Of a stretch of 64,000 nt of DNA, positions 1-64,000 are shown piece after piece. Within the stretch, counting starts at the first letter, position 1, and the number at the start of each line of letters is the position of its first letter. Where the stretch lies: contig CAZYIV010000009.1 in NCBI GenBank assembly GCA_964647615.1, positions 42 to 64,041 of the forward strand. Reading direction: 5' to 3'. Under the pieces are notes generated by a model, which worked only from the letters and a program-made list of their open reading frames with translations, was not told the origin of the DNA and did no database searches. Position numbers and translations under genes: made by a program. Source of the stretch: an uncultured Gemmatimonadaceae bacterium. Its GTDB lineage: Bacteria > Gemmatimonadota > Gemmatimonadetes > Gemmatimonadales > GWC2-71-9.

Positions 1-170
1 GGACGAGGGGCTCGGCTCGCAACGCCATGGGATTGCCACGGGCCCCCGGGCCTCCGGCCCGGGGTGCCCTCGCAATGACAGGGTGCACCTACAGTCTGTG
101 CCGTCCCTACTGTCTTACCGTCTTACCGTCTTACCGTCCTACCGTCCTCCCGTCCTACCGTCCGATCTGG
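1..170. repeat. REP-like composite repeat (right-arm type, truncated by the window edge) with a YTACCGTC octamer run
   Basis: 29-79 gggattgccacgggcccccgggcctccggcccggggtgccctcgcaatgac matches 6148-6199 almost base for base. 1-15 ggacgaggggctcgg matches the unit ends at 5960-5975 and 10318-10333. About 100-163 carries tandem (c/t)taccgtc units, as at 6209-6259. Confidence 0.8.
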
Positions 171-344
171 CCCACTTCTTCCATCTCCCCCTCCCATCCC
201 GCCGGTGCGCTCCCACCCCCTGCCGCCCGGGCCGATCCACCGAGACCGCAGCGAAGCACCTGTCAGGCAATCACTTGGAACTCCCCGCCGGGCCCAGCTC
301 CCGGCTCGTCAGACCCTGCGTCAGGTGACCAGGAGGCCCGTCCG

Positions 345-938
345 ATGTCCACTGCGCCGGACACGCGGTACCTGCTCCTCGACCACGCCAGCATGCTCGC
401 CAGCTCCCTCGGCCTCGCCGCGCTCAGCACCGCCCGGGTGGCGCGTTCCGCCCGCCTCTCCAAGACCACCGTCCACGGCTACCTCGGCGGACGGGAGCGG
501 CTGCAGCTCCAGGTGCTGGACCACGCCGTCTGGGAACTGGTGCGGGACGTGCTCACCCCCGCCCGCCGGGCACCCCGAGGGGTGCCCCGCCTGCAGGCGC
601 TGCTGGAGCACTGGATGGGATGGTGCAGCGGCGGCTACCACCCGGGCGGCTGCCCCCTGGTGGCGATCGCGATCGAGTTCGACGACCGGCCGGGCCCGGT
701 CCGGAAGCGGCTGCTCCGCTGGTGCGCCGCATGGCGCCGCTGCCTGAGCCGTGAGGTGGCCCACGCCCGGCGGGCGGGTGCGCTGAGGGAAGTGAGCGAC
801 CCGGACCAGTTCGTCCACGATTACCAGGGGATCATGCTGGCGTACCACCACGCCGAGCGGCTGGTGCGCGACCTGGACGCGCGGGCGCGCGCGCTCCGGG
901 CGTTCAACGACCTGGTGGGAAGGGAGTCGCGGTGGTGA
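345..938 (+). CDS. TetR-family transcriptional regulator
   Basis: N-terminal HTH-like segment LSTARVARSARLSKTTVHGYLGG. ATG at 345 is preceded by aggagg (331-336). The track ORF start at 27 lies inside the REP repeat, so it was rejected. Confidence 0.8.
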   Translation: MSTAPDTRYLLLDHASMLASSLGLAALSTARVARSARLSKTTVHGYLGGRERLQLQVLDHAVWELVRDVLTPARRAPRGVPRLQALLEHWMGWCSGGYHPGGCPLVAIAIEFDDRPGPVRKRLLRWCAAWRRCLSREVAHARRAGALREVSDPDQFVHDYQGIMLAYHHAERLVRDLDARARALRAFNDLVGRESRW

Positions 939-968
939 GGGGAGGGGCAACCCCCGCCCCCCCTCACC
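934..968. terminator. GC-rich hairpin between convergent genes (possible bidirectional terminator, no U-tract)
   Basis: GGTGAGGGG (934-942) pairs with CCCCTCACC (960-968), with an inner GGGG-caa-CCCC. It overlaps the TetR stop and ends 4 nt before the stop of the minus-strand giant gene. Confidence 0.35.
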
Positions 969-971
969 GGA

Positions 972-3900
972 TCATGGAATCAGCTGGATCGCCTTGCCGT
1001 CGAACTTGTGCAGGTCCTTCACCAGCCCGCCCTGCATCGCCTCCTCGCGGCTGATCCCGAAGCCCACCTGGCCGCGCAGGTTGATCCGGCCCGGCTTGGC
1101 CGGCGAGGTGGCGGTCGCGGCCACCGGGCGGTCGAAGTCGGGCACGAACTGGATCGGGTCCGCGAACATCATCACCGGCATGCCGAGGAAGGTGGCGAGC
1201 GCCTGCAGCAGCGGGCGATTGCCGCCCTCCGCCACCTGGTACCACCAGAGGCGGCGGTCGGGAGTGGCGCGCTGCCGCTCACCGATGGCGTTGATCAGGG
1301 TAGCGACGCCCCGCATGCTCCGCAGGTTGATGCTTTCCCGGAAGGCCAGCAGGGACTCCATGGTGAGGGCCGGCGTCTCCGGCCGGGGCTCTGGGAGCGG
1401 CACCGAGAACCCCTCGGTGAGGCCCGGGTCAATCCGGGGGCTGAACCAGATGCTGGGGGTGGAGCCCGTGTGGAAGTCCATGCCGCCATATACGATGAAG
1501 TTCACCCGGGAGGCGGGCCGGGCCAGGATGTTGAGCAGCTCCAGGAAGCCTTCCACCTCCATGTCGTCGGTGGGTGGCACCATGCCGTTGCTGCGCTCGA
1601 TGATCGCCTTGAAGTCCACGGTGGACGGGTGCCAGGTGCCGTCCAGCAGCGCGCCGATCTCCTGCGCCACGGTGTTGAACCCGGTATCCCGGTCGGCCTG
1701 GCCGTAACACCAGACCTCCGCCACGGTGACCCCGCCGCTGCCACCACCGGCGCCGCCCTTGTCGGCCAGGCCGCCGGTGTCCGCCAGCAGGATGTCGCCT
1801 ACCGGCATCCCCGTGGCGCCGTGCAGCAGCCGGCGCATCGCGTCGCCGGTGAAGCCGTCGCTGCTACCGCCGCCACCGCCGGGCGAGCCCTCGATGCCCG
1901 GCATGAAGTCGCCGCTGCCGCCGCCGGTCCCGCCACCGCCGGACGATCCGCTCCCGCCACCACCACTCCGCACCCCCGCCGCATCCAGTGCGCGGGCGGT
2001 GTTGAGCGCGGCGCCCATCTCGGAGGCGTTCCTGGGCGTGCCGCCCTGGGCCGCGGGGCTCGCCGCCGTCGCGGCGGCCGCCGCGCCCTTGCCGGCGTCG
2101 ATCTTCCGCTTCTCCAGCTCGAACGACTGCGCCGCCATCATGTTGGCGCTGGCGATCTGGGCCTGGGTGGCCGCCGCTCCCGCGCTGGTGCCGGCCAGCG
2201 ACTGCGCCAGCCCGATGGTCGCGCCGAGCCCCGACATGTCGCGGAACATGCTGCCGTTCTGGACCGCGCCGAGCACTGCGCCCACGCCGGTCGGGTCGGG
2301 GAGCGAGGTGGGGCTCACGATGTTGAGCACCGGCTGCCCCAGCTGTCCCGGCCGCGCCTCGCTCGCCTGCGCCCGCGATCCCATGTTGATCGCCGCGATC
2401 TCCGGCGGCGCCAGCGGGATGGGGCTGTCCTGCCAGTTCCAGAACCGGGTGGCATCGAGCTTCTCGGCGGAGTTGGAGCGGCCCAGCACCGCCTCGCCGA
2501 AGACGCCGCCGGTGGGGATCGGCACCAGCTGCTCGGTGGTGGAGGGTCCGCCGAACTGGAGCCCGCGATCACTGAGCCACCTGCGCCACGCCGCCTGCGC
2601 CGCGCCGATGGCGCCGGCGGCGGCATCCGCGCTGAGGACGCTGTCGCGCCGGGCGGTGAAGGCCGGCATCCGGAGGACGACGTAGTTGCCGGCGATCATC
2701 ACCGGCTCCGGGTCCACCAGGTCCACCACCGGCAGCCCCTCGAACGCGAACGGCGAGAGCAAGAGCGCAAGCGTGGAGGCATCCAGCGAACGCCAGATCG
2801 CCTGGCTGTAGTGCAGCCGGTTGGCGTTGAGGTGCTCCACCAGCTCGGGGCGGAGCGCCTGGTCGCCGAAGCGCACCACCGTGAAGCTGGCGTTGGCGTT
2901 GAAGCTGATGGGAAGTGTCACGGGGAAAAGCGCGCCCCGATAGGTCAGCTCGAGCGTCACCTGTCCGGTGCCGGTGGCGGGGAGTGCGCCGGCGGTGACC
3001 ACCAGCTCGCTCAGTTCCGAGAGCGGCAGCGCGCTCGGCGCGCGCCACTCGAGCCCCGCATCCGAGAAGACCACCGCCGCGCCGCCGGTGGCCGGCTTGG
3101 CGGAGACGCCGGTGACCGGCACCCGACTGTCGCCGATGCGGAATACTGCGGCGGTGAGCGCGGCGTCGCGGGGAAGGAAGACGTCGCTGCTGCCGGGGCG
3201 CACCACGTCGAGGGAGACGATGCGCGATGCCCGCGCCAGCTCGATGGCGTCGAGCACCGGCCGCGGGTCGGTGACGGGGGGACGTGGCGGCGCCGGCGGG
3301 GTGGCGGGCGGGGTCGGGGGCGTGCCGCTGTCGGCGGTGGTGCTGTCGGGCGTGGTGTCGGTGGCCATACGGGCCATCATCGTGACCCCGCCGATCGTGG
3401 CGACGCCGAGCGCGCTGAGGAACGGCCGGCTGCGGACCAGGGAGGTGACCTTCACCGTCCCGAACTCGCTGCCGAGCATCTCCCGCGCCTGCCGGTCCAG
3501 GGCCGCGTCGGCGAGGACCCCCTGGTAGCGGCGGATGGTGGCCTCGTCGAAGGTCACCAGCTTCATGGGGATGAAGAGGCAGCGCTCGACCTGGTTCAGC
3601 TCCACCCGCACCCGGTACAGCTCCACCACCTCGTAGTACTGCACGGTGAGGGCGTGCATGTGGTTGTAGTTGGCCAGGATCCGGGTGGAGACGCTCTCGT
3701 GCTCCTGCTCCGAGACCTCCAGCACCAGCGAGGCGCGGCGGTCGCGCACCGAGGAGGCGGCCTGGTGGGTCGCGTCCATGACCTTCTGGCTCATCGAGGC
3801 GGCAAGGTCGCGGCTGCCGCTGGAGGTGGAGAAGCTCTCCGCGTGGGTCTTGGTCTTGGCGGCGGAGGCCGACCCGCCGATGGACACCGGGCCGATCGTG

Positions 3901-4826
3901 GCGCCGGCGCTGAGCCCGCCGCCGAAGGTGGTGGAGCTGCTGTCGGTGGTGGAGAAGCCGGTCTGGGCCTCGTTGGCGACCGCCTCCTGCACCTCGCTCA
4001 GCGCCCGGTTGTGGCTGGTGGTGTTGCTGAGCCGCTCCGACTCGCTGATCGCCTCGGTGCCGGTGGAGCGCGACTGGCGCGACCAGTCCACCACCGCGAT
4101 CCGGGTGCTCTCGCCCGGCGCCAGCGCCACGCTGTGCAGCAGGTTGCCGAGCGTCACGCCGTGCGCAAACCAGGACTGCGCGAACGTGAGCCGCGCTCCC
4201 ACCGCCGGCACGCTGAAGCCGAAGTCGTCCTGCACCGCGGGGGCGAGATCCACCGCGCCGGCCGACGCCAGGTCGCGGGTGGTGGTGGTCTCGACGTGGT
4301 CAATGACCACGGTGGAGTAGAAGCAGCGCTCGGTGGGGTACTCGCCCATCCGCGGCACCAGCTCGGCGGCGTCGTCCGCCGTGCCGGGGTCGGCGCCGGT
4401 GGCGACGGCCAGCACCAGCCGCGCGAACCGGAACGGCAGCCAGCGGCCCAGGTCGCCGACGGTGGCCACCTGCAGCGTGTCCCCCAGCGCGGTGGCGAGT
4501 TCGGGGGTGACGCCGCGGAGGGCGGTGAGCGGGGAGCCGGCCAGGGCCTCGATGGTGGGGGCGGGCTCCTCGGTGGCGTAGCCGCCGGGGACCCGGTCGA
4601 GGCGGCCCAGCGGGCCGGCGCCCTCGGACTCCGCCGCCTCCACGATCTCCCGCGCCCGGGCCAGGAGCGGCAGCGTCGCCAGGTCGAGGACCGTGCGGAC
4701 CCCCTGTCCCGCCAGCAGGGTCACCACCGGGTCGGTCACGCCCAGCAGGACGCTGACCTCCGAGTGCAGCACGGTCACCGGATCGAGGTGGGCGCTCGCG
4801 TGCCGCAGGCCGTCCTGGTAGCGCAT
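972..4826 (-). CDS. Large (1,284 aa) modular protein of unknown function
   Basis: Single uninterrupted ORF. It has distinctive non-low-complexity blocks (LAPGESTRIAVVDWSR, ILANYNHMHALTVQYYEVVELYRV), a Ser/Thr/Gly-rich core, a Pro/Thr linker, a long Ala/Gly linker and a 252-aa C-terminal domain. The opposite-strand ORF 1008-4859 is Arg/Gly/Ala-rich junk. Confidence 0.85.
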   Translation of the reverse strand: MRYQDGLRHASAHLDPVTVLHSEVSVLLGVTDPVVTLLAGQGVRTVLDLATLPLLARAREIVEAAESEGAGPLGRLDRVPGGYATEEPAPTIEALAGSPLTALRGVTPELATALGDTLQVATVGDLGRWLPFRFARLVLAVATGADPGTADDAAELVPRMGEYPTERCFYSTVVIDHVETTTTRDLASAGAVDLAPAVQDDFGFSVPAVGARLTFAQSWFAHGVTLGNLLHSVALAPGESTRIAVVDWSRQSRSTGTEAISESERLSNTTSHNRALSEVQEAVANEAQTGFSTTDSSSTTFGGGLSAGATIGPVSIGGSASAAKTKTHAESFSTSSGSRDLAASMSQKVMDATHQAASSVRDRRASLVLEVSEQEHESVSTRILANYNHMHALTVQYYEVVELYRVRVELNQVERCLFIPMKLVTFDEATIRRYQGVLADAALDRQAREMLGSEFGTVKVTSLVRSRPFLSALGVATIGGVTMMARMATDTTPDSTTADSGTPPTPPATPPAPPRPPVTDPRPVLDAIELARASRIVSLDVVRPGSSDVFLPRDAALTAAVFRIGDSRVPVTGVSAKPATGGAAVVFSDAGLEWRAPSALPLSELSELVVTAGALPATGTGQVTLELTYRGALFPVTLPISFNANASFTVVRFGDQALRPELVEHLNANRLHYSQAIWRSLDASTLALLLSPFAFEGLPVVDLVDPEPVMIAGNYVVLRMPAFTARRDSVLSADAAAGAIGAAQAAWRRWLSDRGLQFGGPSTTEQLVPIPTGGVFGEAVLGRSNSAEKLDATRFWNWQDSPIPLAPPEIAAINMGSRAQASEARPGQLGQPVLNIVSPTSLPDPTGVGAVLGAVQNGSMFRDMSGLGATIGLAQSLAGTSAGAAATQAQIASANMMAAQSFELEKRKIDAGKGAAAAATAASPAAQGGTPRNASEMGAALNTARALDAAGVRSGGGGSGSSGGGGTGGGSGDFMPGIEGSPGGGGGSSDGFTGDAMRRLLHGATGMPVGDILLADTGGLADKGGAGGGSGGVTVAEVWCYGQADRDTGFNTVAQEIGALLDGTWHPSTVDFKAIIERSNGMVPPTDDMEVEGFLELLNILARPASRVNFIVYGGMDFHTGSTPSIWFSPRIDPGLTEGFSVPLPEPRPETPALTMESLLAFRESINLRSMRGVATLINAIGERQRATPDRRLWWYQVAEGGNRPLLQALATFLGMPVMMFADPIQFVPDFDRPVAATATSPAKPGRINLRGQVGFGISREEAMQGGLVKDLHKFDGKAIQLIP

Positions 4827-4949
4827 CGGTTCCTCCGAAGGCAGGGCGGGACAGGATGAGATGGGGGAGACCCAGAGGGACGCGGGGCGGCGGCGGGGAT
4901 TCTCAGTCAGGCGGGGGGAGGGGGGGGTGACAGGGGTGGGGGGAATGCT

Positions 4950-5310
4950 GTCATTGCGAGGGCACCCCGGCGCCTCGGCGTCCCGCGGCTAAAGCCTGCT
5001 CTCCCCGGCCTCGGCGTCCCACGGCTAAAGCCTGCTCTCCCTCGCGCCCGAGTCGCGGCTACGCCGCTCCTGAGGGGCGCTCGGTCGTCGGCATCTGTCG
5101 CTGAAGCGACAACTAATCGCCCTACTGGCGCCTCAGGGGCGCTCGGTCGTCCTCGGCTCGCGCTGACATCGCGTCCCGCGGCTAAAGCCGCGACATCCCT
5201 GGCGTTCCCTGGGCGCGCGTCCCGCGGCTAAAGCCGCGACATCCCTGGCGTTCCCTGGGCGCGCGTCCCGCGGCTAAAGCCGCGACTCGGCATCTATCGC
5301 TGAAGCGATG
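4950..5310. repeat. REP array, left arm
   Basis: Repeated hairpin units cgcggc-taaa-gccgcg and gtcgc-tgaa-gcgac. It begins with gtcattgcgagggcaccccgg, the reverse complement of 6179-6199. Confidence 0.85.
5171..5286. repeat. 46-bp direct tandem repeat, about 2.5 copies, inside the left REP arm
   Basis: gcgtcccgcggctaaagccgcgacatccctggcgttccctgggcgc occurs at 5171-5216 and 5217-5262, with a partial third copy at 5263-5286. The copies abut with no spacers. Confidence 0.9.
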
Positions 5311-5392
5311 TGGGTCCCGTGCGGGGTCGAAACGCGCCGATGGGAGTCATGGTGATGCGAGGTGCAAGGCCGAAGGAAGGTAGGATGGTCGG

Positions 5393-5863
5393 ATGCGCCA
5401 CCGACTCTTCGTGCACCTGGTCTGGACTACGCGGGAGCGCGCACCACTGATTGACCTGCCCCGTGCGGCCTTCCTGGCGCGGTTCCTGCCCGCCGTGGCC
5501 TGCCAGGAGCGCGCCCGGATGCTCGCGATGGGTGTCGTGCGTACCCACGTCCACCTGTTGCTCCGACTCGATCCCGCGACGGAGATCGGCCGGTTGGTGC
5601 AGCGACTCAAGGGCGGGAGCTCCCTCCTGATCTCCCGGGAGGGCCACGGTGGTTCCGGAGGGCCACTCCGCTGGGCACGAGGCTACAACCTCGAGTCTGT
5701 GAGCCCCCGTGCGGTTTCAGCCGTCCTGCAGTACGTGGAGTCTCAGGCTGCGCATCACCCTGCGGAGGCGATCCCGGGCTGGCCCCCAAAGGAGTCAGGT
5801 GCACGCGTCGCTTCAGCGATAGATGCCGAGTCGCGGCTTCAGCCGCGGGACTGGGCGCAGTGA
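5393..5863 (+). CDS. IS200/IS605-family Y1 (HUH) transposase-like protein, REP-associated (RAYT-like)
   Basis: HUH motif in VRTHVHLLLRL and the catalytic Tyr motif YxxxQ in LQYVESQ. Size is 156 aa. The last ~19 codons are encoded by the right-arm REP sequence. Confidence 0.85.
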   Translation: MRHRLFVHLVWTTRERAPLIDLPRAAFLARFLPAVACQERARMLAMGVVRTHVHLLLRLDPATEIGRLVQRLKGGSSLLISREGHGGSGGPLRWARGYNLESVSPRAVSAVLQYVESQAAHHPAEAIPGWPPKESGARVASAIDAESRLQPRDWAQ

Positions 5864-6199
5864 CCGATGGGAGAGGAGTTGTCGCTTCAGCGACAGAAGC
5901 CGACGACCGAGCGCCCCTCAGGAGCGGCGTAGCCGCGACTCGGGCGCGAGGGAGAGCAGGCTTCAGCCGCGGGACGAGGGGTCGGGGCGCGAGGGAGAGC
6001 AGGCTTCAGCCGCGGGACGCGGGGCCGGGGCGCGAGGGGGAGCAGGCTTTCGCCGCGAGACGAGGGGCCGGGGCGCGAGGGAGAGCAGGCTTTAGCCGCG
6101 GGACGATGGACTGGGGCCCGAGCGCCCGCCCCGGTGCGGAGCACCCTGGGATTGCCACGGGCACCCCGGGCCTCCGGCCCGGGGTGCCCTCGCAATGAC
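5807..6199. repeat. REP array, right arm (inverted relative to the left arm)
   Basis: Four tandem ~43-bp units cgcgagggagagcaggctt(c/t)agccgcgggacg... span about 5944-6116. The arm ends in a perfect 14-bp hairpin, GGGCACCCCGGGCC (6159-6172) tcc GGCCCGGGGTGCCC (6176-6189). Confidence 0.85.
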
Positions 6200-6208
6200 G
6201 ACCTTCGA

Positions 6209-6259
6209 CTACCGTCCTTACCGTCCCTACCGTCCTACCGTCTTACCGTCCTACCGTCC
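6209..6259. repeat. Octamer/nonamer microsatellite (Y)YTACCGTC, about 6 units
   Basis: ctaccgtccttaccgtccctaccgtcctaccgtcttaccgtcctaccgtcc. The same run follows the same hairpin at 100-163. It abuts the stop codon of the minus-strand gene ending at 6259. Confidence 0.85.
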
Positions 6260-6963
6260 TAAAGATGCTGAAACGGCGCCTCATGCGGCTCCGACCGCCG
6301 CGCCGCCGCCTGCGCCGCCCACCCGCGCCGCACCACGCCTGTGCTGCCGATGCCGACGGCAAGCGCCAGCGTCAGCACGATCCCGCCGAACAGGATCCCG
6401 AACGCCAGCCGGAGCACCACCCCGCCGATGTGCAGGTGTTCGAGCGCCATGGCGATCGCGAGCAGCTGCACCAGCCAGCGGACCCCCATGCTGAGGAGCG
6501 GCGCGCTGTCGAGCCCCAGGTTCACCGCGCCGATGAGCACGCCCCGGGAGAGGAACTGCGCCAGCACCCGCCCCGCGAGGAGCAGCAGGATCGCGACGAA
6601 GACGTTGGGCAGGTAGTCGATGAGCCGGCCGACGAGGGTGCCGAGCAGCTCGGGGTCGAGGGCGGTGAGCCCCACGAGTACGCCGCAGAGCAGGAAGGCC
6701 CACAGCACCACCCGGCCGAGGAGCCGGGCGGGGCTCCGGTCCGGCGACCACTCCGCCAGCGCGGAGAAGACTGTGCCGTTGAGCCGGCTGTCGAACTCCA
6801 GCCGGCGCAGCGCGCGGGTGAGGATCCAGCGCGCCGCACTCCCCAGCACCAGGGCGGCGAGGATCGCCACCAGCATCACCGCCGCCGCGGGGAGCAGCGC
6901 GGCGGCACTCTCCAGGACGCGGGCCCACGACTGCGCCAGCGCGTCAGAGACCGATTGCCACAT
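6259..6963 (-). CDS. Integral membrane protein, 'conserved TM helix' repeat type (mechanosensitive-channel-associated family)
   Basis: Several hydrophobic helices. The N-terminal pattern is [38 protein letters not shown]3 bias is strong. Confidence 0.55.
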
Positions 6964-6995
6964 GGTCCACCTCCTTCACGGCAGCGACGGCCGGG

Positions 6996-8201
6996 TCACG
7001 GGTTGAACCGGTCCGGCCAGCGCCACCGTCCGATCAAGTATGGTTTCTCGCCCTCGAATCGCAAGCACAACTCCTCGATCCGCTGTTCCACTTCCGGCTC
7101 GGTCAGGCCGGCGACGCCCATCGCGAACCCCGCGAACCAGCCGAGATAGAGGGGGGTCAGGGCGGGGAGGAGGTGCTCGCGGCTGATGCTCCGGGCATGG
7201 TACGCCAGCAGCACGTCGTACAGGGTGCGGGCCCACAGGTCGTCGGGGATCCGGCAGGCGCTGTCGGGCCCGCGCGCCAGCCGGCGGTACTCCAGCACCG
7301 TCATCGGCGGCAGCACCCGGTTCCACACCGGCGCCAGATGCTGCTCGCCCCGCCGGAACGCCGCCAGTGCCTCGGTCACGTCCACCGTGGGGACGGCCCC
7401 GTCCCACGGCTCGGGCGTGCCCGTCCGCTCCACGGCATCGGAGCCGCGCTCCTTCTGCCACCGGGCCTGGGACCGCTCCGCCTCCTGGAACAGGGTCCCG
7501 AGCACCCGGGCCAGCACCGCGCTCAGCTCGCCGATCTCGTGGAAGGTCGTGAAGTGCCGGCTGCCGATCCAGGCCTCCGCCGGGCGGAAGCCGTTCACCA
7601 GCGCCCGCTGGGCCAGCCAGAGGTTGGTGACGTAGGCGCCGCCGGCTTCCCACTGCTTCTGGGCCAGGCAGTGCTGCAGGAACCTGCGGCTGCAGGCCAC
7701 GTCGCCCCCGCCGGGGAACCGCACCCGGTGCCCGTAGAGGGCGCGGGTGAAGGGGTACACGATGCCGGAGATGATCGCCCCCTCGAGCGGCGGCCGGCTG
7801 TACCACGGCGCCACGAAGTCCGCCCGGCCTGCCACCACCGGCTCGAGCAGCCGGACCAGCGCCTCCGGGTGGGTCCGGGCCAGCTCCGTCTCGACGATCG
7901 CCAGCGCGGGGGCGGCCAGCGCCACCGCCTCCGCCGCCACCGACCGCAGGAACTCCGCCCGCGCGGCGGGTGGCGGGACGGCGCGCGCCGGGTCCGCCGG
8001 GATCGGCACATCCACCAGGCGCCCGCCAGCTGCAGGTTCGGCCGTCGCCGAGCCGGCGTGGAGCAGCAGCAGCCGCCGGCCGGGGAAGGCGGGCAGCACC
8101 GCCGCGGCGAGGGCCGCGCGCACCGCGTCGAGGGAGTCGGCATCGCCGGGGCCGGCGATCGCCACCGCCAGGTCGGCGGCGGGCGGAGTCGGGTCGGTCA
8201 C
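6996..8201 (-). CDS. Glycosyltransferase-like protein (GT-A fold suspected), divergent from treS
   Basis: 401-aa ORF with a GTG start at 8201. The family call is from weak recollection of glucosylglycerate-synthase-like proteins and no catalytic motif was verified. The antisense ORFs are compositional junk. Confidence 0.4.
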
Positions 8202-8420
8202 CGGACGGCCCGCGGGTCAGGGGCGCGGGAGGGGAGGGAACGCCGGGTCGGAGTCGTCATCGCTCTCGATACAATAGCCCCGGCTGCCCCGCGTGCCAAC
8301 GCCCGCGGCACGGCCCACTGGACGTGGGGCCCGCATGGGGCCAATCTCCCCCGGGGAGCCGCGGCACGCCGCCGGGGCGCCGTTCGTGGATGCCCGATCG
8401 AATGCCGGGAGGAGCCTCGC

Positions 8421-10121
8421 GTGGGGATTGCCCCAGACCTCGACGATCCGCTCTGGTTCAAGGATGCCGTCATCTACGAGCTGCACGTCCGCGCCTTCCA
8501 GGACGGCAACCACGACGGCATCGGTGACTTCCCCGGCCTGCTCGAGCGGCTCGACTACCTGCAGGAACTGGGCGTCACCTGCCTCTGGCTGCTGCCCTTC
8601 TTCCCCTCGCCGCTGCGCGATGACGGCTACGACATCGCCGACTACACCGCGGTCCACCCGCAGTACGGCAACCTGGACGACTTCCGCCGCTTCCTCGATG
8701 CCGCGCACGAGCGCGGCATGCGGGTGATGATCGAGCTGGTCATCAACCACACCTCCGACCAGCACCCCTGGTTCCAGGCGGCGCGCCGGGCGCCCCCCGG
8801 CTCGCCCGAGCGCGACTTCTACGTCTGGAGCGACACCGACAGTCGCTACCCCGGGGTGCGGATCATCTTCACCGACACCGAGCAGTCCAACTGGACCTGG
8901 GACCCGGTGGCGGGGGCGTACTACTGGCACCGGTTCTTCTCCCACCAGCCCGACCTCAACTTCGACAACCCGAAGGTGCTGGCCGAGGTGATCCGGGTGA
9001 TGGGCTTCTGGCTGGACATGGGGGTGGACGCCCTGCGGCTGGACGCGATCCCCTACCTGTGCGAGCGGGAGGGCACCAGCTGCGAGAACCTCCCCGAAAC
9101 ACATGCGGTGATCCGGAAGATCCGCGCCGCGCTCGATGCGGTGTATCCCGGCCGCATGATCCTGGCGGAGGCCAATCAGTGGCCGGAGGATGTCTGCGCC
9201 TACTTCGGGCAGGGGGACGAGTGCCACATGGCGTTCCACTTCCCGCTGATGCCGCGGCTGTTCATGGCGCTCCGGCTGGAGGACCGGCACCCGGTGGTGG
9301 AGATCATGCAGCGCACCCCCGCCATTCCCGACGGCTGCCAGTGGGCGCTCTTCCTGCGGAACCATGACGAGCTCACGCTCGAGATGGTGACCGACGAGGA
9401 GCGGGACTATATGTACCAGGCCTACAGCGCCGACCCGCAGATGCGGATCAACGTCGGCATCCGGCGCCGGCTTGCCCCGCTGCTGGAGAACGGCCGCCGC
9501 CGGATCGAGCTGCTCAACAGCATCCTGCTCTCGTTCCCGGGGACGCCCATCCTCTACTACGGCGACGAGATCGGGATGGGCGACAACATCTACCTCGGCG
9601 ACCGCAACGGGGTCCGCACCCCGATGCAATGGAACGCCGACCGCAACGCCGGCTTCTCCCGCGCCGACCCCGCCCGGCTGTTCAGCCCGCTGGTGATGGA
9701 CCCGGTGTACGGCTACCCGGCGGTCAACGTGGAGAACCAGGTGGGCGAGCCCTCGAGCCTGCTCAACTGGACCCGGCACATGATCGCGCTCAGGCAGCTG
9801 TTCCGGGTGTTCGGGCGGGGCGGGATCGAGTTCCTGGCGCCGGCCAACCGCAAGGTGCTGGCGTACCTCCGGCGCTACGAGGACGAGGTGGTGCTCTGCG
9901 TGGCGAATCTCTCGCGCTTTGCGCAGCCGTGCGAGCTGGACCTCGCGGCGCTGAGCGGGATGATTCCCATCGAGATGCTGGGGTACGTGGAGTTCCCGCG
10001 GATCAACCGCGTGCCCTATCGGCTGACGCTCGGGCCGTACGGCTTCTTCTGGTTCGAGCTGCACGCGGATCGGCCGCCGGCGGATGCGGGGCGGGGGGAG
10101 GGGGCGGGGGGAGGGGCGTAG
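8421..10121 (+). CDS. treS: Trehalose synthase / maltose alpha-D-glucosyltransferase (GH13), without a fused maltokinase domain
   Basis: [80 protein letters not shown] at 8421 follows gggaggag. The track ORF start at 7173 was rejected. Confidence 0.92.
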
Positions 10122-10136
10122 GCGCGGCGCTCGCTT

Positions 10137-10394
10137 CCCGCGGCTAAAGCCGCGGCTCGGCTACTGTCGCTGAAGCGACGCAAGCGTTTGGGTTCCCCGC
10201 AAGGCGACGCGTACGAGAGCTTTACATCTCTTTGGCGATAGATGCCGACGACCGAGCGGCCTTCAGGAGCCGCGAAGCGGCGACTCGGCCGCGAGGGAGA
10301 GCATGCTTCAGCCGCGGGACGAGTGGCTCGGGCGCGGAGCGCCGAGGGATTGCCACGGGCCCCCGGGCCGCCGCCCCTGCGTGCCCTCGCAATG
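10137..10394. repeat. Transposase-less composite REP element (short left-arm unit plus right-arm units)
   Basis: 10137-10179 cccgcggctaaagccgcggctcggctactgtcgctgaagcgac is left-arm type. 10235-10394 gcgatagatgccgacgaccgagcgg...gagggagagcatgcttcagccgcgggacgag...gggattgccacgggc...gtgccctcgcaatg is right-arm type. Confidence 0.8.
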
Positions 10395-10523
10395 CCGCGT
10401 CGGGCCGACCTTCCCACTCCTGTTTCAGGCGTGAACCACCGCCCCCGCCGCTGTTGCGCCCTTGTACCACTTCCTATCTTGGGGCGAGATCCCGACCGTT
10501 CCACGCCACCGCAGGATTCGTCC

Positions 10524-10994
10524 ATGCGCCGCACCCTCTCCCTGGCCCTCGGGGCCACGCTGCTCCTCGCCGCCTGCAAGGATCGGGGGATGCCGATCCC
10601 CACCGAGCCGGCCGCGAACCCGAGTACGACGTCCTTCCAGCCCCATCCCGGGGTGGACACCAGCACCACCCCCGGCTTCCCCAGCGCGGTGACCATCCAG
10701 GGGGTGGTGTACCGCACCGGCAGCGGCATCCCGACCGACACCGGCGTGGTCAGCACCAGGCCGCCGGTGCCGGGCGTGACCGTGCGCTTCCTCCGCAACC
10801 TGCTGGTCAATGGGCAGGCGACGCAGCAGGAGCTGGGGCGGGTGACCAGCGGGGCGCAGGGGGAGTTCGGGCTGAGCGGGCTGCCCGGCGGGTACTATGT
10901 CGTGGAGGGGCTCGACGCGAACGGGGCCGTGATCAACTACCAGCTGGTAGCGACCACGGCCCCGGTGACCTCGACCTCGATCTGGGTGCCCTGA
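10524..10994 (+). CDS. Lipoprotein with a carboxypeptidase-regulatory-like (Ig-like beta-sandwich) domain
   Basis: Signal peptide plus lipobox MRRTLSLALGATLLLAAC. GEFGLSGLPGGYYVVEG resembles CarboxypepD_reg-type domains. Confidence 0.6.
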   Translation: MRRTLSLALGATLLLAACKDRGMPIPTEPAANPSTTSFQPHPGVDTSTTPGFPSAVTIQGVVYRTGSGIPTDTGVVSTRPPVPGVTVRFLRNLLVNGQATQQELGRVTSGAQGEFGLSGLPGGYYVVEGLDANGAVINYQLVATTAPVTSTSIWVP

Positions 10995-10995
10995 G

Positions 10996-11259
10996 TCAGG
11001 CCTGCGCGGAGACGGGACCGGCGCCGCCCGCGGGCGGTGCCTGTCCCGCGCCGCGCCAGGCGGTCCACGCGGCGACGCTCGCCACCAGGATGTTCGCCGC
11101 GATGATCGGCGGCGCCTTGATCACCACCCCGTAGCTGATCCACACCAGCGCCGCCACCGCCTGCACCCGGCGCAGCACCCGCGGGTCGCGGCAGAAGTAG
11201 CTGGCAACGGTGAGCGCCGTCGCGCCCCACCCGATCCCCTGCAGCATGTCAGCGCCCAT
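10996..11259 (-). CDS. Small membrane protein (2-3 TM helices), function unknown
   Basis: 87 aa and hydrophobic ([13 protein letters not shown]..., [29 protein letters not shown]). It overlaps the upstream HAD gene stop by 11 nt, consistent with an operon. Confidence 0.5.
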
Positions 11260-12049
11260 CGGCTCCGGCCCCCGCGGTCTCGCGGATGGTGAGGGTGTCG
11301 GTGCGGACCTTGTCCCACTCCTGCAGCACCAGCCCGTGGCGCTCGAACAGTGCCCGGATCGCCAGCGGGCTCCAGCCCACGATCTCCTCGAGGATCGGCA
11401 CCAGCACGCTCAGCGCGTTGTCGGAGAGCACCGTGCGCCGCGCGATCGGCGAGAGGTACGGGTTCTCCGACACCGCGATGGTGAGCCCGTCCAGCCGGTT
11501 GACGTGCAGCATCACGTGCACGTCCGAACTGCCGTCGCCGATGTACACCACCTGGTCCCGCCCGATCGGCAGCCGGCGCCGCAGCTCCTCCAGCACCGCC
11601 ACCTTGCCGTAGCCCGCCGCCACCCGCTCGATCGAGGTGATCTCGCCGGTCGCGTCGTCGTAGCGGAACCGGGTGCCATGAATGCGCTCCGCCGGGACGA
11701 TCCCCTCCAGCGCCGACTGCACCACCTCTTCCGGCGCGGCCGAGATCACGAAATAGTCGAACCGGAAGCCATGCAGGTCGTGCAGCAGCTCGAACAGCAG
11801 CGGGATGTTGTGCCGCAGCCGCACCCGCTTGCCCGCCTCGATGAGATCGGCCCGGCGCACCCGGCGGTATTCCGGGTCGTGCAGCAGCAGGTACGCCAGC
11901 TCGGCGCCCTGCTGCACCAGGTGGATATCCGCGAGCCCCGCGATCCGGTCGCGGAAGTCGGGGATACCGAGCATCTCGCTCAGGATCTGGCCCGAGTCGT
12001 TGAAGCTCAGCGTCTGGTCGAAGTCGGTCGCGAGCAGGTACTCCTTCAT
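11249..12049 (-). CDS. HAD-superfamily hydrolase (subfamily IB / phosphoserine-phosphatase-like)
   Basis: Motif [10 protein letters not shown] (DxD) and motif [10 protein letters not shown]. Confidence 0.75.
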
Positions 12050-12335
12050 GCAGTCCGCCTCCGGCGCCCGCCGGGATGAATGGTCACCGGGAAAGCTAGT
12101 GCCCGGGGCATTCCGACTGCAGTGGGGTGGATGCGTAACTTCTTGCGCCTGACGTACTTGTTACTTCATGGCATTCCTGTCCGGAGTGGAAATCGCACCC
12201 GCGGATGGTGATCCAGGTCGCATGACCCCCTTTCTATATAGAGTGTGGCGTCCCGGCGCCCGGCCGTAACGAAGGACTCATCCTCCCCGCTTCACCCCGA
12301 CTTCATGATCCCGATCCCATCCTCGTCTTACCGGA

Positions 12336-12353
12336 GAATTCCCCGCGGAATTC
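12336..12353. promoter_or_regulatory. Inverted repeat GAATTCC-ccgc-GGAATTC in the long leader upstream of the oxidoreductase operon (candidate operator or hairpin)
   Basis: Perfect 7-bp arms lie inside a 427-bp intergenic region of visibly lower GC, which also contains tttctatatagag (12231-12243). Confidence 0.2.
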
Positions 12354-12476
12354 ATTCCGGACTGTTTCCGCCCGGCCGGAGTCTGTCCCGGCCACCGGCG
12401 ATCGGCGGCTGGCGGCGCACTCCTCCCGGGTGATGCTGGCGCGGTGCTCCCGCACCCCCTCACCCGAGGGCCACCC

Positions 12477-13889
12477 ATGTCGCTCGCTCATCCCGAGATG
12501 GTCCCCAATGGCCTGGTGCCACCCCAGGCCGCACGCCTCTTCACCGAACTGAAGCCCGCGCTCGACGACGACCAGGCCCGGCTCGAGGCCGATCGCTGCC
12601 TGGTCTGCGGCAGCGGCACCACGCCGGCGCCCTGCGCCACCGCCTGCCCGGCGCTGGTGGACGTGCCGCACTTCGTGGACGCCGTTGCCCATGGCGACTG
12701 GGAGTCCGCCGCGGAACTCATCTTCCGCTCCAACCTGCTCGGCGCGAGCTGCGCCCGGGTCTGCCCCACCGAGGAGCTGTGCGAGGGCGCCTGCGTGCTC
12801 ACCCGCCAGGGCCGGCGGCCGATCGAGATCGGCCGGCTGCAGCGCTACGCCACCGACCACGCGCTCGAGAACCCCTGGTCCGCCTTCCGCACCCCCGCGC
12901 CGCCGACCGGCAAGAAGGTGCTGGTGATCGGCGCCGGGCCCGCCGGGCTGGTGTGCGCCGGCGAGCTGGCGCTGCTCGGCCATCACGTCACCATCTACGA
13001 GGCACGGCCCGAGACCGGCGGGCTGGTGCGCCACGCCATCGCGCCCTACCGCCTGGACCAGGAGCCGCTGGCCGACGAGGTCCGCCGCATCCTCTCCCTC
13101 GGGGTCGAGCTGTACCTCGGCCGGCCGGTGGACACCCCCGCCGCCCTGGCCCGCCTCGAGGATGAGGCCGACGCGATCTTCCTCGGCATCGGCATGGGGA
13201 AGGACGTGGCGCAGCCGTACCCGGGCGACCAGCTGCCCGGGGTGTGGAACTCGCTCGACTTCATCGAGGCGATCAAGCTGCGCCACATGACCGAGGTCGG
13301 CCGCCGGGTCGCGGTGATCGGTGGCGGCAACACCGCGATCGACGTCGCCCGCGAGGCGGCGCGGCTCGGCGCAGAGGACGTCCGGATCCTCTACCGCCGC
13401 ACCGAGGCGGAGATGCCGGCGTTCCGGTTCGAGGTCGAGGGGGCGCGGGAGGACGGGGTGCAGTTCGAGTGGCTCACCAACCCCGTCGGCATCACCGGCG
13501 AGGACCGGGTGACCGGGGTGATCTGCCAGCGGATGCAGCTGGGCGAGCCCGATGCCTCGGGCCGCGCGCGGCCGGTGCCGCAGAAGGGCTCGGAGTTCGT
13601 GCTGCCGGTGGACACCGTCATCCGCGCCATCGGCCAGGCGCCGCGGCTGGAGTTCCTGGAGTGGATCGCCGGGCTCGAGCTGAAGGGCGGCCGGCCGGTG
13701 GTGGATCCCGGCACCGGGCAGACCACCAACCCGAAGTACTTCGCCGGCGGCGACGTGCTGAACGGCGGCGGCACGGTGGTGGCCGCCGTCGGCGCCGCCA
13801 AGCGCGCCGCGCTCGGCATCGATGCCTACCTGCGGGCGGTGGACGATCCCGACCCCGGGGAACCGGTGGACGCGCAGGAGGTCTCGTGA
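12477..13889 (+). CDS. NAD(P)H-dependent FAD/Fe-S oxidoreductase, glutamate synthase small-subunit (GltD)/PreT-like
   Basis: N-terminal Cys clusters (CLVCGSG...CATACP, CARVCPTEELCEGAC). Rossmann motifs VLVIGAGPAGLVCAGELA and VAVIGGGNTAIDVA. Confidence 0.85.
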   Translation: MSLAHPEMVPNGLVPPQAARLFTELKPALDDDQARLEADRCLVCGSGTTPAPCATACPALVDVPHFVDAVAHGDWESAAELIFRSNLLGASCARVCPTEELCEGACVLTRQGRRPIEIGRLQRYATDHALENPWSAFRTPAPPTGKKVLVIGAGPAGLVCAGELALLGHHVTIYEARPETGGLVRHAIAPYRLDQEPLADEVRRILSLGVELYLGRPVDTPAALARLEDEADAIFLGIGMGKDVAQPYPGDQLPGVWNSLDFIEAIKLRHMTEVGRRVAVIGGGNTAIDVAREAARLGAEDVRILYRRTEAEMPAFRFEVEGAREDGVQFEWLTNPVGITGEDRVTGVICQRMQLGEPDASGRARPVPQKGSEFVLPVDTVIRAIGQAPRLEFLEWIAGLELKGGRPVVDPGTGQTTNPKYFAGGDVLNGGGTVVAAVGAAKRAALGIDAYLRAVDDPDPGEPVDAQEVS

Positions 13890-14158
13890 ACCCCGGCACC
13901 GTCCGCTACGTGCAGGGGGGCGCCGCCCTCCTGGTGCACCGCAACTACTGCAAGGGCTGCCGCATCTGCGTCACCGACTGCCCGGAGCACATCCTCCGGC
14001 TGGACGAGCACGCCGTCGCGGTGGTGACCGAGATGGAGAAGTGCGTCTTCTGCGGGATCTGCGCGGTGCGCTGCCCCGACTTCGCCATCGCGCTGGAACG
14101 CCCCTCGCCCACCTACGCCGGACCCACGCACGACCCCGGAGGGATGGCATGCGCCTGA
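13886..14158 (+). CDS. 2x[4Fe-4S] ferredoxin-type subunit (OFOR delta-like)
   Basis: CKGCRICVTDCP and CVFCGICAVRCP. The GTG start overlaps the upstream stop (GTGA). Confidence 0.8.
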   Translation: MNPGTVRYVQGGAALLVHRNYCKGCRICVTDCPEHILRLDEHAVAVVTEMEKCVFCGICAVRCPDFAIALERPSPTYAGPTHDPGGMACA

Positions 14159-15318
14159 TCCAGGGCAATGAGGCCTGCGCCCTCGGGGCGCTCCACGCCG
14201 GGTGCAGCTTCTACGCCGGCTATCCCATCACGCCCGCCTCCGAGATCATGGAGCACATGGCGCGGCTCCTCCCCGCGCGGCACGGCGTGTTCGTCCAGAT
14301 GGAAGACGAGATCGGCGCGATGGCCGCGGTGATCGGCGCCGCCTGGGGCGGCGCCAAGGCGATGACCGCGACCTCCGGCCCCGGCTTCTCGCTGATGCAG
14401 GAGAACCTGGGCTACGCCGCCATGACCGACACCCCCTGCGTGGTGGTGGACAGCCAGCGGATGGGCCCGAGCACCGGCCTCCCCACGCTTCCGTCGCAGG
14501 GAGACGTGATGCAGGCGCGCTGGGGCAGCCACGGCGACCGGCCCGGCGTGACCCTGACTGCCAGCTCGGTCGCCGCGGTGTACGAGGTGACGGTCGCCGC
14601 GTTCAATATCGCCGAGCGCTACCGGGTCCCGGTGGTGCTGCTGCTCGACGCGCTGGTCTCCCACATGCGGGAGGGGGTGGAGCTGCCGGACCTGCCGGTG
14701 GTGACCCGCCAGGCCCCCGCCGACCCGGCGAGCTTCCGTCCGTTCGGGAGCGCGGAGTTCATGCCGCTCGGTGCCGGGAAGCCGATCGTCGTCACCGGGC
14801 TGGCCCACGCCGAGTCGGGCCTGCCCCGTGCCGCCGACGGCGCCAACGCCGAGCGGATGCTGCGCCGGGCGATGGACCGGATCACCGCCGGCAGCGAGGA
14901 GATCCTCCGGACCCGGGAGTTCGGGCTGGAGGATGCGGAGATCGGCATCATCGCCTACGGGCTGAGCGCCCGCCCGGCGCGCGGGGCGGTGCTCGAGCTC
15001 CGGGCGGAGGGGATCCGGGCCGGGCTGCTGGAGCTGGAGACGCTGTGGCCGCTGCCCGCGGCCGCGATCCGTGACCTGGCGGAGCGCACCCGGCTGCTGG
15101 TGGTGCCGGAGGTGAACCTGGGCCAGCTGGTGCTGGAGATCCGCGCCACCGTGGAGGGACGCACGCCGGTGCTCCCGATCAACCGGGTGGACGGGCTGGT
15201 GTTCCCGCCGGGCGAGATCGCGGCCGCGATCCGCCGCGCCGACAGCCGCACGCTGGTGCCGGTCGCGGCCCCGGCCGAACCGTCGCTCCTGGAGGTGTCG
15301 CATGCCGCGCATGGGTGA
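14149..15318 (+). CDS. 2-oxoacid:ferredoxin oxidoreductase alpha subunit
   Basis: MRLIQGNEACALGALHAGCSFYAGYPITPASEI, EDEIGAMAAVIGAAWGGAKAMTATSGPGFSLM. Confidence 0.88.
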   Translation: MRLIQGNEACALGALHAGCSFYAGYPITPASEIMEHMARLLPARHGVFVQMEDEIGAMAAVIGAAWGGAKAMTATSGPGFSLMQENLGYAAMTDTPCVVVDSQRMGPSTGLPTLPSQGDVMQARWGSHGDRPGVTLTASSVAAVYEVTVAAFNIAERYRVPVVLLLDALVSHMREGVELPDLPVVTRQAPADPASFRPFGSAEFMPLGAGKPIVVTGLAHAESGLPRAADGANAERMLRRAMDRITAGSEEILRTREFGLEDAEIGIIAYGLSARPARGAVLELRAEGIRAGLLELETLWPLPAAAIRDLAERTRLLVVPEVNLGQLVLEIRATVEGRTPVLPINRVDGLVFPPGEIAAAIRRADSRTLVPVAAPAEPSLLEVSHAAHG

Positions 15319-16705
15319 GGACCTCCGGCAGTACCTGCGGGAGGAGCTGATGCCGGGCGTCTGGTGCCCCGGCTGTGGCCACGGCAACGTGCTGCGCGGC
15401 ATCGCGACGGCGCTGGACCGGCTGCACCGCAAGCTGGACGAGGTGGTCTGCGTCGGGGGGATCGGCTGCGCCGGGCGCTCGCCCTTCTACCTCAACACCT
15501 CCTCGATGCATACCACCCACGGGCGGGCGCTGGCGTTCGCGACCGGGCTCAAGACCGCGCGGCCCGACCTCACGGTGCTGGTGACGATGGGTGACGGCGA
15601 CGCCGCGGCGATCGGCGGCAACCACTTCATCCACGCCTGCCGCCGGAACCTCGACCTGACGGCGATCGTCTACAACAACTCCACCTACGGCATGACCGGC
15701 GGCCAGCAGGCGCCGACGATGGCGACCGGCATGCGCTCCACCACCACGCCACTGGGCAGCATCGAGCCGCCCTTCGACCTGGTGGAACTGGCCCGCGCCG
15801 CCGGCGCCAGCTACGTGGCCCGCACCACCACCTTCGACTTCGAGGAGCTGCCGCAGTACATCGCCGAGGCGATCGCGCATCCGGGGTTCGCGGTGGTGGA
15901 GGTGCTGACCCAGTGCCCGACCTACTTCGGGCGGCTCAACCACATCGGCGACCCGGCCACGATGCTGGACTATGAGCGGGACCTGACCTACCCGGTGGAC
16001 CCGATGACCCGGGACCAGGTGGCGGGACGGATCCCGGTGGGCCGGTTCCGGCAGGAGGTGCGCCCCGAGTACACCCGGCGCTACGCCGAGCTGTGCGACC
16101 GGGCCGCCACCGCACCTGGTGATGCGGCGCGGGACGATGCGCGGTTCGAGCCGGGGCAGGAGGCGCTCCCCCGCGACCCCTTCGAGGTGCGGTTCTCCGG
16201 GGAAGGCGGTCAGGGAGTGATCCTGGCGGGCGTGCTGCTGGCCGACGCGGCCGCGAGTGAGGGCCGCGAGGTGGTGCAGACCCAGAGCTATGGCCCCGAG
16301 GCCCGTGGCGGTGCCTGCAAGTGCGAGGTGATCGTGAGCGGGCACGAAGTCGCCTTCCCGGAGGTGGAGCTGCCGGATGCGGTGGTGTGCCTCTCCGAGG
16401 AGTCGGTGCGGAAGTACACCGCGGTGCGCCCCGGCGGGCTCCGGCTGGTGGATGCCCGGGCGCTGCACGACCAGCCCACGGGGCCGGCGGATGTGGTGCT
16501 GCCGCTGGCACGGACGGCGGCGGAGGCGGGCGGGGAGCTGGCGGTGAACGTGGTGGCGCTGGGTGCGCTGGCGGCGCTCACGGGCGTGGTCACGCGAGAG
16601 TCCCTGGCCGAGGCGCTCAGGCGCCGGCTCAAGCCGGATCTGGTGGCACTCAACCTCCGGGCGCTGGAGGCCGGGTTCCAGCTGGGCGCGCGGCAGCCGG
16701 CGTAG
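15302..16705 (+). CDS. 2-oxoacid:ferredoxin oxidoreductase beta subunit (TPP-binding) fused to a gamma-subunit domain
   Basis: N-terminal WCPGCGHG and GDGDAAAIGGNHF (TPP motif). C-terminal FSGEGGQGVILAGVLLADAAASEGREVVQTQSYGPEARGG is typical of the gamma subunit. Confidence 0.85.
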   Translation: MPRMGEDLRQYLREELMPGVWCPGCGHGNVLRGIATALDRLHRKLDEVVCVGGIGCAGRSPFYLNTSSMHTTHGRALAFATGLKTARPDLTVLVTMGDGDAAAIGGNHFIHACRRNLDLTAIVYNNSTYGMTGGQQAPTMATGMRSTTTPLGSIEPPFDLVELARAAGASYVARTTTFDFEELPQYIAEAIAHPGFAVVEVLTQCPTYFGRLNHIGDPATMLDYERDLTYPVDPMTRDQVAGRIPVGRFRQEVRPEYTRRYAELCDRAATAPGDAARDDARFEPGQEALPRDPFEVRFSGEGGQGVILAGVLLADAAASEGREVVQTQSYGPEARGGACKCEVIVSGHEVAFPEVELPDAVVCLSEESVRKYTAVRPGGLRLVDARALHDQPTGPADVVLPLARTAAEAGGELAVNVVALGALAALTGVVTRESLAEALRRRLKPDLVALNLRALEAGFQLGARQPA

Positions 16706-16732
16706 GCGCGGGCCTGGCGGCGGCCCATTAGA

Positions 16733-17776
16733 ATGGAGGGGTCCCTCCCGGCCAGGAGCCGCCCCTCCGTGTCCTACACCCCCGCCGCCACCCGCTACGA
16801 CGCGCCGGAGTTCTACCGCCGCGCCGGCCGGTCCGGGTTGCGCCTGCCCGCGATCGCCCTCGGCCTGTGGCACAACTTCGGGGCGCCCGATGCTCCGGAT
16901 ACGGCGCGCGCCATGCTGCGCCGCGCCTTCGACCTCGGCATCACCCACTTCGACCTCGCCAACAATTACGGGCCCCCCGAGGGTGCCGCCGAAGAGACCT
17001 TCGGCCGGGTGCTGCGGGAGGACCTGCATCCGTGGCGCGACGAGCTCATCATTTCCACCAAGGCCGGCTACTACATGTGGCCCGGGCCGTACGGGGAGTG
17101 GGGCTCGCGGAAGGGGCTGCTCGCGTCGCTGGACCAGTCGCTGCGCCGGATGGGGCTGGCGTACGTGGACATCTTCTACTCCCACCGCTACGACCCCGAC
17201 ACCCCGCTCGAGGAGACGATGGGCGCGCTGGCGCAGGCGGTGCGGAGCGGGCGGGCGCTGTACGCCGGGATCTCCAACTACCCGCCGGCGGAGACCACCC
17301 GGGCGGCGGCGCTGCTCCGCGACCTCGGCACCCCGTGCGTGGTGCACCAGCCGCGCTACAGCATGCTGGAGCGGGGGCCGGAGCAGGGGCTCTTCCCGGT
17401 GCTCCGGGCGGAGGGGATCGGCGCGGTGGTGTACTCACCGCTGGCCAAGGGGCTGCTCACCGACCGCTACTTCCAGGGCATCCCGCCCGATTCCCGCGCC
17501 GGGCACGACCCGCGGTTCCTCACCCCGGCCCAGGTGACGCCGGCGGTGCTGGGGCTGGCCCGCCAGCTCAACGAGGTGGCCCAGGCCCGGGGGCAGACCC
17601 TGGCCCAGCTGGCGCTGGCCTGGGTGCTGCGGCAGCCGGTGGTGACCAGCGCGATCATCGGCGCCAGCAAGGTGCAGCAGGTCGACGACGGGGTGGCCGC
17701 CGCCCGTCAGCTGCACTTCACCGCCGAGGAGCTGGCGCGGATCGACCGCCTCCTGGGCGCGCGCCCGGTCAACTAG
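16733..17776 (+). CDS. Aldo/keto reductase (YghZ / L-glyceraldehyde-3-phosphate reductase-like)
   Basis: YRRAGRSGLRLPAIALGLWHNFG, FDLANNYGPPEG, VDIFYSHRYDPDTPLEETMGAL. 347 aa. Confidence 0.85.
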   Translation: MEGSLPARSRPSVSYTPAATRYDAPEFYRRAGRSGLRLPAIALGLWHNFGAPDAPDTARAMLRRAFDLGITHFDLANNYGPPEGAAEETFGRVLREDLHPWRDELIISTKAGYYMWPGPYGEWGSRKGLLASLDQSLRRMGLAYVDIFYSHRYDPDTPLEETMGALAQAVRSGRALYAGISNYPPAETTRAAALLRDLGTPCVVHQPRYSMLERGPEQGLFPVLRAEGIGAVVYSPLAKGLLTDRYFQGIPPDSRAGHDPRFLTPAQVTPAVLGLARQLNEVAQARGQTLAQLALAWVLRQPVVTSAIIGASKVQQVDDGVAAARQLHFTAEELARIDRLLGARPVN

Positions 17777-17848
17777 CCCCGGCGCGACGGCTCCCGCATC
17801 TTGCGGCGCGTCCGCACTCGTCCGTTCCTCGACCTCCGGGATTCCCCC

Positions 17849-18889
17849 ATGCGCTCCCCCCTCGCCCTGCTGCTGCTTCCCGCCCTGGCCGCGCCGCTCA
17901 CGGCGCAGGACAGCCCCACCTGGCGGGTCCACGACATGGCCCGCCCGCGCCCCGCGGCGGTGGCGGCGGTGCCGGCCGCCCGGTTCGACGCGCCGCCGCC
18001 GGGGGCGGTGGTGCTGTTCGATGGCACCAGCCTGAAGCACTGGGTGGGGAGCGACGGGCAGCCGGCGAAGTGGACCCTGGGCAAGGGCTACTTCGAGGTG
18101 AAGCCGGGCACCGGCACGATCATGACGGTGGATTCCTTCGGCGACATGCAGCTGCACCTGGAGTGGTCGGAGCCGGTGCCCGCCACCGGCGAGGGGCAGG
18201 ACCGGGGCAACAGCGGCGTGTTCCTGATGGGGCGCTACGAGCTGCAGGTGCTCGACAGCTGGCACAACGACACCTACGCCGACGGCCAGGTGGGCTCGCT
18301 CTACGGCCAGCACCCGCCGCTGTTCAACGCGGCGCTGCCGCCGGGGACCTGGCAGCGGTACGACGTCTTCTTCCGCCGCCCGCGCTTCGGCGCCGACGGC
18401 CGGCTGGTCTCGCCGGCGCGGGTGACCGTGCTGCAGAACGGGGTCCCGGTGCAGAACAATGCCGTGATCTTCGGCCCCACCAGCTGGCTCACCCGCAACG
18501 GCTACAGCGCCCACCCGGACAAGCTGCCGATCGGGCTGCAGGACCATTCCTTCAAGGTGCGGTTCCGCAACATCTGGGTGCGGCCGCTGCCGGAGGAGCA
18601 GCCGGCGCCGCCGCCGCCGGCGGTGCGCGCCACCACGCCCGAGGAGCGGACCGCCCTGGTGGGGAAGTACAAGACCAACTGGGGCGAGGCGACGGTGGCC
18701 GACAGCGCCGGCGGGCTGTGGCTCGACATGGGTGACGGACCGATGGCGCTGGAGGCCGACGGTCCCGACGCCTGGTCCATCACCGGGGTGGATGCGGGAG
18801 TGAGCTTTCCGCACGACACGGCGGGGAAGGTGAGTGGCCTGGTGGTGGTGGTGGGCGGGGAGAACTACCGCTACACCCGCGCCGAGTAG
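17849..18889 (+). CDS. Secreted DUF1080 / 3-keto-disaccharide hydrolase-family (LamG-like) protein
   Basis: Signal peptide MRSPLALLLLPALAAPLTAQ. GDMQLHLEW, NSGVFLMGRYELQVLDS, GLQDHSFKVRFRNIWVRPL. Confidence 0.75.
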   Translation: MRSPLALLLLPALAAPLTAQDSPTWRVHDMARPRPAAVAAVPAARFDAPPPGAVVLFDGTSLKHWVGSDGQPAKWTLGKGYFEVKPGTGTIMTVDSFGDMQLHLEWSEPVPATGEGQDRGNSGVFLMGRYELQVLDSWHNDTYADGQVGSLYGQHPPLFNAALPPGTWQRYDVFFRRPRFGADGRLVSPARVTVLQNGVPVQNNAVIFGPTSWLTRNGYSAHPDKLPIGLQDHSFKVRFRNIWVRPLPEEQPAPPPPAVRATTPEERTALVGKYKTNWGEATVADSAGGLWLDMGDGPMALEADGPDAWSITGVDAGVSFPHDTAGKVSGLVVVVGGENYRYTRAE

Positions 18890-18901
18890 CGCGGTGCGGC
18901 G

Positions 18902-19819
18902 TCAGCCGCCGGCGGGGGGCCGCATCGCCGGCTTGCCCTCCGCCGGATGGGCGAAGAGCCGGGTGGTCGGGTAGGCGAAGTCCACGTCCTCGAGGGTAGC
19001 GAACACCTCGAGGATCTCGCGCCAGAGGGTGTCGGTCACCTCCCGCCGGGCGCGCGGGTCGCACGGGGTGCGCAGGGTGAGCTTCACCCCGCTGTCCTCC
19101 ACCGTCACATACACCGCGGGATCGGTGGCGCTCGCCGGGAGGGCGTAGCGCCCGGCGATCGCCGCCATCTCGGCGCGGGCCCGCTCCGCGGCCTCGCCGC
19201 CGTGGTGCCGGGCAATGACCTGCAGCGCCTCCCGGGCCCGGGGCCAGTTGCTCTCGAAGGTCACCAGCATCGGCAGCTCGGTCCAGATGGTGTGGAAGCC
19301 GCGGGTGAAGTTGGCCAGCGGGGTGGTGAAGAGCAGGGCGTTGGGCAGGTGCACCAGCCGTCCGGTGGACTGGTCGGCGGTGACCCAGTTGCCGATCTCG
19401 AGCAGGGTGAACTGGAACAGCCGCACGTCCACCACGTCCCCCGCGAAGCCCGCCAGCTCCACCCGGTCGCCCACCTCGAACGGCCGGCGCCACAGGATGA
19501 ACACCCACGCCGCCAGGCTGGTGAGCGGGTCCTTGAGCGCGATCGCGAGCCCCGCCGAGAGCAGCCCCAGGTAGGTCGCGAACCCACCCACGTCCACCAG
19601 CCACACCCGCGCCAGCGCCAGCAGCGCCAGCAGCACCGTGACGTAGGTCGCGCCCTTGTTCCAGCGATACCGGGCGCCCGGGTCGGACACCCGGCGCCGC
19701 ACGGTGCTGCGCACCGCCCACCGCACCAGCGCGAGCCCGACCAGCACGACCGCCGAGGCCAGCAGTCGCACATGGACCGGGTCGTCGAGGCCGAGGCGCT
19801 TGAGCAGGTCGGGGTTCAT
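18902..19819 (-). CDS. Small-conductance mechanosensitive channel (MscS family)
   Basis: GDRVELAGFAGDVVDVRLFQFTLLEIGNW...GRLVHLPNALLFTTPLANFTRG. The start was chosen at MNPDLLKRL (19819), whereas the track start at 19984 would add a non-hydrophobic extension. Confidence 0.8.
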   Translation of the reverse strand: MNPDLLKRLGLDDPVHVRLLASAVVLVGLALVRWAVRSTVRRRVSDPGARYRWNKGATYVTVLLALLALARVWLVDVGGFATYLGLLSAGLAIALKDPLTSLAAWVFILWRRPFEVGDRVELAGFAGDVVDVRLFQFTLLEIGNWVTADQSTGRLVHLPNALLFTTPLANFTRGFHTIWTELPMLVTFESNWPRAREALQVIARHHGGEAAERARAEMAAIAGRYALPASATDPAVYVTVEDSGVKLTLRTPCDPRARREVTDTLWREILEVFATLEDVDFAYPTTRLFAHPAEGKPAMRPPAGG

Positions 19820-20070
19820 GCCCGAAAGAATAGCCTCGCCGGGCCCCGGCCGGAACGCCTTTCGCGGCGGGCCGCCGAGACGCGCGCGACGCGGGATTGT
19901 TAAGCCCACCGGGACAGTCGGCGATCGTGCAAGTGCGCGCGTGTGTTGCGGTTGCGCCTGACAAGAGACTCGCCCGTACCTCACGCTGTCTTCATGGCCT
20001 CCCCCCTATTCTGCGTCAGCATCGTGGACCGATGCCGTCAGCTGCAGGTGGCTCAAACCGGGAGGATCTC

Positions 20071-20526
20071 ATGAAACGGACGTTGCTTGCGCTGGCCGGA
20101 CTCGGCGCCATGCTGGCAGGTGGGCTCGTGGCACAGCAGCCCGCCGGTCGCCAGCCGACCATGGCCCCGAACGCCCAGCACCAGGTGGAGCAGGCCCAGC
20201 GCCTGCAGGAGATGCAGCAGCGGATGGAGCGGCTGGCCACCCAGCTGCGCGAGACCAATCGCTGGATGGAGCAGAACCGCGCCCAGCAGCAGTTCCGTGA
20301 CCTGGGCAAGGTGATGGAGCAGACGGGCGACCAGGTGCGCGACATGCTGCGGCAGATGGACCGGATCCACCAGGACCCCGACCTGCTGCAGACCCGCGAC
20401 CGGGACCGCGACCGGGATCAGGACCGGCTGCGTGACTTCGACCGGCTGCAGGACCGGGTCCGGGACATGACCCGTGACCTGGAGGAAGCCCACGACGTGC
20501 TGCGGAAGATGATCGGGAAGGAGTAG
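20071..20526 (+). CDS. Secreted coiled-coil protein rich in Gln/Arg/Asp (CpxP/Spy/ZraP-like periplasmic protein suspected)
   Basis: gggagga RBS lies 6 nt upstream. Signal peptide MKRTLLALAGLGAMLAGGLVAQQ. Heptad-like QAQRLQEMQQRMERLATQLRETNRWMEQNRAQQQ and an RDRDRDRDQDRLRD run. Confidence 0.6.
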   Translation: MKRTLLALAGLGAMLAGGLVAQQPAGRQPTMAPNAQHQVEQAQRLQEMQQRMERLATQLRETNRWMEQNRAQQQFRDLGKVMEQTGDQVRDMLRQMDRIHQDPDLLQTRDRDRDRDQDRLRDFDRLQDRVRDMTRDLEEAHDVLRKMIGKE

Positions 20527-20528
20527 GA

Positions 20529-21431
20529 ATGTCCGCCCGTTGGTGGGGACTCCTCGCGCTGGCGGCGGCCACCCCGGCCGCCGCCCAGCGGCTTGCCTAT
20601 GAGGGGTCGCTCGGCATGACCACCGGCCGCTACATCTTCACCACCCGCACCACCACCTTCTCCTTCTCCACCGGCTTCGCGGTCACCGCGGGCCGCCTCA
20701 CCCTCCGCGCCAGCCTGCCGGTCTGGATGCAGAACTCCACCGTGCTGACGGCGGGCGGCACCGGCGGCATGGTGCCGAGCGGTGGCTCCTCCGGCGGCAC
20801 GGTGAGTGACAGCGGGAAAGGGCAGGGCAGTGGTGGTGGGGGCGGCGGAGGCGGGGGAGGCGGAGGCGGGTCGGGTGGTGGCGGGATGGGCGGCCAGGCG
20901 GGCTCCCTGGCGCTCTCCCGGGTGGATGTACCCGCCAGCGCGTTCACCGACTACCGGGCAGCAATCGGCGACCCGCTGGTCGGCGCGAGCCTGACGCTGG
21001 TGGACGGCCGCCGGGTGCGGTTCGGGATCGGCGCGGCGGCCAAGGTGCCGCTCGCGGACACCGCGCACTACGGCACCGGCGCGTGGGATGTGGGGGGGAG
21101 TGCCTCGCTGTCGCTGCAATTGGACCCGCGCACCATCGCGGCACTGGACGGGAGCTGGTGGCACCTCGGTGACCTGCCCGAGCTCGACTTCCGCGACCCG
21201 TTCTCCGGCTCGCTCTCGCTCTCGCGGCTGCTGGGGCGGCGCTGGGCGGCGGCGGGCTTCCTGCGGGCCTCCACGTCGGCGGTGCCGGGCTTCGCCGCGC
21301 CGGCGACCGTGGGCGGGAGCCTGACGCACCTCGGCGGGACAGCCGCCGTCGGGATGGAAGTGGCGCTGGGCCTCACCGAGACCAGCCCCGACGTGGGCCT
21401 CACCGCCTACTGGCGGGTGCCGCTCCGCTGA
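20529..21431 (+). CDS. Outer-membrane beta-barrel protein (MetA/transporter-like family suspected) with an internal poly-Gly insertion
   Basis: Signal peptide ...ALAAATPAAAQ. Alternating beta-strand patterns run to the C-terminal GLTAYWRVPLR. GSGGGGGGGGGGGGGSGGGGMGG is encoded at about 20815-20895. It starts 2 nt after the upstream gene. Confidence 0.6.
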   Translation: MSARWWGLLALAAATPAAAQRLAYEGSLGMTTGRYIFTTRTTTFSFSTGFAVTAGRLTLRASLPVWMQNSTVLTAGGTGGMVPSGGSSGGTVSDSGKGQGSGGGGGGGGGGGGGSGGGGMGGQAGSLALSRVDVPASAFTDYRAAIGDPLVGASLTLVDGRRVRFGIGAAAKVPLADTAHYGTGAWDVGGSASLSLQLDPRTIAALDGSWWHLGDLPELDFRDPFSGSLSLSRLLGRRWAAAGFLRASTSAVPGFAAPATVGGSLTHLGGTAAVGMEVALGLTETSPDVGLTAYWRVPLR

Positions 21432-21443
21432 CGGGCCGGCGGG

Positions 21444-22259
21444 TCAGTCCTCCACGTGCTCCGGGTACTGTTCCCGGGCGCACTCCGGGCAGAAGGAGTG
21501 GCTGAACACTGCATCGGAGTGCGCCGAGACGTACTGCTCCAGCTGCTCCCAGTACCCGTCGTCATTCCGGATCTTCTTGCAGAAGGCGCAGATCGGGAGC
21601 AGGCCGCGGAGGGTGCGGACGTTGCCCAGCGCGGTGCGCAGGTCGCCCACCAGCTGCTGGTTCTCCGCCAGCGTCTGCTGCAGCCGCTCCAGCGCCGCCT
21701 GCCGCTCGGCCAGCGCGGTCCGGGCCGTCTCGAGCGCCCGCCCGAAGGCCCACGCCAGCACCCAGCCGAGCGCGAAGGCCGTCGCGCCGATATGGACCCA
21801 GCCCCACAGGTCGGCACCGCGGACGCCGTCGCGAACGATGATCCTCCAGCTCGCGGCCAGGGTGAAGGCCGCGCTGGTGACGCCATAGGGGCGCGCGTCG
21901 TAGGTGAGGATCGGGAGCAGCACCACCAGCACGTACACGAAGGGGAACACCGGGGAATGGGCCCCGCCGGTGACCTGCACCAGGCCGAGGAAGAGCAGGG
22001 CGGACCCGGCGGGAGTGACCAGGCGGATCAGGGCGATGCTCGCGGGCCCGCCACGACGCAGCCCCAGCGCGGTCAGCAGCAGGAGCGCGCACCAGCCCAG
22101 GCGAAGTGCCAGGGCCGCGGGCGCGGCGCCCCCGGCCTGCATCCGGTCCACCGGATGCGCCGCGAGCACCAGGACGGCGCTGACCAGCAGGAAGAGGGAC
22201 CGGTACCGATAGGTGCCGGCTCGCTTGGCCTGGATCTCTTCGGGCGTCGGGACAAACAT
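21444..22259 (-). CDS. Polytopic membrane protein with a coiled coil and a C-terminal Cys/His (zinc-ribbon-like) tail
   Basis: About 6 TM helices, then ERQAALERLQQTLAENQQLVGDLRTALGNVRTLRGLLPICAFCKKIRNDDGYWEQLEQYVSAHSDAVFSHSFCPECAREQYPE. The ATG at 22259 was chosen. The upstream part of track ORF 21444-23261 is antisense to two better genes. Confidence 0.7.
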   Translation of the reverse strand: MFVPTPEEIQAKRAGTYRYRSLFLLVSAVLVLAAHPVDRMQAGGAAPAALALRLGWCALLLLTALGLRRGGPASIALIRLVTPAGSALLFLGLVQVTGGAHSPVFPFVYVLVVLLPILTYDARPYGVTSAAFTLAASWRIIVRDGVRGADLWGWVHIGATAFALGWVLAWAFGRALETARTALAERQAALERLQQTLAENQQLVGDLRTALGNVRTLRGLLPICAFCKKIRNDDGYWEQLEQYVSAHSDAVFSHSFCPECAREQYPEHVED

Positions 22260-22445
22260 GGCACCACCGGCGCAACGGTCCACGGGGCAGGAGGGGGGCC
22301 CCCAGGCGCGGGACGAGGTCGAGGGACTGCGCCAATTAACGGGTCCCGAACCCGCCTCGCAAGCGGGGCTGGAGAGGCCCGGGAGTGGACCGCCGACCGG
22401 AGAGTCCCCATTTTGCAGGGAGCCATTCCGACCCGAGGGTTCACC

Positions 22446-22817
22446 ATGCCGTACCGCAAGGGCCTCTCCCACGAGCATCCGCACGATCCGGACGCCGGGG
22501 CGCACGACCACAGCCACGATGCCGCCCACGCGCACAGCCACAGCCACAGCCACACCCACGCGCACGATCACGATCACGTCCACGCCCACGAGCATCGGCA
22601 TGGGGACGTGGTGCACAGCCATCCGCACACCCACCGGCACCGTCACCCGCACGAGCACGAACACAGTCATGCGCACGGGCATGGGCCCGGCGCCGCCAGT
22701 CCCACGGCGGAGGTGGCCACCCACTCCCACGCGCACGACCGGCCGGAGCATGATCATGGGCATGCCGAGCTGGACGAGACCGGGCACCGGGACGCGCCGC
22801 ACGACCACGCGCACTAG
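22446..22817 (+). CDS. Histidine-rich protein (about 41 His in 123 aa by my count), putative metal-binding or storage protein
   Basis: HxH dipeptide periodicity throughout (HAHSHSHSHTHAHDHDHVHAHEHRH...). Third positions are mostly G/C, as in the neighbouring genes. The downstream gene starts 10 nt later, after ggag. Confidence 0.6.
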   Translation: MPYRKGLSHEHPHDPDAGAHDHSHDAAHAHSHSHSHTHAHDHDHVHAHEHRHGDVVHSHPHTHRHRHPHEHEHSHAHGHGPGAASPTAEVATHSHAHDRPEHDHGHAELDETGHRDAPHDHAH

Positions 22818-22827
22818 CGGAGATCCG

Positions 22828-23601
22828 ATGCCCCGGTTCCACCCGTCCTCCCGTCTGACCCCCGGTGGCCTGGCGCTGGCGCTCACCGCCTGCGGCGGCT
22901 CGGCGCCACCGGAACCCGCTCCGGCCCCCGCGCCCGAGCGGATCGTCACCGTGGTGCACGACACCGTGGTCCGGGTGGACAGCGTGATCCGCCGGGACCC
23001 GGCGCTGGACGACTCGGTCGCCCGGCTGGAGCTGGCGCTGGCCGAGCGGGGGGCGCAGGTGGACGCGTTGCAGGGCGAAGTGGCGGAGGCGCGGCTGGAG
23101 GTGGTGCGCACCATGGCCAAGCTGCGCAGCGGCGCCACCCGCGCCGAAGCGGCGGCCGCGATGGCCGAGGCCGAACTGGCGGTGCGGGCCCTGGGAGCCG
23201 CCGAGGGCCCGGAGCTGACCCGCGAGCTGGCCGGCGCGCGCGAGGTCCTCATCCAGAGCAATGCCGCCTTCGCCAGCCAGAACTACAGCGGCGCCATGTA
23301 CCTCGCCAACCAGGCCAAGGTGGCGGCGTCCAAGTCGCAGGCCCGGGTGGCGGGGATCTCGGAGGATGGGCTGCGGCGGGGGGAGCGGCTGTTCGCGGTA
23401 CCGGTGCGCTTCCGGGTGGTGCGGCGCAGCAACCTGCGGGACGGGCCGGGCACGGGGGAGCGGCTGGTCACCACGCTGGAGGGGGGGACGGTGCTGCAGG
23501 CCGAGTCTTACCTTGGCGACTGGCTGCGGGTGCACGACGAGGCCGGCCACGCCGGCTGGATCTTCCGCGACCTCGTCACCCAGGTGGGCGCGGGGCGCTA
23601 G
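22828..23601 (+). CDS. Lipoprotein with a coiled-coil region and a C-terminal bacterial SH3 domain
   Basis: Lipobox GGLALALTAC. C-terminal VVRRSNLRDGPGTGERLVTTLEGGTVLQAESYLGDWLRVHDEAGHAGWIF is SH3b-like. Confidence 0.65.
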   Translation: MPRFHPSSRLTPGGLALALTACGGSAPPEPAPAPAPERIVTVVHDTVVRVDSVIRRDPALDDSVARLELALAERGAQVDALQGEVAEARLEVVRTMAKLRSGATRAEAAAAMAEAELAVRALGAAEGPELTRELAGAREVLIQSNAAFASQNYSGAMYLANQAKVAASKSQARVAGISEDGLRRGERLFAVPVRFRVVRRSNLRDGPGTGERLVTTLEGGTVLQAESYLGDWLRVHDEAGHAGWIFRDLVTQVGAGR

Positions 23602-25238
23602 GCCCGCACCCGGTCGCGGCCCTCGCGCTTGGCGCGGTACAGCGCCTCGTCCGCGGCCGCCGTGAGGCTGTCGGGCGTGCTGCCGGCGGCCGCGGTCTGC
23701 GCCACCCCGATGGACAGCGTCACCGCCGCGCCGTGGAAGCCCTCCAGCGCGATCCGCCGCCGCAGGCGCTCCGCCAGCAGCATCGCCCCTTCCACCGCCG
23801 TCTCCGGCAGCACCACCGCGAACTCCTCCCCGCCGTAGCGCGCCGCGCAGTCCCCGGTGCGGATCGTCTCCTGGATCAGCTGGGCCACCCGGCGCAGCAC
23901 CTCGTCGCCCGCCAGGTGCCCGTAGGTGTCGTTATACCGCTTGAAGTGATCGATGTCGATCAGCAGCAGGCAGGCGGGGTGCCGGTGGCGCCGGGCCCGC
24001 TCGCTCTCGGTGGCGAGCACCATGCCGAGGTGGCGCCGGTTGAACAGCCCGGTCAGCGCGTCGGTGAGGGAGAGCCGCTCCAGGTCGGCGCGCCCCTCGC
24101 GCAGCCGCGTCACCATGCCGTTGAACGCCTCGGTCAGCGCCCCCAGCTCGCCGTCGGAGGTGACCGGGAGATCCACGTCGAAGTTGCCGCCCGCCACCTG
24201 CCGGGCCCCCGCGATCAGCCGGTCGAGCGGCCGCACCAGCACCAGCCCGAAGACGTACGCCCCGGTGCCGAACAGGGCGAGCAGCGCCAGGATGATCACC
24301 GTGGTGACGGTGCGGGTGCGGGCCAGCAGGGCGTAGGCCTCGCGGTTGGGCAGCTCCGCCACCATCAGCAGCGGCATGCCGGCCAGCGGGCTCGCCGCCC
24401 CGGCCATCATCGTCCCCTCGGCGCCGTCATAGGTGGCGAGGCGGGCCGAGTCGGCCAGGGCGGTGAGCGCGGCGGGAGAGTAGGCGCCGCCGGTGGCGGG
24501 GGCGCCGGCGCTGTCACTGGTGAGGTGGGCCACGCCGGTCGAGTCGACCAGCCGGAACCGCAGGCCGGGACGGCGCGGCAGCGCGGCCAGGTCCTCCTGC
24601 AGCGCGCCCAGGTCGAGCCGCGCCAGCATCCCGCCCACTACCCGGCCGTTGATCGTCGTCACCGGGACCGCCAGGGGCAGTTCGCCCTGGGTCGGCTCGC
24701 CGAAGACCGCCTCCCCGACGAGGAGCCGGGTGGTCCAGCCCGCGGGGAGGGGGTTGGAATCCCGCGCAGGTCCTACCGCCGCCAGGCGGCGGCCGTCGGG
24801 GTCGTACGCGGTCAGGGTGGCGTAGTCGGGGATGCGGCGCTGCACCGAGGTGAGGTACTCGGTCAGCCGTGTGGCGCCCCGCGAGTCGCGCCGCGAGACG
24901 TTCTCCGAGACCTCATAGGAGCTGGCCACCGCCCGCAGATCCGAGGCGCTGTTCCGGAGCCAGAAGTCCACCGTCCGAGCCGCCTGGAGACTGGCGCCCC
25001 GAAGCTCCTCCTCGAGGCGAGCGGTCGTCCCCCGCTGGGTCTGGCTGTAGTAGATGGCGGCGGTGAAGACCGACGGCACCAGCGCGGCCAGGACCGCGAA
25101 GAGCAGGATCTTCTTCCGGAGGGAGTCGAGCCGCAGCAGCCTCGAGGCCCGACCCGACAGGTCTTCCCAGCGTCGCAACCGGGCTCCGCAGGCAGCAGGG
25201 GGTGGCTGGAGTATCGCCTCAAGTGGCCGTCCGGCCAA
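23598..25238 (-). CDS. Diguanylate cyclase (GGDEF) with a periplasmic sensor region and a HAMP domain
   Basis: RYGGEEFAVVLPET, DIDHFKRYNDTYGHLAGDEVL, and the HAMP-like segment RPLDRLIAGARQVAGGNFDV. The exact start is uncertain. Confidence 0.85.
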   Translation of the reverse strand: MAGRPLEAILQPPPAACGARLRRWEDLSGRASRLLRLDSLRKKILLFAVLAALVPSVFTAAIYYSQTQRGTTARLEEELRGASLQAARTVDFWLRNSASDLRAVASSYEVSENVSRRDSRGATRLTEYLTSVQRRIPDYATLTAYDPDGRRLAAVGPARDSNPLPAGWTTRLLVGEAVFGEPTQGELPLAVPVTTINGRVVGGMLARLDLGALQEDLAALPRRPGLRFRLVDSTGVAHLTSDSAGAPATGGAYSPAALTALADSARLATYDGAEGTMMAGAASPLAGMPLLMVAELPNREAYALLARTRTVTTVIILALLALFGTGAYVFGLVLVRPLDRLIAGARQVAGGNFDVDLPVTSDGELGALTEAFNGMVTRLREGRADLERLSLTDALTGLFNRRHLGMVLATESERARRHRHPACLLLIDIDHFKRYNDTYGHLAGDEVLRRVAQLIQETIRTGDCAARYGGEEFAVVLPETAVEGAMLLAERLRRRIALEGFHGAAVTLSIGVAQTAAAGSTPDSLTAAADEALYRAKREGRDRVRA

Positions 25239-25336
25239 GGGTTTGAGCTCCCCGACCCGCCGGTGTCCGAAACTATGAAGACCGCTTCAGGGGTCGATTC
25301 AGCAATCCTTCATCGTTTCCCCATCAGTATTCCCGG

Positions 25337-25708
25337 GTGCATCTGCTCATCGTCGAGGACGACCGGAAGGTGGCCGGCTTCCTGGAGGAAGGCTTCCAGG
25401 AGGAGGGCTACCGCGTGTCCGTGGCCCGGGACGGGCAGGACGCCCTGGACCAGGCCCGGGCCGAGCCGTTCGACGTCATCCTGCTGGACTTCATGCTGCC
25501 GCGCCTGAGCGGTCCCGAGGTCCTCCGGACCCTTCGGGGCGAGGGCTACCGCGGGGCGATCCTGATGCTCACCGCCCGGGACGATCCGCGGGACGTGCGG
25601 ACCGCCCTCGAGGCCGGGGCCGACGCGTACGTCACCAAACCCTTCCGGTTCGCGGACCTGCTGGACCGGATCGACACCCTGCTCGCGGGCCGGCGGCTCA
25701 CCGCCTGA
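25337..25708 (+). CDS. Stand-alone response-regulator receiver domain (OmpR-type receiver without a DNA-binding domain)
   Basis: LLIVEDD, FDVILLDFMLP, LMLTARD, YVTKPF. 123 aa with a GTG start. Confidence 0.85.
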   Translation: MHLLIVEDDRKVAGFLEEGFQEEGYRVSVARDGQDALDQARAEPFDVILLDFMLPRLSGPEVLRTLRGEGYRGAILMLTARDDPRDVRTALEAGADAYVTKPFRFADLLDRIDTLLAGRRLTA

Positions 25709-25743
25709 CGTCCGGGCCGGTCCGGACGGGCTCCTCCTCCTTC

Positions 25744-27111
25744 ATGCGCTCGCTGCAACGGACCCTCGCCCTCCGGTACGGAGTGACGATGCTGGTCGCG
25801 CTGGTGGCGATCGCGCTCTGGGCCTTCCTCGGCATCCAGCTCACCCTGGAGCGGCAGCTCGACGCCGCGCTGGAGGCGACCGGCCTGCTCATGGCCGACG
25901 TCGTCGGCCAGGGCGAATCGCTGCGGCATCACTCGCCGCTCACCACGCCGGGCGAGGAGCTGCCGCGGGCCAATCGCCTGGTTGTCACACGCGATTCGCT
26001 GGGACGCATCCTCGACCAGAATTTCCCGGTCGCGGCGGGGCTGCCGTTCGACCAGGCGGCGTTCCACGCCGCGCTCGCGGGGGACCACGCCTGGGCCAAC
26101 GACAGCCTGGCCGGCGACCGGCTCCGCTCGGTGTACCTCCCGCTGGCCGGCGGCGGCGCGGTGCTGCAGGTCGCTGCCTCGATGCGGCCGCTGCAGGCGG
26201 CCTCGGACGTGACCCTGCTGGAAATGCTCGCCACCGCGCTGGTGGGCACCCTGGTCACCACCGTGGGCGCCGGATGGCTGGCGCGTTCTTCCCTGGAGCC
26301 GGTGCAGGAGATCACCACCCAGGCCCGCGCGGTGAGCAGCGCCGCCGATGGCCGGCGCATCACGGCCTACGCCGACGTGCTGGAACTGCAGGACCTCATC
26401 GCCACGCTGAACGACATGCTGCAACGGCTCGACGCCGCCCTGGTGCAGCAGCGCCGCATCATCTCGGATGTGGGGCACGACCTCCGGACCCCGATCACCG
26501 CGATGCGGGGCGAGCTGGAGGTGGCGCTGCGCGCCCCGCGCTCGCCGGAGCGGTACCAGGCGCTCCTCCGCAGCGTGCTGGAGGAGGTGGATCACCTGTC
26601 CGACACCGGCGAGGCGCTGATCACCCTCGCGCGGCTGGAGACGGGCACGGTGCCGCCAGTGTTGGTGGAGAGTGACGTGGATGCGCTGGTGGCGGCGGCG
26701 GTGCAGGGCTACCGCGACCGCCATCCGGCGCGCCAGGTGGCGGTGGTACCCTCCATGACGCCCCCCGCCCCGGTGGACCCGAAGCTGCTCGCCCTGGCGG
26801 TGGGCCAGCTGCTGGAGAATGCCGAGCGCTACGCCCCGGCGGAGGCGCCGGTGCAGGTCACCGTCCGCGCGGTGGCGCAGACGGTGCAGGTAGTCGTCGA
26901 GGATGGCGGGCCGGGGGTGCCGGACGACCGCCTGGCGACCCTGTTCGAGCCGTTCTTCCGGGGGGACGAGGCCCGTTCCCGGGGCGGGGCGGGGCTCGGG
27001 CTCACCCTGGTGCAGTCCATCGCCCGGGCGCATGGCGGCACCGTGATGGCCGCGAGGAGCGGGCTCGGCGGGCTCCGCGTGACGGTGGCATTCCCGTTGG
27101 GACGCGATTGA
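25744..27111 (+). CDS. Sensor histidine kinase (HAMP-HisKA-HATPase)
   Basis: H-box ISDVGHDLRTPITAM, N-box LLENAERYAP, G-boxes EDGGPGVP and GGAGLGLTLV. Confidence 0.88.
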   Translation: MRSLQRTLALRYGVTMLVALVAIALWAFLGIQLTLERQLDAALEATGLLMADVVGQGESLRHHSPLTTPGEELPRANRLVVTRDSLGRILDQNFPVAAGLPFDQAAFHAALAGDHAWANDSLAGDRLRSVYLPLAGGGAVLQVAASMRPLQAASDVTLLEMLATALVGTLVTTVGAGWLARSSLEPVQEITTQARAVSSAADGRRITAYADVLELQDLIATLNDMLQRLDAALVQQRRIISDVGHDLRTPITAMRGELEVALRAPRSPERYQALLRSVLEEVDHLSDTGEALITLARLETGTVPPVLVESDVDALVAAAVQGYRDRHPARQVAVVPSMTPPAPVDPKLLALAVGQLLENAERYAPAEAPVQVTVRAVAQTVQVVVEDGGPGVPDDRLATLFEPFFRGDEARSRGGAGLGLTLVQSIARAHGGTVMAARSGLGGLRVTVAFPLGRD

Positions 27112-27185
27112 GCGCGGCGAGATCCGACCCACCCCGGTGCCGGCAGGCAAATCCGACGACTGGCGATGTCGCCTTCAGTTGACGC

Positions 27186-28679
27186 ATGGTCCGGCGGGGA
27201 TACAATAGTAGGGCCATGACCCCTCCCACCGCCGCCGCGCCCGCACCCACCCTCCCCGGAACACCGAACGTCCCGGCCGTCCTCTCCGGGCTGATCGCAG
27301 CCCACGACCTGATCCTTCTCCTCCATGAGGGTGGCCGCATCCGGGAGGTGCGGAGCGCCCACGACGCGCCGCTTGCCGAGGCCACGCGCGGCTGGATCGG
27401 CCTGGCCTGGCGGGATGCGGCGGTCGCGGAGCATCGGAGCCGGGTGGACGACCTGCTGCAGGAGGCCGGCAGGATCGGTGCGGCTGGACGGCGGCTGATC
27501 CTCCACACGGCCGGCCCGGGCGCCGTCCTGCCGCTGACCTGCACCGTCGTCCGGCTGGATGGGGTGCTCCTGGTGCTGGCGCGCGACGATCGCGAGCTCG
27601 GGGCGTTACAGGCGCGGATCACCGAAGCGCAGCAGCTGCTGCACGGTGCAGCCCGTCGTGCGGCACATCTGGAGGCCCGCCAGCGGACCCTGCTGGACCT
27701 GGGTTCAGGGGCCCTCCTGCTGGTTGATGCGGCCAGCCGCCGGGTCCTGGAGGTGAACGACGCGGCCGCCGAATTGCTCGGCCAGCCGGTGGGCCGGCTG
27801 GTCGGCCGCACTCTGGCCGCGGCGCTCGAGGTGAAGGCCGAGGCCACGGTGCGGGAGTTCCTGGGGACGGCCCCGCCGGCCGGCGGCACCGAGGAGCTGG
27901 TGGTGGAGCGCGTGCCCCCTCGCGGCAGGCTCCGGCTCACGGCCGCGCACCTCGCCCGGGATACCGGCGGGGTGCTGGTCGTGCGCGCAGCGGACGAATC
28001 GGCGGATGGCGGTCGGGGGCCTGGGCGTGAGCCGGGGGCGGGCGAGATCCTCGGCGCGCTTCCGGATGCGGTGGTGGTCACCGACGCCCAGGGCCGGGTG
28101 GTGACGGCCAACAACGCGTTTCATCATCTCACGGGGATCGGTCCGGGTGCGCGGGCCGCAGGCGAGGGGTTGCAGCGCTGGGTGGGCCGACCCGGGGCGG
28201 ATGTGCCACGCGTCCTGCAGGAACTGGAACGGCACGGGTCGGTGCACCTGCTGGAAACGGTGGTGGAATCGGACCGGGGCACCCGGTGCGAGGTCGAGTT
28301 GGAGGCTGGTCCGCTGGACACCCCGGCCGGCCGGCGCTGGGTCTTCAGCCTCCGCGCGATCGCACACCGGCTGCCGCGGCGGCCCAAGGAGGGTACCGCG
28401 CTCGCCCATGCCGTCAGCGAACTGACCTCGCAAGTCGGGAAGCGCGCCTTGAAGGAGCTGGTGCGGGACACGGCGGTCGCGCTGGAACGCCAGTTCATCG
28501 AGGCCGCGCTTGCGGCGACCCGCGGGAACCGGACCGCCGCCGCGGCGCTGCTCGGCGTGAGCCGGCAGAGTCTCTACGTGAAGCTGCGGCAGTACGGACT
28601 CGGGGACGAGCCATCGGCGCCTGTCCCTGCCCACCCGACCAGGCGCCGCAAGCCCCGGCATCGGCGCCCCCGGTTGTAG
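27186..28679 (+). CDS. PAS-domain transcriptional regulator with a C-terminal Fis-type HTH (PpsR-like architecture: no receiver, no AAA+)
   Basis: Repeated PAS-like segments. C-terminal VGKRALKELVRDTAVALERQFIEAALAATRGNRTAAAALLGVSRQSLYVKLRQYGL. The start could instead be 27216. Confidence 0.55.
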   Translation: MVRRGYNSRAMTPPTAAAPAPTLPGTPNVPAVLSGLIAAHDLILLLHEGGRIREVRSAHDAPLAEATRGWIGLAWRDAAVAEHRSRVDDLLQEAGRIGAAGRRLILHTAGPGAVLPLTCTVVRLDGVLLVLARDDRELGALQARITEAQQLLHGAARRAAHLEARQRTLLDLGSGALLLVDAASRRVLEVNDAAAELLGQPVGRLVGRTLAAALEVKAEATVREFLGTAPPAGGTEELVVERVPPRGRLRLTAAHLARDTGGVLVVRAADESADGGRGPGREPGAGEILGALPDAVVVTDAQGRVVTANNAFHHLTGIGPGARAAGEGLQRWVGRPGADVPRVLQELERHGSVHLLETVVESDRGTRCEVELEAGPLDTPAGRRWVFSLRAIAHRLPRRPKEGTALAHAVSELTSQVGKRALKELVRDTAVALERQFIEAALAATRGNRTAAAALLGVSRQSLYVKLRQYGLGDEPSAPVPAHPTRRRKPRHRRPRL

Positions 28680-28788
28680 GCCTCCGCCGCTCCCTGCCGG
28701 GGGGTGAAGCCCGGTTCATCCTCCCGTCACTCCCCGCTCAGCACGGCACGGTGAGTTTCCAGCTCCCGCCCCACCGGAAAGGTTGTGC

Positions 28789-30915
28789 ATGGCGCGCTCG
28801 CTCGACCCGATCCTCGCCCCCCGTTCCATCGCGGTCGTGGGCGCCTCCCGCGCGCCCGACACGATCGGCCACCAGATCCTCGCCAACCTGGTCCGCTACG
28901 GGTTCACCGGCACGGTGTACCCGGTCAATCCGCACGCCGCCGCGGTGCACTCGATGAAGGCCTGGCCCGACGTGGGGGCGCTGCCCGAGGTGGTGGACAT
29001 GGCGGTGGTGTGCGTGCCCAAGGCGCACGTCACCGCGGTGGCGGAGGCCTGCGGGCGGCGAGGAGTGAAGGGGCTGGTGGTGATCAGCGCCGGCTTCCGC
29101 GAGGTGGGGGGGGAGGGCGTGGCGCGGGAGCGCGATCTGGTCGAGACCTGCCGGCGCCACGGCATGCGGCTGGTGGGACCCAACTGCATGGGCGTGCTCA
29201 ACGCCGACCCGGCGGTCTCCATGAACGCCACCTTCGCGCCGAGCATGCCGCCCTTCGGCCACGCCGGGTTCGTGAGCCAGTCGGGAGCGATGGGGCTCTC
29301 GGTGCTGGACTACGCCCAGGAGTACGGCATCGGGATCTCGCAGTTCGTCTCCATGGGCAACAAGCCGGACGTGAGCGGCAACGACCTGCTGCTGCACTGG
29401 GAGCAGGACCCGGCCATCGGGGTGATCCTGATGTACGTGGAGAACTTCGGGAACCCGCGGCGGTTCCTGGAGATCGCCCGCCGGGTGACGCGCACCAAGC
29501 CGATCATCGTGGTGAAGTCGGGCCGGTCGCGCACCGGCGCCCGGGCGGCGAGCTCGCACACCGGCGCGCTGGCGGCGAGTGACACGGCGGTGGATGCGCT
29601 GCTCCGGCAGGCGGGCGTGATCCGTGCCGGGACGGTGGAGGAGCTGTTCGACCTGGCGATGGCCTTCGGCGGCCAGCCGCTGCCGCGCTCGCGCCGAGTG
29701 GCGGTCGTCACCAACTCCGGCGGGCCCGGCATCATCGCCGCCGATGCGCTCGAGGCCAGGGGGATGACGGTCGCCGACCTGCATCCGGAGACGGTCACCC
29801 GGCTGCGGCCGCTGTTCCCGGAGGAGGCCTCGCTGCGCAACCCCCTGGACATGATCGCCTCCGCCACGCCCCCGGGGTACCGCTCGGCGCTCGACGCGCT
29901 GCTGGCCGATCCCGGGGTGGACGGCGTCATGTCCATCTTCGTGCCGCCACTCGGGGTGCGGCAGGCGGATGTGGCGGAGGCGATCGTCGCGGCCAAGGGC
30001 GCCCATCCCGACAAGCCGGTGCTCGCGGTGCTCATGGGGCGGCAGGGGCTGCCCCAGGGCAAGGCGGAGCTCCACGCGGTGCGGATCCCGGCCTACATCT
30101 TCCCCGAGTCGGCGGCGCGTGCCTTCGCCGCGATGTGCCGCCAGCGGGAGTGGCAGGAGCGGCCGGTGCCGCCGGCGGAGGTCCTGCCGGTGGACCCGGC
30201 CCGTGCCCGTGCGGTGCTCGCGGGGGCGCGGGCCCGGGGCGCGGAGCGGCTGGACGAGCTGGAATCGCTGGCCCTGCTCGAGGCCTATGGCATCCCCACC
30301 GCGGGCGCGGTGCTGGCCCGGACCCCCGACGAGGCGGTCGCGGCCGCGGAGCGGCTGGGCTTCCCGGTGGTGCTCAAGATCGTGGCCCCGGCCATCATTC
30401 ATAAGACCGATGTGGGCGGGGTGGAGGTGGGGATCGGCAATGCAGTGGAGGCGCGTGAGGCCTTCGGGCGGATCCTGGCCGGGGCACGGCGCGCCCATCC
30501 CGACGCCGCGATCAGCGGGGTACTGGTGCAGCCGATGCTGGCGCGGGGCCGGGAGCTGATCGTGGGGATGAGCCGCGACCCGTCGGTCGGGGCGCTGCTG
30601 ATGTTCGGCCTTGGCGGCACCCTGGTGGAGGTCCTGGGCGACGTGGTCTTCCGCCTGGCGCCGATCCACCGGCTCGATGCGCGCGACATGCTGCACGGCA
30701 TCCGGGGCGCCCGGCTGCTCGGCCCGGTGCGCGGCGCGCCCGCGGCCGACCTCGCCGCGCTGGAAGACATCCTGCTCCGGGTCTCCCAGCTGGCGGGCGA
30801 CTTCCCGGAGATTGCGGAGATCGACCTCAACCCGGTCCTGGCCTGGGCCGACGGCGCCCGCGCGGTGGATGCGCGGGTGATGCTCGCGCCGCCCGGCCCC
30901 GAGGGACATGCATGA
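28789..30915 (+). CDS. ADP-forming acyl-CoA synthetase (acetate--CoA ligase family; fused CoA-binding, ligase-CoA and ATP-grasp domains)
   Basis: SIAVVGASRAPDTIGHQILANL, GPNCMGV, SQSGAMG, SSHTGALA, and a C-terminal ATP-grasp LKIVAPAIIHKTDVGGV. The ATG at 28789 is preferred over the TTG at 28783. Confidence 0.85.
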   Translation: MARSLDPILAPRSIAVVGASRAPDTIGHQILANLVRYGFTGTVYPVNPHAAAVHSMKAWPDVGALPEVVDMAVVCVPKAHVTAVAEACGRRGVKGLVVISAGFREVGGEGVARERDLVETCRRHGMRLVGPNCMGVLNADPAVSMNATFAPSMPPFGHAGFVSQSGAMGLSVLDYAQEYGIGISQFVSMGNKPDVSGNDLLLHWEQDPAIGVILMYVENFGNPRRFLEIARRVTRTKPIIVVKSGRSRTGARAASSHTGALAASDTAVDALLRQAGVIRAGTVEELFDLAMAFGGQPLPRSRRVAVVTNSGGPGIIAADALEARGMTVADLHPETVTRLRPLFPEEASLRNPLDMIASATPPGYRSALDALLADPGVDGVMSIFVPPLGVRQADVAEAIVAAKGAHPDKPVLAVLMGRQGLPQGKAELHAVRIPAYIFPESAARAFAAMCRQREWQERPVPPAEVLPVDPARARAVLAGARARGAERLDELESLALLEAYGIPTAGAVLARTPDEAVAAAERLGFPVVLKIVAPAIIHKTDVGGVEVGIGNAVEAREAFGRILAGARRAHPDAAISGVLVQPMLARGRELIVGMSRDPSVGALLMFGLGGTLVEVLGDVVFRLAPIHRLDARDMLHGIRGARLLGPVRGAPAADLAALEDILLRVSQLAGDFPEIAEIDLNPVLAWADGARAVDARVMLAPPGPEGHA

Positions 30916-32540
30916 ACACGCCTCACACCGCGGCCGACTACCTGCACGACCCGCGGCGCAACAAGGGCACCAGCTTCACCGAGGACGAGCGCGATGCGCT
31001 GGGCCTGCGCGGCCTGCTTCCGCCGCGGGTCACCACCCAGGACGAGCAGCTGGAGCGGATCCTGGAGAACTTCCGGCGCAAGCCCTCGCCGCTGGAGCAG
31101 TACATCTACCTCATCAGCCTGCAGGACCGGAACGAGCACCTCTTCTACCGCGTGGTGATGGAGCACGTGGAGGAGATGATGCCGGTCATCTATACCCCGA
31201 CGGTGGGCGAGGCCTGCCTGCGCTTCGGACACATCTACCGCCGGCCGCGCGGACTGTACGTCACCGCCCGGGACCGGGGACGGATCCGGACGGTGCTGCG
31301 CAACTGGCCCGACCCGGACGTGCGGATGATCGTGGTCACGGACGGCGAACGCATCCTGGGCCTGGGCGACCTCGGCGCCAACGGGATGGGCATCCCCATC
31401 GGCAAGCTGGCGCTGTACACCGCCTGCGCCGGGCTGGACCCCGCCCGCTGCCTGCCGGTGGCGCTGGACGTCGGGACCGACCGCGCCGACCTGCGCTCCG
31501 ACCCGCTGTACCTGGGGCTGACGGAGCGCCGCGTGCGGGGGCCGGAGTACGACGAGCTGCTGGAGGAATTCGTGGCCGCGGTGCAGGAGGTCTTTCCCCG
31601 AGCGGTCATCCAGTTCGAGGACTTCGCGACGGACAATGCGGTGCGGCTCCTGCTGCGCTACCGGGACCGCGCCTGCTGCTTCAACGACGACATCCAGGGC
31701 ACGGCCGCGGTGGCGCTGGCGGGGCTGCTCTCGGCGGGGCGGCTCACCGGCCAGCGGCTCACCGAGCACACGGTGATGTTCCTGGGCGCCGGCTCGGCGG
31801 CAATGGGCATCGCGGGGCTGATCGCCTCCGCAATGGTCCGGGAAGGGCTGCCGGAGGCGGAGGCGCGCCGGCGCTGCTGGCTGGTGGACGAGCACGGCCT
31901 GCTCACCGCCGACCGCCCCGGCCTCAGCGACCCGCGGAAGCGCTGGGCCCACCCCCATCCCCCGGCGGCGACGCTGCTCGAGGCGATCGAGGCGCTGCGG
32001 CCGACCGCGCTGATCGGGGTCTCCACCGCCTCCGGCGGGTTCAGCGAGCCGGTACTCCGGGCGATGGCGCGGCTCAACCCCCGGCCGATCGTATTCCCGC
32101 TCTCCAATCCCACGAGCCGCTCGGAATGCACCGCGGAAGAGGCCTACCGCTGGACCGACGGCCGCGCCATCGTGGCGTCGGGGAGTCCCTTCCCGCCGGT
32201 CCGCCTGGACGGACAGACGTGGGAGCCGGGGCAGGGCAACAATGCCTACATCTTTCCGGGCGTGGGGCTGGGCGTCATCGTGGCCGGGGCGCGCCGCGTC
32301 ACCGACACCATGTTCTACGCCGCGGCGCGCAGCCTCGCGGAGCAGGTCAGTGACGAGTCGCTGGCGGTCGGCCGCCTCTTCCCCCGGCTGTCGGACATCC
32401 GCGCAGTGTCGGCGCGGATCGCGGTGCGGGTGGCGGAAGTGGCCTACGAGGAAGGCCTCGCCGCCGAGCCCCGGCCCGACGACCTGGCGGCGGCGGTGCG
32501 CCGGGCGATGTACGATCCCGCCTACCCGCGCTACGCCTGA
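30912..32540 (+). CDS. maeA: NAD(P)-dependent malic enzyme (large, SfcA/MaeA type)
   Basis: DPRRNKGTSFTEDERDALGLRGLLPP, IYTPTVGEACL, VVTDGERILGLGDLG, FEDF, FNDDIQGTAAV. The ATG overlaps the upstream stop (ATGA). Confidence 0.9.
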   Translation: MNTPHTAADYLHDPRRNKGTSFTEDERDALGLRGLLPPRVTTQDEQLERILENFRRKPSPLEQYIYLISLQDRNEHLFYRVVMEHVEEMMPVIYTPTVGEACLRFGHIYRRPRGLYVTARDRGRIRTVLRNWPDPDVRMIVVTDGERILGLGDLGANGMGIPIGKLALYTACAGLDPARCLPVALDVGTDRADLRSDPLYLGLTERRVRGPEYDELLEEFVAAVQEVFPRAVIQFEDFATDNAVRLLLRYRDRACCFNDDIQGTAAVALAGLLSAGRLTGQRLTEHTVMFLGAGSAAMGIAGLIASAMVREGLPEAEARRRCWLVDEHGLLTADRPGLSDPRKRWAHPHPPAATLLEAIEALRPTALIGVSTASGGFSEPVLRAMARLNPRPIVFPLSNPTSRSECTAEEAYRWTDGRAIVASGSPFPPVRLDGQTWEPGQGNNAYIFPGVGLGVIVAGARRVTDTMFYAAARSLAEQVSDESLAVGRLFPRLSDIRAVSARIAVRVAEVAYEEGLAAEPRPDDLAAAVRRAMYDPAYPRYA

Positions 32541-32560
32541 GGCGGCCGGTCACGATCTCG

Positions 32561-32589
32561 CGACCCCCGTTCCCCTCGGACGGGGGTCG
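32561..32589 (+). terminator. Hairpin downstream of the malic enzyme gene (10-bp perfect stem, no U-tract)
   Basis: CGACCCCCGT (32561-32570), loop tcccctcgg, ACGGGGGTCG (32580-32589). Confidence 0.4.
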
Positions 32590-32624
32590 TGCCACTCTCC
32601 CCCTCCCATTCACCCGTCCCTCCC

Positions 32625-33728
32625 ATGACCCGACACATGCTCCTGGCCGCCCTCGCGGCGCTCACCCTGCCGGCCGGCCTCGGGGCGCAGGCCCCGGACG
32701 ACGCGCGGGTGATCCTGGTGACCTTCGACGGTGTCCGCACCGCGGAATTCTTCGGCGGGCTCGACAGCAGCATCGCGTTGCACAAGGACGCGAGCGGGGT
32801 GGACGACCCGGCGCGACTGCTGCGGGACTACGACGCCCCGGATGCGGTGTCCCGGCGGCGCCGCCTGATGCCCTTCTTCTGGGATTCGCTCGCCCCGCGG
32901 GGAATCGTCCTCGGCGACCCGGCGCTGGGGGGCGGCGTGACGATCACCAACCCGCACGGCTTCTCCGCCCCGGGGTACTTCGAGATCCTCACCGGCCAGG
33001 CGCAGCCCGACGTCACCTCCAACGACCTGCGGCGGTACCCGCACCGGACAGTGCTGGAGCATGTGCGCGATCGGCTGGGGCTGCCACCGGAGCGGGTCGC
33101 GGCGTTCGCCTCGTGGGAGAACTTCCGGGCCTACGTGGCGAGCCGGGACGGGGCGGTGTTCGTGAACGCCGGCTTCGACACCCTGCCGACGGCCGACCGC
33201 ACGCCCGCGCTCGATGGCCTGGTCCGACTGCAGGCCCGCGCGGTGCCGCCGTGGCACGGGGCCCGGCTCGACGCGTTCACCGGGGCGCTCGCGCTGGAGT
33301 GGCTGCGGACCCGGGACCCGCGGGTGCTCTATATCGCGTTCAACGACACCGATGACCAGGCGCACCCCCGGCGCTATGACGGCGTGCTCGACGCGTTGCA
33401 CGGCCTTGACGATTTCCTCCGGGAGCTGTGGCAGACGGTGGAGAGCCTTCCCGCGTACCGGGGCCGCACCACGCTCGTCCTGACCACCGATCATGGCCGG
33501 GGCCGGACCGGGCGCGACTGGACCGACCATGGCGCCGAGGTCCCCGGTGCGCGCGACATCTGGCTGGCGGTGATCGGTCCCCGGACCCCCGCGCGGGGCG
33601 ACGTGTCCGGTTCCGCGACCCAGGCCCAGGTCGCCGCGACGCTGCTCGCGGCGCTGGGGCTGCCGGCCGGCCACTGGCAGCCGGGCGCGGCGGGCCCGGT
33701 GGCGGCGGTGTGCGGGGACACTTGTTAG
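32625..33728 (+). CDS. Secreted alkaline-phosphatase-superfamily enzyme (NPP/phosphodiesterase-like)
   Basis: Signal peptide MTRHMLLAALAALTLPAGLGAQA. VILVTFDGVRTAEF (metal/nucleophile region) and LVLTTDHGRG (DHG motif). Confidence 0.65.
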   Translation: MTRHMLLAALAALTLPAGLGAQAPDDARVILVTFDGVRTAEFFGGLDSSIALHKDASGVDDPARLLRDYDAPDAVSRRRRLMPFFWDSLAPRGIVLGDPALGGGVTITNPHGFSAPGYFEILTGQAQPDVTSNDLRRYPHRTVLEHVRDRLGLPPERVAAFASWENFRAYVASRDGAVFVNAGFDTLPTADRTPALDGLVRLQARAVPPWHGARLDAFTGALALEWLRTRDPRVLYIAFNDTDDQAHPRRYDGVLDALHGLDDFLRELWQTVESLPAYRGRTTLVLTTDHGRGRTGRDWTDHGAEVPGARDIWLAVIGPRTPARGDVSGSATQAQVAATLLAALGLPAGHWQPGAAGPVAAVCGDTC

Positions 33729-33898
33729 GCGGCCCCCTGTGGCACGCGAGCGGCGGGGTGCGGGAGCGCTGCGGCAGTTCGGCGTTCATGAAACCGTCAT
33801 GTTCGCTGTCATCTCGGCAGTTGCGACCCCCCGGGGTGGCGGTCCATGAATTGCCGCACCTCGTATCGTCACGACTCTCCACCCCCCTCGAGTTTCGC

Positions 33899-34153
33899 AT
33901 GACGACGTCGCTTGCCCTGCCCGATCGTGTCCTCAACTGCCTCGCGGCCGTCGCCGAGACCGACGACGTGCGCTCGGATCTGAACCTGGCCCTGTACGAG
34001 GACCAGGTACTGGACTCGATGAAGACGGTGGAACTCATCGTCGCCCTGTCGCAGGAGTTCGGGCTGGACATCTCGCCGGCGGAGCTGGAGGCCGGCACCT
34101 GGGCCACGCCGGCCCGGCTGATCGCCTGGATTGAAGAGCGGGTGGCCGGGTGA
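33899..34153 (+). CDS. dltC: D-alanyl carrier protein (DltC-like acyl carrier protein)
   Basis: 84 aa. Phosphopantetheine Ser context QVLDSMKTVELIVALSQEFG. The stop overlaps the dltD GTG start (GTGA). Confidence 0.8.
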   Translation: MTTSLALPDRVLNCLAAVAETDDVRSDLNLALYEDQVLDSMKTVELIVALSQEFGLDISPAELEAGTWATPARLIAWIEERVAG

Positions 34154-35373
34154 CCCCATCCGCCCCGCCCGGCCGGGCGGGGGGCGGACAGCTGGCGCCG
34201 GCCGCTGTCGCGCTGCTGCTCACGGTGCTGGCGTCCGTCCTCGGGCTCCATGAAGCCCGCCAGTACGCGGCTCGACACCTCGACGCACTCCTCCCCCGGA
34301 CGTTCAAGCAGAAGTCCCTGGGCCTGGCCCTGCAGCGGCGCACCCTGTCGCAGGACCGGGTCCTCCTGCTGTACGGCAGCTCGGAGTTGGGTCAGCCGGC
34401 GGCGTATCGCGCGGCCGACTGGTTCCGCAGCGCGCCCACGGGCTTCCGGATCTCGCCGGTCGGCTGGAAGGGCGCGCTGCCCATCCATCATGCCCAGACC
34501 TTCTACGCCCTGGGCCGCGCGCTCGCGGGCCGGAAAGTCGTGCTGGAGGTGGCACCGAATGTCCTCACCCATCCCGACGGGTTCTTCACCCGCGGGATGT
34601 TCGCCGGCAACCTCTCGCCCCTCAGCGCGGGACTCGTGGCCTGGGGGCCGGTGGACGACCCGCTGGCGCGCCGCCTGGCGAAGCGCATGCTGGACTTCCC
34701 CAATGCCTTCACCACCAGTCCCCTGCTTCGCTTCGGGTTGGAGACGGTGGCCCACGGTCGGCCGGGAGACCGTGCCTTCGCCAACGTGATGCGGCCCCTG
34801 GGCCGGTTTCAGGTGGCGGTGCTCGGGGTAGAGGACGAGCTGCGGCTGTGGGGGGCGGGGTGGTTGGTGGGGCACAAGCCGCTCGAGGCCGCGGCCGTCC
34901 CTGGCGAGCCCGACTGGGACCGGCTGAAGGCCGTGGCGGAGTCAGTGTACCGGACCGAGGCGACCAACAATCCGTTCGGGATCGAGAATCCGCTCTTCGC
35001 GGCACGCGAGGAGTACTACCACTCCAAGCGGCACCACGCACCCCCCGTGCCCGATCTCGACACCCTCCCCGCCTGGCAGGACCTCGAGCTGGCGCTCGAC
35101 CTGCTCCAGCGCGCCGGCGCCGATCCCCTGGTCGTGGACGTACCTTACATGGGTCGGCTGCTCGACTACCGCGGCAGCACGCGCGCGGAGCGCCAGTACT
35201 TCTATGACCACCTGCGGGCCACCTGCCAGCGGCGCGGCATCCCGGTCGTCACCTTCGAGGAGCACGACGATGACCAGTGGTTCTTCCGCGACGACGGCGG
35301 GCACCAGTCCCCCAAGGGATGGGTATTCACCAACCAGGTCCTCGACGCTTTCTATCATGACCGCCTTCACTGA
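34150..35373 (+). CDS. dltD: DltD-family protein (SGNH-like esterase/acyltransferase of the D-alanylation system)
   Basis: N-terminal TM anchor, then VLLLYGSSELG (GSSE motif of the DltD family). The operon context is with dltC/X/A/B. Confidence 0.75.
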   Translation: MTPSAPPGRAGGGQLAPAAVALLLTVLASVLGLHEARQYAARHLDALLPRTFKQKSLGLALQRRTLSQDRVLLLYGSSELGQPAAYRAADWFRSAPTGFRISPVGWKGALPIHHAQTFYALGRALAGRKVVLEVAPNVLTHPDGFFTRGMFAGNLSPLSAGLVAWGPVDDPLARRLAKRMLDFPNAFTTSPLLRFGLETVAHGRPGDRAFANVMRPLGRFQVAVLGVEDELRLWGAGWLVGHKPLEAAAVPGEPDWDRLKAVAESVYRTEATNNPFGIENPLFAAREEYYHSKRHHAPPVPDLDTLPAWQDLELALDLLQRAGADPLVVDVPYMGRLLDYRGSTRAERQYFYDHLRATCQRRGIPVVTFEEHDDDQWFFRDDGGHQSPKGWVFTNQVLDAFYHDRLH

Positions 35374-35491
35374 CCCCCGGGTCCGCTTCGCGGCCCGCTG
35401 CGCGTTCTACCTCGCGATCCAGCTCGCGCTGGTGGTCATGGCGGTGGCGCATGCCTTCGACACCCCCAGCTTCATCTACCAGGCCTTCTGA
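35357..35491 (+). CDS. dltX: DltX-like 44-aa membrane micro-protein
   Basis: One TM helix (FYLAIQLALVVMAVAHAF) and the C-terminal PSFIYQAF, matching the FIYxxF tail I recall for DltX. It overlaps the dltD end by 17 nt and the dltA ATG by 1 nt. The track lists only a longer 95-aa ORF from 35204. Confidence 0.65.
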   Translation: MTAFTDPRVRFAARCAFYLAIQLALVVMAVAHAFDTPSFIYQAF

Positions 35492-36951
35492 TGAGCGACC
35501 TGCTCGCACGAATCGAGCGCTGGGGCGCCGCGGTCCCCGACCGGGTGGCCCACCGGAGTGGCGACCGGGTCATGACCTGGGGCGAACTGGTGCGGCGGGT
35601 GCGCGCGCTTGCCGCCTGGCTCGGCACCGCGCTGCCCGATGACGGCTCGCCGGTGGTGGTCCGGGGCCACAAGGAGCCGGAGATGCTGGTGGCGTTCCTG
35701 GCCTGCGCCCGGAGCCGCCACCCCTACGTGCCGCTCGACACCGGCCTCCCCGAGGCGCGCGCCGCGCGGATCGTGGAGCTGGCCCGCGCCCCGCTGACCC
35801 TGGAGCCGGCCCGCATCGCGGAGCTGTCCGCCGGGGACCACGGGCCGCCCCCGGAACGGCGCGTCGGCCCCGCCGACCTGCACTACATCATGTTCACCTC
35901 CGGCAGCACCGGGGACCCGAAGGGCGTGCCGATCACCCGGGGCAACCTGGAGCACTTCCTGGCCTGGATGATGGCGGAGCAGGCGCCGGGCGAGGGAGAG
36001 ACCTACCTCAACCAGTGCATCTTCGGCTTCGATGTGTCCCACATGGACACCTACCTGTCGCTCCTGACGGGCGGGACGCTGGTGAGCGTCACGAAGGAAC
36101 AGGTGGCCGACCTGCGGCAGCTCTTCACGATGCTGGGCGGATCGGGCGTGACCATCTGGGTGTCCACCCCCGCCTTCGCGCAGCTGTGCCTGGTGGAGAA
36201 GGGCTTCGCGCGCGGGATGCTCCCCGGGATGCGGAAGTTCCTCTTCTGCGGCGAGGCGCTGCCGCCGGATACGGTGGCCCAGCTGCTCGACCGCTTCCCC
36301 GGCGCCGAGGTGTGGAATACCTACGGCCCGACCGAGGCGACGATCGCCACCACCTCGCTCCGGATCGACCGGGAGGTGGTGGCACGGTACGCCCCGCTTC
36401 CCATCGGCCGGCCGATGCTGGGCAGCGAGGTGACGATCCTCGACGCCGAGCGGCGCCGGGTGCCGGAGGGGACGCGGGGCGAGATCGTCATCGCGGGACC
36501 CAACGTGAGCCCGGGGTACCTGCACCGGCCGGACCTCAGTGCGAAGGCCTTCTTCGAGTTCGAGGGGCGGCCGGCGTACCGCACCGGCGACTGGGGCCAC
36601 GTGCGCGACGGCCTGCTGTTCTGCGAGGGCCGGATGGATTTCCAGGTGAAGCTCCACGGCCACCGCATCGAGCTGGGCGACATCGAGGCGAACCTGTGCG
36701 CCATTCCCGGGGTGACCGGGGCCGCGGTGCTGCCGGTCCTCAAGGACGGCCGGGTGGATGCCCTCGCCGCCTACGTGATGCAGCCGGGGACACCGCCCGG
36801 CACCGACCGGAAGCGGGCCAGCGCGTTGCGCGCGGCGCTCAACGAGCGGATTCCCGCCTACATGGTCCCGCGCAAGATCGTCTTCCTCGAGGCGTTCCCG
36901 ATGACGCCCAACGGGAAGATTGACCGGAAGTCGCTCTCGACCACCCTGTGA
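35491..36951 (+). CDS. dltA: D-alanine--D-alanyl carrier protein ligase (adenylation enzyme)
   Basis: YIMFTSGSTGDPKGV, NTYGPTEATI, YRTGD, PMTPNGKIDRKSL. 486 aa with no condensation or thiolation domains. Confidence 0.85.
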   Translation: MSDLLARIERWGAAVPDRVAHRSGDRVMTWGELVRRVRALAAWLGTALPDDGSPVVVRGHKEPEMLVAFLACARSRHPYVPLDTGLPEARAARIVELARAPLTLEPARIAELSAGDHGPPPERRVGPADLHYIMFTSGSTGDPKGVPITRGNLEHFLAWMMAEQAPGEGETYLNQCIFGFDVSHMDTYLSLLTGGTLVSVTKEQVADLRQLFTMLGGSGVTIWVSTPAFAQLCLVEKGFARGMLPGMRKFLFCGEALPPDTVAQLLDRFPGAEVWNTYGPTEATIATTSLRIDREVVARYAPLPIGRPMLGSEVTILDAERRRVPEGTRGEIVIAGPNVSPGYLHRPDLSAKAFFEFEGRPAYRTGDWGHVRDGLLFCEGRMDFQVKLHGHRIELGDIEANLCAIPGVTGAAVLPVLKDGRVDALAAYVMQPGTPPGTDRKRASALRAALNERIPAYMVPRKIVFLEAFPMTPNGKIDRKSLSTTL

Positions 36952-38117
36952 CCCCGTACGCGTCGTTCAGCTATTTCGCGCTGGTCGCCCTGCTGGTGGG
37001 GCCGGCGGTCTGGCTCGGCTGGCGGGGCCGGGGCGCGGCGCGCTGGGTGCTCATCAGCGCCGCGCTCATGCTGGTGGTGCACCACGCCCCATCCGTGAAC
37101 GTGGTGCCGGGCCTCGGCCGGCTGCGCGACCTCTGGGTGGTGCTGGGCTTCGGGGTGTGGCAATACGGCCTGGCCCGCGGCCTCCTGGCCGCCGGCGGGA
37201 AGGGGGCACCGGCCTGGCGCTTCCGCCTGGCGCTCGGACTCGCCCTGGCGCCGCTGGTGGCGGTGAAGCTCGCGCCGGTGCTCGCCCCGGCGAGCCGGCT
37301 CGGGTTCCTCGGCGTGTCCTACGTGAGCTTCCGCGCCCTCGACGTGCTCCTCGGCGTGCGCGACGGCCTGGTCAAGGCGATCCCCGCCGGCTCCTATGCG
37401 GCGTTCGTGTTCTTCTTCCCGACCATCTCTGCGGGCCCGATCGACCGGTACCGCCGCTTCCTCCGGGACTACGACGCGCCGCGCAGCCGGGCCCAGCTGC
37501 TCGGCGACCTCGACACCGCGGTGTGGCAGCTGCACGTCGGCCTGCTGCTCAAGTTCATCCTCGCCGCCCTGGTGCAGCAGTACTGGATGGACCCGGCGGC
37601 GAAGCTCCACGGCTGGCCCGCCACGGTGTCCTACATGTACGCCTACAGCGCGTACCTGTTCTTCGATTTTGCGGGGTACAGCTCCATCGCGCTGGCGGTG
37701 AGCTACGCCTGCGGCATCCGGGTGGTGGACAACTTCAACCGGCCATGGCTCGCGACCAGCATCCAGGACTTCTGGAACCGGTGGCACATCAGCCTCTCGA
37801 CCTGGTTCCGGGACCAGATCTACATGCGGTTCCTGCTGGCCAACTCGAAGGGCGGGTGGATCCGGAACCGCCACTGGGCGGCGGCGGCGGGGTTCGGCGT
37901 GACCTTCCTGCTGATGGGGCTGTGGCACGGGGTGGCGTGGCACTACGTGCTGTACGGGCTGTACCACGCGGCGCTGCTGTCGGTGCACCAGGCGGCGGGC
38001 AAGTGGCTCAAGGCCCGGCCGTTCAGCGCCACCCGCGGGTGGCGGGTCGCGAGCTGGTTCGTGACCTTCAACCTGGTGTGCTTCGGCTTCCTGCTGTTCT
38101 CGGGCCACCTCGGCTGA
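36948..38117 (+). CDS. dltB: MBOAT-family membrane O-acyltransferase (DltB-like)
   Basis: [53 protein letters not shown] (conserved His region). The GTG start overlaps the dltA stop. Confidence 0.85.
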
Positions 38118-39087
38118 ACCCGCCGGCGGGTCGCAGCGCCCACCACGCCACCACCCCGAGCATCCCCGCCCGCAGCAGCTGCCCGGCCGCCGGGCCCGCC
38201 TCCAGCGCCGCCGCCATGTGCGGCGCCGCGAACCAGTAGAACAGTCCCGCACTCAGCGCCGCCAGCCGGCGTACCAGCCCCGCCAGCGTGGGCCGGCGCA
38301 GCGCCACGGCCAGCGCCACCACCAGCCACGCCACGGCCATCCCGATCAGCACCTGCCCATAGGCGCGGAGGGGGCTGACCGGCCCCGGGTCGGGGAGCAG
38401 GCCGAAGGCCACGATCAGCCCGGGAAAGCTCCCGGCGAACAGCCCCGGCACCGTCCGCAGCCACGGTCCCGATTGCCGGGCCCCGTCGGCCAGGGAGAGC
38501 AGCGCCTCGCGGGGCGCCCGGTCCATGCAGCCGACGGAGGTGCAGCGCACGCAGGGGCGGCAGCTGGTGTCGTCCAGGTGCAGCAACGGGTCGTGGCCGT
38601 AGAGCCGCTCGACCGGGAGGATGGGGCAGACGGCGTTGCAGAACCCGCCCTTGGCGGGCCGGGTGCGGCCGGCGAGCCAGGCCATCCCCGCGATACCCAG
38701 CAGCAGGGTGGCGAGCGCCGGGGCCTGGAACTCGAGGACCACGCGCCGGGCGGGAATCAGGCCCACCAGGAGCAGGATGCCGATCCGGTTGGCGGTCCGC
38801 CCCTCGGTCCAGCCGCGCCCCGGGACGCTCGCGGCGGCCCCGCCGAGGAGGTCCAGGGTGGCGAGGGGGCAGGCCGCCCGCCACAGGGACGGGGAGAACA
38901 GAAAGGAGAGTGGCAGGAGGGGGATCACGACCCCCCAGGTGAGCCGGAGCGTGGTGGCCGGCGCCAGCAGCAGCCCTGCGAGCACGGCCCCGAAGCCGGC
39001 GAGCCCGGGCCAGCGCAGCCAGTGGCGCCAGCGGTTGGGGGCCGGCCCGGTGGGGGCGGCGGAGGGGGCTGTGGAGGGGGCCGACAT
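38068..39087 (-). CDS. Polytopic membrane protein with a ferredoxin-like Cys cluster (4Fe-4S-binding, NapH/YccM-like)
   Basis: CNAVCPILP and [14 protein letters not shown] lie between hydrophobic helices. The start was chosen at MSAPSTAP (39087). The 3' end overlaps the dltB 3' end by 50 nt. The rest of track ORF 38068-41559 is antisense to glnN. Confidence 0.55.
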
Positions 39088-39231
39088 ACCCTGAGAGGGT
39101 GGGTCCACGGGCCACGGTGCGTCAAGTGGCGGGCCCCCGTCGCGCGGCTTGTTCCCCCGGCCCTGCTGGTTATCTTCCCGCCGCCAGTCCGCGCCCCGCA
39201 CGCGCGACACTTTTGCCAGAGGGCCCCACCG

Positions 39232-41373
39232 GTGACCACCCCAGCGACGAGCGGCCAGCTCGAACCCGTGGACGCATTGTACAGCCGCGACGTCTTCTCG
39301 CGCGCGGTGATGCGTCAACGGCTCCCCAAGGACGTCTTCAAGCGCCTGATCAAGACGATCGACCAGGGCGCCCCCCTCGACCACAGCGTCGCGGACGTGG
39401 TGGCCTCGGCGATGAAGGACTGGGCCATCGAGAATGGCGCCACCCACTACACCCACTGGTTCCAGCCGCTGACCGGGCTCACCGCGGAGAAGCACGACAG
39501 CCTGATCTCCCCGGACGGCCAGGGCGGCGTGATCTTCAATTTCTCCGGCTCCGAGCTGGTGCAGGGTGAGCCGGACGCCTCCAGCTTCCCGTCCGGCGGC
39601 CTGCGGGCCACCTTCGAGGCCCGCGGCTACACCGCGTGGGACGTCACCAGCCCGGCCTTCCTGATCCGCGGCGTCAACGCCGTGACCCTCGTGATCCCGA
39701 CGGCGTTCGTGTCGTGGACCGGCGAGGCGCTCGACACCAAGATCCCGCTGCTCCGCTCGATGGAGGCGCTCTCCAACCAGGCGATGCGCATCCTGCGCCT
39801 GTTCGGCGGCGATGCCGGCGTGACCCGGGTGTTCACCACCGTCGGCCCGGAGCAGGAGTACTTCCTGGTGGACGCCCAGCTGTACTGGAAGCGTCCCGAC
39901 CTGGTGCTGGCCCACCGCACGCTCTTCGGCGCCAAGCCGCCCAAGGGGCAGCAGCTCGAGGACCAGTACTTCGGCACCATCCCCGCGCGGGTGCTGGCCT
40001 GCATGGCCGACGTGGAGCGGGAGCTCTGGTCGCTCGGCGTGCCGGTGAAGACCCGGCACAACGAGGTGGCGCCCTCGCAGTACGAGATCGCCCCGATCTT
40101 CGAGATGAGCCAGCTGGGCAGCGACCACCAGATGCTGCTCATGGAGACCCTGCGCCGGGTGGCCCCGCGGCACGGGCTCGCCGCGCTGCTGCACGAGAAG
40201 CCCTTCGCGGGCGTCAACGGCTCGGGCAAGCACAACAACTGGTCCATGTCCACCGACGGCGGGCACAACCTGCTCGACCCGCAGGACGACACCCACACCA
40301 ACCTGCAGTTCCTGGTGTTCCTGGTCTCGGTCATCCGGGCGGTGGACATCCACGCCGACCTGCTCCGCGGCTCGATCGCCTCGTCGGCCAACGACCACCG
40401 GCTGGGCGCCAACGAGGCCCCGCCGGCGATCATCTCGATCTTCCTCGGCGACATGCTCGAGGACATCCTGGCGCAGGTGGAGAAGGGCCAGCTGAAGCGC
40501 ACCCTGCGGGGCGGCGTGATCGACCTCGGCGCCCGGACCCTGCCGACCCTGCCGCGCCATTCCGGCGACCGCAACCGCACCTCGCCCTTCGCGTTCACCG
40601 GCAACAAGTTCGAGTTCCGCGCCGTGGGCTCGTCGCAGACCATCGCCTGGCCCAACACGGTGCTCAACACCATCGTGGCCGAGTCGCTCGACTACGTGGC
40701 CTCCGAGCTGGAGCGGGCGGTCGGCAAGGCGCCCACCGCCGCCCGGCTGACCGCCGCGGTGATGAGCCTGCTCAAGAAGCTGGTCAAGGCGCACAAGCGG
40801 GTGATCTTCGACGGCGACGGCTACTCCCAGGAGTGGCACGAGGAGGCGGAGCGCCGGGGCCTGCCGCACCTGCGCGACACCGTGGACTCGCTGGCGTCGC
40901 TCAAGGCCCGGAAGAACGTGGACCTGTTCAAGAAGTACGGCGTCCTGAACAAGGCCGAGTTCGACTCCCGCCTGGCCATCGCGTACGAGAAGTACGTGAA
41001 GGAACTGCAGATCGAGGCCGAGACCATGATCTCCATGGGCCGGACCATGATCCTGCCGGCGGCGCTCACGTACCAGAAGCAGATCGCCGAGGCGATCGGG
41101 GCCACCGAGACCGCCGGGGTCAAGTGCCACGACACCGTGGCCGCGCTCGGGGAGTACGTGAACCTGGTGTCGCGCTTCCAGGAGGCGCTCGGCGTCCTGG
41201 AGAAGGCCGCCGGGCACGAGGACCACGATCCGGTCAAGCACGCGACCTGGATCCGCGACAAGGTGAAGCCCGCGATGGCCACCCTGCGCGAGTACGGCGA
41301 TGCGCTCGAGGCCCACGTGGCCGCGGACCTCTGGCCGCTGCCGAGCTACCGGCAGATGCTGTTCTTCAAGTAA
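39232..41373 (+). CDS. glnN: Glutamine synthetase type III
   Basis: [88 protein letters not shown]. The GTG start at 39232 is tentative. Confidence 0.9.
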
Positions 41374-41396
41374 GCGGCGGCTGGTCCGAAGGCGAC

Positions 41397-41428
41397 GAGG
41401 GGTGGTCCCGTGACCGGGACCACCCCTC
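41397..41428. terminator. Strong hairpin between convergent glnN and a hybrid kinase gene (14-bp perfect stem)
   Basis: GAGGGGTGGTCCCG (41397-41410), loop tgac, CGGGACCACCCCTC (41415-41428). Confidence 0.5.
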
Positions 41429-41446
41429 CGTCGTTCCGGGGCCCGC

Positions 41447-43123
41447 TCAGCCGCCGACCGGGGCCGCGGCGGGTTCTTCCAGCGCCTCCCGCACCGTCTT
41501 GAGCAGGTCGCGGCTGGAGAACGGCTTGGGCAGGAACCGCATGTGGGCGCCGAGGGCATCGCGCGCGGCCACCACGTCGTCGGTGTAGCCCGACATGTAC
41601 ACCACCGGGAGGTCCGGGAGCGTGAGCCGGAGCCGGGCCACCAGCTCCCGACCGGTGAGCGCCGGCATCACCACGTCGGTGAGCAGCAGGTCGAGCGGCT
41701 CCCCCAGCCGGGTGGCGCGCTCGAAGGCCTCTGCGCCGTCGCAGGCCACGTGCACCCGGTAGCCCTGGCGCTCCAGCACCCGCCGCACCAGCTCCCGCAC
41801 CGCCGGCTCGTCCTCCACCACCAGGATGGTGGCGAGCGCCCCCGTCTCGGGGGTGGGGAGGAGCCCGGGCAGCAGCGGCGTCGGCTGCTCCGCCCCGGCG
41901 CGGGGCAGGTAGACCCGGAAGACGCTGCCGTGGCCCGGCTCGCTGTAGACCGCGAGGTAACCGCCGCTCTGCTTCACGATGCCGTACACCGTCGAGAGGC
42001 CGAGGCCGGTGCCCTGGCCCGCCGGCTTGGTGGTGAAGAACGGCTCGAAGATCCGCCGCTGGGTGTCCCGGTCCATGCCGCTACCGGTGTCGGCGACGGC
42101 CAGCATGATGTAGCTGCCGGGCCGGGCCCCCGGGTGCAGCCGGGCAAACTCGTGATCCAGCTCGGCATTGGCCGTCTCGATGGTGATCCGCCCGGTGCCG
42201 CGGATCGCGTCCCGCGCGTTCACCACGAGGTTGAGCAGCACCTGCTCCGCCTGCACCGGGTCCGCCAGTGCCAGGCCGATCCCGGCCCGGGGGCGGACCT
42301 CGAGGGTGATGTGCTCGCCGATCAGGCGGCGCAGCATCCCGCCCATGTCCCGGGCCACGCCGGCCAGGTCGAGCGGGCGCGGCTGCATGACCTGCCGACG
42401 GCTGAAGGCCAGGAGCTGGCGGGTGAGCCCGGAGGCGCGCTCGCTGGCGCGGTGGACCTCGAGCAGGTCCGCGTGGTGCGGATCGCCCTCGGGCAGGTCC
42501 TCCAGCACCAGCGCGGTGTAGTTGCCGATGACCGTGAGCAGGTTGTTGAAGTCGTGCGCGACCCCGCCCGCCAGGCGGCCCACCGCCTCCATCTTCTGCG
42601 ACTGGAACAGCTGCTCCTGGCTCTTGCGGAGGGCCTCCTCCGCGTGGCGCAGGTCGGCGAGGTAGGCGAACCCGTGGCTGGTCGCCGCCAGCACGCCATA
42701 GGCGATCGTGTTCCCGACCAGCTGGCTGAACGCGAGGCGCGCCGCCAACCCGCCGAAGCCCAGCCCGGCGGGGCCCCACCCGGCGAGGTACCAGACCAGA
42801 GTGCTCACCAGCCCGTGGACCAGCCCGAGCACGGTGGCGGCGGCGGCGTGCCGGGCCAGACTGTGCCAGCGGCGTGCGTCGCGATGGGCGACCTCGGTCA
42901 CCCGCCACACCAGGAGGAAGAAGGGGACCCACAGCCCCCACTGCAGCATCGCGGCTTCGATCCGCGCGGCCACGCCGGCGGGCGCGGGGCCGGAAGCAGA
43001 CACCAGTGCCAGGGCCGCCATCGAGAACCCCAGCACGGCGATCGCCGCAAGGGCACGGATATCCATCGGGGTGCCCGCCGCGGGGGTGGCGGCGGGCTGG
43101 CCGGAGGGCGCCTGAGTGTCCAT
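41447..43123 (-). CDS. Hybrid sensor histidine kinase/response regulator with an N-terminal membrane domain
   Basis: [40 protein letters not shown]-terminal receiver [12 protein letters not shown]...LLLTDVVMP...FLPKPF. Confidence 0.88.
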
Positions 43124-43166
43124 GTCCCCGTTTTCGGCGGGAATGGGGCCCGGCTTGAGCGGGCGG

Positions 43167-43589
43167 TCAGCCCTCGTCGGGGAAGGTGGCGGGAACGGCC
43201 GCCGCCGCCGCGACCAGCGCCTGCGCCGCGCCGGCGAAGGGCACCAGCTCGGCGAGGATCCCCTTGGTGAGCTTCAGCTTGCCCGTCATGAGGGCGAGCA
43301 GGGGCGGGGCGCCACCGGTGAGCACCGCACGCCAGGTCCCCACGCTTCCGCTCAGGACGTAGCGCGCCGCGTCCTCGTCTGCCGCGCTGGCGGCGCGGCC
43401 GACGCGGCACTCCCCATGCCACAGGTCGAGCCATGCCCGGAGGGGCTCGGCCCCGCCGTCGGCGAGCATGCAGAGCACCACTGCACCTTCCCACCCCGCC
43501 GCGGCCGCGCGGTAGGCCTCGGTCCCGTTCAGGCGTTCGGCGCAGGCCTCCGCCCAGCCATCGGAAAAGATGAGGACGGGCGCGGTCAT
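43167..43589 (-). CDS. SCP2 (sterol-carrier-like) domain protein
   Basis: ALMTGKLKLTKGILAELVPF is typical of the SCP2 C-terminus. The ATG at 43589 overlaps the aguA stop (ATGA). Confidence 0.6.
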   Translation of the reverse strand: MTAPVLIFSDGWAEACAERLNGTEAYRAAAAGWEGAVVLCMLADGGAEPLRAWLDLWHGECRVGRAASAADEDAARYVLSGSVGTWRAVLTGGAPPLLALMTGKLKLTKGILAELVPFAGAAQALVAAAAAVPATFPDEG

Positions 43590-44680
43590 GCCCGGGGCCA
43601 CTGCTGGGTGACGCAATGGAAGCTGCCGAGGCCCCAGACCAGGTCTCGGGAGTCAAGCACCACGACCCGGCGACCGGGGAAGCAGCGGGCCAGCACCTCG
43701 CGCGCCTGCGCATCGGTCTGCGGGTGGTAGCCCGGCATCAGCACCAGCTCGTTGGCGATGTAGAAGTTGGCGTAGCTGGCCGGCAGCCGCTGCCCGTCGT
43801 GATGCATTGCGGGGGGCATCGGCAGGGTGAGGATGCGGAACGGCCGGCCGTCCTGGTCGGTCATGCCCCGGAGCCGGTCCAGGTTCTCGCGCAGCGGGGC
43901 GTAGTTGGCGTCCCGGGGGTCTTCCTCCACCACCGTGACGATGGTCTGCTCGTCGGTGAAGCGGGTGAGGTCGTCCACGTGGCCGTCGGTATCGTCGCCC
44001 TCGATCCCGTCACCCAGCCACAGCACCTTCCGGACGCCGAGGTAGTCGCGCAGGGACTGCTCGATCTGCCCCCGGGAGAGCCCCGGATTGCGGTTGGGGT
44101 TGAGCAGGCAGCTCTCGGTGGTGAGCAGGGTGCCGCGGCCGTTCACGTCGAGGCTGCCCCCCTCCATCACGATCCCCGGATGGAAGACCCGCAGCTTGAA
44201 GTGGGCCCCGATCCGGGTGGGGATGACGTCGTCGGCATCGAAGGGCGGGTACTTCCCGCCCCAGGCGTTGTAGCCCCAGTCCACGATCGCCTGCTCCCGC
44301 CGCCCCGAGGCCGTCTCCCGCTGCACGAAGCAGGGCCCGTGGTCCCGGCACCAGGCGTCGTTGGTCGGGTTGTGGTGCAGGAAGACCCGGGCGCCCTTCG
44401 GCGCGGGAGTTGTTCCCGCCGCCCCGAGATCGCGGGCCGGCACGCCGGCGCCGGCCAGGCGCTCGGTGACCTCCGCCGCCATGACCGGTCCGCTGACGTT
44501 GATGTGCACCTCCTCGACCCCCGCGAGCTCCCGCACCAGTGCGGCGAAGACCGCGGGGACCGGCTCGAACTTGCCCGGCCACGAGGACTCGCGGTGGGGC
44601 CAGCTCAGCCAGGTGCCTCGATGGGGTGCCCACTCGGCGGGCATGTGATAGCCGAGGGAGGCAGGGGTGGGCTCGGTCAT
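43586..44680 (-). CDS. aguA: Agmatine deiminase
   Basis: MPAEWAPHRGTWLSWPH, NDAWCRDHGP, DWGYNAWGGKY, GGSLDVNGRGTLLTTESCLLN, TDGHVDDL, GSFHCVTQQ. Confidence 0.9.
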   Translation of the reverse strand: MTEPTPASLGYHMPAEWAPHRGTWLSWPHRESSWPGKFEPVPAVFAALVRELAGVEEVHINVSGPVMAAEVTERLAGAGVPARDLGAAGTTPAPKGARVFLHHNPTNDAWCRDHGPCFVQRETASGRREQAIVDWGYNAWGGKYPPFDADDVIPTRIGAHFKLRVFHPGIVMEGGSLDVNGRGTLLTTESCLLNPNRNPGLSRGQIEQSLRDYLGVRKVLWLGDGIEGDDTDGHVDDLTRFTDEQTIVTVVEEDPRDANYAPLRENLDRLRGMTDQDGRPFRILTLPMPPAMHHDGQRLPASYANFYIANELVLMPGYHPQTDAQAREVLARCFPGRRVVVLDSRDLVWGLGSFHCVTQQWPRA

Positions 44681-45017
44681 GGGTCCTGAGGGTCGAGGAA
44701 GTGGGGCGGAAAGGTCGGCAGGGCAGGGTCGGCGGGCAAGTCAGCGCTCCTGGCTGCAGGCCTGTTGTTGACGGATCGCCACAGATTGGCGAGTGCGCAC
44801 CCGATGTCGCGACCAGGTCGCGTGACGTATCCGCATGTCGATCAAGGCCTTGATGGCATGTGTGGGGGCCATCTGGCGTGACACTGACGGCGAAGCGTTT
44901 CGGTACGGCTCATGCATTCATGAATTGTTTATCCCCCTTGGACGCCGGGCCGTGCCGGCGACCGGGACTCAGGTGACAACTCAGGCGCTCTGCCCCCCCC
45001 GTGATGCCGGAGGATGA

Positions 45018-46304
45018 ATGCTGTTGCTGCGACACCCTCGTGCCCTCCTGCTGGCCGCTGCCAGCGCGTTGTTCCTGGCCGGTTGCAGCAGTGACACGAC
45101 CGACCCGACCGCGGGGGGGGCGCCGGTTCCGGGCACCTCCGCGCTGCGCGGCAGCGCGGCGGACCTCGGCAAGGCCATCTTCTTCGACCAGAACCTCTCG
45201 CTCCGGCGCAACCAGTCGTGCTCCAGCTGCCACGATCCGGCGTGGGGCTTCTCCTCGCCGAACGAGAACATCAACCGGAACGGGTCCGTGATGTTCGGCA
45301 CGATCCGCGACCGGTTCGGCAACCGCAAGCCGCCCAGCGCCGCCTACGCGACGCAGGCGCCGGTGCTGTTCTTCGACCCCGACGACGAGACCTATGTCGG
45401 GGGCAATTTCTGGGACGGCCGGGCGACCGGCGCGCGGCTCGGGGTGCCGGCGGCGGAGCAGGCGCTGGGCCCGTTCGTGAACCCGGTAGAGCAGGGCCTG
45501 CCGGACCGGGCCTGCGCCGTGTACCGCGCCGCCTTCGGCCGCTACCGCGGCCTGTACCGGCAGACCTGGGGCGCGGATGTGGACCGCATCCGCTTCCCCC
45601 TCCACACCGATCAGCTGTGCGAGAAGGAGGGGAGCGTCATCCCGATCCCGCCCGAGGACCGGGCGCGGCTGGACCGGGAGTACGATCACATCGGCCTGTC
45701 GGTGGCGGCGTTCGAGAACTCGGCCGAGGTGAACGGCTTCAGCTCCAAGCATGATGCGGTGCTGGCCGGCAACGCCAGCTTCAGCCCGCTCGAGGCGGAG
45801 GGCTTCGCGCTGTATGTCGGCAAGGCCAACTGTGCCGCCTGCCACCCCAACGACGGGGCCCGGGCGCTGTTCACCGATTACACCTACGACAACATCGGCG
45901 TGCCGGCCAACCCGCGGAACCCCGAGCTGCTCAGGAATCCGTCGTTCCGCGACCTTGGCGTGGGCGGGTTCTTCGGTGAGGCCGGCGAGTACGGCAAGAT
46001 GAAGGTCCCGACGCTGCGCAACCTCGACCGGCGGGGCACGCCAAACGGGGTGAAGAGCTACATGCACAACGGGGCCTTCAAGTCACTGGAACAGGTGGTG
46101 CACTTCTACAATACCCGCGACGTCCTGCCCGACTGTGCGGCGACGCCCTCCCCCCGCTTCGGCGTGAACTGCTGGCCCGCGCCGGAGGTGCTGGAGAACG
46201 TGAACGGCGATGAGCTGGGGAACCTCGGGATGACGCCGCACGAGGAACGGGCGCTGGTGGCCTACCTGCGCACCCTGAGCGACGGCTGGAACCGCACCAA
46301 CTGA
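45018..46304 (+). CDS. Di-haem cytochrome c peroxidase / MauG-family lipoprotein
   Basis: Lipobox ALFLAGC. Haem motifs CSSCH and CAACH. GNFWDGRA and MHNGAFKSLEQVVHFY. Confidence 0.85.
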   Translation: MLLLRHPRALLLAAASALFLAGCSSDTTDPTAGGAPVPGTSALRGSAADLGKAIFFDQNLSLRRNQSCSSCHDPAWGFSSPNENINRNGSVMFGTIRDRFGNRKPPSAAYATQAPVLFFDPDDETYVGGNFWDGRATGARLGVPAAEQALGPFVNPVEQGLPDRACAVYRAAFGRYRGLYRQTWGADVDRIRFPLHTDQLCEKEGSVIPIPPEDRARLDREYDHIGLSVAAFENSAEVNGFSSKHDAVLAGNASFSPLEAEGFALYVGKANCAACHPNDGARALFTDYTYDNIGVPANPRNPELLRNPSFRDLGVGGFFGEAGEYGKMKVPTLRNLDRRGTPNGVKSYMHNGAFKSLEQVVHFYNTRDVLPDCAATPSPRFGVNCWPAPEVLENVNGDELGNLGMTPHEERALVAYLRTLSDGWNRTN

Positions 46305-46312
46305 GGCGGGGC

Positions 46313-46341
46313 CGGCGGCCCTCCCGCGGGAGGGGCCGCCG
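46313..46341. terminator. Hairpin between the convergent peroxidase and aguB genes
   Basis: CGGCGGCCCTCCCG pairs with CGGGAGGGGCCGCCG (one bulged base), centred on cccgcggg. Confidence 0.45.
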
Positions 46342-46352
46342 GGACGGGGAGG

Positions 46353-47240
46353 TCAGTCGATGTAGCGCCGGGTGAGGTCGCCGTAGGACTCCACCCGGCG
46401 GTCCCGGAGGAAGGGCCAGTGGGTCCGCGCGAAGTCCACCTTCCGCGTGTCCACCGGCACCACGAGGATCTCCTCGTCCGCGCCGGCCCGGGCGAGGATC
46501 TCGCCGTTGGGCGCGCAGACGAAGCTCCCGCCCCAGAACTCGATCCCCTCGTTGGGACCGGGCTCGCGCCCCACCCGGTTCACCGCCGCCACATACACTC
46601 CGTTGGCGATGGCGTGGCTGCGCTGGATGGTCTCCCAGGAGGCCTGCTGCGCCGCGCCGTACTCCGCCTTCTCCGGCACCAACCACCCGATGGCCGTCGG
46701 ATAGAACAGGAACTGGGCCCCGGTCAGCGCGGTCAGCCGGGCCGCCTCGGGGTACCACTGGTCCCAGCAGATGAGCACGCCCGCCTTGCCGAAGCGCGTG
46801 TCCCAGGAGCGGTAGCCCAGGTCGCCCGGGGTGAAGTAGAACTTCTCGTAGAAGTGCGGGTCGTCGGGGATGTGCATCTTGCGGTACTTGCCGAGGTAGC
46901 TGCCATCGGCGTCCAGCACCGCGGTGGTGTTGTGGTAGAGCCCCTCCGCCCGCTTCTCGAACAGGGAGGCGATGATCACCACCCCGAGTTCGCGCGCCAG
47001 GGACCCCAGTTGGTCGGTGCTCGGGCCGGGGATCGGCTCGGCCAGCTGGAAGAACTGGTGGTCCTCGGTCTGGCAGAAGTAGTAGCTGCGGAACAGTTCC
47101 GGGAGGCAGATCACCTGGGCGCCGCGGGCGGCGGCCTCGCGGACCCGGGCCACGGCGGTGGCGAAGTTCTGCGCCGGATCGGCCGTCATCCGCATCTGGA
47201 CCAGGCCGAGGGTGACCTGGGAGGGGAGGGGAGTGGTCAT
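46353..47240 (-). CDS. aguB: N-carbamoylputrescine amidase (nitrilase superfamily)
   Basis: VICLPELF, YRKMHIPDDPHFYEKFYFTPGD, VLICWDQWYPEAAR (catalytic Cys), FYPTAIGW. The ATG at 47240 was chosen. Confidence 0.9.
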   Translation of the reverse strand: MTTPLPSQVTLGLVQMRMTADPAQNFATAVARVREAAARGAQVICLPELFRSYYFCQTEDHQFFQLAEPIPGPSTDQLGSLARELGVVIIASLFEKRAEGLYHNTTAVLDADGSYLGKYRKMHIPDDPHFYEKFYFTPGDLGYRSWDTRFGKAGVLICWDQWYPEAARLTALTGAQFLFYPTAIGWLVPEKAEYGAAQQASWETIQRSHAIANGVYVAAVNRVGREPGPNEGIEFWGGSFVCAPNGEILARAGADEEILVVPVDTRKVDFARTHWPFLRDRRVESYGDLTRRYID

Positions 47241-47336
47241 GGCGGGGTAAGATAGGCCCGCCAACCCTGAAGGGGAGCCCCGCCGCCGGCTCGGGGCCCG
47301 GCGCCGCCCCGCACCTGAAGCGCTCTTCATGCGCGA

Positions 47337-48953
47337 ATGACGCGCTGGACGCAATATGGAGTGGGTGGCGGGGCGAGCGGCCCCGTCCTCCTCCCATCCA
47401 TCGACGCCTGGACGCCCCGCGACGTGATCCCTCATCCGCCGTTTGCCAGCCAATTGACCCTCGAGGAGGAGCTGGCCCGTTTCGAGCGGCTGAAGCCACG
47501 CCTGCGGGACGTGTGGCAACTGCTGGCGGCGGATGACGACGCGCCGTGCACCACGGTGGTGGTGCCCTCCCTCACCCTCGACCAGCGGGAACTCACCCAG
47601 CTGGAGGGCGCCCCGTACTACGAGGAGCGGCTGCTCTTCCTGCTGATCCGGCTGCGCAATCCGCGCTCCCACGTGGTGTACGTGACCTCGCAGCCGGTGC
47701 ACCCGCTCATCCTCGACTACCTGCTCAACCTGATGCTCGGCGTGCCGGCCAGCCATGCGCGCAACCGGCTCACGATGCTCTGCGCCTACGACGCCTCCCC
47801 CCGGTCGCTCACCGAGAAGATCCTGGAGCGGCCCCGGCTCATCGAGCGCATCCGCTGCGCCATTCCTGATCCCGCCCGGGCCTACCTCTCGGTGTTCACC
47901 GCCACCCCGCTGGAGCGGAAGCTCGCGGTGCTGCTCGGGATCCCGCTCAACGGGGCGGACCCGGCACTGGCGCCGCTCGGCAGCAAGTCGGGGAACCGCC
48001 GGGTCTTCCGGGAGGCGGGCCTGGCGTTCCCCGACGGGTTCGAGGACCTGCGGCACGAGCGCGACGTGCTCGACGCGCTGGAGGCGCTGCGCGGCCGGCG
48101 GCCGGAGCTGCGCCGGGCGGTGATCAAGCTCAACGAGGGGTTCTCCGGCAGCGGCAACGCCGTCTTCCGCTATCCGATCGCCACCGACCGGCCCGCGCTG
48201 GAGCGGGCCTTCCGCCGGGTGAACTTCGTGGGGCCGGGGGAGCGGCGGGAGCGGTACTTCGCGAAGTTCCGCGAGATGGGGGGCGTGGTCGAGGAGTTCA
48301 TCGAGGGCGGCGAGGTGCGCTCGCCGAGCGCGCAGCTCCGCACCGGCCCCGACGGCGAGGTCCTGTCGCTCTCCACCCACGACCAGATCCTCGACGACGG
48401 GTCGGGCCAGATCTTCCTCGGCTGCCGGTTCCCGGCAGATGATGGCTACCGGATGGCGGTGCAGGAGGCGGGCGAACGGGTGGGCCGGGTGCTCGCCGTG
48501 CACGGTGTCGTGAGCCGCTACGGGGTGGATTTCATCGCCCGGCGGCGCGAGCCCGGGGCGCCGTGGGAGGTCTACGCCATCGAGATCAACCTGCGCCTCG
48601 GCGGGACCACCCACCCGTTCCTGGCGCTGCGGTTCCTGTGTGGCGGCGCCCTCGATCCGGCGACCGGTCTGTACCGCTCCGAGAGCGGCCGGATGAAGTG
48701 CTACCGGGCGACCGACAACCTGCACGCGCGGCGGTACCACGGCCTGCTGCCGGAGGACCTGATCGAGATCGTCACGATCAACCAGCTCAACTTCAGCCAT
48801 CGTACCGAGACCGGGGTGCTGTTCCACATGATCGGGGCGTTGTCGCAGTTCGGGAAGCTGGGGCTCACCGCCATCGGGAGCAGCCACGAGGAAGCGGACG
48901 AGCTGTACCAGCGCACCCTCTCGGTGCTGCACGCGGAGACCCGCTACGGCTGA
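47337..48953 (+). CDS. ATP-grasp-fold ligase-like protein (peptide ligase PGM1-related, pre-ATP-grasp plus ATP-grasp suspected)
   Basis: TTVVVPSLTLDQREL, YEERLLFLLIRLRNPRSHVVYVTSQP, AVIKLNEGFSGSGN, YAIEINLRLGGTTHPF. Family assignment is from memory only. Confidence 0.5.
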   Translation: MTRWTQYGVGGGASGPVLLPSIDAWTPRDVIPHPPFASQLTLEEELARFERLKPRLRDVWQLLAADDDAPCTTVVVPSLTLDQRELTQLEGAPYYEERLLFLLIRLRNPRSHVVYVTSQPVHPLILDYLLNLMLGVPASHARNRLTMLCAYDASPRSLTEKILERPRLIERIRCAIPDPARAYLSVFTATPLERKLAVLLGIPLNGADPALAPLGSKSGNRRVFREAGLAFPDGFEDLRHERDVLDALEALRGRRPELRRAVIKLNEGFSGSGNAVFRYPIATDRPALERAFRRVNFVGPGERRERYFAKFREMGGVVEEFIEGGEVRSPSAQLRTGPDGEVLSLSTHDQILDDGSGQIFLGCRFPADDGYRMAVQEAGERVGRVLAVHGVVSRYGVDFIARRREPGAPWEVYAIEINLRLGGTTHPFLALRFLCGGALDPATGLYRSESGRMKCYRATDNLHARRYHGLLPEDLIEIVTINQLNFSHRTETGVLFHMIGALSQFGKLGLTAIGSSHEEADELYQRTLSVLHAETRYG

Positions 48954-48968
48954 GCGGGCCGCGCGCGC

Positions 48969-50915
48969 TCAGCGCGGGCCCGGGACGAGCTCCAGGCGGG
49001 CGGTGCCGGCGCCGGCGGGCCAGCCGAGGCAGGCCGCCTGGCCCTGCCGGGTGTGGTCGAGGTCCTTCTCCGACTTGGCCACCGTCACGATCGGGTAGTC
49101 CCACACCGTCGCCGCCGGCTCGGCGGTGATCTCCATCGGGCCGGCGTAGCTCACCTCCACCGAGAAGGCCCCCTCGGGGCCCACCACGGCGGGGTGCCAG
49201 CGGTACTCCGCCACGAGCCCGCCCCCCTGGCGGAAGCGGTAGGTCTTCTCGAACACCGGCACGCCCGCCTCCACCGCGCGGAAGGTCACCGCCACCTGGC
49301 CGGGGCCGTCGGGGGCGACCTCCATCTGGAGCGGCAGCCCCGCGACGGTCCACGTGGGATCGTAGTCGCCCCGCTCGAACATCCCCCGGTCCAGCTGCAG
49401 GTCGAGGCCGCGCTCGCGCAGCAGCGCGCGCGGTTCGGGGTCCACCGGCGGCAGCTCGTTCCGCCGCATGCTGGGCTCCTGGGTGTCCACGGCGGGGGTG
49501 CCGGTCTCGACGTGGTGGCTCACCCGCGCCCCGCCTTCGGCCGCGGGCTCGTGATAGGCCTCGCGGCGGCGGGTGAGGGTGTTGGCGTAGTTGATCCGGT
49601 AGGGGAAGACGGTGTACTCCTCGATCACCCCGCCGCGCGCCGGGCTCAACAGGGCGGAGAAGGTGGCGTCGTGCAGCCACAGCTCGTCGTGCCCGTCGGC
49701 GTCCAGGTCGAGGACCTCCCAGGCCAGGCCCTCACCGGCCCGCAGCTCTTCCTCCGCGGCGGCCAGCTCGGCCCACAGCGCGTCGCGCAGGTGGGGCAGG
49801 TAGAGCCCGCCGAAGACCCCGTGCCAGTAGGCGTCGTTGCACTGCGCCCGGCCGATCGCGCGCCGCGCGGCGGGCGGGTCGCCGGCGGCCCGGCACAGCC
49901 GGGACAGGGTGCACATCTTCTTGTGCATCCGGTTGGCCTCGGGGTACTTCACCAGGAAGTGGCGCCAGTGGCCGCCCCGGACCAGCGCCCCGTCCGGCCC
50001 GGCGAGGCGCTCCTCGCCCAGCTCCCGCTCCAGCGCATGCAGCCGGCGGGCCGCCGGCGCCGGGAGGGCCCAGCCCTCCATCTCCCGGTAGGAGGCGGTG
50101 GGCAGGTAGGCCAGCCCGCCCGGGGGCACCGCCCGCCGCGCCTCCGCCAGGGTGGTGAGCAGCACCTCGCCGCCGTCGATCAGCGCCGAGAGCGTGGTGA
50201 GGAACTCGTCCAGCCAGCCGCGCTGGTACACCCACTCGTGGGTGCCGGGCCAGCCGCCGAACTTCTCGCCGTCGTCGGCGAAGACCGCGAGCGGCTGCCC
50301 CCGCGCGGCGAGGTTGCGGAGGTGCTCCGCGGTCTCCGCCGGGGGGCGGAAGGGGATCTGGTAGCGCAGCCGCTCGTCGATCGGGAAGAGAGTGAGCCGG
50401 CGGCCGTCGTGTTCCGTCTGCCAGGGGACGTGCAGCTCCTCGCGGCGGAAGCCGGAGGCGAGGAAGTGCCGGTCGTCCACCAGCGCGAAGGTGATCCCGG
50501 CGTCGGCCAGGTCGCCGGCGAGGTCCGGTTCCCACACCCGTTCGGTGAGCCACAGCCCCTCGGCGTTCACCCCGAAGCGATGGGCGATCGCCTCCCGGAG
50601 CCACGCCACCTGCTCCACCCGGTCGGCGCGGGGGAGCGCGGCCAGCACCGGCTCGTACATCCCGGCGGCGAGCAGTTCCACCTTGCCGTCCGTGGCCAGC
50701 CGGCCGAGCCGGTCGAGGTACTCGTGGTCGTGCCGGTCGAGCCACTCCAGCAGCGGGCCCGACAGGTGCAGGGTCACCGGGAGGAAGCCGCGCTCGTCGA
50801 CCTTCTCGAGCAGGGGGCGATAGACGTCGCGCAGGTGCTGCTCGAAGACCGAGTCGAAGTTGCCCACCGGCTGGTGCAGGTGGACGCCGAAGACGAACCG
50901 GATGGGCTGGGGCAT
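48969..50915 (-). CDS. GH57-family alpha-amylase/4-alpha-glucanotransferase-like protein
   Basis: FVFGVHLHQPVGNF, LHLSGPLLEWL, WLTERVWEP. The length is typical of GH57 proteins with DUF1925/1926-type C-terminal regions. Confidence 0.8.
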   Translation of the reverse strand: MPQPIRFVFGVHLHQPVGNFDSVFEQHLRDVYRPLLEKVDERGFLPVTLHLSGPLLEWLDRHDHEYLDRLGRLATDGKVELLAAGMYEPVLAALPRADRVEQVAWLREAIAHRFGVNAEGLWLTERVWEPDLAGDLADAGITFALVDDRHFLASGFRREELHVPWQTEHDGRRLTLFPIDERLRYQIPFRPPAETAEHLRNLAARGQPLAVFADDGEKFGGWPGTHEWVYQRGWLDEFLTTLSALIDGGEVLLTTLAEARRAVPPGGLAYLPTASYREMEGWALPAPAARRLHALERELGEERLAGPDGALVRGGHWRHFLVKYPEANRMHKKMCTLSRLCRAAGDPPAARRAIGRAQCNDAYWHGVFGGLYLPHLRDALWAELAAAEEELRAGEGLAWEVLDLDADGHDELWLHDATFSALLSPARGGVIEEYTVFPYRINYANTLTRRREAYHEPAAEGGARVSHHVETGTPAVDTQEPSMRRNELPPVDPEPRALLRERGLDLQLDRGMFERGDYDPTWTVAGLPLQMEVAPDGPGQVAVTFRAVEAGVPVFEKTYRFRQGGGLVAEYRWHPAVVGPEGAFSVEVSYAGPMEITAEPAATVWDYPIVTVAKSEKDLDHTRQGQAACLGWPAGAGTARLELVPGPR

Positions 50916-50994
50916 GCTCGTAACCTAGGCCGGTGCCCCGGGGAGGAAAGGCCCGCGTTGAGCCGGGCCGCGGCGCTGGCTATCGTTCCCGCGC

Positions 50995-53280
50995 GTGGAT
51001 GCCGGCCCCGCCCGCCACGCCTCCGCTCCCGCACTCCTCCCCGAGGCCCGCGTGTTCTCCTCCCTTGTGACGCTGCTGGCCATCCCGGCCCTGCTCCATG
51101 CCCCGCCGGTGGCCCGCCCCGCCGCCCCGCCCGACCTCACGGCGGCGCGGGCGCTGGTGGAGCGAGTGGTACCGGGGCGGAGCCGGGACTTCGTCCTCGA
51201 ACCGCTGGCGGCGTCGGACGGGCACGACGCCTTCGAGGTCGAGAGCCGGGGCCGGCAGGTCGTCCTGCGGGGGACCAGCGGGGTGGCGCTGGCCTCGGCG
51301 CTTGACTGGTACCTGGAGCAGGTGGCGCGGGTGCTGGTGGACCTGCCGCTCCGGCCGATCCGGCTCCCGGCGCGGCTGCCGGCCGTCCCGGCGCCGCACC
51401 GCGCCGAGTCGCCGTATGCGCTGCGGTACTTCTTCAACTACTGCACCTTCTCCTACAGCATGGCGTGGTGGGACTGGGCCGACTGGGAGAAGATGATCGA
51501 CTGGATGGCGCTCAAGGGGATCAACATGCCCCTGGCCGCCACCGGGCAGGAGGGCACCTGGCGGCTGGTGCTGCGCGACCTCGGCTTCAGCGACGCGCAG
51601 ATCGGCGACTTCCTGGTGGGGCCGGCCTACCTGCCGTGGGGCTGGATGGGGAATATCGACGGGCTGGGCGGTCCGCTCCCCGCCAGCTGGATCGACGGCC
51701 ACGTGGGGCTGGAGCGGCAGATCCTCGCCCGGGAGCGCGCCCTGGGGATGACCCCGGTGCTCCAGGGCTTCACCGGGCACGTCCCGGCCTCGATCACCGA
51801 GGTCTTCCCTGGCGCCAGGATCCACCAGACCGGCGACTGGTCCGCCGGCTTCTCCGGCACCTGGTTCCTCGACCCGCTCGATCCGCTGTTCCAGCGCATC
51901 GGGCGGCGGTTCATCGAGCGCCAGGCGGAGCTCTACGGGACCGACCACTACTACGCCGCCGACAGCTTCAACGAGATCGACCCGCCCTCGAACGATTCCA
52001 GCTTCCTCGCGGGCATGGGGCAGGCCGTCTACTCGGCGATGCACGCGGCCGACAGCTCCGCCATCTGGGTGCTGCAGGGCTGGTTCCTCTACTACCAGGC
52101 GAAGTTCTGGCAGGAGCCGCAGGCGCGCGCGCTGCTCGGCGCGGTCCCCGACGACCGGATGGTGGTGCTGGACCTCTGGGGGGACCGGCACCCGGTCTGG
52201 GCCCGGCGGCAGGCGTTCTATGGCAAGCCGTGGATCTGGAACGTGCTGTACAACTTCGGCGGCAAGGTCACGCTGAACGGGGACCTGCCGACCATCGCCG
52301 CCAACCTCGACACCATGCTCCGCAGCCCGGCGCACGGGAAGCTGCGCGGTCTCGGCATGATGATGGAGGGCCTCGGCACCAACCCCATCGTGCCCGACTT
52401 CGTGATGGACATGACCTGGCGGCGCGAGGTGCCCGCCCTGGACGCGTGGGCGGCCGATTACGTGACCCGCCGCTACGGCGTCGACGTGCCGGCCGCTCGC
52501 GCCGCCTGGCGCATTCTCCTCGCCACGGCGTACCGGTCCCCGGCGCAGACCGGCACCTTCCTGGCCGAGCGGCCGGGATTCTACCGGCGGGGGGTCGCCT
52601 ACCGGAGCGAGCCCAACCCGCCGTATGACACCCGCCAACTGGCCGTGGCGCTGGACTCGCTGCTCGCGGCCGCCCCCCAGCTGGGGGCGCGGGACGCCTA
52701 CCGCTACGACGTGGTAAACCTGACCCGCCAGCTGCTGGGCCAGCTGGGCCTGCCGCTGGTCGGCGCGGTGGAGGCGGCGGCTGCCGGGCGCGACCCCGCC
52801 GCGCTCCGCACGGCGGAGGCCGCGGTCGAGGGCCTGCTGCAGGACCTGGACGACCTGGTCGGCACCCGGGAGGAGTTCCTGCTCGGGAGGTGGCTGCAGT
52901 CGGCCACGCGCTGGGGCACCACCGGGGAGGAGCGGGCGCTGTACGAGTGGAACGCCCGGAACCTGATCACCCTCTGGGGCCGGAAGTGCACCGAGGGGGA
53001 GAATGACGACCTGAATCTCTACGCCTTCAAGGAGTGGCAGGGGATGTTCCGGGGCTACTTCCTGGCCCGGTGGAAGGCGTTCTTCGCGGCGCTCAACCGG
53101 GCGGTGGCCCGGGGCGAATCCTTCGACCGCGCCCCGGTGGCCGCCGCGTCCTGCGAGTGGGAGCAGGCCTGGTCCATGGGCCATGAGGCATACCGGACCA
53201 CCCCGGTGGGAGACCCAGTCGCCCTCGCGCGGCGGTTCCGGGAGCGGTACCGGGGCGCCATCGACCGGCTGGGCTCCTAG
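50995..53280 (+). CDS. Alpha-N-acetylglucosaminidase (GH89, NAGLU-like), secreted
   Basis: YFFNYCTFSYSMAWWDWADWEKMIDWMALKGINMPLA, GPAYLPWGWMGN, TPVLQGFTGHVP, YAADSFNE, WVLQGW. The start is either GTG 50995 or GTG 51052 (signal peptide VFSSLVTLLAIPALLHA). Confidence 0.85.
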   Translation: MDAGPARHASAPALLPEARVFSSLVTLLAIPALLHAPPVARPAAPPDLTAARALVERVVPGRSRDFVLEPLAASDGHDAFEVESRGRQVVLRGTSGVALASALDWYLEQVARVLVDLPLRPIRLPARLPAVPAPHRAESPYALRYFFNYCTFSYSMAWWDWADWEKMIDWMALKGINMPLAATGQEGTWRLVLRDLGFSDAQIGDFLVGPAYLPWGWMGNIDGLGGPLPASWIDGHVGLERQILARERALGMTPVLQGFTGHVPASITEVFPGARIHQTGDWSAGFSGTWFLDPLDPLFQRIGRRFIERQAELYGTDHYYAADSFNEIDPPSNDSSFLAGMGQAVYSAMHAADSSAIWVLQGWFLYYQAKFWQEPQARALLGAVPDDRMVVLDLWGDRHPVWARRQAFYGKPWIWNVLYNFGGKVTLNGDLPTIAANLDTMLRSPAHGKLRGLGMMMEGLGTNPIVPDFVMDMTWRREVPALDAWAADYVTRRYGVDVPAARAAWRILLATAYRSPAQTGTFLAERPGFYRRGVAYRSEPNPPYDTRQLAVALDSLLAAAPQLGARDAYRYDVVNLTRQLLGQLGLPLVGAVEAAAAGRDPAALRTAEAAVEGLLQDLDDLVGTREEFLLGRWLQSATRWGTTGEERALYEWNARNLITLWGRKCTEGENDDLNLYAFKEWQGMFRGYFLARWKAFFAALNRAVARGESFDRAPVAAASCEWEQAWSMGHEAYRTTPVGDPVALARRFRERYRGAIDRLGS

Positions 53281-53404
53281 CCCCCCCGGGCGGGGCGCTC
53301 CGGGACGGGGCATGGAGGAATCCCCGATTTGGGGTAGATTCTGCCCGGGCTGCCCGCCCCTCCCGGCCTCGCCGGATCCCGTTTCCCCTCTTGCTCCGTC
53401 CGCC

Positions 53405-54124
53405 ATGCACTTCGAGACCGTAGGCTGGCACAGCCCCCTGCTGGGCCGCGAGATGACCCTGCAGGTGATCGGCCATGCCGGCGCCCGCGTCCTCGTGTTC
53501 CCCACCAGCATGGGGACCTGGCGCGAGTGGCCCGACCGCCACATGCACGAGGTCCTGGCCGACCACCTGGAGCAGGGCTGGATCCAGCTCTTCTGCCTCG
53601 ACCAGCCGCACAACGAGAACTGGGGCAACGAGGCCTGCGACGCCGGGCACCGTGCCTGGACCCACCTCCAGTACTATCGCTACGCCGCCGAGGAGGTGCT
53701 GCCGTTCTCCTCGTGGCGCAACCCCAATCCGTTCGTGATCACCACCGGCGCCAGCCTGGGCGCCAGCCACGCCATGGCCTTCGGGCTCAAGTACCCGGAG
53801 GCGGTGCGCCGGATCGTGGGGCTGAGCGGGCTGTACGACCTCACCCGGATGACCGGCGGCCATACCGACGACAACATGTACCAGGTCAACCCGATGCAGT
53901 TCATGGTGCATGAACACGACCCGGGGCGCCTCGAGGCCTTCCGCCGGCAGGACATCATCATCGCGATCGGCCGCGACGACCCGATGTTCCAGAACAACAG
54001 CGACTTCTCCGGCCTGCTGTGGCAGAAGGGGATCGGCAATGCGCTGCGGGTCTGGGACGGCTGGGCCCACGACTGGCCCTACTGGGAACAGATGATCCGG
54101 ATCTACCTCCGGGGACACGACTGA
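53405..54124 (+). CDS. Esterase-family alpha/beta hydrolase
   Basis: VLVFPTSMG and GASLGASHAMAFGLKYPE (GxSxG nucleophile elbow). 239 aa from the ATG at 53405. Confidence 0.65.
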   Translation: MHFETVGWHSPLLGREMTLQVIGHAGARVLVFPTSMGTWREWPDRHMHEVLADHLEQGWIQLFCLDQPHNENWGNEACDAGHRAWTHLQYYRYAAEEVLPFSSWRNPNPFVITTGASLGASHAMAFGLKYPEAVRRIVGLSGLYDLTRMTGGHTDDNMYQVNPMQFMVHEHDPGRLEAFRRQDIIIAIGRDDPMFQNNSDFSGLLWQKGIGNALRVWDGWAHDWPYWEQMIRIYLRGHD

Positions 54125-54173
54125 CCGCCGCCCCCGTGGGCGCGCGCTACCCGAGCCTGGACGACAGACTGCC

Positions 54174-55115
54174 ATGACCAAGCGGGTCGGACTGCTGGTG
54201 GGCCGCGAGTGGAGCTTTCCGCCGGCCTTCATTGACGAGGTGAACCGCCGCCGGGCGGGGGTGACGGCGGAGATGGTCTCCATCGGCGCGGTGGCGATGG
54301 ACCAGCCCTGCCCGTGGGACGTGATCGTGGACCGGATCTCCCACGAGGTTCCGTTCTACCGCACCTACCTCAAGCAGTGCGTGCTGCAGGGGGTGGCGGT
54401 GGTGAACAACCCGTTCATGTGGACCGCGGACGACAAGTTCTTCGGCGCGGCGCTGATCACCGCGAAGGGCGTGGTGAGCCCGAAGACCTGGATCCTGCCC
54501 AACAAGGAGTACATCCCGGGCATCGACCACCGCGAGAGCCTGCGCAACCTGCAGCTGGTGGACTGGGACCGGCTGGTGGCCGAGGTGGGGCTGCCCTGCG
54601 TGCTCAAGGATGCACACGGCGGCGGCTGGCGCGACGTGTACATCTGCCACTCGCGCGAGGACCTGCTCCGCGACTTCGACCAGTCGGGCCAGCTCAACAT
54701 GGTGGTGCAGGAGTTCATCCGGTACCAGCAGTTCGTGCGCTGCCTCTGCATCGGCCAGGAGGAGATCCTAGTGATGGAGTGGGACCCGCGGCGCCGGGCT
54801 TACGGCCAGGACGACGATTTCCTCGCCCCCGAGCTGCGGGCCCGCATCGTCGCCGACTGCCGCACCATCGTGCGGACGCTTGGCTACGACATGAACTCGA
54901 TCGAGTTCGCCGTGCGCGACGGCGTGCCCTACGCCATCGACTTCATGAACCCCGCGCCCGATATGGACATCTACTCCCTCGGCCCGAAGTACTTCGAGTG
55001 GGTGGTGACGCACATGGCGGACCTCGTCATCCGCCGGGCCGGCGAGGGCCGGCGCGCGGTGGACGACCTGGGCTGGGCCCGGCTCTTCGCCGGGAGCCGG
55101 CGGACCGCCTCATGA
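54174..55115 (+). CDS. ATP-grasp enzyme (RimK/glutathione-synthetase-like)
   Basis: LPCVLKDAHGGGWRDVY, MVVQEFI, SIEFAVRDGVPYAIDFMN. 313 aa. Confidence 0.7.
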   Translation: MTKRVGLLVGREWSFPPAFIDEVNRRRAGVTAEMVSIGAVAMDQPCPWDVIVDRISHEVPFYRTYLKQCVLQGVAVVNNPFMWTADDKFFGAALITAKGVVSPKTWILPNKEYIPGIDHRESLRNLQLVDWDRLVAEVGLPCVLKDAHGGGWRDVYICHSREDLLRDFDQSGQLNMVVQEFIRYQQFVRCLCIGQEEILVMEWDPRRRAYGQDDDFLAPELRARIVADCRTIVRTLGYDMNSIEFAVRDGVPYAIDFMNPAPDMDIYSLGPKYFEWVVTHMADLVIRRAGEGRRAVDDLGWARLFAGSRRTAS

Positions 55116-56467
55116 CCGACGCGGTCCGGCACTACCACGACCTGCTGCAGGAGCCGGAGGTCGCCGAGGCGAGCCACGCGATGCTCGAGGACGAGCTGCG
55201 CCGGCGGCACCTGGTCTTCGGGGATCGCGCGCTGTGCACCGTGCTGCGGCCCCGGTTCCTGAGTCCCGGGCAGCATCGCGCCCTGGCGCGCGGCATGCGC
55301 GATCTGCTCGGCGCCTTCGCCACGGCGCACACCGCCGCCATGGCCGACCCGCTCCTCCGGGCCCAGTTCCGCCTGGCCGAGTGGGAGGAGCCGCTGGTGC
55401 TGGCGGACCCGGGATACGAGAGCCCGAGCCCCCACGGGCGGCTCGACTGCTTCGAGGACCCGGCCACCGGGCGGGTGATGCTCACCGAGTACAACGCCGA
55501 GACGCCGGCCGGCGCCGGCTACACCGACCGGCTCACCGAGGCCTTCGCGGCCATCCCGGTGATGCGGCGTTTCCGGCGCCGGTACGACATCCGCCCGCTG
55601 CCCGCCCGCCCCGGGGTGGCGACGGTGCTGCTCGACGCCTGGCGCGAGTTCTCCGGGGGCTGGAGCCGGCCCCGGATCGCGATCGTGGACTGGAACGATG
55701 TGCCCACGACGGCGGAGTTCGAGATCTTCCGCGACTACTTCGGCACGCTCGGGCTGGAGACGGTGATCGTGGACCCCCGGGCCCTGGAGTACCGCGGTGG
55801 GCGGCTCTACGCCGGCGACGGGCCGGTGGACCTGATCTACAAGCGGGTGCTGATCAACGAACTGGTGGAGCGGGGCGGGGTGGACCACCCGATGGTGCGG
55901 GCGGTGCGCGACCGCGCCGTCTGCATGCTGAATCCCTTCCGCTGCAAGCTGCTGCACAAGAAGGCCAGCCTCGCGGTGCTGTCGGACGAGCGCAACGCAC
56001 GGCTCTTCACCGCGGCGCAGCGGCACGTCATTGCGGCCCACATTCCGTGGACCCGCGTGGTCGAAGCACGGCACACCGTCTACCGCGACGAGCGGGTGGA
56101 CCTGCTGCCCTGGCTGGAGGACCAGCAGGCCACCATGGTCCTCAAGCCCAACGACGACTACGGCGGCGCCGGGGTGGTGCTGGGGTGGACGGTCAGCCCG
56201 GCGGAGTGGCGGGCGGCGCTGGCCCGGGCGGTGGAGACGCCGCACATCGTGCAGGAGCGAGTGGGGATTCCCTCCGAACCCTACCCCAGCTGGGCCGATG
56301 GCCGGGTGCACCTGCTCGACCGGATGCTCGACACCGCGCCGTTCGTGCTGCACGGCGCCGCCATGGACGGCTGCCTCACCCGGCTCTCGACCGCGGCCCT
56401 GCTCAACGTGACCGCCGGGGGCGGCAGCACCGTGCCGGTCTTCGTGGTCGAGCCGCGGGACCCCTGA
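55112..56467 (+). CDS. ATP-grasp-related amidoligase-like protein (glutathionylspermidine-synthase / circularly permuted ATP-grasp-like)
   Basis: [75 protein letters not shown]. The ATG overlaps the upstream stop (ATGA). Confidence 0.55.
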
Positions 56468-56516
56468 GCGGGGCCGGCCCCGGCCGGCCCCCGTCACCCT
56501 CATCCCCGAGTCGTGG

Positions 56517-57623
56517 ATGAAAGCGCCCAGCCTGACGCTTGGAGTGGAGGAGGAGTACCAGATCGTGGACCCGGTCAGCCGGGAGCTGCGGTCGTACATC
56601 ACCGAGATCCTCAAGGAGGACTCGGTGGTGCTGGGCGAGGTGAAGCCGGAGCTGCACCAGTCCATGGTCGAGGTGGGCACCCGGGTCTGCCACCACCCCG
56701 CCGAGGTGCGGAGCGAACTGGTCCGGCTGCGGCGGCTGGTGATGGAGCTGGCGGGGAAGCAGGGGCTGCAGGTGATCGCCGCGGGGAGCCACCCCTTCTC
56801 CTCCTGGCTGGAGCAGCAGATCACCCCGCTCGACCGCTACCTCGGGGTGCGGGAGGACCTGCAGGAGCTGGCCCAGCGGCTGCTGATCTTCGGGACCCAC
56901 GTGCACATCGGGATCGAGGACCGGGAGTTCCTGATCGACGCCATGAACACGGTGCGCTACCTGCTGCCCCACGTGCTGGCGCTCTCCACCAGTTCCCCCT
57001 TCTGGATGGGCCGGGCCACCGGGCTCAAGAGCTACCGCAGCATCGTGTTCCGCGACTTTCCCCGGACCGGCATCCCGCGGACGCTGCAGTCCTGGTCGGA
57101 GTTCGAGGGGCTGGTGAACACGATGGTCGCCACCAACTGCATCCCCAACGCCTCCAAGATCTGGTGGGACGTCCGGCCCAGCTGGAGCTATCCCACCCTC
57201 GAGTTCCGGATCTGCGACGTCTGCACCCGGGTGGACGAGGCGGTCTGCATCGCGGCGATCTTCCAGGCGATCATCGCCAAGCTGTGGAAGCTCCGGCGCG
57301 ACAACCTGACCTTCCGGCTCTATCCGGCGGCGCTGATCGAGGAGAACAAGTGGCGGGCGATCCGCTACGGACTCGACGGCCGGCTGATCGACTTCGGCAA
57401 GAGTCAGGAGCAACCGGCCCGGGAGCTGATCCGGGAGCTGATCGAGTGGTTCATCGCCGACGTGGTGGACGAACTGGGGACCCGGAAGGAGGTGGAGTAC
57501 GCCTTCCGGATCCTGGAGGAGGGCACCAGCGCCGACCGGCAGATCGAGACCTTCCGCCGCACCGGCGACATGAAGGCGGTGGTGGACCACCTGGTCCGGG
57601 AGACCGCCGACGGGGTGATCTGA
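56517..57623 (+). CDS. Carboxylate-amine ligase, glutamate-cysteine ligase family 2 (YbdK/GCS2-type)
   Basis: [46 protein letters not shown]...PTLEFRICD. Confidence 0.88.
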
Positions 57624-57747
57624 GGGCCACCCGAAGGGCCCCGGCCGGGAACTTCTGGGGGGCTGGCGCGGTTGTTGCCCTAGTGTGAAGGGATCGAGCG
57701 ACCGCCTTCATCATGCACTTCGGGACCGGAAACGATACTTTCCCCGT

Positions 57748-58527
57748 ATGCCACAGCTCCCCGAGCGGCCCGTTATCGGGCTGACCACCCAGACCCTGCA
57801 CTCGATTGACGGGATCCCTGCCGGGCTGCCCGAGTCCTGGGTGATGAACCAGCGCTACTTCCTCGCCGCCACCTCGGTGGGGGCGGTCCCGTGGATGATC
57901 CCGCTGCTGGACGATGACGAGGCCACGCTCTACGAGATCTACCGCCGGCTGGACGGGATCCTGATCCCGGGCGGCGTGGACATGGACCCCGCGACCTTCG
58001 GGGAGGAGCGGCACCCCAAGTGCGGCGCCGTGGACCCGGCCCGGGACCGGGTGGAGCTGCAGTTGACCCGCTGGGCGATCGAGGACCGCAAGCCGGTCCT
58101 GGGGCTCTGCCGGGGCATCCAGGTGATCAACGTGGCGATGGGCGGCACCCTGTACCAGGACATCGCCGAGCAGGTGCCCGAGGCCATCAAGCACGACTAC
58201 TTCCCGACCGCCGGGTTCGAGCGGGACCACCTGGCCCACGAGGTGACCCTCGCCCACGGCAGCCGGCTGCGCACCGTGATGGAGCGGCCCACCCTGACGG
58301 TCAACAGCATGCACCACCAGGCGATCAAGCGCCTGGCCACGGGGCTGGTCTCCAGCGCCACGGCGCCGGACGGGCTGATCGAGGCGGTGGAACTGCCGTC
58401 GGATCACTTCATGGTGGGCGTGCAGTGGCATCCCGAGGTCTTCGAGCTGACCGACCCGCACACCCGGCACCTGTTCCATGAGTTCATCGCCGCCGCGCAG
58501 GGCTGGCGGCGGGCGCACCTGGGCTGA
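57748..58527 (+). CDS. Class I glutamine amidotransferase-like gamma-glutamyl hydrolase (peptidase C26, PuuD-like)
   Basis: GILIPGGVDMDP, PVLGLCRGIQVINVAMGGTLYQDI (nucleophile Cys), NSMHHQAI, VGVQWHPE. Confidence 0.85.
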   Translation: MPQLPERPVIGLTTQTLHSIDGIPAGLPESWVMNQRYFLAATSVGAVPWMIPLLDDDEATLYEIYRRLDGILIPGGVDMDPATFGEERHPKCGAVDPARDRVELQLTRWAIEDRKPVLGLCRGIQVINVAMGGTLYQDIAEQVPEAIKHDYFPTAGFERDHLAHEVTLAHGSRLRTVMERPTLTVNSMHHQAIKRLATGLVSSATAPDGLIEAVELPSDHFMVGVQWHPEVFELTDPHTRHLFHEFIAAAQGWRRAHLG

Positions 58528-58530
58528 TCC

Positions 58531-60540
58531 TCAGCCGGTGACGAATCCGAGGCGGTAGGCGAGGGGCGCGAGGGCGCCGTCGCCTGCCGCCTCCTGCTGC
58601 CAGACCCGGTAGAACGCCGACTGCACGTCGAAGGGCACCGCCTGGTCGAGGTGCTCCAGCAGGGTCAGCAGGTCCCGCACGGCGGCGAGCGCCGCCTCCC
58701 CCCGGTCCTCCGCCAGTCCCCGTACCCGCCGGAGCAGCGCCTGCCGCAGCAGCGGGCGGAGCTCCTCGCCGGCATCGAGCGCGGCCCGTTCCTCGGGGGC
58801 CAGCAGCCGGGCCAGCGCTTCGCCCCGGACGGCGGTGGCGAGGGCGGTGCGCTGGCGCTCGGGCAGGTCGCCCAGGGAGAGCGTCGCCTGGGGACCGTCG
58901 GGCCGCACCCGGATGCGGACCTGCACCTCGAGCCCGGTGTGGCGCACCTCGGCCGCGAGCGGGTAGGCCCGGCCCGAGTGCCGGTCGGTGAGGGTGAGCT
59001 CGGGATCGGCGCCCTCCAGCGACCAGGCGGGGCTCCACGCGGCCGCCGGTGCCAGGTGGCGCGCCGCGATCAGGCCGGCGCCGATGCGGAGCGGGGGGAA
59101 GAGGTGGGGCCGGGCCCGGTGGTAGTAGATCTCCCGCCCGCTCCCGAGGGTGCGGGCGTTGCTCTCCGCTCCCGCCAGCCGGGTGGCGAATCCCTCCTCG
59201 AGGGCGGCCCCCTCCGCGCCCGCCAGGACCGCCACCCGTGCGGCGTAGCGCAGGACCTGCACCGCCTCCAGTCCGGCGATGTCGTCGAAGAACCAGGCGC
59301 AGCTGGTGAGCGTCCGCAGCGCCCCGCGCTCCAGCTCCAGCAGCTCGGCCGCGCGCACCTGGGCGTCGTGGTCCAGCCCGGGGCGCAGCGCGTCGAGGGC
59401 GTAGGCCCGGGTGGCGTCGGGACCACCGCCCAGCGCCCCGCCGTAGCCGGCGAGGGCGGCGGCGGCGTCGGTGAACAGGGCCGGCGCCTCACGGTCGTAG
59501 CGCAGGTGCACCTGGGTGGTCAGCCAGCGCACCGCCTCGCGCAGCGGGGCCCGCCAGCGCTGGTGGGTGGGCGGGTCGTGCGACATGCGGCAGCCGCAGT
59601 CGCTGCGCCACCGCTCGACGCCGTGGCTGCAGCTCCAGGCGCTGGGCGCCACCAACCTGGTCTCGTGGTGCGCCCCCTCGCGCGCCAGGAAGCTGGCGAA
59701 GTTCTCCACCGTGACGCCGGTCCGGGTCCGCACCCGCTCGAGCATGGCGGCCAGGGCCATCTCGCCGAAGCGATGGTGGTGGCCGTAGGTCTCCCCGTCG
59801 GTGGCCACGGAGACCAGCGCCGGCGGGGTGCCCTCGGGCCGCACCGCCAGCATGCGCGCGCTCCAGGCCTCGCCATCCCGCACCAGCGGCCCGAAGGCCA
59901 CGTCGTGCGAGATCGGTCCGTCATAGACGAACACGGCGATGCTGCGCCCTCCCGCGGTCCGCACCAGGCCGGGGAGCCCTCCGGGAGGGGCCGCGTCCAC
60001 CTGGGTCGGCGCCAGGATGGTGAACCGGATCCCCGCCTGCGCCAGCACGTCCAGCGTCTCCTCGTCCACCGCCGTCTCGGGGAGCCACATCCCCGCCGGC
60101 TCGCGGCCGAAGCGGCGCCGGAAGTCCGCGATGCCCCAGCGGACCTCGGTGACCTTTTCGCGCCGGGAGGAGAGCGGCAGGATGGCGTGGTGGTAGGGCA
60201 TCGCCACCGCGTTGCCGTGACCGAGGCGGGCGGCACTGGCACGGTCCGCCGCGAGCAGCAGCTGGTAGGTGTCGGGGGCGGCGTGCTCCAGCCATTCGAG
60301 CAGCGTGGGACCGACGTTGAAGCTCAGCCACTCATACAGGTTGACGATGCGGGCGATCCGCCCGCCCGCGCCGGGCAGCCGCGCCGCGCCGACGGTGCGG
60401 TAGCACTCCTGCTCGATGCGATCGTTCCAGTCGTGCGCCGGGGCGGCGGTGGGGTCGGCCACGACCTCGTCCAGCCACGGGTCCTCCCGCGGCGGCTGGT
60501 AGAAGTGGCCGTGGACGACGATGGAGCGGGCGGGGGTCAC
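58531..60540 (-). CDS. GH57-family protein (DUF3536-type C-terminal region)
   Basis: VVHGHFYQPPREDPW, YEWLSFNVGPTLLEWL, MPYHHAILPL, GMWLPETAV, TDGETYGHHH. The GTG at 60540 overlaps the upstream stop (GTGA). The upstream part of track ORF 58531-61824 runs out of frame through the next GH57 gene. Confidence 0.8.
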   Translation of the reverse strand: MTPARSIVVHGHFYQPPREDPWLDEVVADPTAAPAHDWNDRIEQECYRTVGAARLPGAGGRIARIVNLYEWLSFNVGPTLLEWLEHAAPDTYQLLLAADRASAARLGHGNAVAMPYHHAILPLSSRREKVTEVRWGIADFRRRFGREPAGMWLPETAVDEETLDVLAQAGIRFTILAPTQVDAAPPGGLPGLVRTAGGRSIAVFVYDGPISHDVAFGPLVRDGEAWSARMLAVRPEGTPPALVSVATDGETYGHHHRFGEMALAAMLERVRTRTGVTVENFASFLAREGAHHETRLVAPSAWSCSHGVERWRSDCGCRMSHDPPTHQRWRAPLREAVRWLTTQVHLRYDREAPALFTDAAAALAGYGGALGGGPDATRAYALDALRPGLDHDAQVRAAELLELERGALRTLTSCAWFFDDIAGLEAVQVLRYAARVAVLAGAEGAALEEGFATRLAGAESNARTLGSGREIYYHRARPHLFPPLRIGAGLIAARHLAPAAAWSPAWSLEGADPELTLTDRHSGRAYPLAAEVRHTGLEVQVRIRVRPDGPQATLSLGDLPERQRTALATAVRGEALARLLAPEERAALDAGEELRPLLRQALLRRVRGLAEDRGEAALAAVRDLLTLLEHLDQAVPFDVQSAFYRVWQQEAAGDGALAPLAYRLGFVTG

Positions 60541-62252
60541 GCGGAGGCTTGGCCCGCCAGCACCCGGGCGACGGTATCGAGCACATCGGGGAAGACGTGG
60601 TCCCGGCGCCACTGCTCCGCGGCGAGCGCCTGGGCGGCGGGGCCGCCCGCCGTGCCCTGTTCCAGCGCGTCGAGGAACGCCTCGGCGTCGGCGCAATGCT
60701 CGGTGAAGCGCTTGATGGCGTAGTCGGTCACCGCGCCGGTGGAGATGATGAACTGCCAGTCGCTGCTCATGGCGAGCAGCATCGCCCGCGCGGCCTGGGC
60801 CAGCACCGGGCGGCTGGCCTCGTCCCGGAGGCCGGCGGGCGCCGCGGCCCAGAACCGCTCCTCGAGGCGCCACAGCCGCGGCCAGGTCCAGGCGGTCTCG
60901 TTGTTGAGCCACATGCTGAAGTCGCCGTTGGCGCCCCAGCTGCCGGTGGTCAGGTGGATCGCCCGCTCGCTGGTGCCGCGTTCCAGGTGCCCGCTCGCGG
61001 TCACCGGGCGGACCGCCGGGTACCCCCGCACCGCGCGGTAGACCTGGGCGAGGAACTCCACCCCCTCGAACCACCAGTGGCCGAACAGCTCGGTATCGAA
61101 CGGTACCGCCACCAGGTCCTCGGCCGCGCGCTTCCCGGGGCGCTCGCTCAGCTGGCCCAGCAGCGACGCGAAGTGCCGCCCGTGGGCGCCCGCCCGCTCC
61201 ACGGCGCGATCGGGATGGTACGACTCCTTGGCGCCCAGGTCGGAGCCGGGGGCGCTCACCCGCCAGTACCGGAGCCCGCCGGGCCAGCGGATCTTGTGGA
61301 ACTCGAGGTACCACTCGTCGCCGGGGTAGCCCTCCTGCCGGCTCCAGACCTGGCGGCTCGCCACCGGGTCCCGGGCGAAGGCGTGCACCGTCGTGGGGCC
61401 GGCGGTGCCGGCCACGCGGTAGGCCTCGTAGGGGGTGTTGGGTGTCGCCGCCTCGGCCGCGGCGCGGGCGGCACGGCGCTGGGCTGCGTCGGCCAGCTTC
61501 CCCTCCACCTCCATGCGCCACTCGCCCCAGTCGGCCCCGTAGAACCGGAAGGCCTGGCCGGCGGCGGCCAGGTGGCTGTCCACGAAGAAGTAGCGGAACC
61601 CCGCCTCTTCCACGTGCACCTCGATCCCGGAGCGCACCCGCGGGTTGGGTGCCTCGGGGAGCGGCGCCCAGTGGCCCTCCGGCCGGTAGGCGCACTCGGG
61701 GAGCCACAGCCCCGCCGGCGCCCGGCCGAAGATGCGGCGGTGTTCGGCGTGCCCGAGGAGCAGCTGCAGCCGGATGCTCTCGTCCCGGGCCAGCAGCGGC
61801 AGGAAGCCGTGGGTGGCCCCGCACGAGATCAGTTCGATGCGCCCCGCCTCCGCGTGGCGGCGGAAGGCCCGGGCCAGGTTGCGCTCCTCGGCGCGAAACC
61901 GGTGCCGCAGGCCGAGCAGGTGCGCCTTCCAGAAGTCGGCGAGCGGGATCAGGTGCGCGTCGCCGGTCTCGGTGAGGGAGGCGGCCGCCTCCTCGCAGGC
62001 CTCCAGCCGCTGGGTGAAGTAGGCCTCCAGCTCGGCCCCGAAGTCGGGGCTCTCCAGCTGGTTGGCCAGGATCGGGGTGATCCCGATGGTGAGCGGCGCC
62101 GCCACCTCCTCCGTCGCGAGGCGCTCCAGCGCGTCGAGCAGCGGCAGGTAGGTGTCGATCGCCGCCTCGCAGATCCAGTCGCTGCCGTGGGGCCAGCGTC
62201 CGTGATTGAGGACGTAGGGCAGGTGGCTGTGCAGCGCGAGCACGAAGTCCAT
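60537..62252 (-). CDS. GH57-family 1,4-alpha-glucan branching enzyme-like protein
   Basis: FVLALHSHLPYV, ELISCGATHGFLPLL, GLWLPECAY, PFDTELFGHWWFEG. Confidence 0.8.
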   Translation of the reverse strand: MDFVLALHSHLPYVLNHGRWPHGSDWICEAAIDTYLPLLDALERLATEEVAAPLTIGITPILANQLESPDFGAELEAYFTQRLEACEEAAASLTETGDAHLIPLADFWKAHLLGLRHRFRAEERNLARAFRRHAEAGRIELISCGATHGFLPLLARDESIRLQLLLGHAEHRRIFGRAPAGLWLPECAYRPEGHWAPLPEAPNPRVRSGIEVHVEEAGFRYFFVDSHLAAAGQAFRFYGADWGEWRMEVEGKLADAAQRRAARAAAEAATPNTPYEAYRVAGTAGPTTVHAFARDPVASRQVWSRQEGYPGDEWYLEFHKIRWPGGLRYWRVSAPGSDLGAKESYHPDRAVERAGAHGRHFASLLGQLSERPGKRAAEDLVAVPFDTELFGHWWFEGVEFLAQVYRAVRGYPAVRPVTASGHLERGTSERAIHLTTGSWGANGDFSMWLNNETAWTWPRLWRLEERFWAAAPAGLRDEASRPVLAQAARAMLLAMSSDWQFIISTGAVTDYAIKRFTEHCADAEAFLDALEQGTAGGPAAQALAAEQWRRDHVFPDVLDTVARVLAGQASA

Positions 62253-62265
62253 GGACGGGATTCCC

Positions 62266-63786
62266 CTAGGCGACCGGCGCCTGGCCGAGGATGCGCTCGT
62301 AGACGGCGAGGTACTTCTCGGCGGAGCGGTCCCAGGAGAAGTCCTTGCGCATCGCGTTGCGCATCATCTCCTCCCAGGCCGGGGGCACGTGGTAACGGTC
62401 CATCACGTGCCGCGCCACCCGCAGCAGGTCCTCGGAGCTGTACTCGTCGAACAGGAACCCGGAGTAGCCGTCCTCGATGGTGTCGGCCAGGCCGCCGACC
62501 CGCCGCGCCAGCGGCACGGCGCCGTAGCGCTCGGCCCGCAGCTGCGCCAGCCCGCAGGGCTCGTACAGCGAGGGCATGAGGTAGATGTCGGCCCCGGCCA
62601 TCAGCCGGTGCTCCAGCCGCTCGGAGAAGCCCAGGTGCACGCTGATCCGGTCGGGCCAGCGCGACTCGTACATCTTGAGCAGCGCCTCGTAGCGCGGCTC
62701 CCCGGTGCCCAGGAAGATGAACTGGGCCTCGAGCATGAACAGGGAGTACTCCCCGGTGATCAGCTCCAGCCCCTTCTGGTGGGTCATCCGCGCGGTCATG
62801 GCGAACAGCGGGATCCGCCGCCGCTGCGGCAGCCCGAAGCTGCGCTGCAGCGCCGCCTTGCAGCGGGCCTTGCCGGCCAGGTCCTCGGCCGAGTAGGTGG
62901 CGGTGATGTGCGGGTCGTCGGCCGGGTCCCACTCGCCCATGTTGATGCCGTTGACGATCCCGGTGAAGCGGTCGCCCAGCCACAGGAACACGTCGTGCAG
63001 CCCGAAGCCGCCCACCGGGGTGCGCAGCTCGTGCGCGTGGGTGGGGCTCACCGTGGTCACCGCGTCGGCGAACTTGAGCCCGCCCTTGAGCAGGTTGACC
63101 TGGTCGTGCCACTCGAGGTACTGCCAGGTGAACAGCTCCCAGGGCAGCCCGATCTCGGGCATGGCGCCGGGCGCGTAGTGGCCCTGGAACCCGGCGTTGT
63201 GCACCGTGAGCACGGTCCGGATGCCACGGGCGAACTGCTGGTCATTGTGGTAGCTGCGCAGGTACACCGGCGCGAGCGCGGTGTGCCAGTCGTGGCAGTG
63301 GAGGATGCAGGGACTCCGGGTGACCCGGGGCAGCATCTCCAGCGCCGCGCGGGAGAAGAACGCCCAGCGCTGCAGGTTGTCCGGGTAGTCGGTCCCCGAC
63401 TCGCCGTAGAGCCCCGCGCGGTCGAAGTAGGGATGCTCGATGCAGTAGATCCGGGGCTTGCCCGGCTCGATCGGCATCCGGAAGAGCCGGGCCTCCTCGC
63501 TCCGGGGCCCCACCTGGACGTGGAACGGCCCGGCCACCCGCTCCAGGCCCGGGGCGCCGCTCCGCACCGAGCGGTGCAGGGGGATGATCACCGCGGTGGG
63601 AATGCCCGCCGCGGCCTGGGTGGAGGCGAGGCCCGCCACCGCCTCCGCCAGGCCGCCGGTGCGCGCCAGCCAGCCGTACTCCGCCGCCAGGTGCACGATG
63701 CCGACCGGCTGGCCGTCGTGCACCAGCGTGCTGCCCTCGGGCAGCCGGTGCTCGCCCGTGTGGGAGGACTCAGATCGGCGGGACAC
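62266..63786 (-). CDS. glgA: Glycogen (starch) synthase, GT5
   Basis: VHLAAEYGWLARTGGLAEAV (KTGGL-type motif), HCHDWHTA, LMPSLYEPCGLAQL. The start is either GTG 63786 or GTG 63723. Confidence 0.85.
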   Translation of the reverse strand: MSRRSESSHTGEHRLPEGSTLVHDGQPVGIVHLAAEYGWLARTGGLAEAVAGLASTQAAAGIPTAVIIPLHRSVRSGAPGLERVAGPFHVQVGPRSEEARLFRMPIEPGKPRIYCIEHPYFDRAGLYGESGTDYPDNLQRWAFFSRAALEMLPRVTRSPCILHCHDWHTALAPVYLRSYHNDQQFARGIRTVLTVHNAGFQGHYAPGAMPEIGLPWELFTWQYLEWHDQVNLLKGGLKFADAVTTVSPTHAHELRTPVGGFGLHDVFLWLGDRFTGIVNGINMGEWDPADDPHITATYSAEDLAGKARCKAALQRSFGLPQRRRIPLFAMTARMTHQKGLELITGEYSLFMLEAQFIFLGTGEPRYEALLKMYESRWPDRISVHLGFSERLEHRLMAGADIYLMPSLYEPCGLAQLRAERYGAVPLARRVGGLADTIEDGYSGFLFDEYSSEDLLRVARHVMDRYHVPPAWEEMMRNAMRKDFSWDRSAEKYLAVYERILGQAPVA

Positions 63787-64000
63787 TCGTGGGCATCTCC
63801 CCTCGCATCGCCGGCGCGTAGTAGCGGGTGACGTAGTCCTGCACCATCCGCCGGGCCGAGAAGTGCGCGCCGGCCTGGCGGAGCGCGTGCTTCATCCGGA
63901 ACAGCCACTCGGTCGGCAGTCCGCGGGCGTCCCGCTTGTAGTACATGGGCACCACCTGCTGCTCCAGCAGGGTGTACAGGTGGTCCCCGTCGGTCGCGTC
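63770..64000 (-). CDS. glgP: Alpha-glucan phosphorylase (GT35), C-terminal fragment; the gene continues beyond the window
   Basis: The C-terminal tail WLFRMKHALRQAGAHFSARRMVQDYVTRYY resembles the end of alpha-glucan-family phosphorylases. The ORF is open to the window edge. Confidence 0.6.
   Translation of the reverse strand, partial: DATDGDHLYTLLEQQVVPMYYKRDARGLPTEWLFRMKHALRQAGAHFSARRMVQDYVTRYYAPAMRGEMPTSVPPI

Follow-up and report, generated by a model that had tools for sequence, protein, structure and literature searches.

A large, unnamed protein family with a predicted giant beta-hairpin and exchangeable C-terminal domains, represented in an uncultured Gemmatimonadaceae bacterium

We have analysed a gene in a 64,000-nucleotide stretch of DNA from an uncultured Gemmatimonadaceae bacterium, the whole of which we call the window. 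The open reading frame at 972-4826 (minus strand) is a real gene: its GC contents by codon position (0.69/0.54/0.95) follow a coding pattern, a ribosome-binding site precedes the start codon, and the N-terminal MxYxDGL is kept across the alignment columns of the family. The protein collection contains a near-identical protein, displayed at 100% identity and 100% coverage. An antisense open reading frame of 1,283 aa (1008-4859, plus strand) was rejected as a gene, and we regard it as a high-GC artefact because its codon-position GC pattern is inverted. The features of the locus are as follows.

972-4826, minus strand: complete coding sequence, 1,284 aa; stop codon 972-974, translation without internal stop, GC3 0.95
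4831-4836, minus strand: Shine-Dalgarno-like GGAGGA, 4 nt 5' of the ATG, read from the sequence
4377-4826, minus strand: N-terminal helical domain, aa 1-150, with two HhH-like motifs (GVRTVLDLA, VATVGDLGRW); all-helical in AF2, pLDDT ~95
3417-4349, minus strand: conserved beta-rich core, aa 160-470; invariant columns in the family alignment
3726-4061, minus strand: predicted single giant beta-hairpin, aa 256-367, ~55 residues per strand; period-2 conservation, salt-bridge register, covariation
3861-3920, minus strand: predicted hairpin tip, aa 303-322, turn at G312-P313; family consensus GGGGFGLSLGPLTLGGSGS
3192-3416, minus strand: variable Pro/Thr-rich linker, aa 471-545; low occupancy and identity in the alignment, P 19%, T 15%
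2517-3191, minus strand: middle domain, aa 546-770, beta-sandwich and helices; AF2 pLDDT ~85-95
2217-2516, minus strand: second hyper-conserved segment, aa 771-870, RFWNWQDSPIP ... FRDM, Pro/Trp-rich; invariant columns
2052-2216, minus strand: long Ala-rich helix, aa 871-925; AF2 helix 865-919, Ala 36%
1731-2051, minus strand: Gly-rich flexible linker, aa 926-1032; Gly 36%, length varies across the family
1791-1859, minus strand: junction (pre-tail) motif, aa 990-1012, DAMRRLLHGATGMPVGDILLAD; conserved ahead of unrelated tails
975-1730, minus strand: C-terminal domain 'type 0', aa 1033-1284, alpha/beta; AF2 pLDDT 85, pTM 0.79

The segments quoted in an earlier note on this DNA all lie in the translation where the note had placed them: LAPGESTRIAVVDWSRQSR at aa 235-253, ILANYNHMHALTVQYYEV at aa 383-400, a Ser/Thr/Gly stretch at about aa 290-340, a Pro/Thr linker at aa 502-517 and a Gly/Ala linker at about aa 926-1032. 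Its statement that there is no signal peptide is also borne out: a hydropathy scan found neither a signal-peptide-like nor a transmembrane-helix-like segment in the 1,284-aa protein, and the highest hydrophobicity over 19-residue windows (1.75) falls within a folded domain. The same note called the protein an orphan of no known family, which is wrong. The protein collection holds 923 proteins at E <= 1e-3, with 39-65% identity over the body, and species-representative genomes gave 343 matching stretches. The protein is a member of a large, unnamed family of bacteria and a few archaea, with more than 900 relatives in more than 15 bacterial phyla and on haloarchaeal megaplasmids. The body is common to monoderm bacteria, diderm bacteria and archaea, and the distribution is patchy and horizontally scattered. 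In a sister subfamily, whose core identity is only 27%, the N-terminal helical domain is missing.

The family is without a match in Pfam, NCBIfam, PHROGs, PADLOC, PDB sequences and the Foldseek libraries. The profile and Foldseek comparisons proposed earlier gave no confident family match, and the weak Foldseek matches are nearly all pore-state beta-pore-formers. Foldseek also gave weak matches to phi29 collar and tail proteins. These would suit a structural protein of a phage or mobile element, such as a virion-associated lysin or ejection protein, as would the architecture of tail-associated lysins, which are typically large, with C-terminal muralytic domains and Gly-rich linkers. We find this scarcely credible, however: no relative occurs in 2.9 million viral contigs, PHROGs is silent, and the neighbours of the relatives are ordinary chromosomal genes, so that the viral-contig, PHROGs and neighbourhood searches effectively refute it. 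The sole match in a phage collection is a mislabelled bacterial contig.

The two HhH-like segments pointed out earlier stand only marginally, in that the profile of the N-terminal domain matches the HhH of Y-family Pol IV at E = 0.017, and Pfam finds nothing in this region. The core holds the invariant blocks HS.ALAPGE.TRIA..DW and NYNHMHA, and AF2 is confident for its long flanking strands (166-178, 208-225 and 401-420). For the middle domain, Foldseek gives just weak matches to generic beta-sandwiches, and AF2 pLDDT remains below 50 in aa 771-870 despite maximal conservation.

The Ser/Thr/Gly stretch of the core is, by our sequence analysis, the distal half of one beta-hairpin spanning aa 256-367. 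Three tests agree in supporting a turn at G312-P313 with a Gly-rich hydrophobic tip. Period-2 conservation is unbroken over aa 249-360, with the conserved parity flipping at the tip; P180 is 18-19, and the null reaches 11.4 at most. Cross-strand salt bridges and hydrophobic pairs are maximal at register i+j = 625, where the salt-bridge fraction is 0.088 versus 0.044 at the next best register (pairs include E262-R363, E264-R361, R274-D351 and E286-R339). Antidiagonals 623 and 625 contain the top MI-APC covariation pairs, 256-367 among them. The sister subfamily concurs, having the same hairpin signature centred on a V-P-G turn, with GFGFAVPGFVAGG at the equivalent of the tip. AF2 gives long strands in the hairpin with pLDDT below 50 precisely in the most conserved segments, which is what an oligomerisation-dependent fold would give.

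The hydrophobic residues of the tip (307, 309, 311, 314 and 316) are all on the variable, outward-facing side and form, together with Gly/Ala, a putative lipid-facing belt of about five residues. Beyond the tip the hairpin is polar on both faces, and its conserved face has both salt bridges and small hydrophobic pairs. The resemblance to beta-pore-former hairpins proposed earlier is thus upheld for the very long hairpin and its hydrophobic, Gly-rich tip and fails for the belt, which is shorter than in canonical stems, too short for a canonical hairpin that spans a membrane, and counts against a pore. A link to pore-formers by family falls away, as fold and profile comparisons gave nothing significant against any of their known families.

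We compared the protein with enzyme-translocating stem beta-pore-formers (anthrax protective antigen, CDTb and iota-Ib) and with aerolysin, lysenin and alpha-haemolysin. On the one hand, they are alike in having one very long Ser/Thr-rich hairpin with an apolar tip per subunit, an enzymatic cargo associated with the pore, and a hairpin that is poorly modelled in monomer prediction, and the weak pore-former matches in Foldseek are to the pore states of these toxins; to our knowledge, the window hairpin is longer than that of any of them. On the other hand, the putative cargo of the window protein is fused in the same chain via the Gly linker, there is no signal peptide and no sequence, profile or fold match, and the belt is much shorter. 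Oligomerisation and membrane insertion of the window protein are putative.

The hairpin might also build a soluble oligomeric tube, fibre or scaffold instead of a membrane pore, for example a cell-wall-spanning or DNA-associated structure positioning a wall-remodelling enzyme. The polar faces, the short tip and a conserved face composed as in packing interfaces would fit such a structure, as would the HhH-like domain, which suggests DNA contact, and the gene for Hcp, a tube protein, that neighbours the family in one clade. Nevertheless, we consider it unlikely. The scattered distribution and the fast tail swapping described below are atypical for housekeeping scaffolds, the family lies outside phage and conjugative-element contexts, and the Gly-rich tip stays hydrophobic in the sister subfamily although its sequence has drifted, which argues for selection for a hydrophobic apex.

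The 252-aa globular-looking C-terminal domain described in the earlier note is confirmed by the AF2 model. This type 0 domain is the commonest tail in the family, and Foldseek, PDB profiles and Pfam gave nothing for it. A search of 1.84 billion representatives with it produced 19 matches. This family accounts for both identifiable matches of full or nearly full length and for all eight short ones that were fetched; three long proteins aligned only via many short, repeat-like stretches. On its modelled structure, type 0 is a new domain of alpha/beta build that is restricted to this family. Since Foldseek, profile and motif checks found no recognisable catalytic motif in it, a payload role is only putative for the window's gene. 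The suggestion that this tail is a toxin did not hold up, as it is not recognisable as one and, among the 1.84 billion representatives, is not shared with other delivery systems.

The layout of conserved body, flexible linker and terminal domain was, however, read correctly, and so was the expected variability of the last ~250 aa. There are ~37 tail types among ~200 members, unrelated tails sit on bodies 88-96% identical, and similarity between near-identical bodies stops just past the junction motif (family consensus AFxRALWGxxGxPxxD); a single tail type is also found on distant bodies. These alignments indicate that the C-terminal domain is polymorphic and exchanged at the conserved junction motif. 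Identified tails in relatives are Beta-lactamase2, DUF2272, Amidase_6/NlpC-P60, Amidase_2 and SLBB, and cell-wall domains account for 53/120 tails in the sister subfamily (DUF2272 32, GH25 17, Beta-lactamase2 3, PG_binding_1 1). Judging from their sequences, the identifiable tails are mostly peptidoglycan or cell-wall enzymes. DUF2272 and Amidase_6 fall into one group with Tse1, Tae3 and other amidases of the NlpC/P60 type (PMC10318531). Type-5 tails have a strongly hydrophobic, helix-like segment.

The TetR regulator and the RAYT region, which the earlier note described as an accessory-looking context, are local to this genome and not kept in relatives. Across 85 loci there is no conserved partner gene, the best neighbour cluster occurring in 10/85. 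The proposed inspection of neighbours found no conserved secretion system, lysis gene, phage or conjugative-element context beside family members, no conserved immunity gene even beside amidase-tailed ones, and no orphan tail cassettes. Genes 3' of family members are usually convergent. At seven loci within one sub-branch, a 144-163-aa open reading frame directly downstream could be an immunity gene. In Intrasporangiaceae, an Hcp-family gene follows DUF2272-tailed members, and one Bacillus copy adjoins a TcA-like ABC toxin gene.

Polymorphic toxin systems include Rhs, CdiA, LXG and MafB and were reportedly treated by Zhang et al. in 2012. They likewise combine a conserved N-terminal or central region with a hyper-variable C-terminal domain and a junction motif at the recombination point, the same tail occurs on distant bodies and different tails on near-identical ones, and some tails of our family belong to known effector families. 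Unlike them, the family is mostly without an adjacent immunity gene, has no orphan cassettes and no secretion or trafficking domain, and its majority tail is exclusive to it. A bacteriocin-like toxin of this kind would be released by lysis or another route and bind a competitor; its barrel would cross the target's outer layer, and the C-terminal enzyme would arrive in the periplasm or at the cell wall, while other tails would go to the membrane or cytosol. The tail swapping between near-identical bodies, the junction motif, the tails from interbacterial amidase effector families (DUF2272/Tse1-like, Amidase_6/Tae3), the type-5 tails, which resemble membrane-active toxins, the possible immunity gene and the Hcp neighbour all speak for this reading, and a long barrel could serve as a syringe through an outer membrane. 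In addition, intact haloarchaeal members with DUF2272 tails were found, and haloarchaea have no murein; archaeal peptidoglycan hydrolases have been argued to target bacteria (PMC12352652), and by this reasoning the targets of such members would be bacteria outside the producer. We nevertheless regard outside-in action as somewhat doubtful, considering that the protein has no signal peptide, that neither a secretion system nor a lysis gene was found, that most loci, amidase-tailed ones included, are without an immunity-like neighbour, that orphan tail or immunity cassettes were not found, and that the commonest tail, the window's, is absent from other toxin-delivery architectures. Also, a single, highly conserved body would probably not get through LPS outer membranes, thick Gram-positive walls and S-layers alike. 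The lysis-released bacteriocins pesticin and colicin M are similar in lacking a signal peptide, in their modularity, in plasmid carriage in some cases and in a C-terminal cell-wall-active domain (in our family, that of relatives), but they have TonB-dependent receptors, dedicated immunity and often lysis genes, none of which is seen here.

Another candidate is an anti-eukaryote toxin that, when the bacterium is engulfed or lysed by an amoeba or predator, would make a pore in the host membrane and deliver its tail. Type-0-tailed members are frequent in amoeba-associated lineages (Legionella, Fluoribacter, Aquicella, Coxiellaceae and Rickettsiales), an immunity gene would be unnecessary, and the TcA-like neighbour points the same way. 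We judge this quite improbable, because the tails that can be identified are for the most part enzymes of peptidoglycan and have no substrate in eukaryotes, type 0 is seen equally often in free-living Acidobacteriota, Actinomycetota and Parvibaculaceae, and eukaryote-like domains were not found in the family.

The explanation that we tentatively prefer, as a possible one, is a cytoplasmically made, self-contained protein that carries pore and payload and acts from the inside out. We infer that the hairpin forms the pore. Upon a trigger, the body would oligomerise and the hairpins would build a long beta-barrel, of ~15 nm at full extension, and its tip would enter a lipid bilayer. The ~100-residue Gly-rich linker would let the C-terminal domain, in the window's copy the family-specific type 0 domain as putative payload, reach the far side of the membrane, where cell-wall enzymes would meet their substrate, and the N-terminal HhH-like domain would be a candidate sensor of an intracellular ligand (DNA). 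We lean only weakly towards the producer's cytoplasmic membrane as its target, where this one protein would bring about lysis or suicide, in analogy to holin plus endolysin or to a bacterial gasdermin; if true, abortive infection or regulated lysis would be possible uses. A body shared by monoderms, diderms and archaea speaks for a partner that all cells have, for instance their own bilayer. Counted against this preferred reading are the barrel length, which far exceeds the crossing length of one membrane, the PADLOC search, which gave no defence-family match, and, as regards the inside-out direction, the DUF2272-tailed members in murein-free haloarchaea.

As in phage holin-endolysin systems, the muralytic enzyme of relatives (GH25, Amidase_2 or NlpC/P60) is cytoplasmic and would have to pass the cytoplasmic membrane in order to act, without a signal peptide and with no need of an immunity gene. 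The family differs in being a single polypeptide that is not phage-encoded, its putative membrane element is a beta-hairpin while that of a holin is transmembrane helices, and the window's tail is no known lysin. Bacterial gasdermins would be alike in being cytoplasmic, in piercing the membrane of the cell that makes them with beta-barrel pores, in a C-terminal region in need of displacement and in the patchy distribution of defence genes. In contrast to them, the window protein has no gasdermin fold or PADLOC match and is five times larger, and the family has no conserved partner protease and carries a full enzyme-like C-terminal domain instead of a short inhibitory peptide.

For the inside-out reading, we also counted the absence of a signal peptide or transmembrane helix, conserved partner, immunity gene and orphan tail cassettes and the usually convergent downstream genes, which would suit a cytoplasmic origin and self-sufficiency, and the muralytic domain repertoire of the family, which is that typical of endolysins. 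Further points counted for it are the patchy distribution and the toxin-antitoxin, Abi or transposase genes that lie near several loci.

The large gene (positions 972-4826, minus strand) is translated without interruption into 1,284 aa, and its GC content by codon position (0.69/0.54/0.95) is a coding signature at a genome G+C of about 72%. An antisense ORF of 1,283 aa (1008-4859, plus strand) spans the whole gene. Considering that its codon-position pattern is the mirror image (0.95/0.55/0.69), we regard this ORF as an artefact, a by-product of high GC3. A GGAGGA lies 4 nt 5' of the ATG, and the start codon is considered correct because the N-terminal MxYxDGL is kept family-wide. Outside the folded domains, no 19-residue window of the product reaches the hydrophobicity of a TM helix or a signal peptide. 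All sequence features quoted in the earlier note are present in the translation at the positions it gave, and its description of the protein was accurate apart from the term 'orphan'.

The family is large and horizontally scattered: 923 matches at E <= 1e-3 were found among 5.8 billion proteins. The top 120 matches show 39-65% identity across the conserved body; nearly all are ~1,200-1,450 aa long, and without exception they are annotated as 'hypothetical' or with the name of a tail domain. A pattern scan with one genome per species gave 343 matching stretches, in Acidobacteriota (closest, 57%), Legionella, Coxiellaceae, Rickettsiales, Alphaproteobacteria, Paenibacillus, Actinomycetota, Bacteroidota, Chloroflexia, Planctomycetota, Nitrospira, Myxococcota, Verrucomicrobiota and others. 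Further members were located on plasmid records of Bacillus tropicus, Streptomyces clavuligerus and two haloarchaeal Haladaptatus megaplasmids, the last of which show that the family crossed between domains. A sister subfamily of distant relatives (1,450-2,270 aa) retains 24-27% identity in the core and middle domains. On the plasmid of Haladaptatus sp. YSMS36 (L089, 410579-414652), an intact DUF2272-tailed member of 1,357 aa stands amid PIN, Fic, CopG and HTH genes, and in the second Haladaptatus strain two places within one record match.

The whole protein had no match in Pfam, NCBIfam, PHROGs or PADLOC; TraK_C (E = 0.089) and one PHROG (E = 0.1) were the sole library matches and were taken as noise. 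The defence-system models of PADLOC-DB v2 gave no family at E <= 1. PDB sequences gave only low-complexity or marginal matches to the protein, family, N-terminal and tail profiles, and Foldseek with the AF2 model of aa 1-930 gave nothing at E <= 1e-3 in PDB and BFVD. Thus, neither the profile nor the Foldseek searches returned the characterised non-toxin family that the earlier note had named as evidence against its reading. No paper on the family was found in the literature by locus tags, accession numbers or concept. That the protein is a phage structural component is barely conceivable, since 2.9 million viral contigs held no relative and PHROGs no match. The sole relative labelled as phage (L088; MT835996.1, 20 kb, 'Bacteriophage sp.', unverified) encodes cellular functions, among them a sodium:solute symporter and an epimerase; because no phage genes were detected beside these, it looks like actinobacterial chromosomal DNA.

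In the family alignment, aa 160-460 and aa 620-900 are the best conserved. Conservation is largely lost in both linkers (Pro/Thr, aa 471-545; Gly, aa 926-1032) and in the tail, the swappable C-terminal domain. The AF2 model is confident in the following parts:
aa 1-145, all-helical N-terminal domain
aa 166-225 and 401-470, long strands flanking the core
aa 546-770, middle domain, beta-sandwich/helical
The pLDDT falls below 50 precisely where conservation is highest, at aa 224-398 and aa 773-870. Such low values in the most conserved segments of the model are the behaviour expected of assembly-dependent folding and are suggestive of it.

The Ser/Thr/Gly-rich core, which the earlier note had compared with pore formers, is half of a single beta-hairpin at aa 256-367 with ~55 residues per strand, which would be ~15 nm long if extended. 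Three independent sequence-based tests, namely periodicity, strand register and covariation, point to this hairpin. Firstly, period-2 conservation runs unbroken over aa 249-360, with conserved even positions at aa 258-304 and conserved odd positions at aa 319-371 (Mann-Whitney p ~1e-5 each). At 180 degrees the spectral power reaches 18-19, whereas 2,000 permutations did not exceed 11.4, and no helical 100-degree periodicity was seen in this region. Secondly, the register i+j = 625, the one imposed by the G312-P313 turn, was the best among 30 for opposite-charge cross-strand pairs (fraction 0.088 versus 0.044 for the next best) and also had the highest count of hydrophobic-hydrophobic pairs; it joins E262-R363, E264-R361, R274-D351, E286-R339 and L276-V349. 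Thirdly, in mutual information with APC correction the strongest column couplings fell on antidiagonals 623 and 625, including 295-328, 301-322, 293-330, 291-332 and the hairpin-base pair 256-367. The sister subfamily repeats the pattern (power at 180 degrees 25.7), with its leading antidiagonal centred on V506-P507.

The family consensus of the hairpin apex is GGFGLSLGPLTLGG, and its apolar side chains (307, 309, 311, 314 and 316) are without exception on the variable face. In the sister subfamily the apex is likewise Gly-rich and apolar but of different sequence, GFGFAVPGFVAGG. A bilayer-spanning strand needs ~9-10 residues with alternating apolar side chains; here only these five positions are apolar, and positions 303, 305, 318, 320 and 322 are Gly, Ala or Ser, with Lys in a few members. 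The architecture is that of beta-pore-former stems. Known beta-pore-formers have one long hairpin per subunit, and aa 256-367 form such a hairpin. No sequence or fold homology to aerolysin/ETX-MTX2, leukocidin, Binary_toxB, MACPF/CDC or lysenin was detected in Pfam, NCBIfam, PDB or Foldseek; the weak Foldseek list consists mostly of pore-state toxins (LukGH, lysenin, alpha-haemolysin, protective antigen and CDTb), the best of which have a probability of at most 0.12. Because the apolar belt is short and homology is not detectable, membrane insertion is treated here as putative. The pore-former-like character proposed in the earlier note is substantially strengthened, but membership in a pore-former family cannot be claimed. 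An assembly other than a pore is the distinctly unlikely alternative at this point.

The two helix-hairpin-helix (HhH)-like segments proposed near the N-terminus fared less clearly. The N-terminal profile of the family aligned to the HhH of a mycobacterial Y-family Pol IV (LWGVGPKTTKKLAAMGITTVADLA) at a marginal E = 0.017, but Pfam gave no HhH at E <= 1. An hhalign comparison of this region with the C-terminal domain of E. coli RpoA was negative, and the N-terminus of the sister subfamily differs from that of the main family. Y-family DNA polymerase (IMS) genes adjoin the large gene in Fluoribacter (L001:7951-9721), in a metagenomic contig (L002:13939-15174) and in Legionella wadsworthii (L015:14001-15101), and in Fluoribacter a UmuD-like S24 peptidase accompanies the IMS gene. 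These neighbours hint at SOS co-regulation.

Beyond aa 900, ~200 proteins of the family cluster into ~37 tail types. Bodies of 88-96% identity bear unrelated tails, and one tail type was found on bodies only 43% identical. Pairwise similarity stops a few residues past a junction motif (consensus AFxRALWGxxGxPxxD, window copy DAMRRLLHGATGMPVGD). The tails are less conserved than the body, the reverse of what the earlier note had held would count against it. The identifiable main-family tails are Beta-lactamase2, DUF2272, SLBB, Amidase_6/NlpC-P60 and Amidase_2. Among 120 sister-subfamily proteins, the tails comprise DUF2272 (32), GH25 lysozyme (17), Beta-lactamase2 (3), and PG_binding_1, tyrosinase and DUF4056 (1 each). 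DUF2272 and Amidase_6 fall within the NlpC/P60-CHAP-amidase group of papain-like enzymes, alongside Tse1 and Tae3 (PMC10318531). By eye, some of the remaining tails have HExxH or His...Cys patterns; in others there is a strongly hydrophobic helix. The majority of tail types match no known domain, and the DUF2272, Amidase_6 and GH25 tails are widely shared families. Proline is the final residue of 65 of 117 proteins in the main family and of 34 of 119 in the sister subfamily. It closes unrelated tail types (...FDP, ...YHP, ...NEP, ...PLP, ...TLP), which suggests a C-terminal constraint independent of the tail fold.

The tail of the window gene (type 0, aa 1033-1284) is the commonest, with 94 members. 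AF2 modelled it with confidence as an alpha/beta domain (pLDDT 85, pTM 0.79), and no significant match was obtained in Foldseek (PDB), PDB-profile or Pfam searches. A HMMER pass over 1.84 billion representatives gave 19 matches. Two of these fell on the C-terminal ends of family members that the first search had already returned. The eight short matches that were fetched all belong to the family, as fragments bearing the tail or possibly as free-standing copies, and three long matches consisted of many short, repetitive-looking stretches only. None of the ten matches of established identity lies outside the family, and we therefore consider type 0 an integral, family-specific module rather than a promiscuous toxin cassette.

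With body and C-terminal domain recombined at a junction, the family resembles polymorphic toxins, and the layout of a polymorphic effector that the earlier note had described is thereby substantially strengthened. Membership in a known polymorphic-toxin family cannot be claimed. Pfam gave no trafficking domain, no signal peptide was seen and no T5/T6/T7SS genes are conserved nearby, and the type 0 tail is not shared across delivery architectures as toxin domains are. No family that could provide cognate immunity is conserved directly downstream over 85 loci, save for a 144-163-aa ORF in seven of them. More generally, neither 12 annotated neighbourhoods nor six-frame ORF clustering over the 85 loci revealed a general conserved partner or immunity gene, the most frequent neighbour cluster occurring in 10 of 85. 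An HMM search found no orphan junction-plus-tail cassettes.

The 144-163-aa ORF family, which has no Pfam match, adjoins the large gene in L024, L027 (7979-8413), L040, L060, L071, L072 and L082. It lies 0-70 bp downstream in five loci; in two it overlaps the 3' end of the large gene or lies within that gene. It is confined to one sub-branch with beta-rich tails and may have an immunity or accessory role. A second unannotated family of ~270-400 aa adjoins the gene in five loci from four distinct genomes (L004/L005, L042, L043 and L069), and toxin-antitoxin, Abi, Fic or transposase genes are found nearby in several loci. No secretion genes are conserved near the family in the annotated neighbourhoods or the 85 loci; Hcp occurs in one actinobacterial clade only. 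In Intrasporangiaceae, Hcp-family genes (PF05638, E = 7.5e-21 and 2.1e-23; L091:12361-12813 and L088:4733-5200) lie 11-32 bp 3' of sister-subfamily members with a Tse1-like DUF2272 tail, a pairing that recalls Hcp-chaperoned T6SS amidase effectors. Intrasporangiaceae are Gram-positive, and a type VI secretion system is not expected there. Hcp was rejected as a general partner because it is missing from three other sister-subfamily loci and all main-family loci. Amidase-tailed members elsewhere have convergent downstream genes.

Established for the family are the apolar-apex hairpin, the flexible linker, the junction motif, rapid tail exchange and many cell-wall-enzyme tails. The most economical mechanism, read from sequence, would be a self-contained pore-plus-payload protein with putative pore formation. 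The body would assemble a ~15-nm barrel, with one 110-residue hairpin per subunit, and would carry its own interchangeable C-terminal enzyme across the membrane. We tentatively propose a new class of 'pore plus payload' machine, made of a single polypeptide, independent of secretion systems and spread by horizontal transfer among bacteria and into haloarchaea. Its role would be that of a self-injecting toxin or of a one-gene device for lysis or suicide (abortive infection).

The machine could act in either direction. Acting from the inside out, it would be the single-protein analogue of a holin-endolysin pair or of a gasdermin. We lean to this direction, while holding it to be only a fair possibility, because the protein is of cytoplasmic origin, immunity genes are missing, the domain repertoire resembles that of endolysins, the body is conserved across entirely different cell envelopes and the N-terminal domain has the look of a DNA binder. 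The analogy with endolysins is partial. Muralytic domains occur in relatives (GH25, Amidase_2, Amidase_6 and DUF2272), but Pfam, PDB and fold searches gave no muralytic catalytic domain in the type 0 tail, and the family has no phage or prophage context. Action from the outside in, as a bacteriocin-like toxin, is somewhat unlikely, although the polymorphic-toxin hallmarks, the effector-type amidase tails and the few immunity-like or Hcp neighbours speak for it. Its strongest point is the intact amidase-tailed copies in murein-free haloarchaea, by the reasoning that archaeal peptidoglycan hydrolases are aimed at bacteria (PMC12352652). A toxin directed against eukaryotes is, in our estimation, very unlikely.

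Thousands of genes of ~1,300-2,200 aa, spread over more than 15 phyla, are currently named 'hypothetical' or after the tail only. If the body were a self-sufficient membrane-crossing module, prokaryotes would have a new enzyme route over the bilayer that needs neither Sec, Tat nor a dedicated secretion system; the enzymes so moved could be folded or unfolded. Nanopore engineering would also gain a new source of very long beta-barrels. The tail set is a catalogue of candidate effector domains, mostly uncharacterised, type 0 among them. The direction of action decides between a new defence or suicide effector and a new class of antibacterial weapon, one that archaea use as well.

The surroundings of the large gene in the window are as follows:
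27-938, TetR ORF, convergent with the large gene; start probably near 345, stop 33 bp from the large-gene stop
4943-6206, complete REP-RAYT-REP unit, ~115 bp 5' of the large-gene start codon
5393-5863, plus strand, RAYT gene (IS200-like Y1 transposase; PF01797, E = 2e-18) between inverted REP-like hairpin arrays
10134-10396, small additional REP cluster
The earlier note had seen meaning in the TetR and RAYT genes; neither recurs beside relatives in the 12 annotated neighbourhoods and 85 loci, and we therefore rejected both as functional partners. The REP-like hairpin core CGTCCCGCGGCTAAAGCC occurs in 10 copies in the REP-RAYT-REP unit, arranged in tandem with periods of 36, 43 and 46 nt, and a 28-nt inverted repeat (4943-4970 / 6179-6206) forms the edges of the unit. 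In a deltaproteobacterial MAG, a gene that joins a Y1 transposase (PF01797) to the C-terminal domain of DnaA (L092:13638-14618) adjoins a GH25-tailed sister-subfamily gene; this second case after the window is probably a coincidence. A direct repeat of ~115 nt (28-146 and 6146-6260) brackets a 6-kb segment with the TetR gene, the large gene and the RAYT unit. Each copy consists of the palindrome GGGATTGCCACGGGC(A)CCCCGGGCCTCCGGCCCGGGGTGCCCTCGCAATGAC, which differs between the two only by a one-base indel, and of TACCGTCY octamers that run on after it. This repeat may mark an insertion or duplication of the segment, or may reflect mere REP dispersal.

Follow-up and report, generated by a model that had tools for sequence, protein, structure and literature searches.

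Among transposases that became domesticated along with a lasting population of miniature repeats, the REP/RAYT systems have been studied best. Classical REPs occur in more than 100 copies, that is, in the hundreds, and carry a GT[AG]G foot. To our knowledge, nearly all data on these systems were obtained with class 2 enzymes and in Proteobacteria. The REPtron literature is said to comprise the reports of Nunvar in 2010 and Ton-Hoang in 2012, along with the REPIN-RAYT work of Bertels and Rainey, and it is in the first of these that NP(L/V)(R/K)xG was reportedly given as the RAYT motif.

RAYT/TnpA_REP proteins form class 2 of the Y1 transposases, and the tyrosine motif of this class is Y-x3-NP (PMC6006769). 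TIRtrons, with their TIRYT proteins, are Y1 genes accompanied by inverted, sometimes double-palindromic repeats, which are moderately abundant and dispersed (PMC3733652); TIRYT is equated with class 2.1, again with Y-x3-NP (PMC6006769). Class 3 is REPtron-like as well. It is known from Planctomycetes, Acidobacteria and Proteobacteria, is considered intermediate between IS200 and RAYT, and is characterized by YV[VI][AENY]EQ and NHVH, a profile of 155 aa and a median protein length of 178 aa (PMC6006769). The hairpins that flank its genes are atypical, carry a CnGA foot on the 5' side and are dispersed too (PMC6006769). The copies of IS200 subclass 1.1 have a mean identity of 99% (PMC6006769, Table 1). 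Subclass 1.2, with the motifs DH[IV]H, WQ and YIKNQKEHH, is described mainly from Cyanobacteria and Bacteroidetes and reportedly lacks REPs (PMC6006769).

No paper describing an IS200-like Y1/REP system of Gemmatimonadota was found in the literature. A phylum-specific system of this kind would bear on whether such domestication occurred once or repeatedly. The locus described here is best read, with a probability of roughly 70%, as a REPtron-like unit, i.e. a fixed, single-copy, IS200-like Y1 gene along with the cognate repeats that it most likely recognises and spreads. It lies in a stretch of 64,000 nt, referred to as the window, from a 4.15-Mb draft assembly of 267 contigs. The first-pass annotation of this DNA had supposed a non-proteobacterial host, and the host is indeed a soil bacterium of the Gemmatimonadales. 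Every element which that annotation had listed was recovered at the same position or within a few bases of it. The features of the locus are as follows.

4943-4970, plus strand: outer left terminal block GAATGCTGTCATTGCGAGGGCACCCCGG, half of a 'Z' hairpin unit and reverse complement of 6179-6206
4972-5043, plus strand: two 36-nt units, in each of which the 5' half of hairpin 1 (CGTCCCGCGGCTAAAGCC) is joined to TGCTCTCCC (D2, I3-I8)
5037-5112, plus strand: 'X' unit, a doublet of variant form that matches the reverse complement at 5881-5955 with 98.7% identity
5128-5166, plus strand: partial second X unit (direct repeat D5, 79%)
5170-5261, plus strand: two identical 46-nt units of hairpin 1 plus spacer (D4, 100% identity)
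5262-5310, plus strand: gene-proximal 5' REP doublet, the 'Y' unit, with copies genome-wide and covarying stems
5311-5392, plus strand: unique leader that separates the 5' doublet from the ATG; a purine-rich stretch resembling an RBS, GAAGGAAGGTAGG, precedes the start codon by 10-22 nt
5393-5863, plus strand: Y1 HUH transposase gene (156 aa, Pfam Y1_Tnp PF01797)
5807-5851, minus strand: inverted 3' REP doublet, overlapping codons 139-153 (I2, 98%)
5881-5955, minus strand: inverted X unit (inverted repeat I1; BLAST)
5942-6113, minus strand: four tandem 43-nt units of half hairpin 1 plus GCTCTCCCTCGCGCCC (D1, 88-100% identity, spacing 43 nt)
6151-6196, unstranded: 'Z' unit, a strong, interrupted 19-bp hairpin ATTGC..GGGCACCCCGGGCC-TCC-GGCCCGGGGTGCCC..GCAAT, whose 3' half is the right terminal block
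6209-6260, plus strand: octamer microsatellite (TACCGTCC)n (direct repeat D6), adjoining the right arm

The product of the 156-aa ORF, in which HVH and YVESQ motifs had been claimed, does belong to the Y1 transposases, as it matches Pfam Y1_Tnp with an E-value of 2.2e-18 (67 bits). The HuH motif is T-H-V-H at residues 51-54 (HVH at 52-54), a W94-A motif is present, and YVESQ at residues 114-118 contains the catalytic Y114 and is part of a longer motif, YVESQAAHHP...IPGW. In an alignment of 20 family members, H52, H54, Y114 and the HuH, W and Y motifs are invariant, and the consensus of the Y region is YVxxQxx[RH]HPxxAIxGW, i.e. Y---Q--[RH]H. The AF2 model of the protein has a pLDDT of 87, with a poorly predicted C-terminal tail (pLDDT 52-60) encoded over 5807-5863. 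Its best Foldseek matches are the TnpA proteins of ISDra2 and IS608 (E ~6e-9), while 4er8 was also matched, at rank 30 (E 2e-5). The gene is under purifying selection, as two orthologues of the family give a dN/dS of 0.24 at a dS of 0.84. No further copies of the leader occur in the genome, and neither a sigma-70-like promoter nor an intrinsic terminator, including any with a U-tract, was detected near the gene.

The first-pass annotation had called the locus a textbook RAYT. This stands for its genomic behaviour (one gene copy, no TnpB, inverted flanks, dispersed units) and fails for the protein. Neither of the two findings named in that annotation as contrary to a RAYT, many identical gene copies with a TnpB-like partner or hairpin units confined to the locus, was encountered. 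Against the NCBIfam model of REP-associated tyrosine transposases (NF047646, REP_Tyr_transpos), the window protein scores 22.3 bits, far below the cut-off of 80, whereas it passes the IS200 model (NF033573) with 61.2 bits against a cut-off of 55. All 20 family members match the IS200 model, with a best E-value of 1.3e-20 versus 1.7e-8 for the RAYT model. BLASTP and hhalign comparisons of the window protein with E. coli RayT gave no significant similarity. The RAYT motif Y-x3-NP, or NP(L/V)(R/K)xG, is absent from the window family, which has YVxxQxx[RH]HP in its place, whereas the E. coli RayT control shows YIYINPVKHG. Thus, the protein is not in the RAYT clade and is IS200-like by HMM, motif and fold. 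This IS200-like character by every sequence criterion was counted against the REPtron model.

The likeness to RAYT/TnpA_REP systems lies elsewhere. In both, a single-copy chromosomal Y1 HUH gene is flanked by inverted hairpins, the repeats are dispersed extragenically and often form mosaic, BIME-like clusters, gene and repeats co-evolve, and the ORF may run into a repeat at its 3' end. They differ in the protein (Y-x3-Q-x2-HH in the window, Y-x3-NP in RAYT) and in the repeat, which here consists of two hairpins with CTCGGC/GCCGAG, unlike the classical GT[AG]G foot. Moreover, the window system counts tens of copies and is restricted to Gemmatimonadota, whereas REPs number hundreds. TIRtrons share with the locus an inverted, dispersed repeat family and a repeat overlapping the 3' end of the gene. 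Membership of TIRYT was nevertheless ruled out, since TIRYT is equated with class 2.1 and its Y-x3-NP motif (PMC6006769).

The window protein is nearest to subclass 1.2 as defined by Quentin et al. 2018, yet stands apart from it. Proteins with subclass 1.2 motifs were the clearest out-group in the profile search among the sequences inspected. Shared traits are the IS200-related core, Y---Q--HH, a short conserved post-core tail, low copy number, divergent paralogues and a behaviour unlike that of an IS; the window family differs by THVH, W-A, an HPxxAIxGW tail and its REPs. Canonical subclass 1.2 genes of two congeneric genomes, G036 and G033 (DHVH, WQ, YIDNQEAHH...YVWD), are ~30% identical to the window family and are set apart from it by a branch of length 1.8 with 99/98 support in the unrooted tree, which was used only for the split between the window family and subclasses 1.1 and 1.2. 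Rooting on E. coli RayT was rejected, as its branch of 8 substitutions per site joins inside the family, a long-branch artefact. With class 3, which was compared by its published motif descriptions (PMC6006769, Table 1), the W motif W[TA] fits, and GCCGAG, which holds CCGA one base from the stem, might correspond to the CnGA foot. However, the Y-to-Q spacing is 3 in the window family and 4 in class 3, the HuH motif is THVH rather than NHVH, and the class 3 profile is longer.

Around the gene, the two arms (4943-5310 and 5807-6206) are reverse-complementary and, as had been described, are built of small hairpins, with CGCGGC/GCCGCG and GTCGC/GCGAC stems. The segment 5265-5308 is 98% complementary to 5808-5851 over 44 nt (I2), and the lone mismatch, claimed earlier for 5265-5309 versus 5807-5851, does fall in the loop (TAAA versus TGAA). 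The pairing given as 5050-5110 with 5881-5941 was found inside inverted repeat I1 (5004-5122 versus 5869-5987; 119 nt, 91% complementary), and that of 4950-4970 with 6179-6199 extends to 4943-4970 with 6179-6206 (I13; 28 nt, 89%). The Y unit consists of hairpin 1, CGCGGC-TAAA-GCCGCG (5269-5284), CTCGGC (5286-5291) and hairpin 2, ATCGC-TGAA-GCGAT (5296-5309). Its 3' counterpart has hairpin 2' at 5807-5820, GCCGAG at 5825-5830 and hairpin 1' at 5832-5847, and the final 18 codons with the stop (5807-5863) coincide with this hairpin pair or follow directly after it, in agreement with the REP-derived gene end that had been proposed. In the X unit, a bipartite hairpin (GCGCCC...GGGCGC enclosing GCGGC-TAC-GCCGC) is followed by CTCGGT and by hairpin 2 in the form GTCGC-TGAA-GCGAC. 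The Z unit has a DNA fold of -23.7 kcal/mol (z -4.7).

The asymmetric expansion noticed at first sight is also real: the 46-nt unit is repeated in tandem 2.5 times (5170-5307) in the left arm only, and the 43-nt expansion is particular to the right arm, with four units versus their two 36-nt counterparts on the left (4972-5043). That the near-palindromic 1.3-kb structure is an artefact of MAG assembly is very improbable. The assembly is a 267-contig draft, and 8 of 38 REP clusters lie at contig edges, which shows that these repeats break or disturb MAG assemblies. However, the arms are imperfect and asymmetrically expanded and, therefore, are not a fold-back duplicate, the gene is intact, and the architecture recurs in ~70 independent assemblies, including long-read-like multi-megabase contigs.

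The hairpin units recur throughout the genome, as a REP interpretation would have it. The 16-mer CGCGGCTRAAGCCGCG occurs 23 times as against 0 for its reversed control, a recurrence far beyond chance. Units of the arms form 38 clusters, and the 36 beyond the locus are situated for the most part between high-GC3 ORFs, frequently where convergent genes face each other with their 3' ends. Canonical doublets number 22, spread over 12 contigs, and 20 of these have hairpin 2. The Y unit is present in about 17 copies genome-wide and the Z unit in about 5; BLAST finds about 25 more copies of the X unit on ~20 contigs, and the unit of the block at 4943-4970 is found again at C9:100-122 and on contigs C117 and C226. 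Overall, the repeat number is low (about 20-45 units, tens of copies), and this was counted against the REPtron model. A search of Rfam matched no relevant family. Two of the dispersed clusters lie in the window itself:

10134-10394, unstranded: gene-less composite cluster of a Y doublet (plus strand), an inverted X unit, half of hairpin 1 and a Z-like hairpin
1-81, unstranded: REP cluster at the contig start (C9:1-122), with a Z hairpin and an inverted Y doublet that is cut off by the contig end

The composite cluster (BLAST matches at C9:10177-10435) lies downstream of a long ORF at 7173-10121 on the plus strand, whose product, judged by eye, resembles an alpha-amylase or trehalose-synthase-type enzyme. 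The cluster at the contig start overlaps the end of contig C226. A second gene copy considered on that contig was rejected, as the match is limited to the REP-encoded tail, residues 122-153.

Across about 80 homologous loci, a common design is seen: hairpin 1, an invariant CTCGGC, hairpin 2 and then the ATG, mostly 50-145 nt after the doublet (mode 79-80). CTCGGC lies within 250 nt upstream in 72/81 loci, versus 14/67 in the far control. On the other side, GCCGAG is found at or after the ORF end in 70/79 loci; in 22 of these 70 it overlaps the ORF end, and in 27 it lies at most 60 nt past the stop. When orientation is scored by the nearest motif on each side, the two are inverted in 52/68 loci (76%) and direct in 16/68. 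An alternative test, in which the inverted score had to exceed the direct score, failed, as many loci have arrays both ways.

The basic repeat is a doublet of ~44 nt, comprising hairpin 1 with a T-R-A-A loop, CTCGGC, a linker of 3-10 nt and hairpin 2; read on the opposite strand, 5'-GCCGAG directly precedes hairpin 1. The stems covary across about 60 species, with compensatory changes in 13/13 pairs, values that 0/500 shuffles reach, and paired cells amount to 87% versus 28-47% when the partner is slid. The structure of the repeat is thus under selection. The fold of the doublet is not significantly more stable than that of GC-matched shuffles (z about -1.5 to -1.8), so the case for structure rests on the covariation. 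Gene and repeats also tend to occur together: at least five copies of the hairpin-1 16-mer are present in 7/10 congeneric genomes with the gene versus 4/26 without it. Within individual genomes, the variant at the gene is also the dispersed one: G064 alone has CTCGGC/GCCGAG stems, 10 in number, around the gene and dispersed, and the gene-flanking CGTGGC/GCCACG stems of G063 occur 5 times there.

It was also considered whether the hairpins are structural or RNA elements selected by the host, such as 3'-end stabilisers, terminator-like or protein-binding elements, next to a Y1 protein domesticated as an ssDNA enzyme for some other role. The many copies at 3' ends between convergent genes fit this, stem covariation is expected for any selected structure, and varied cellular roles have been suggested for non-IS Y1 proteins (PMC6006769). 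Such repeats are also kept without the gene in some genomes. The related genomes G020, G030, G035 and G036 hold 7-16 hairpins with no detectable family gene; these four were also counted against the REPtron model. Nevertheless, this explanation is improbable. The fixed coupling of doublet and gene at ~70 loci, with the overlap of the stop in frame, is hard to explain without direct recognition, and gene flanks and dispersed copies have their stem variants in common, genome by genome. Furthermore, no U-tract terminators and no Rfam family were found, and single hairpins are no stabler than the GC-matched shuffles.

One more published repeat was compared and set aside. CGTC stands before hairpin 1 here, as in the CGTC-tagged REP (Di Nocera 2013), but orthologues have GCTC, CCC, GTC and others at this place; since it is not conserved, the resemblance was judged a coincidence.

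The copy number of the gene, as far as the assemblies tell, separates a REPtron-like unit from an insertion sequence. The window gene is the only Y1 gene of its assembly, where no TnpB zinc-ribbon domain was found, and it sits mid-contig within 64 kb of unique sequence. One copy of the family gene is present in G000 and in 8/10 related genomes that contain it, including the 3-contig genome G031; two copies are present in G032, and a second match in G033 is a subclass 1.2 gene. In the genus, the family gene is patchy, being present in 10/36 species; a mobile element that is gained and lost would give such a pattern too, and this was counted against the REPtron model. Elsewhere, three family loci share one MAG contig (L036/L045/L050).

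An ordinary autonomous IS200-type IS, present once and with MITE-like remnants or solo ends of past transposition as its dispersed hairpins, is the reading that the protein would suggest. IS200/IS605 TnpA proteins (subclass 1.1; IS608, ISDra2, IS200) are its best matches by HMM, sequence and structure, have a similar length of ~150 aa, and share HuH and Y-x3-Q, and the chemistry to be expected is the recognition of small hairpins in subterminal position on ssDNA. The passing of the IS200 equivalog cut-off, the patchy distribution and the 16 loci with direct, IS-like motifs favour this reading too, and the direct loci were counted against the REPtron model. It is unlikely all the same. Each genome has one copy of the gene rather than many, and this holds for assemblies of 3 to 20 contigs too; a TnpB partner is lacking. 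In multi-locus genomes, the protein of each locus is 56-60% identical to the window protein, whereas subclass 1.1 copies share 99% (PMC6006769). A search of 72,556 plasmids gave no homologue, that of phage DNA gave no relevant match, and 79/80 family loci come from Gemmatimonadota (MAGs). Close species have syntenic orthologues with the same flanks (L007/L015 and L006/L008). The flanks are inverted in the above-mentioned 76% of loci, whereas IS ends lie on the same strand, and window-type repeats exist apart from the gene, as complete doublets with unrelated flanks and not as IS ends.

The fold and catalytic motifs of the enzyme, the purifying selection, the conserved architecture, the stem covariation, the dispersed extragenic copies and the single gene copy are results of the analysis. 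A single-copy gene that is bracketed by inverted doublets, which are also scattered between genes, behaves like RAYT/REP, and this is what the REPtron-like reading expresses. The binding and cleavage of ssDNA, the active strand, and the mobilisation of the repeats by the window enzyme are proposals modelled on IS608/ISDra2 TnpA and E. coli TnpA_REP. The enzyme would bind a folded hairpin and its foot on transiently single-stranded DNA; GCCGAG stands where classical REPs have their GT[AG]G foot and IS608 ends their guide tetranucleotide. Cleavage would occur nearby via Tyr114, with the metal held by HVH. Rejoining of the strands would then allow doublets and composites to be excised, inserted and tandemly expanded. 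With the two doublets that flank it on opposite strands, the gene itself would remain in place.

The window enzyme is a candidate mobilising enzyme for hairpin repeats of Gemmatimonadota. It is conceivable, though this is put forward tentatively, that the REPtron lifestyle arose in a class 1 (IS200-type) lineage that had been reported without REPs. Gemmatimonadota might then have domesticated such an enzyme independently, or the family might be a missing link, with a REP association older than the split of IS200 and RAYT, and the two-hairpin substrate with its GCCGAG foot might represent a new recognition logic of Y1 enzymes. The conserved two-hairpin substrate, the covarying stems and the invariant hexamer make the question of one or several domestications approachable, and the compact doublet would be a useful substrate for biochemical work on how Y1 enzymes read a hairpin and its foot.

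The outer ends of the element were sought by an empty-site comparison, which was uninformative, as the locus lies at a synteny break. The gene pair gt401-memb234 is syntenic in 11 relatives, and the DNA beyond it differs in every one of them, which leaves no empty site to compare. The octamer microsatellite next to the right arm belongs to a separate and more abundant repeat family and probably stands outside the element: there are ~80 such arrays in the genome, and they lie within 100 nt of 11/38 REP clusters.

The Y1 transposase gene of the window and the hairpin repeats around it form a real REPtron-like system, a reading that is well supported. The enzyme itself is IS200-like, close to subclass 1.2 of the Y1 transposases rather than to the RAYTs. 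By analogy with characterised Y1 enzymes, we infer that its substrate is a two-hairpin repeat (the doublet) with an invariant CTCGGC between the hairpins, or GCCGAG on the other strand.

Features of the locus and of related repeats in the window
5393-5863, + strand: Y1 transposase ORF of 156 aa; motifs THVH (residues 51-54) and YVESQ (residues 114-118)
5265-5308 and 5808-5851: inner inverted arm pair, 44 nt, 98%, the sole mismatch in a loop (TAAA vs TGAA)
5004-5122 and 5869-5987: middle inverted arm pair, 119 nt, 91%
4943-4970 and 6179-6206: outer inverted arm pair, 28 nt, 89%
10134-10394: gene-less composite cluster with the same modules as the arms
Contig start: second gene-less composite
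6209-6260 and 113-160: octamer microsatellite arrays

The first-pass annotation had described an ORF with HUH and YxxxQ motifs between arms that are reverse complements block by block, with a single loop mismatch in the inner pair, and all of this was recovered. The asymmetric expansion it had noted was also found by a repeat search of the window: a 46-nt unit is present 2.5 times in the left arm alone, and a 43-nt unit has four copies in the right arm against two 36-nt versions in the left. The last codons are indeed REP sequence, as the 3' hairpin pair covers codons 139-153 and the frame continues to a TGA at 5861-5863. Another kind of unit, termed Z, is a strong interrupted 19-bp hairpin (6151-6196; -23.7 kcal/mol, z -4.7). 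About five copies of it are present, each adjoining REP doublets (6151-6196, 28-79 and 10346-10394 in the window; C117:1200-1252 and C226:2271-2322 on two other contigs), and its 3' half makes up the outer inverted termini of the 1.3-kb array.

An ordinary IS200/IS605 element, the alternative named at the outset, would be expected in many identical copies with a TnpB-like partner. The assembly (4.15 Mb, 72% G+C, 267 contigs, 96% complete) is a draft MAG, and repeat and gene copy numbers are thus lower bounds; the window gene is its sole Y1_Tnp gene by protein search and Pfam HMM, and a search of the genome for a TnpB zinc-ribbon domain found none. The source names of homologues place the host in Gemmatimonadales. 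Around the gene the contig is otherwise unique over 64 kb; a 1.3-kb element in many copies would normally have interrupted it. A second copy suspected on contig C226 was rejected, since the match spans only residues 122-153, the REP-encoded tail.

The hairpin units, as had been predicted for a REP system, are dispersed. BLAST of the arms gave 38 clusters, 36 of them away from the locus and eight at contig edges; most lie in gaps between high-GC3 ORFs, many between convergent genes. The gene-proximal Y doublet, GTCCCGCGGC-TRAA-GCCGCG-A-CTCGGC-ATCT-GTCGC-TGAA-GCGAC, occurs in about 17 copies whose flanks are unrelated on either side, and the variant X unit, a bipartite hairpin followed by CTCGGT, in about 25. 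When counted irrespective of the stem sequence, 22 units of hairpin 1 plus CTCGGC are found on 12 contigs; hairpin 2 comes next in 20, and only two are at the gene. The cluster at 10134-10394 has its modules in the same order as the arms (a forward Y doublet, about 55 nt, an inverted X unit, half of a hairpin 1 and a Z-like hairpin); it is a candidate mobile unit of the REPIN/BIME kind.

Contig C226 (2.4 kb) has at its end (2204-2322) the REP cluster that also occupies positions 2-120 of the window's contig, so the two contigs probably lie next to each other in the genome. Genome-wide there are about 80 short arrays of an octamer microsatellite, (CC[TG]ACCG[TC])n, one of them being TACCGTCC x6. 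Such an array lies within 100 nt of 11 of the 38 REP clusters, and X-type units are typically bracketed by arrays in either orientation. Analogous short tandem repeats adjoin four Y1 loci of related genomes (L005, L006, L011 and L101).

Homologous loci share one layout ahead of the ATG: stem1-T(R)AA-stem1', one base, CTCGGC, 3-10 nt and stem2-loop-stem2'. Of 81 loci, 72 have CTCGGC in the first 250 nt upstream, and a control window 1.05-1.3 kb upstream has it in 14 of 67; its nearest distance to the ATG is mostly 50-145 nt, clustering at 79-80 nt. The inverted GCCGAG is found downstream in 70 of 79 loci, overlapping the ORF end in 22 and lying within 60 nt past the stop in 27. The stop codon of several members comes from the TTTA loop of hairpin 1', and their proteins end in AEPRL. 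Of 68 loci, 52 have the nearest motifs on either side of the gene inverted (35 in the arrangement of the window, 17 the opposite way) and 16 have them direct. The CGTC before hairpin 1 in the window's genome is not conserved in orthologous loci.

In a MAFFT alignment of 60 distinct upstream doublets, neither CTCGGC nor the first T of the loop varies, and each of the 13 base pairs in the two helices shows compensatory double changes. Paired cells amount to 87%, against 28-47% after sliding the partner by 1-3 columns, and 93 double-change cells were observed against 22.8 in shuffles, with none of 500 shuffles reaching any measure. Because the stems covary in this way, what has been conserved is the structure, along with loop and hexamer. 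Hairpin 1 was independently recovered by RNAalifold, and each single hairpin is not unusually stable for its composition.

The hairpin-1 16-mer CGCGGCTRAAGCCGCG occurs 23 times in the window's genome, its reversed control 0-1 times in any genome. Five or more copies are present in seven of ten congeneric genomes with the family gene against four of 26 without it, a co-occurrence that is descriptive only, the genomes being related. RCTCGGC follows nearly all of these hairpins, 20/23 in the window's genome and 25/25 in G031. Gene-flanking and dispersed stem variants coincide in three other genomes; CTCGGC/GCCGAG stems number 10 in G064 and 0 in G063 and G065, G063 has five CGTGGC/GCCACG stems, and CGTCGC and CGCGAC types are present in G065. 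The four that reach this count without the gene (G020, G030, G035 and G036; none detected at E <=1e-5) hold 7-16 copies of the 16-mer; the gene could have been lost while the repeats persisted, or be unassembled.

The family is nearly confined to one phylum. A word-indexed protein search gave 281 relatives, those named being Gemmatimonadota or Gemmatimonadales, and a one-genome-per-species scan gave 80 loci, 79 of them in Gemmatimonadota MAGs. The 'RayT' label from JGI is the generic COG1943 name. Ten of 36 congeneric species have the gene in single copy, except for two copies in G032; a second match in G033 and those in G036 and G047 belong to other Y1 subclasses. G031 (three contigs, 97% complete) combines one family gene with 25 hairpin units. 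Where a genome has several loci, such as three on one CAWFGG01 contig, each is 56-60% identical to the window protein, the reference for these values. No homologue was found among 72,556 plasmids, and a profile search of 1.84 billion representatives gave 68 clusters at E <=1e-30. Close species hold syntenic copies with identical flanking genes (L007/L015 and L006/L008), and dN/dS between the orthologues of G032 and G033 is 0.24 at dS 0.84. The gene locus of the window falls at a synteny break, so an empty-site comparison gave no result.

The reading as a RAYT with cognate REPs stood in part: the REPtron-like system is real, but the enzyme is IS200-like with Y-x3-Q rather than a textbook RAYT. 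The window protein matches Pfam Y1_Tnp (E 2e-18) and passes the NCBIfam IS200/IS605 equivalog (61.2 bits, cut-off 55), and its 22.3 bits on the RAYT equivalog fall short of the cut-off of 80; across 20 family members the best match to the IS200 model is likewise the stronger one (best E 1.3e-20 vs 1.7e-8). Its PDB sequence matches are IS608, ISDra2, DR_0177 and Sulfolobus TnpA structures, with RayT absent among them, and neither BLASTP nor hhalign found similarity to E. coli RayT (from NC_000913). The AF2 model (pLDDT 87; 52-60, low confidence, in the REP-derived C-terminal tail) matches ISDra2 and IS608 TnpA at E ~6e-9, and E. coli RayT (4er8) at rank 30 (E 2e-5, 13% identity).

RAYTs (class 2) are defined by Y-x3-NP (NP(L/V)(R/K)xG), and REPtrons by a GT[AG]G foot (PMC2817692; PMC6006769). 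E. coli RayT reads YIYINPVKHG, whereas the family has YVxxQxx[RH]HPxxAIxGW, THVH and W-A. Subclass 1.2, a low-copy group of non-IS genes described as lacking REPs, has Y---Q--HH, DH[IV]H and WQ (PMC6006769, Table 1); the first motif fits the family, but the HuH and W motifs do not. Canonical subclass 1.2 genes of the same genus (L013 on G036:C12 and L016 on G033:C17; DHVH, WQ, YIDNQEAHH...YVWD) are about 30% identical to the family, and a small ML tree places subclasses 1.2 and 1.1 across a branch of length 1.8 from it (support 99/98). The clearest out-group in the profile search, among 20 sequences inspected beyond the core family, has subclass 1.2 motifs. The G036 subclass 1.2 gene is followed by tandem copies of another hairpin repeat (GGGTCGGGCCTTCGGCCC...), so this subclass may not be REP-free either. 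Class 3, compared by its published motif description only, has W[TA] in common with the family, and the CCGA inside GCCGAG would fit its CnGA foot, but it differs in Y-x4-Q (PMC6006769). TIRYTs (PMC3733652) are alike in locus layout; membership was rejected, as they are class 2.1 (PMC6006769). No paper linking Gemmatimonadota to REPs, REPtrons or IS200-like domesticated genes was found in the searchable literature.

If it acts as IS608/ISDra2 TnpA and E. coli TnpA_REP do, the enzyme would bind single-stranded DNA at a folded hairpin plus the foot 5' of it, cleave via Tyr114 and rejoin the ends. The active strand is likely that reading GCCGAG-hairpin 1', since Y1 systems characterised to date have the conserved foot on the 5' side of the hairpin. 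As the two gene-proximal doublets sit on opposite strands, the gene would not be excisable from one strand. Doublets and composites might still be moved or tandemly amplified, which would account for the mosaic, BIME-like clusters and for the unequal expansion of the 46-nt and 43-nt units in the two arms.

Among the public proteins that the profile search also returned are some of 270-300 aa in which two Y1 HUH domains stand in tandem, both with HuH and Y---Q--HH (P0151, P0152, P0156, P0157, P0166, P0170 and about 20 more). Over-long Y1 proteins were discarded by Quentin et al. in 2018 as fusions or annotation errors (PMC6006769). The tandem-domain proteins resemble the obligate TnpA dimer joined into a single chain.

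Follow-up and report, generated by a model that had tools for sequence, protein, structure and literature searches.

A complete, overlapping dltC-D-X-A-B cassette in a bacterium of the diderm Gemmatimonadales, predicted to encode a Dlt-type D-alanylation relay

The teichoic-acid D-alanylation machinery of Firmicutes, DltXABCD of Bacillus, Staphylococcus and Streptococcus, agrees with the locus described here in all five proteins and in the catalytic residues of every step, and in both the shuttle motif lies on a free-standing microprotein, DltX, and is not fused to DltB. The two differ in host, which in our case is a diderm Gemmatimonadales bacterium, in gene order (C-D-X-A-B), in the strong divergence of DltD (below the equivalog cut-off; 3.5e-12 to solved DltD structures), and in the acceptor, which is probably neither LTA nor WTA. 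Another partial relative is AlmEFG of Vibrio cholerae, which adds glycine or diglycine to lipid A. AlmG is a lipid A acyltransferase of the cytoplasmic face, and the Alm system has no MBOAT, DltX or DltD. An earlier note on this DNA drew an analogy to Alm-type systems, which is a loose one: in both, the aminoacyl group for modifying a Gram-negative envelope comes from a DltA-like ligase together with a DltC-like carrier protein, but the Alm transferase is of a different kind, and our cassette contains MBOAT, DltX and DltD and no AlmG-type gene.

Dlt loci are documented in several Gram-negatives, i.e., Bordetella, Dickeya, Pectobacterium and Photorhabdus (PMC3544676, PMC5541007, PMC9410548), and a Dlt system in a diderm is therefore less surprising than the earlier note implied. 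Dickeya dlt mutants are sensitive to polymyxin, the substrate being unknown (PMC3544676), and PMC9410548, citing Taneja 2013, describes D-alanylation of an unidentified outer-membrane component in Bordetella. These proteobacterial dlt/dra loci resemble ours in having Dlt homologues in a diderm and an expected role in resistance to cationic peptides (PMC3544676, PMC5541007, PMC9410548). They differ in layout, as Dickeya dadantii has dltBAC with dltD elsewhere while all five genes, dltX included, form one overlapping unit here. The hosts also stand apart: Dickeya, Pectobacterium, Photorhabdus and Bordetella pertussis (dra) are pathogens of another phylum, and ours is a free-living environmental bacterium. 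The MBOAT-SGNH O-acetyltransferases (PatA/PatB, AlgI/AlgJ/AlgX and WssH-type) likewise pair an MBOAT with an SGNH transferase and carry an acyl group over the inner membrane, by way of an acyl-Tyr in an FxYxxF motif, to a periplasmic polymer (PMC12148441). Those systems draw on acetyl-CoA, bear the motif as a fused C-terminal part of the MBOAT and do without carrier protein and ligase, whereas our cassette has it on a separate DltX, uses DltC as donor and includes a DltA ligase.

The window, a 64,000-nucleotide stretch of an uncultured Gemmatimonadaceae genome, contains five intact dlt genes at 33899-38117 on the forward strand, read directly from the sequence in the order dltC-dltD-dltX-dltA-dltB, with no further gene in the cassette:

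33729..33898, + strand: putative promoter and 5' UTR upstream of dltC (intergenic, inferred)
33899..34153, + strand: dltC, 84-aa D-alanyl carrier protein (TIGR01688, Pfam PP-binding)
34150..35373, + strand: dltD, 407-aa SGNH-like transferase with N-terminal membrane anchor and periplasmic catalytic domain (Pfam PF04914)
35357..35491, + strand: dltX, 44-aa single-pass membrane microprotein (FIYQAF tail, position, sub-threshold Pfam PF12459)
35491..36951, + strand: dltA, adenylating ligase with D-Ala pocket (NF003417)
36948..38117, + strand: dltB, 389-aa MBOAT (TIGR04091)

The GTG start of dltD overlaps the dltC stop in a GTGA, dltD and dltX overlap by 17 nt, dltX and dltA share 1 nt in a TGATG, and dltA and dltB meet in another GTGA. 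Since all four junctions overlap, the genes are read as one complete, translationally coupled Dlt-type system. The components, order and overlaps given in the earlier note were thus all recovered on re-reading the sequence, as were its motifs LDSMKTVEL, YGSSEL, FIYQAF, FTSGSTGDPKG, NGKIDRK and a 15-residue stretch. The putative promoter region (33729..33898) was searched for a sigma-70 consensus site and an Rfam element, and neither was found; a block GCGGTCC..GA.TTGCCGC at 33839-33857 is common to the window and its Gemmatimonadales relatives L001 and L002.

The gene order is a cyclic permutation of X-A-B-C-D in which the X-A-B core is kept. The earlier note called the operon reordered, and indeed the canonical order is not present, but the layout is not peculiar to this genome. 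It is shared by the related loci L001, L002, L008, L011, L016 and L047, outside Gemmatimonadales in Anaerolineae (L011, L016) and one Bacillota MAG (L008), and a D-C-X-A-B variant occurs in about 25 Verrucomicrobiota loci, often with two to three dltD copies. The layout is a clade habit and characteristic of a broader, non-Firmicute set of Dlt systems. DltC identity amounts to 78-82% in L001 and L002 and 43-61% in other phyla. No neighbouring gene family apart from the dlt genes themselves was conserved across the 46 related loci.

The family assignments of the proteins go far beyond chance. DltA scored 503.6 bits against NCBIfam NF003417 (curated cut-off 476) and 443 bits, with 44% identity, against Bacillus cereus DltA (3dhv). 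We compared the specificity residues at pocket positions taken from PMC4176424 and PMC8972799. The window enzyme has F180, D181, V182, M185, C253, T281, I285 and K476, giving F-D-V-M-C-T-I-K against F-D-L-M-C-T-V-K in B. cereus (F196/D197/L198/M201/C269/T297/V301/K492). Conservation of the D-Ala pocket identifies DltA, at the level of its residues, as an amino-acid-activating ligase and not the fatty- or aryl-acid ligase that the earlier note had considered as an alternative. Only L198V and V301I differ from B. cereus, in all three Gemmatimonadales sequences. Because of these two differences from the Firmicute enzymes, a shifted preference is conceivable, with glycine, D-serine or L-alanine carried in place of D-alanine; PMC12071552 indicates that D-Ser is usable to some extent by Firmicute DltA. 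We regard such a shift as improbable, as there is identity at the enantiomer-selecting Cys (kept in 32 of 32 related DltA sequences), at the Asp and Thr that bind the amino group and at Met201, both substitutions are conservative and change residue size in opposite directions, and 25 of the 32 related enzymes have the full F-D-L-M-C-T-V signature. D-alanine is accordingly retained below as the predicted substrate.

The remaining proteins carry the residues expected of their families. DltC scored 60.2 bits against TIGR01688 (cut-off 52.35) and 7.8e-9 against Pfam PP-binding, with the phosphopantetheine-attachment Ser inside LDSMKTVEL. DltB scored 392.5 bits against TIGR04091 (cut-off 375) and aligned with PDB 6bug (3.9e-65) over both His motifs; its His280 and His327 are the counterparts of Streptococcus thermophilus DltB His289 and His336, and its C-terminus (...FSGHLG) has no FxYxxF motif of its own. 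That motif, described as part of an acyl-shuttle relay in PMC12148441, is fitted by the FIYQAF tail of DltX, which follows a single transmembrane helix, and Tyr41 is presumed to be the D-Ala acceptor. The Pfam PF12459 match of DltX (E = 2.3e-4, 21.1 bits) is under the gathering score of 25, but the micro-ORF is supported nevertheless, because 26 related loci have an equivalent, ending in P.F.YQ.F, directly upstream of dltA. The tail is conserved in 27 sequences, and the equivalent in L047 has a precomputed PF12459 match. DltD passed Pfam PF04914 (E = 7.2e-40) but reached only 118.9 bits against the NCBIfam equivalog TIGR04092 (cut-off 150). It aligned with PDB 6pfx (3.5e-12) at GSSEL and D..H; its catalytic residues are Ser77/78 of YGSSEL and D381/D382-x-x-H385 (DxxH), and both motifs were invariant in alignments A1 and A2. 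Hydropathy profiles gave a single hydrophobic segment each for DltD (N-terminal, around residues 16-34) and DltX, five for DltB and none for either DltA or DltC, and hence fit the expected Dlt topology. As judged from these alignments, every known residue of the D-alanine relay is present in the five proteins.

The cassette lies between an alkaline-phosphatase-like gene and glutamine synthetase III, in a variable slot; the same AlkP...GSIII-HK/RR backbone occurs without dlt in L043, L044 and L045. The earlier note began the span of the system at 32625 and pointed to the phosphatase-superfamily gene upstream. The five dlt genes of that span stand, but its start belongs to the alkaline-phosphatase-like gene, which we rejected as a member of the system. 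It does adjoin the operon, but it is a widespread core Gemmatimonadota gene outside the Dlt system, and as it occurs in a backbone without dlt its adjacency is no evidence of a functional link. The cassette itself would be an accessory, horizontally acquired insertion, only 6 close DltD clusters having been found against 709 AlkP-family matches, and probably belongs to an environmental Dlt group with further members in Verrucomicrobiota and Chloroflexota. Its patchy distribution in Gemmatimonadota and the variable slot could suggest a recently transferred or decaying passenger without function in the host. This seems to us very improbable: every ORF is intact and retains its catalytic residues, the overlaps between the genes have been kept, G+C (0.70-0.73) and GC3 (0.89-0.96) match the host, and across three diverged genomes (the window against L001 and L002) the four large genes have dN/dS values of 0.13-0.31 (dltC about 0.14, dltA about 0.2, dltB about 0.3). 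The sequence shows all five proteins with their catalytic residues, coupled in one unit and under purifying selection.

Gemmatimonadales, to which the host belongs, is a diderm lineage. In DltD the nearest relatives are MAGs of this order, with 70-71% identity, and in dlt-bearing L001, a close relative, a gene for a TonB-dependent receptor OMP lies upstream of the cassette at a distance of two genes; TonB-dependent OMP genes also adjoin the locus in L043-L045. The earlier note had based its diderm host on a beta-barrel OMP and many lipoproteins among the surrounding genes. The host assignment holds, but the candidate beta-barrel OMP ORF (20478-21431) had no match in a Pfam search, and no outer-membrane marker in the window has Pfam support, so the diderm inference leans on taxonomy and on the OMP genes of syntenic relatives.

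On this basis we consider it likely that the five genes are one operon for a working Dlt-type D-alanylation relay, its chemistry inferred by homology to the characterised Firmicute pathway. Cytoplasmic DltA would adenylate D-alanine and load the phosphopantetheine arm of DltC, and the MBOAT DltB would hand the D-alanyl group through the inner membrane to the Tyr in the FIYQAF tail of DltX. DltD, membrane-anchored and facing the periplasm, would receive it on the GSSEL serine and esterify a hydroxyl of an acceptor on the periplasmic side of that membrane.

The acceptor is probably something other than a classical teichoic acid. A conventional system, in which this organism or the whole Dlt group makes an LTA-like, membrane-anchored polyol-phosphate polymer as acceptor, would agree with the presence of all five components, including DltX and DltD, of LTA-modifying type, and with the operons of the group in lineages generally taken as monoderm (Anaerolineae L011 and L016, Bacillota MAG L008). 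Gemmatimonadales and Verrucomicrobiota are diderm, however, with the TonB-dependent OMP genes noted above near the locus. No ltaS, tagF or tarL gene was found within the window or the related loci, 46 loci having no linked LtaS- or TagF-like gene, and the sole alkaline-phosphatase-superfamily neighbour is a soluble core gene of generic fold. Moreover, DltD is the most diverged component: between phyla it is 28-35% identical, whereas DltA reaches 50-61%. We therefore judge a conventional dlt system unlikely and prefer a non-teichoic acceptor. Within the window, the cassette has no linked gene for acceptor synthesis. In a rough split, LPS/LOS en route to the outer membrane and a periplasmic or exported polysaccharide are equally tentative candidates, a membrane-anchored teichoic-like glycolipid carries about half the weight of either, and the remainder falls to protein, lipoprotein or peptidoglycan.

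Such a relay would be expected to make the envelope less negative and to confer tolerance of cationic peptides or metals. With a complete Gram-positive-style D-alanine machine predicted in an uncultured soil Gemmatimonadales bacterium, a known but poorly understood phenomenon would reach a new phylum.

Five consecutive dlt genes joined by short overlaps had been described in the earlier note, and both the genes, all on the forward strand, and the overlaps were borne out by the ORF listing and by direct reading of the junctions.

The dlt cassette and its flanking genes in the window
32589/32625-33728, + strand, secreted alkaline-phosphatase-superfamily protein (AlkP), core Gemmatimonadota family, backbone gene
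33899-34153, + strand, dltC, from the ORF listing and direct reading
34150-35373, + strand, dltD, GTG start inside a GTGA that overlaps the dltC stop
35357-35491, + strand, dltX, 17-nt overlap with the end of dltD
35491-36951, + strand, dltA, 1-nt overlap at a TGATG junction
36948-38117, + strand, dltB, second GTGA overlap
38068-39090, - strand, orphan polytopic membrane protein with a Cys cluster (CNAVCP...[12 protein letters not shown])

The G+C content is about 72% across the whole window, and the GC3 values of the five dlt genes, 0.89-0.96, are host-like. The nearest relatives of DltD, at 70-71% identity, were found in two Gemmatimonadales MAGs (loci L001 and L002). The dN/dS values against the two closest relatives were 0.14 for dltC, 0.20-0.23 for dltA, 0.30-0.31 for dltB and 0.27-0.31 for dltD; they cover these four genes, dltX being 44 codons long and partly overlapping dltD. 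A short block at 33839-33857, GCGGTCC..GA.TTGCCGC, situated about 42 nt 5' of the dltC ATG, is common to the window, L001 and L002, and may be a candidate promoter or operator. The region upstream of dltC gave no Rfam match and no sigma-70 consensus site.

Three of the products scored above the curated cut-offs of their families, namely DltB (TIGR04091, 392.5 bits, cut-off 375), DltA (NF003417, 503.6 bits, cut-off 476) and DltC (TIGR01688, 60.2 bits, cut-off 52.35). DltD passed Pfam PF04914 with E = 7e-40 and stayed under the cut-off of 150 of the NCBIfam equivalog with 118.9 bits, while DltX reached 21.1 bits in Pfam PF12459, under the cut-off of 25. Known structures were matched by DltA (3dhv from Bacillus cereus, 443 bits, 44% identity), DltB (6bug from Streptococcus thermophilus, 3.9e-65) and DltD (6pfx, 3.5e-12).

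The Pfam score is by itself marginal for dltX. The genome scan, made with a DltD-derived pattern from the narrower of our DltD alignments (A2) on one genome per GTDB species, returned 42 loci. Of these 42 loci, 26 have a micro-ORF ending in F[IV]YQ[GAE]F-stop directly 5' of dltA. The 27 DltX sequences all share one Tyr within the hydrophobic segment, as well as the tail P.F.YQ.F, and in one related locus, L047, the equivalent 48-aa product has a precomputed PF12459 match.

In the published relay, D-alanine passes from DltA to DltC-Ppant, DltB, the Tyr of the DltX FxYxxF motif, the DltD Ser and finally the acceptor (PMC12148441). The D-Ala pocket of B. cereus DltA is formed by F196, D197, L198, M201, C269, T297, V301 and K492 (PMC4176424, PMC8972799), to which correspond F180, D181, V182, M185, C253, T281, I285 and K476 in the window enzyme. 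The enantiomer-selecting Cys is thus retained, and only two residues differ, V standing for L and I for V; the exact F-D-L-M-C-T-V signature occurs in 25 of 32 related DltA enzymes. The earlier note had left room for a ligase that activates a fatty or aryl acid. Since the pocket is conserved, the ligase is predicted to be an amino-acid activating enzyme of the D-Ala type instead. In DltB, H280 and H327 align with H289 and H336 of 6bug, and the protein ends in FSGHLG and carries no shuttle motif of its own. DltX consists of a single hydrophobic helix followed by DTPSFIYQAF. In DltD a single hydrophobic anchor lies at the N-terminus; the YGSSEL serine and D381/D382-x-x-H385 are present, and its motifs were invariant or nearly so in alignments of 9 and 24 homologues. 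Each step of the relay has its residues in the window proteins, and as far as can be read from sequence the relay is intact.

Two known types of system were compared with this one, and it belongs to neither. AlmEFG is without MBOAT protein, DltX and DltD, whereas all three are present here; PatAB/AlgIJ-type systems have a fused shuttle motif and use acetyl-CoA.

No Pfam-supported outer-membrane marker was found within the window. The beta-barrel OMP of the earlier note is probably the ORF at 20478-21431 (+), which combines a signal peptide with a long poly-Gly stretch and a sequence that alternates in the manner of beta-strands, and which falls into no Pfam family. The evidence for an outer membrane comes from relatives. 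Locus L001 has a TonB-dependent receptor (Plug and OMP beta-barrel) two genes 5' of the same cassette, and the same receptor is found in syntenic relatives that lack dlt. The named homologues of AlkP are from Gemmatimonadales or Gemmatimonadota too, and Gemmatimonadota are described as Gram-negative. The proposal that the host is a diderm is therefore reasonable, by virtue of the receptor in relatives and of the phylum rather than of the window genes. The machinery in the window is a true Dlt system, kept under selection, in a probable diderm.

The surroundings of the cassette were compared with loci that have the same backbone. Three of these, L043, L044 and L045, show the order OMP-LacI-AlkP-[variable]-GSIII-HK/RR...PAD without dlt (GSIII, glutamine synthetase III; HK/RR, kinase/response regulator), and in L045 GSIII follows directly after AlkP. 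The downstream backbone of the window is the same (GSIII, HK/RR, PAD_porph), and dltCDXAB occupies the variable slot. The dlt cassette is accessory, an insertion to which the neighbouring genes do not belong. In the window the slot between AlkP and GSIII spans 33729-39200. L045 has nothing in this slot. In L043 it contains a periplasmic-binding protein and S21, to which L044 adds a cold-shock protein; L051 has a membrane ORF and S21 there, and the window, L001 and L002 have dltCDXAB. The slot borders in the window showed no integrase, no tRNA and no shift in composition.

The earlier note had drawn attention to AlkP, 170 nt upstream in the same orientation; this adjacency is not significant, as the gene occurs in the backbone without dlt. 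AlkP has 709 database homologues, mostly from Gemmatimonadota, and over 120 of these reach 50% identity; for DltD no more than 6 clusters reach 57% identity, the window's own included. The AlphaFold model of AlkP (pLDDT 90) gave only generic superfamily matches at a TM-score of about 0.5, to the YejM/PbgA periplasmic domain, NPPs and sulfatases, and there was no PDB sequence match. A role as LtaS- or OpgB-like partner was rejected on account of the dlt-free backbone, the number of homologues and the generic fold.

The reverse-strand ORF at 38068-39090 is convergent with dltB, and the 3' ends overlap by about 50 nt. It has no Pfam or NCBIfam family and is found together with dlt in the window, L001 and L002. 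Its homologues are from Gemmatimonadota and one 'Neomarinimicrobiota' MAG; the one in L051 lies beside GSIII/S21 with neither dlt nor AlkP, and other homologues are in unrelated contexts. It was rejected as a component of the cassette for these reasons, and the L051 homologue in the same region places it in the backbone. The database gene call is shorter, 286 aa, and the true start may be downstream of 39090.

Elsewhere in the window, ORF 972-4988 (-) encodes 1339 aa with a GC3 of 0.94 (strong coding) and has no Pfam domain at E <= 1e-4. Several genes of alpha-glucan/glycogen metabolism are found on the contig at 8301-10121, 48969-50924 and 60537-63891 (alpha-amylase, GH57 4-alpha-glucanotransferase-like, GH57 branching enzyme, starch/glycogen synthase). 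They are ordinary metabolism, unrelated to dlt.

To obtain the gene arrangements, all loci were searched by tblastn with the five proteins of the window. The order C-D-X-A-B in Gemmatimonadales was that of the window, L001 and L002, and C-D(-D)-X-A-B was found in Anaerolineae (L011 and L016), the Bacillota MAG L008 and L047. About 25 loci from Verrucomicrobiota or Chthoniobacterales have one to three tandem copies of dltD in the order D-C-X-A-B, and in L003 and L006 dltD is divergent from C-A-B. The earlier note had called the operon reordered relative to the Firmicute X-A-B-C-D. The order C-D-X-A-B itself stands, but not its significance: it is a cyclic permutation, it recurs in other carriers and the X-A-B core is always kept, so the layout is a property of the whole non-Firmicute group. 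In an NJ tree of DltA, built with a single outgroup and without support values, the Gemmatimonadales sequences fall inside a mostly verrucomicrobial group. The DltA tree also places L024, a record titled Akkermansia muciniphila MAG, tightly with L030 from Chthoniobacteraceae, and the species label of that record is probably wrong.

Between phyla, identities were 50-61% for DltA, 43-61% for DltC, 42-50% for DltB and only 28-35% for DltD, which is the fastest-diverging component and the sole duplicated one. If the specificity for the acceptor lay in DltD, divergence together with duplication would be the expected pattern. Two or three tandem dltD paralogues before dltC-X-A-B were observed in L004, L005, L010, L012, L013, L016 and L048, all from Verrucomicrobiota apart from one Anaerolineae locus, which suggests that several acceptor specificities are served by one DltA/B/C/X set. 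A dltD homologue with no dltA, dltB or dltC in flanks of about 7-10 kb was seen in L007, L017, L027, L032, L034, L035 (Chthoniobacter flavus Ellin428), L037 (which also has a DltX-like ORF) and L050; either the other dlt genes lie elsewhere, or these DltD-like proteins use another donor system.

All-against-all clustering of flanking ORFs from 46 related loci gave no recurrent neighbour for acceptor synthesis; the recurrent ORFs were those of dlt, shadow ORFs and, now and then, a response regulator or kinase. None of the window genes points to an acceptor. DltD works on the periplasmic side of the inner membrane, where any acceptor must therefore be exposed; LPS not yet exported, glycans that are lipid-linked or periplasmic, an LTA-like glycolipid, peptidoglycan and lipoproteins are the candidates. 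In one verrucomicrobial-type locus (L049, 1-21209) D-C-X-A-B lies inside a polysaccharide locus with Wzy_C, Poly_export (Wza) and glycosyltransferase genes, which hints at an exported polysaccharide as the target of D-alanylation in that lineage.

Homologues of dlt are documented in Gram-negatives, and the target of Dlt in teichoic-acid-free bacteria has been a question since they were found in Bordetella, Dickeya and Photorhabdus. Our literature search found no description of dlt in Gemmatimonadota, and for Verrucomicrobiota nothing more than DltB named in passing for Akkermansia phylogroup AmIV. The window holds a Dlt system of known type in a new phylum, and the environmental group to which it belongs is unstudied; Gemmatimonadota too possess the relay with all five proteins, among them the DltX shuttle, which has been understood only recently. 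Because the broad operon group is dominated by soil Verrucomicrobiota, the acceptor question reaches well beyond a few pathogens, and DltD, as the most diverged and most often duplicated component, is the place to look for acceptor specificity. Tentatively, and with slightly less than even confidence, we propose that Verrucomicrobiota/Chthoniobacterales, Chloroflexota and rare Gemmatimonadales share a large environmental Dlt group that has hardly been studied, with its own layout, dltC and dltD before dltX-A-B, and a fast-evolving, often tandem-duplicated DltD; this group would D-alanylate non-teichoic acceptors such as LPS core/lipid A, periplasmic glucans or Wzy-type exported polysaccharides. 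If this is true, D-alanyl esterification would be a general means of charge tuning in the envelopes of soil diderms, with DltD paralogues setting the acceptor specificity.
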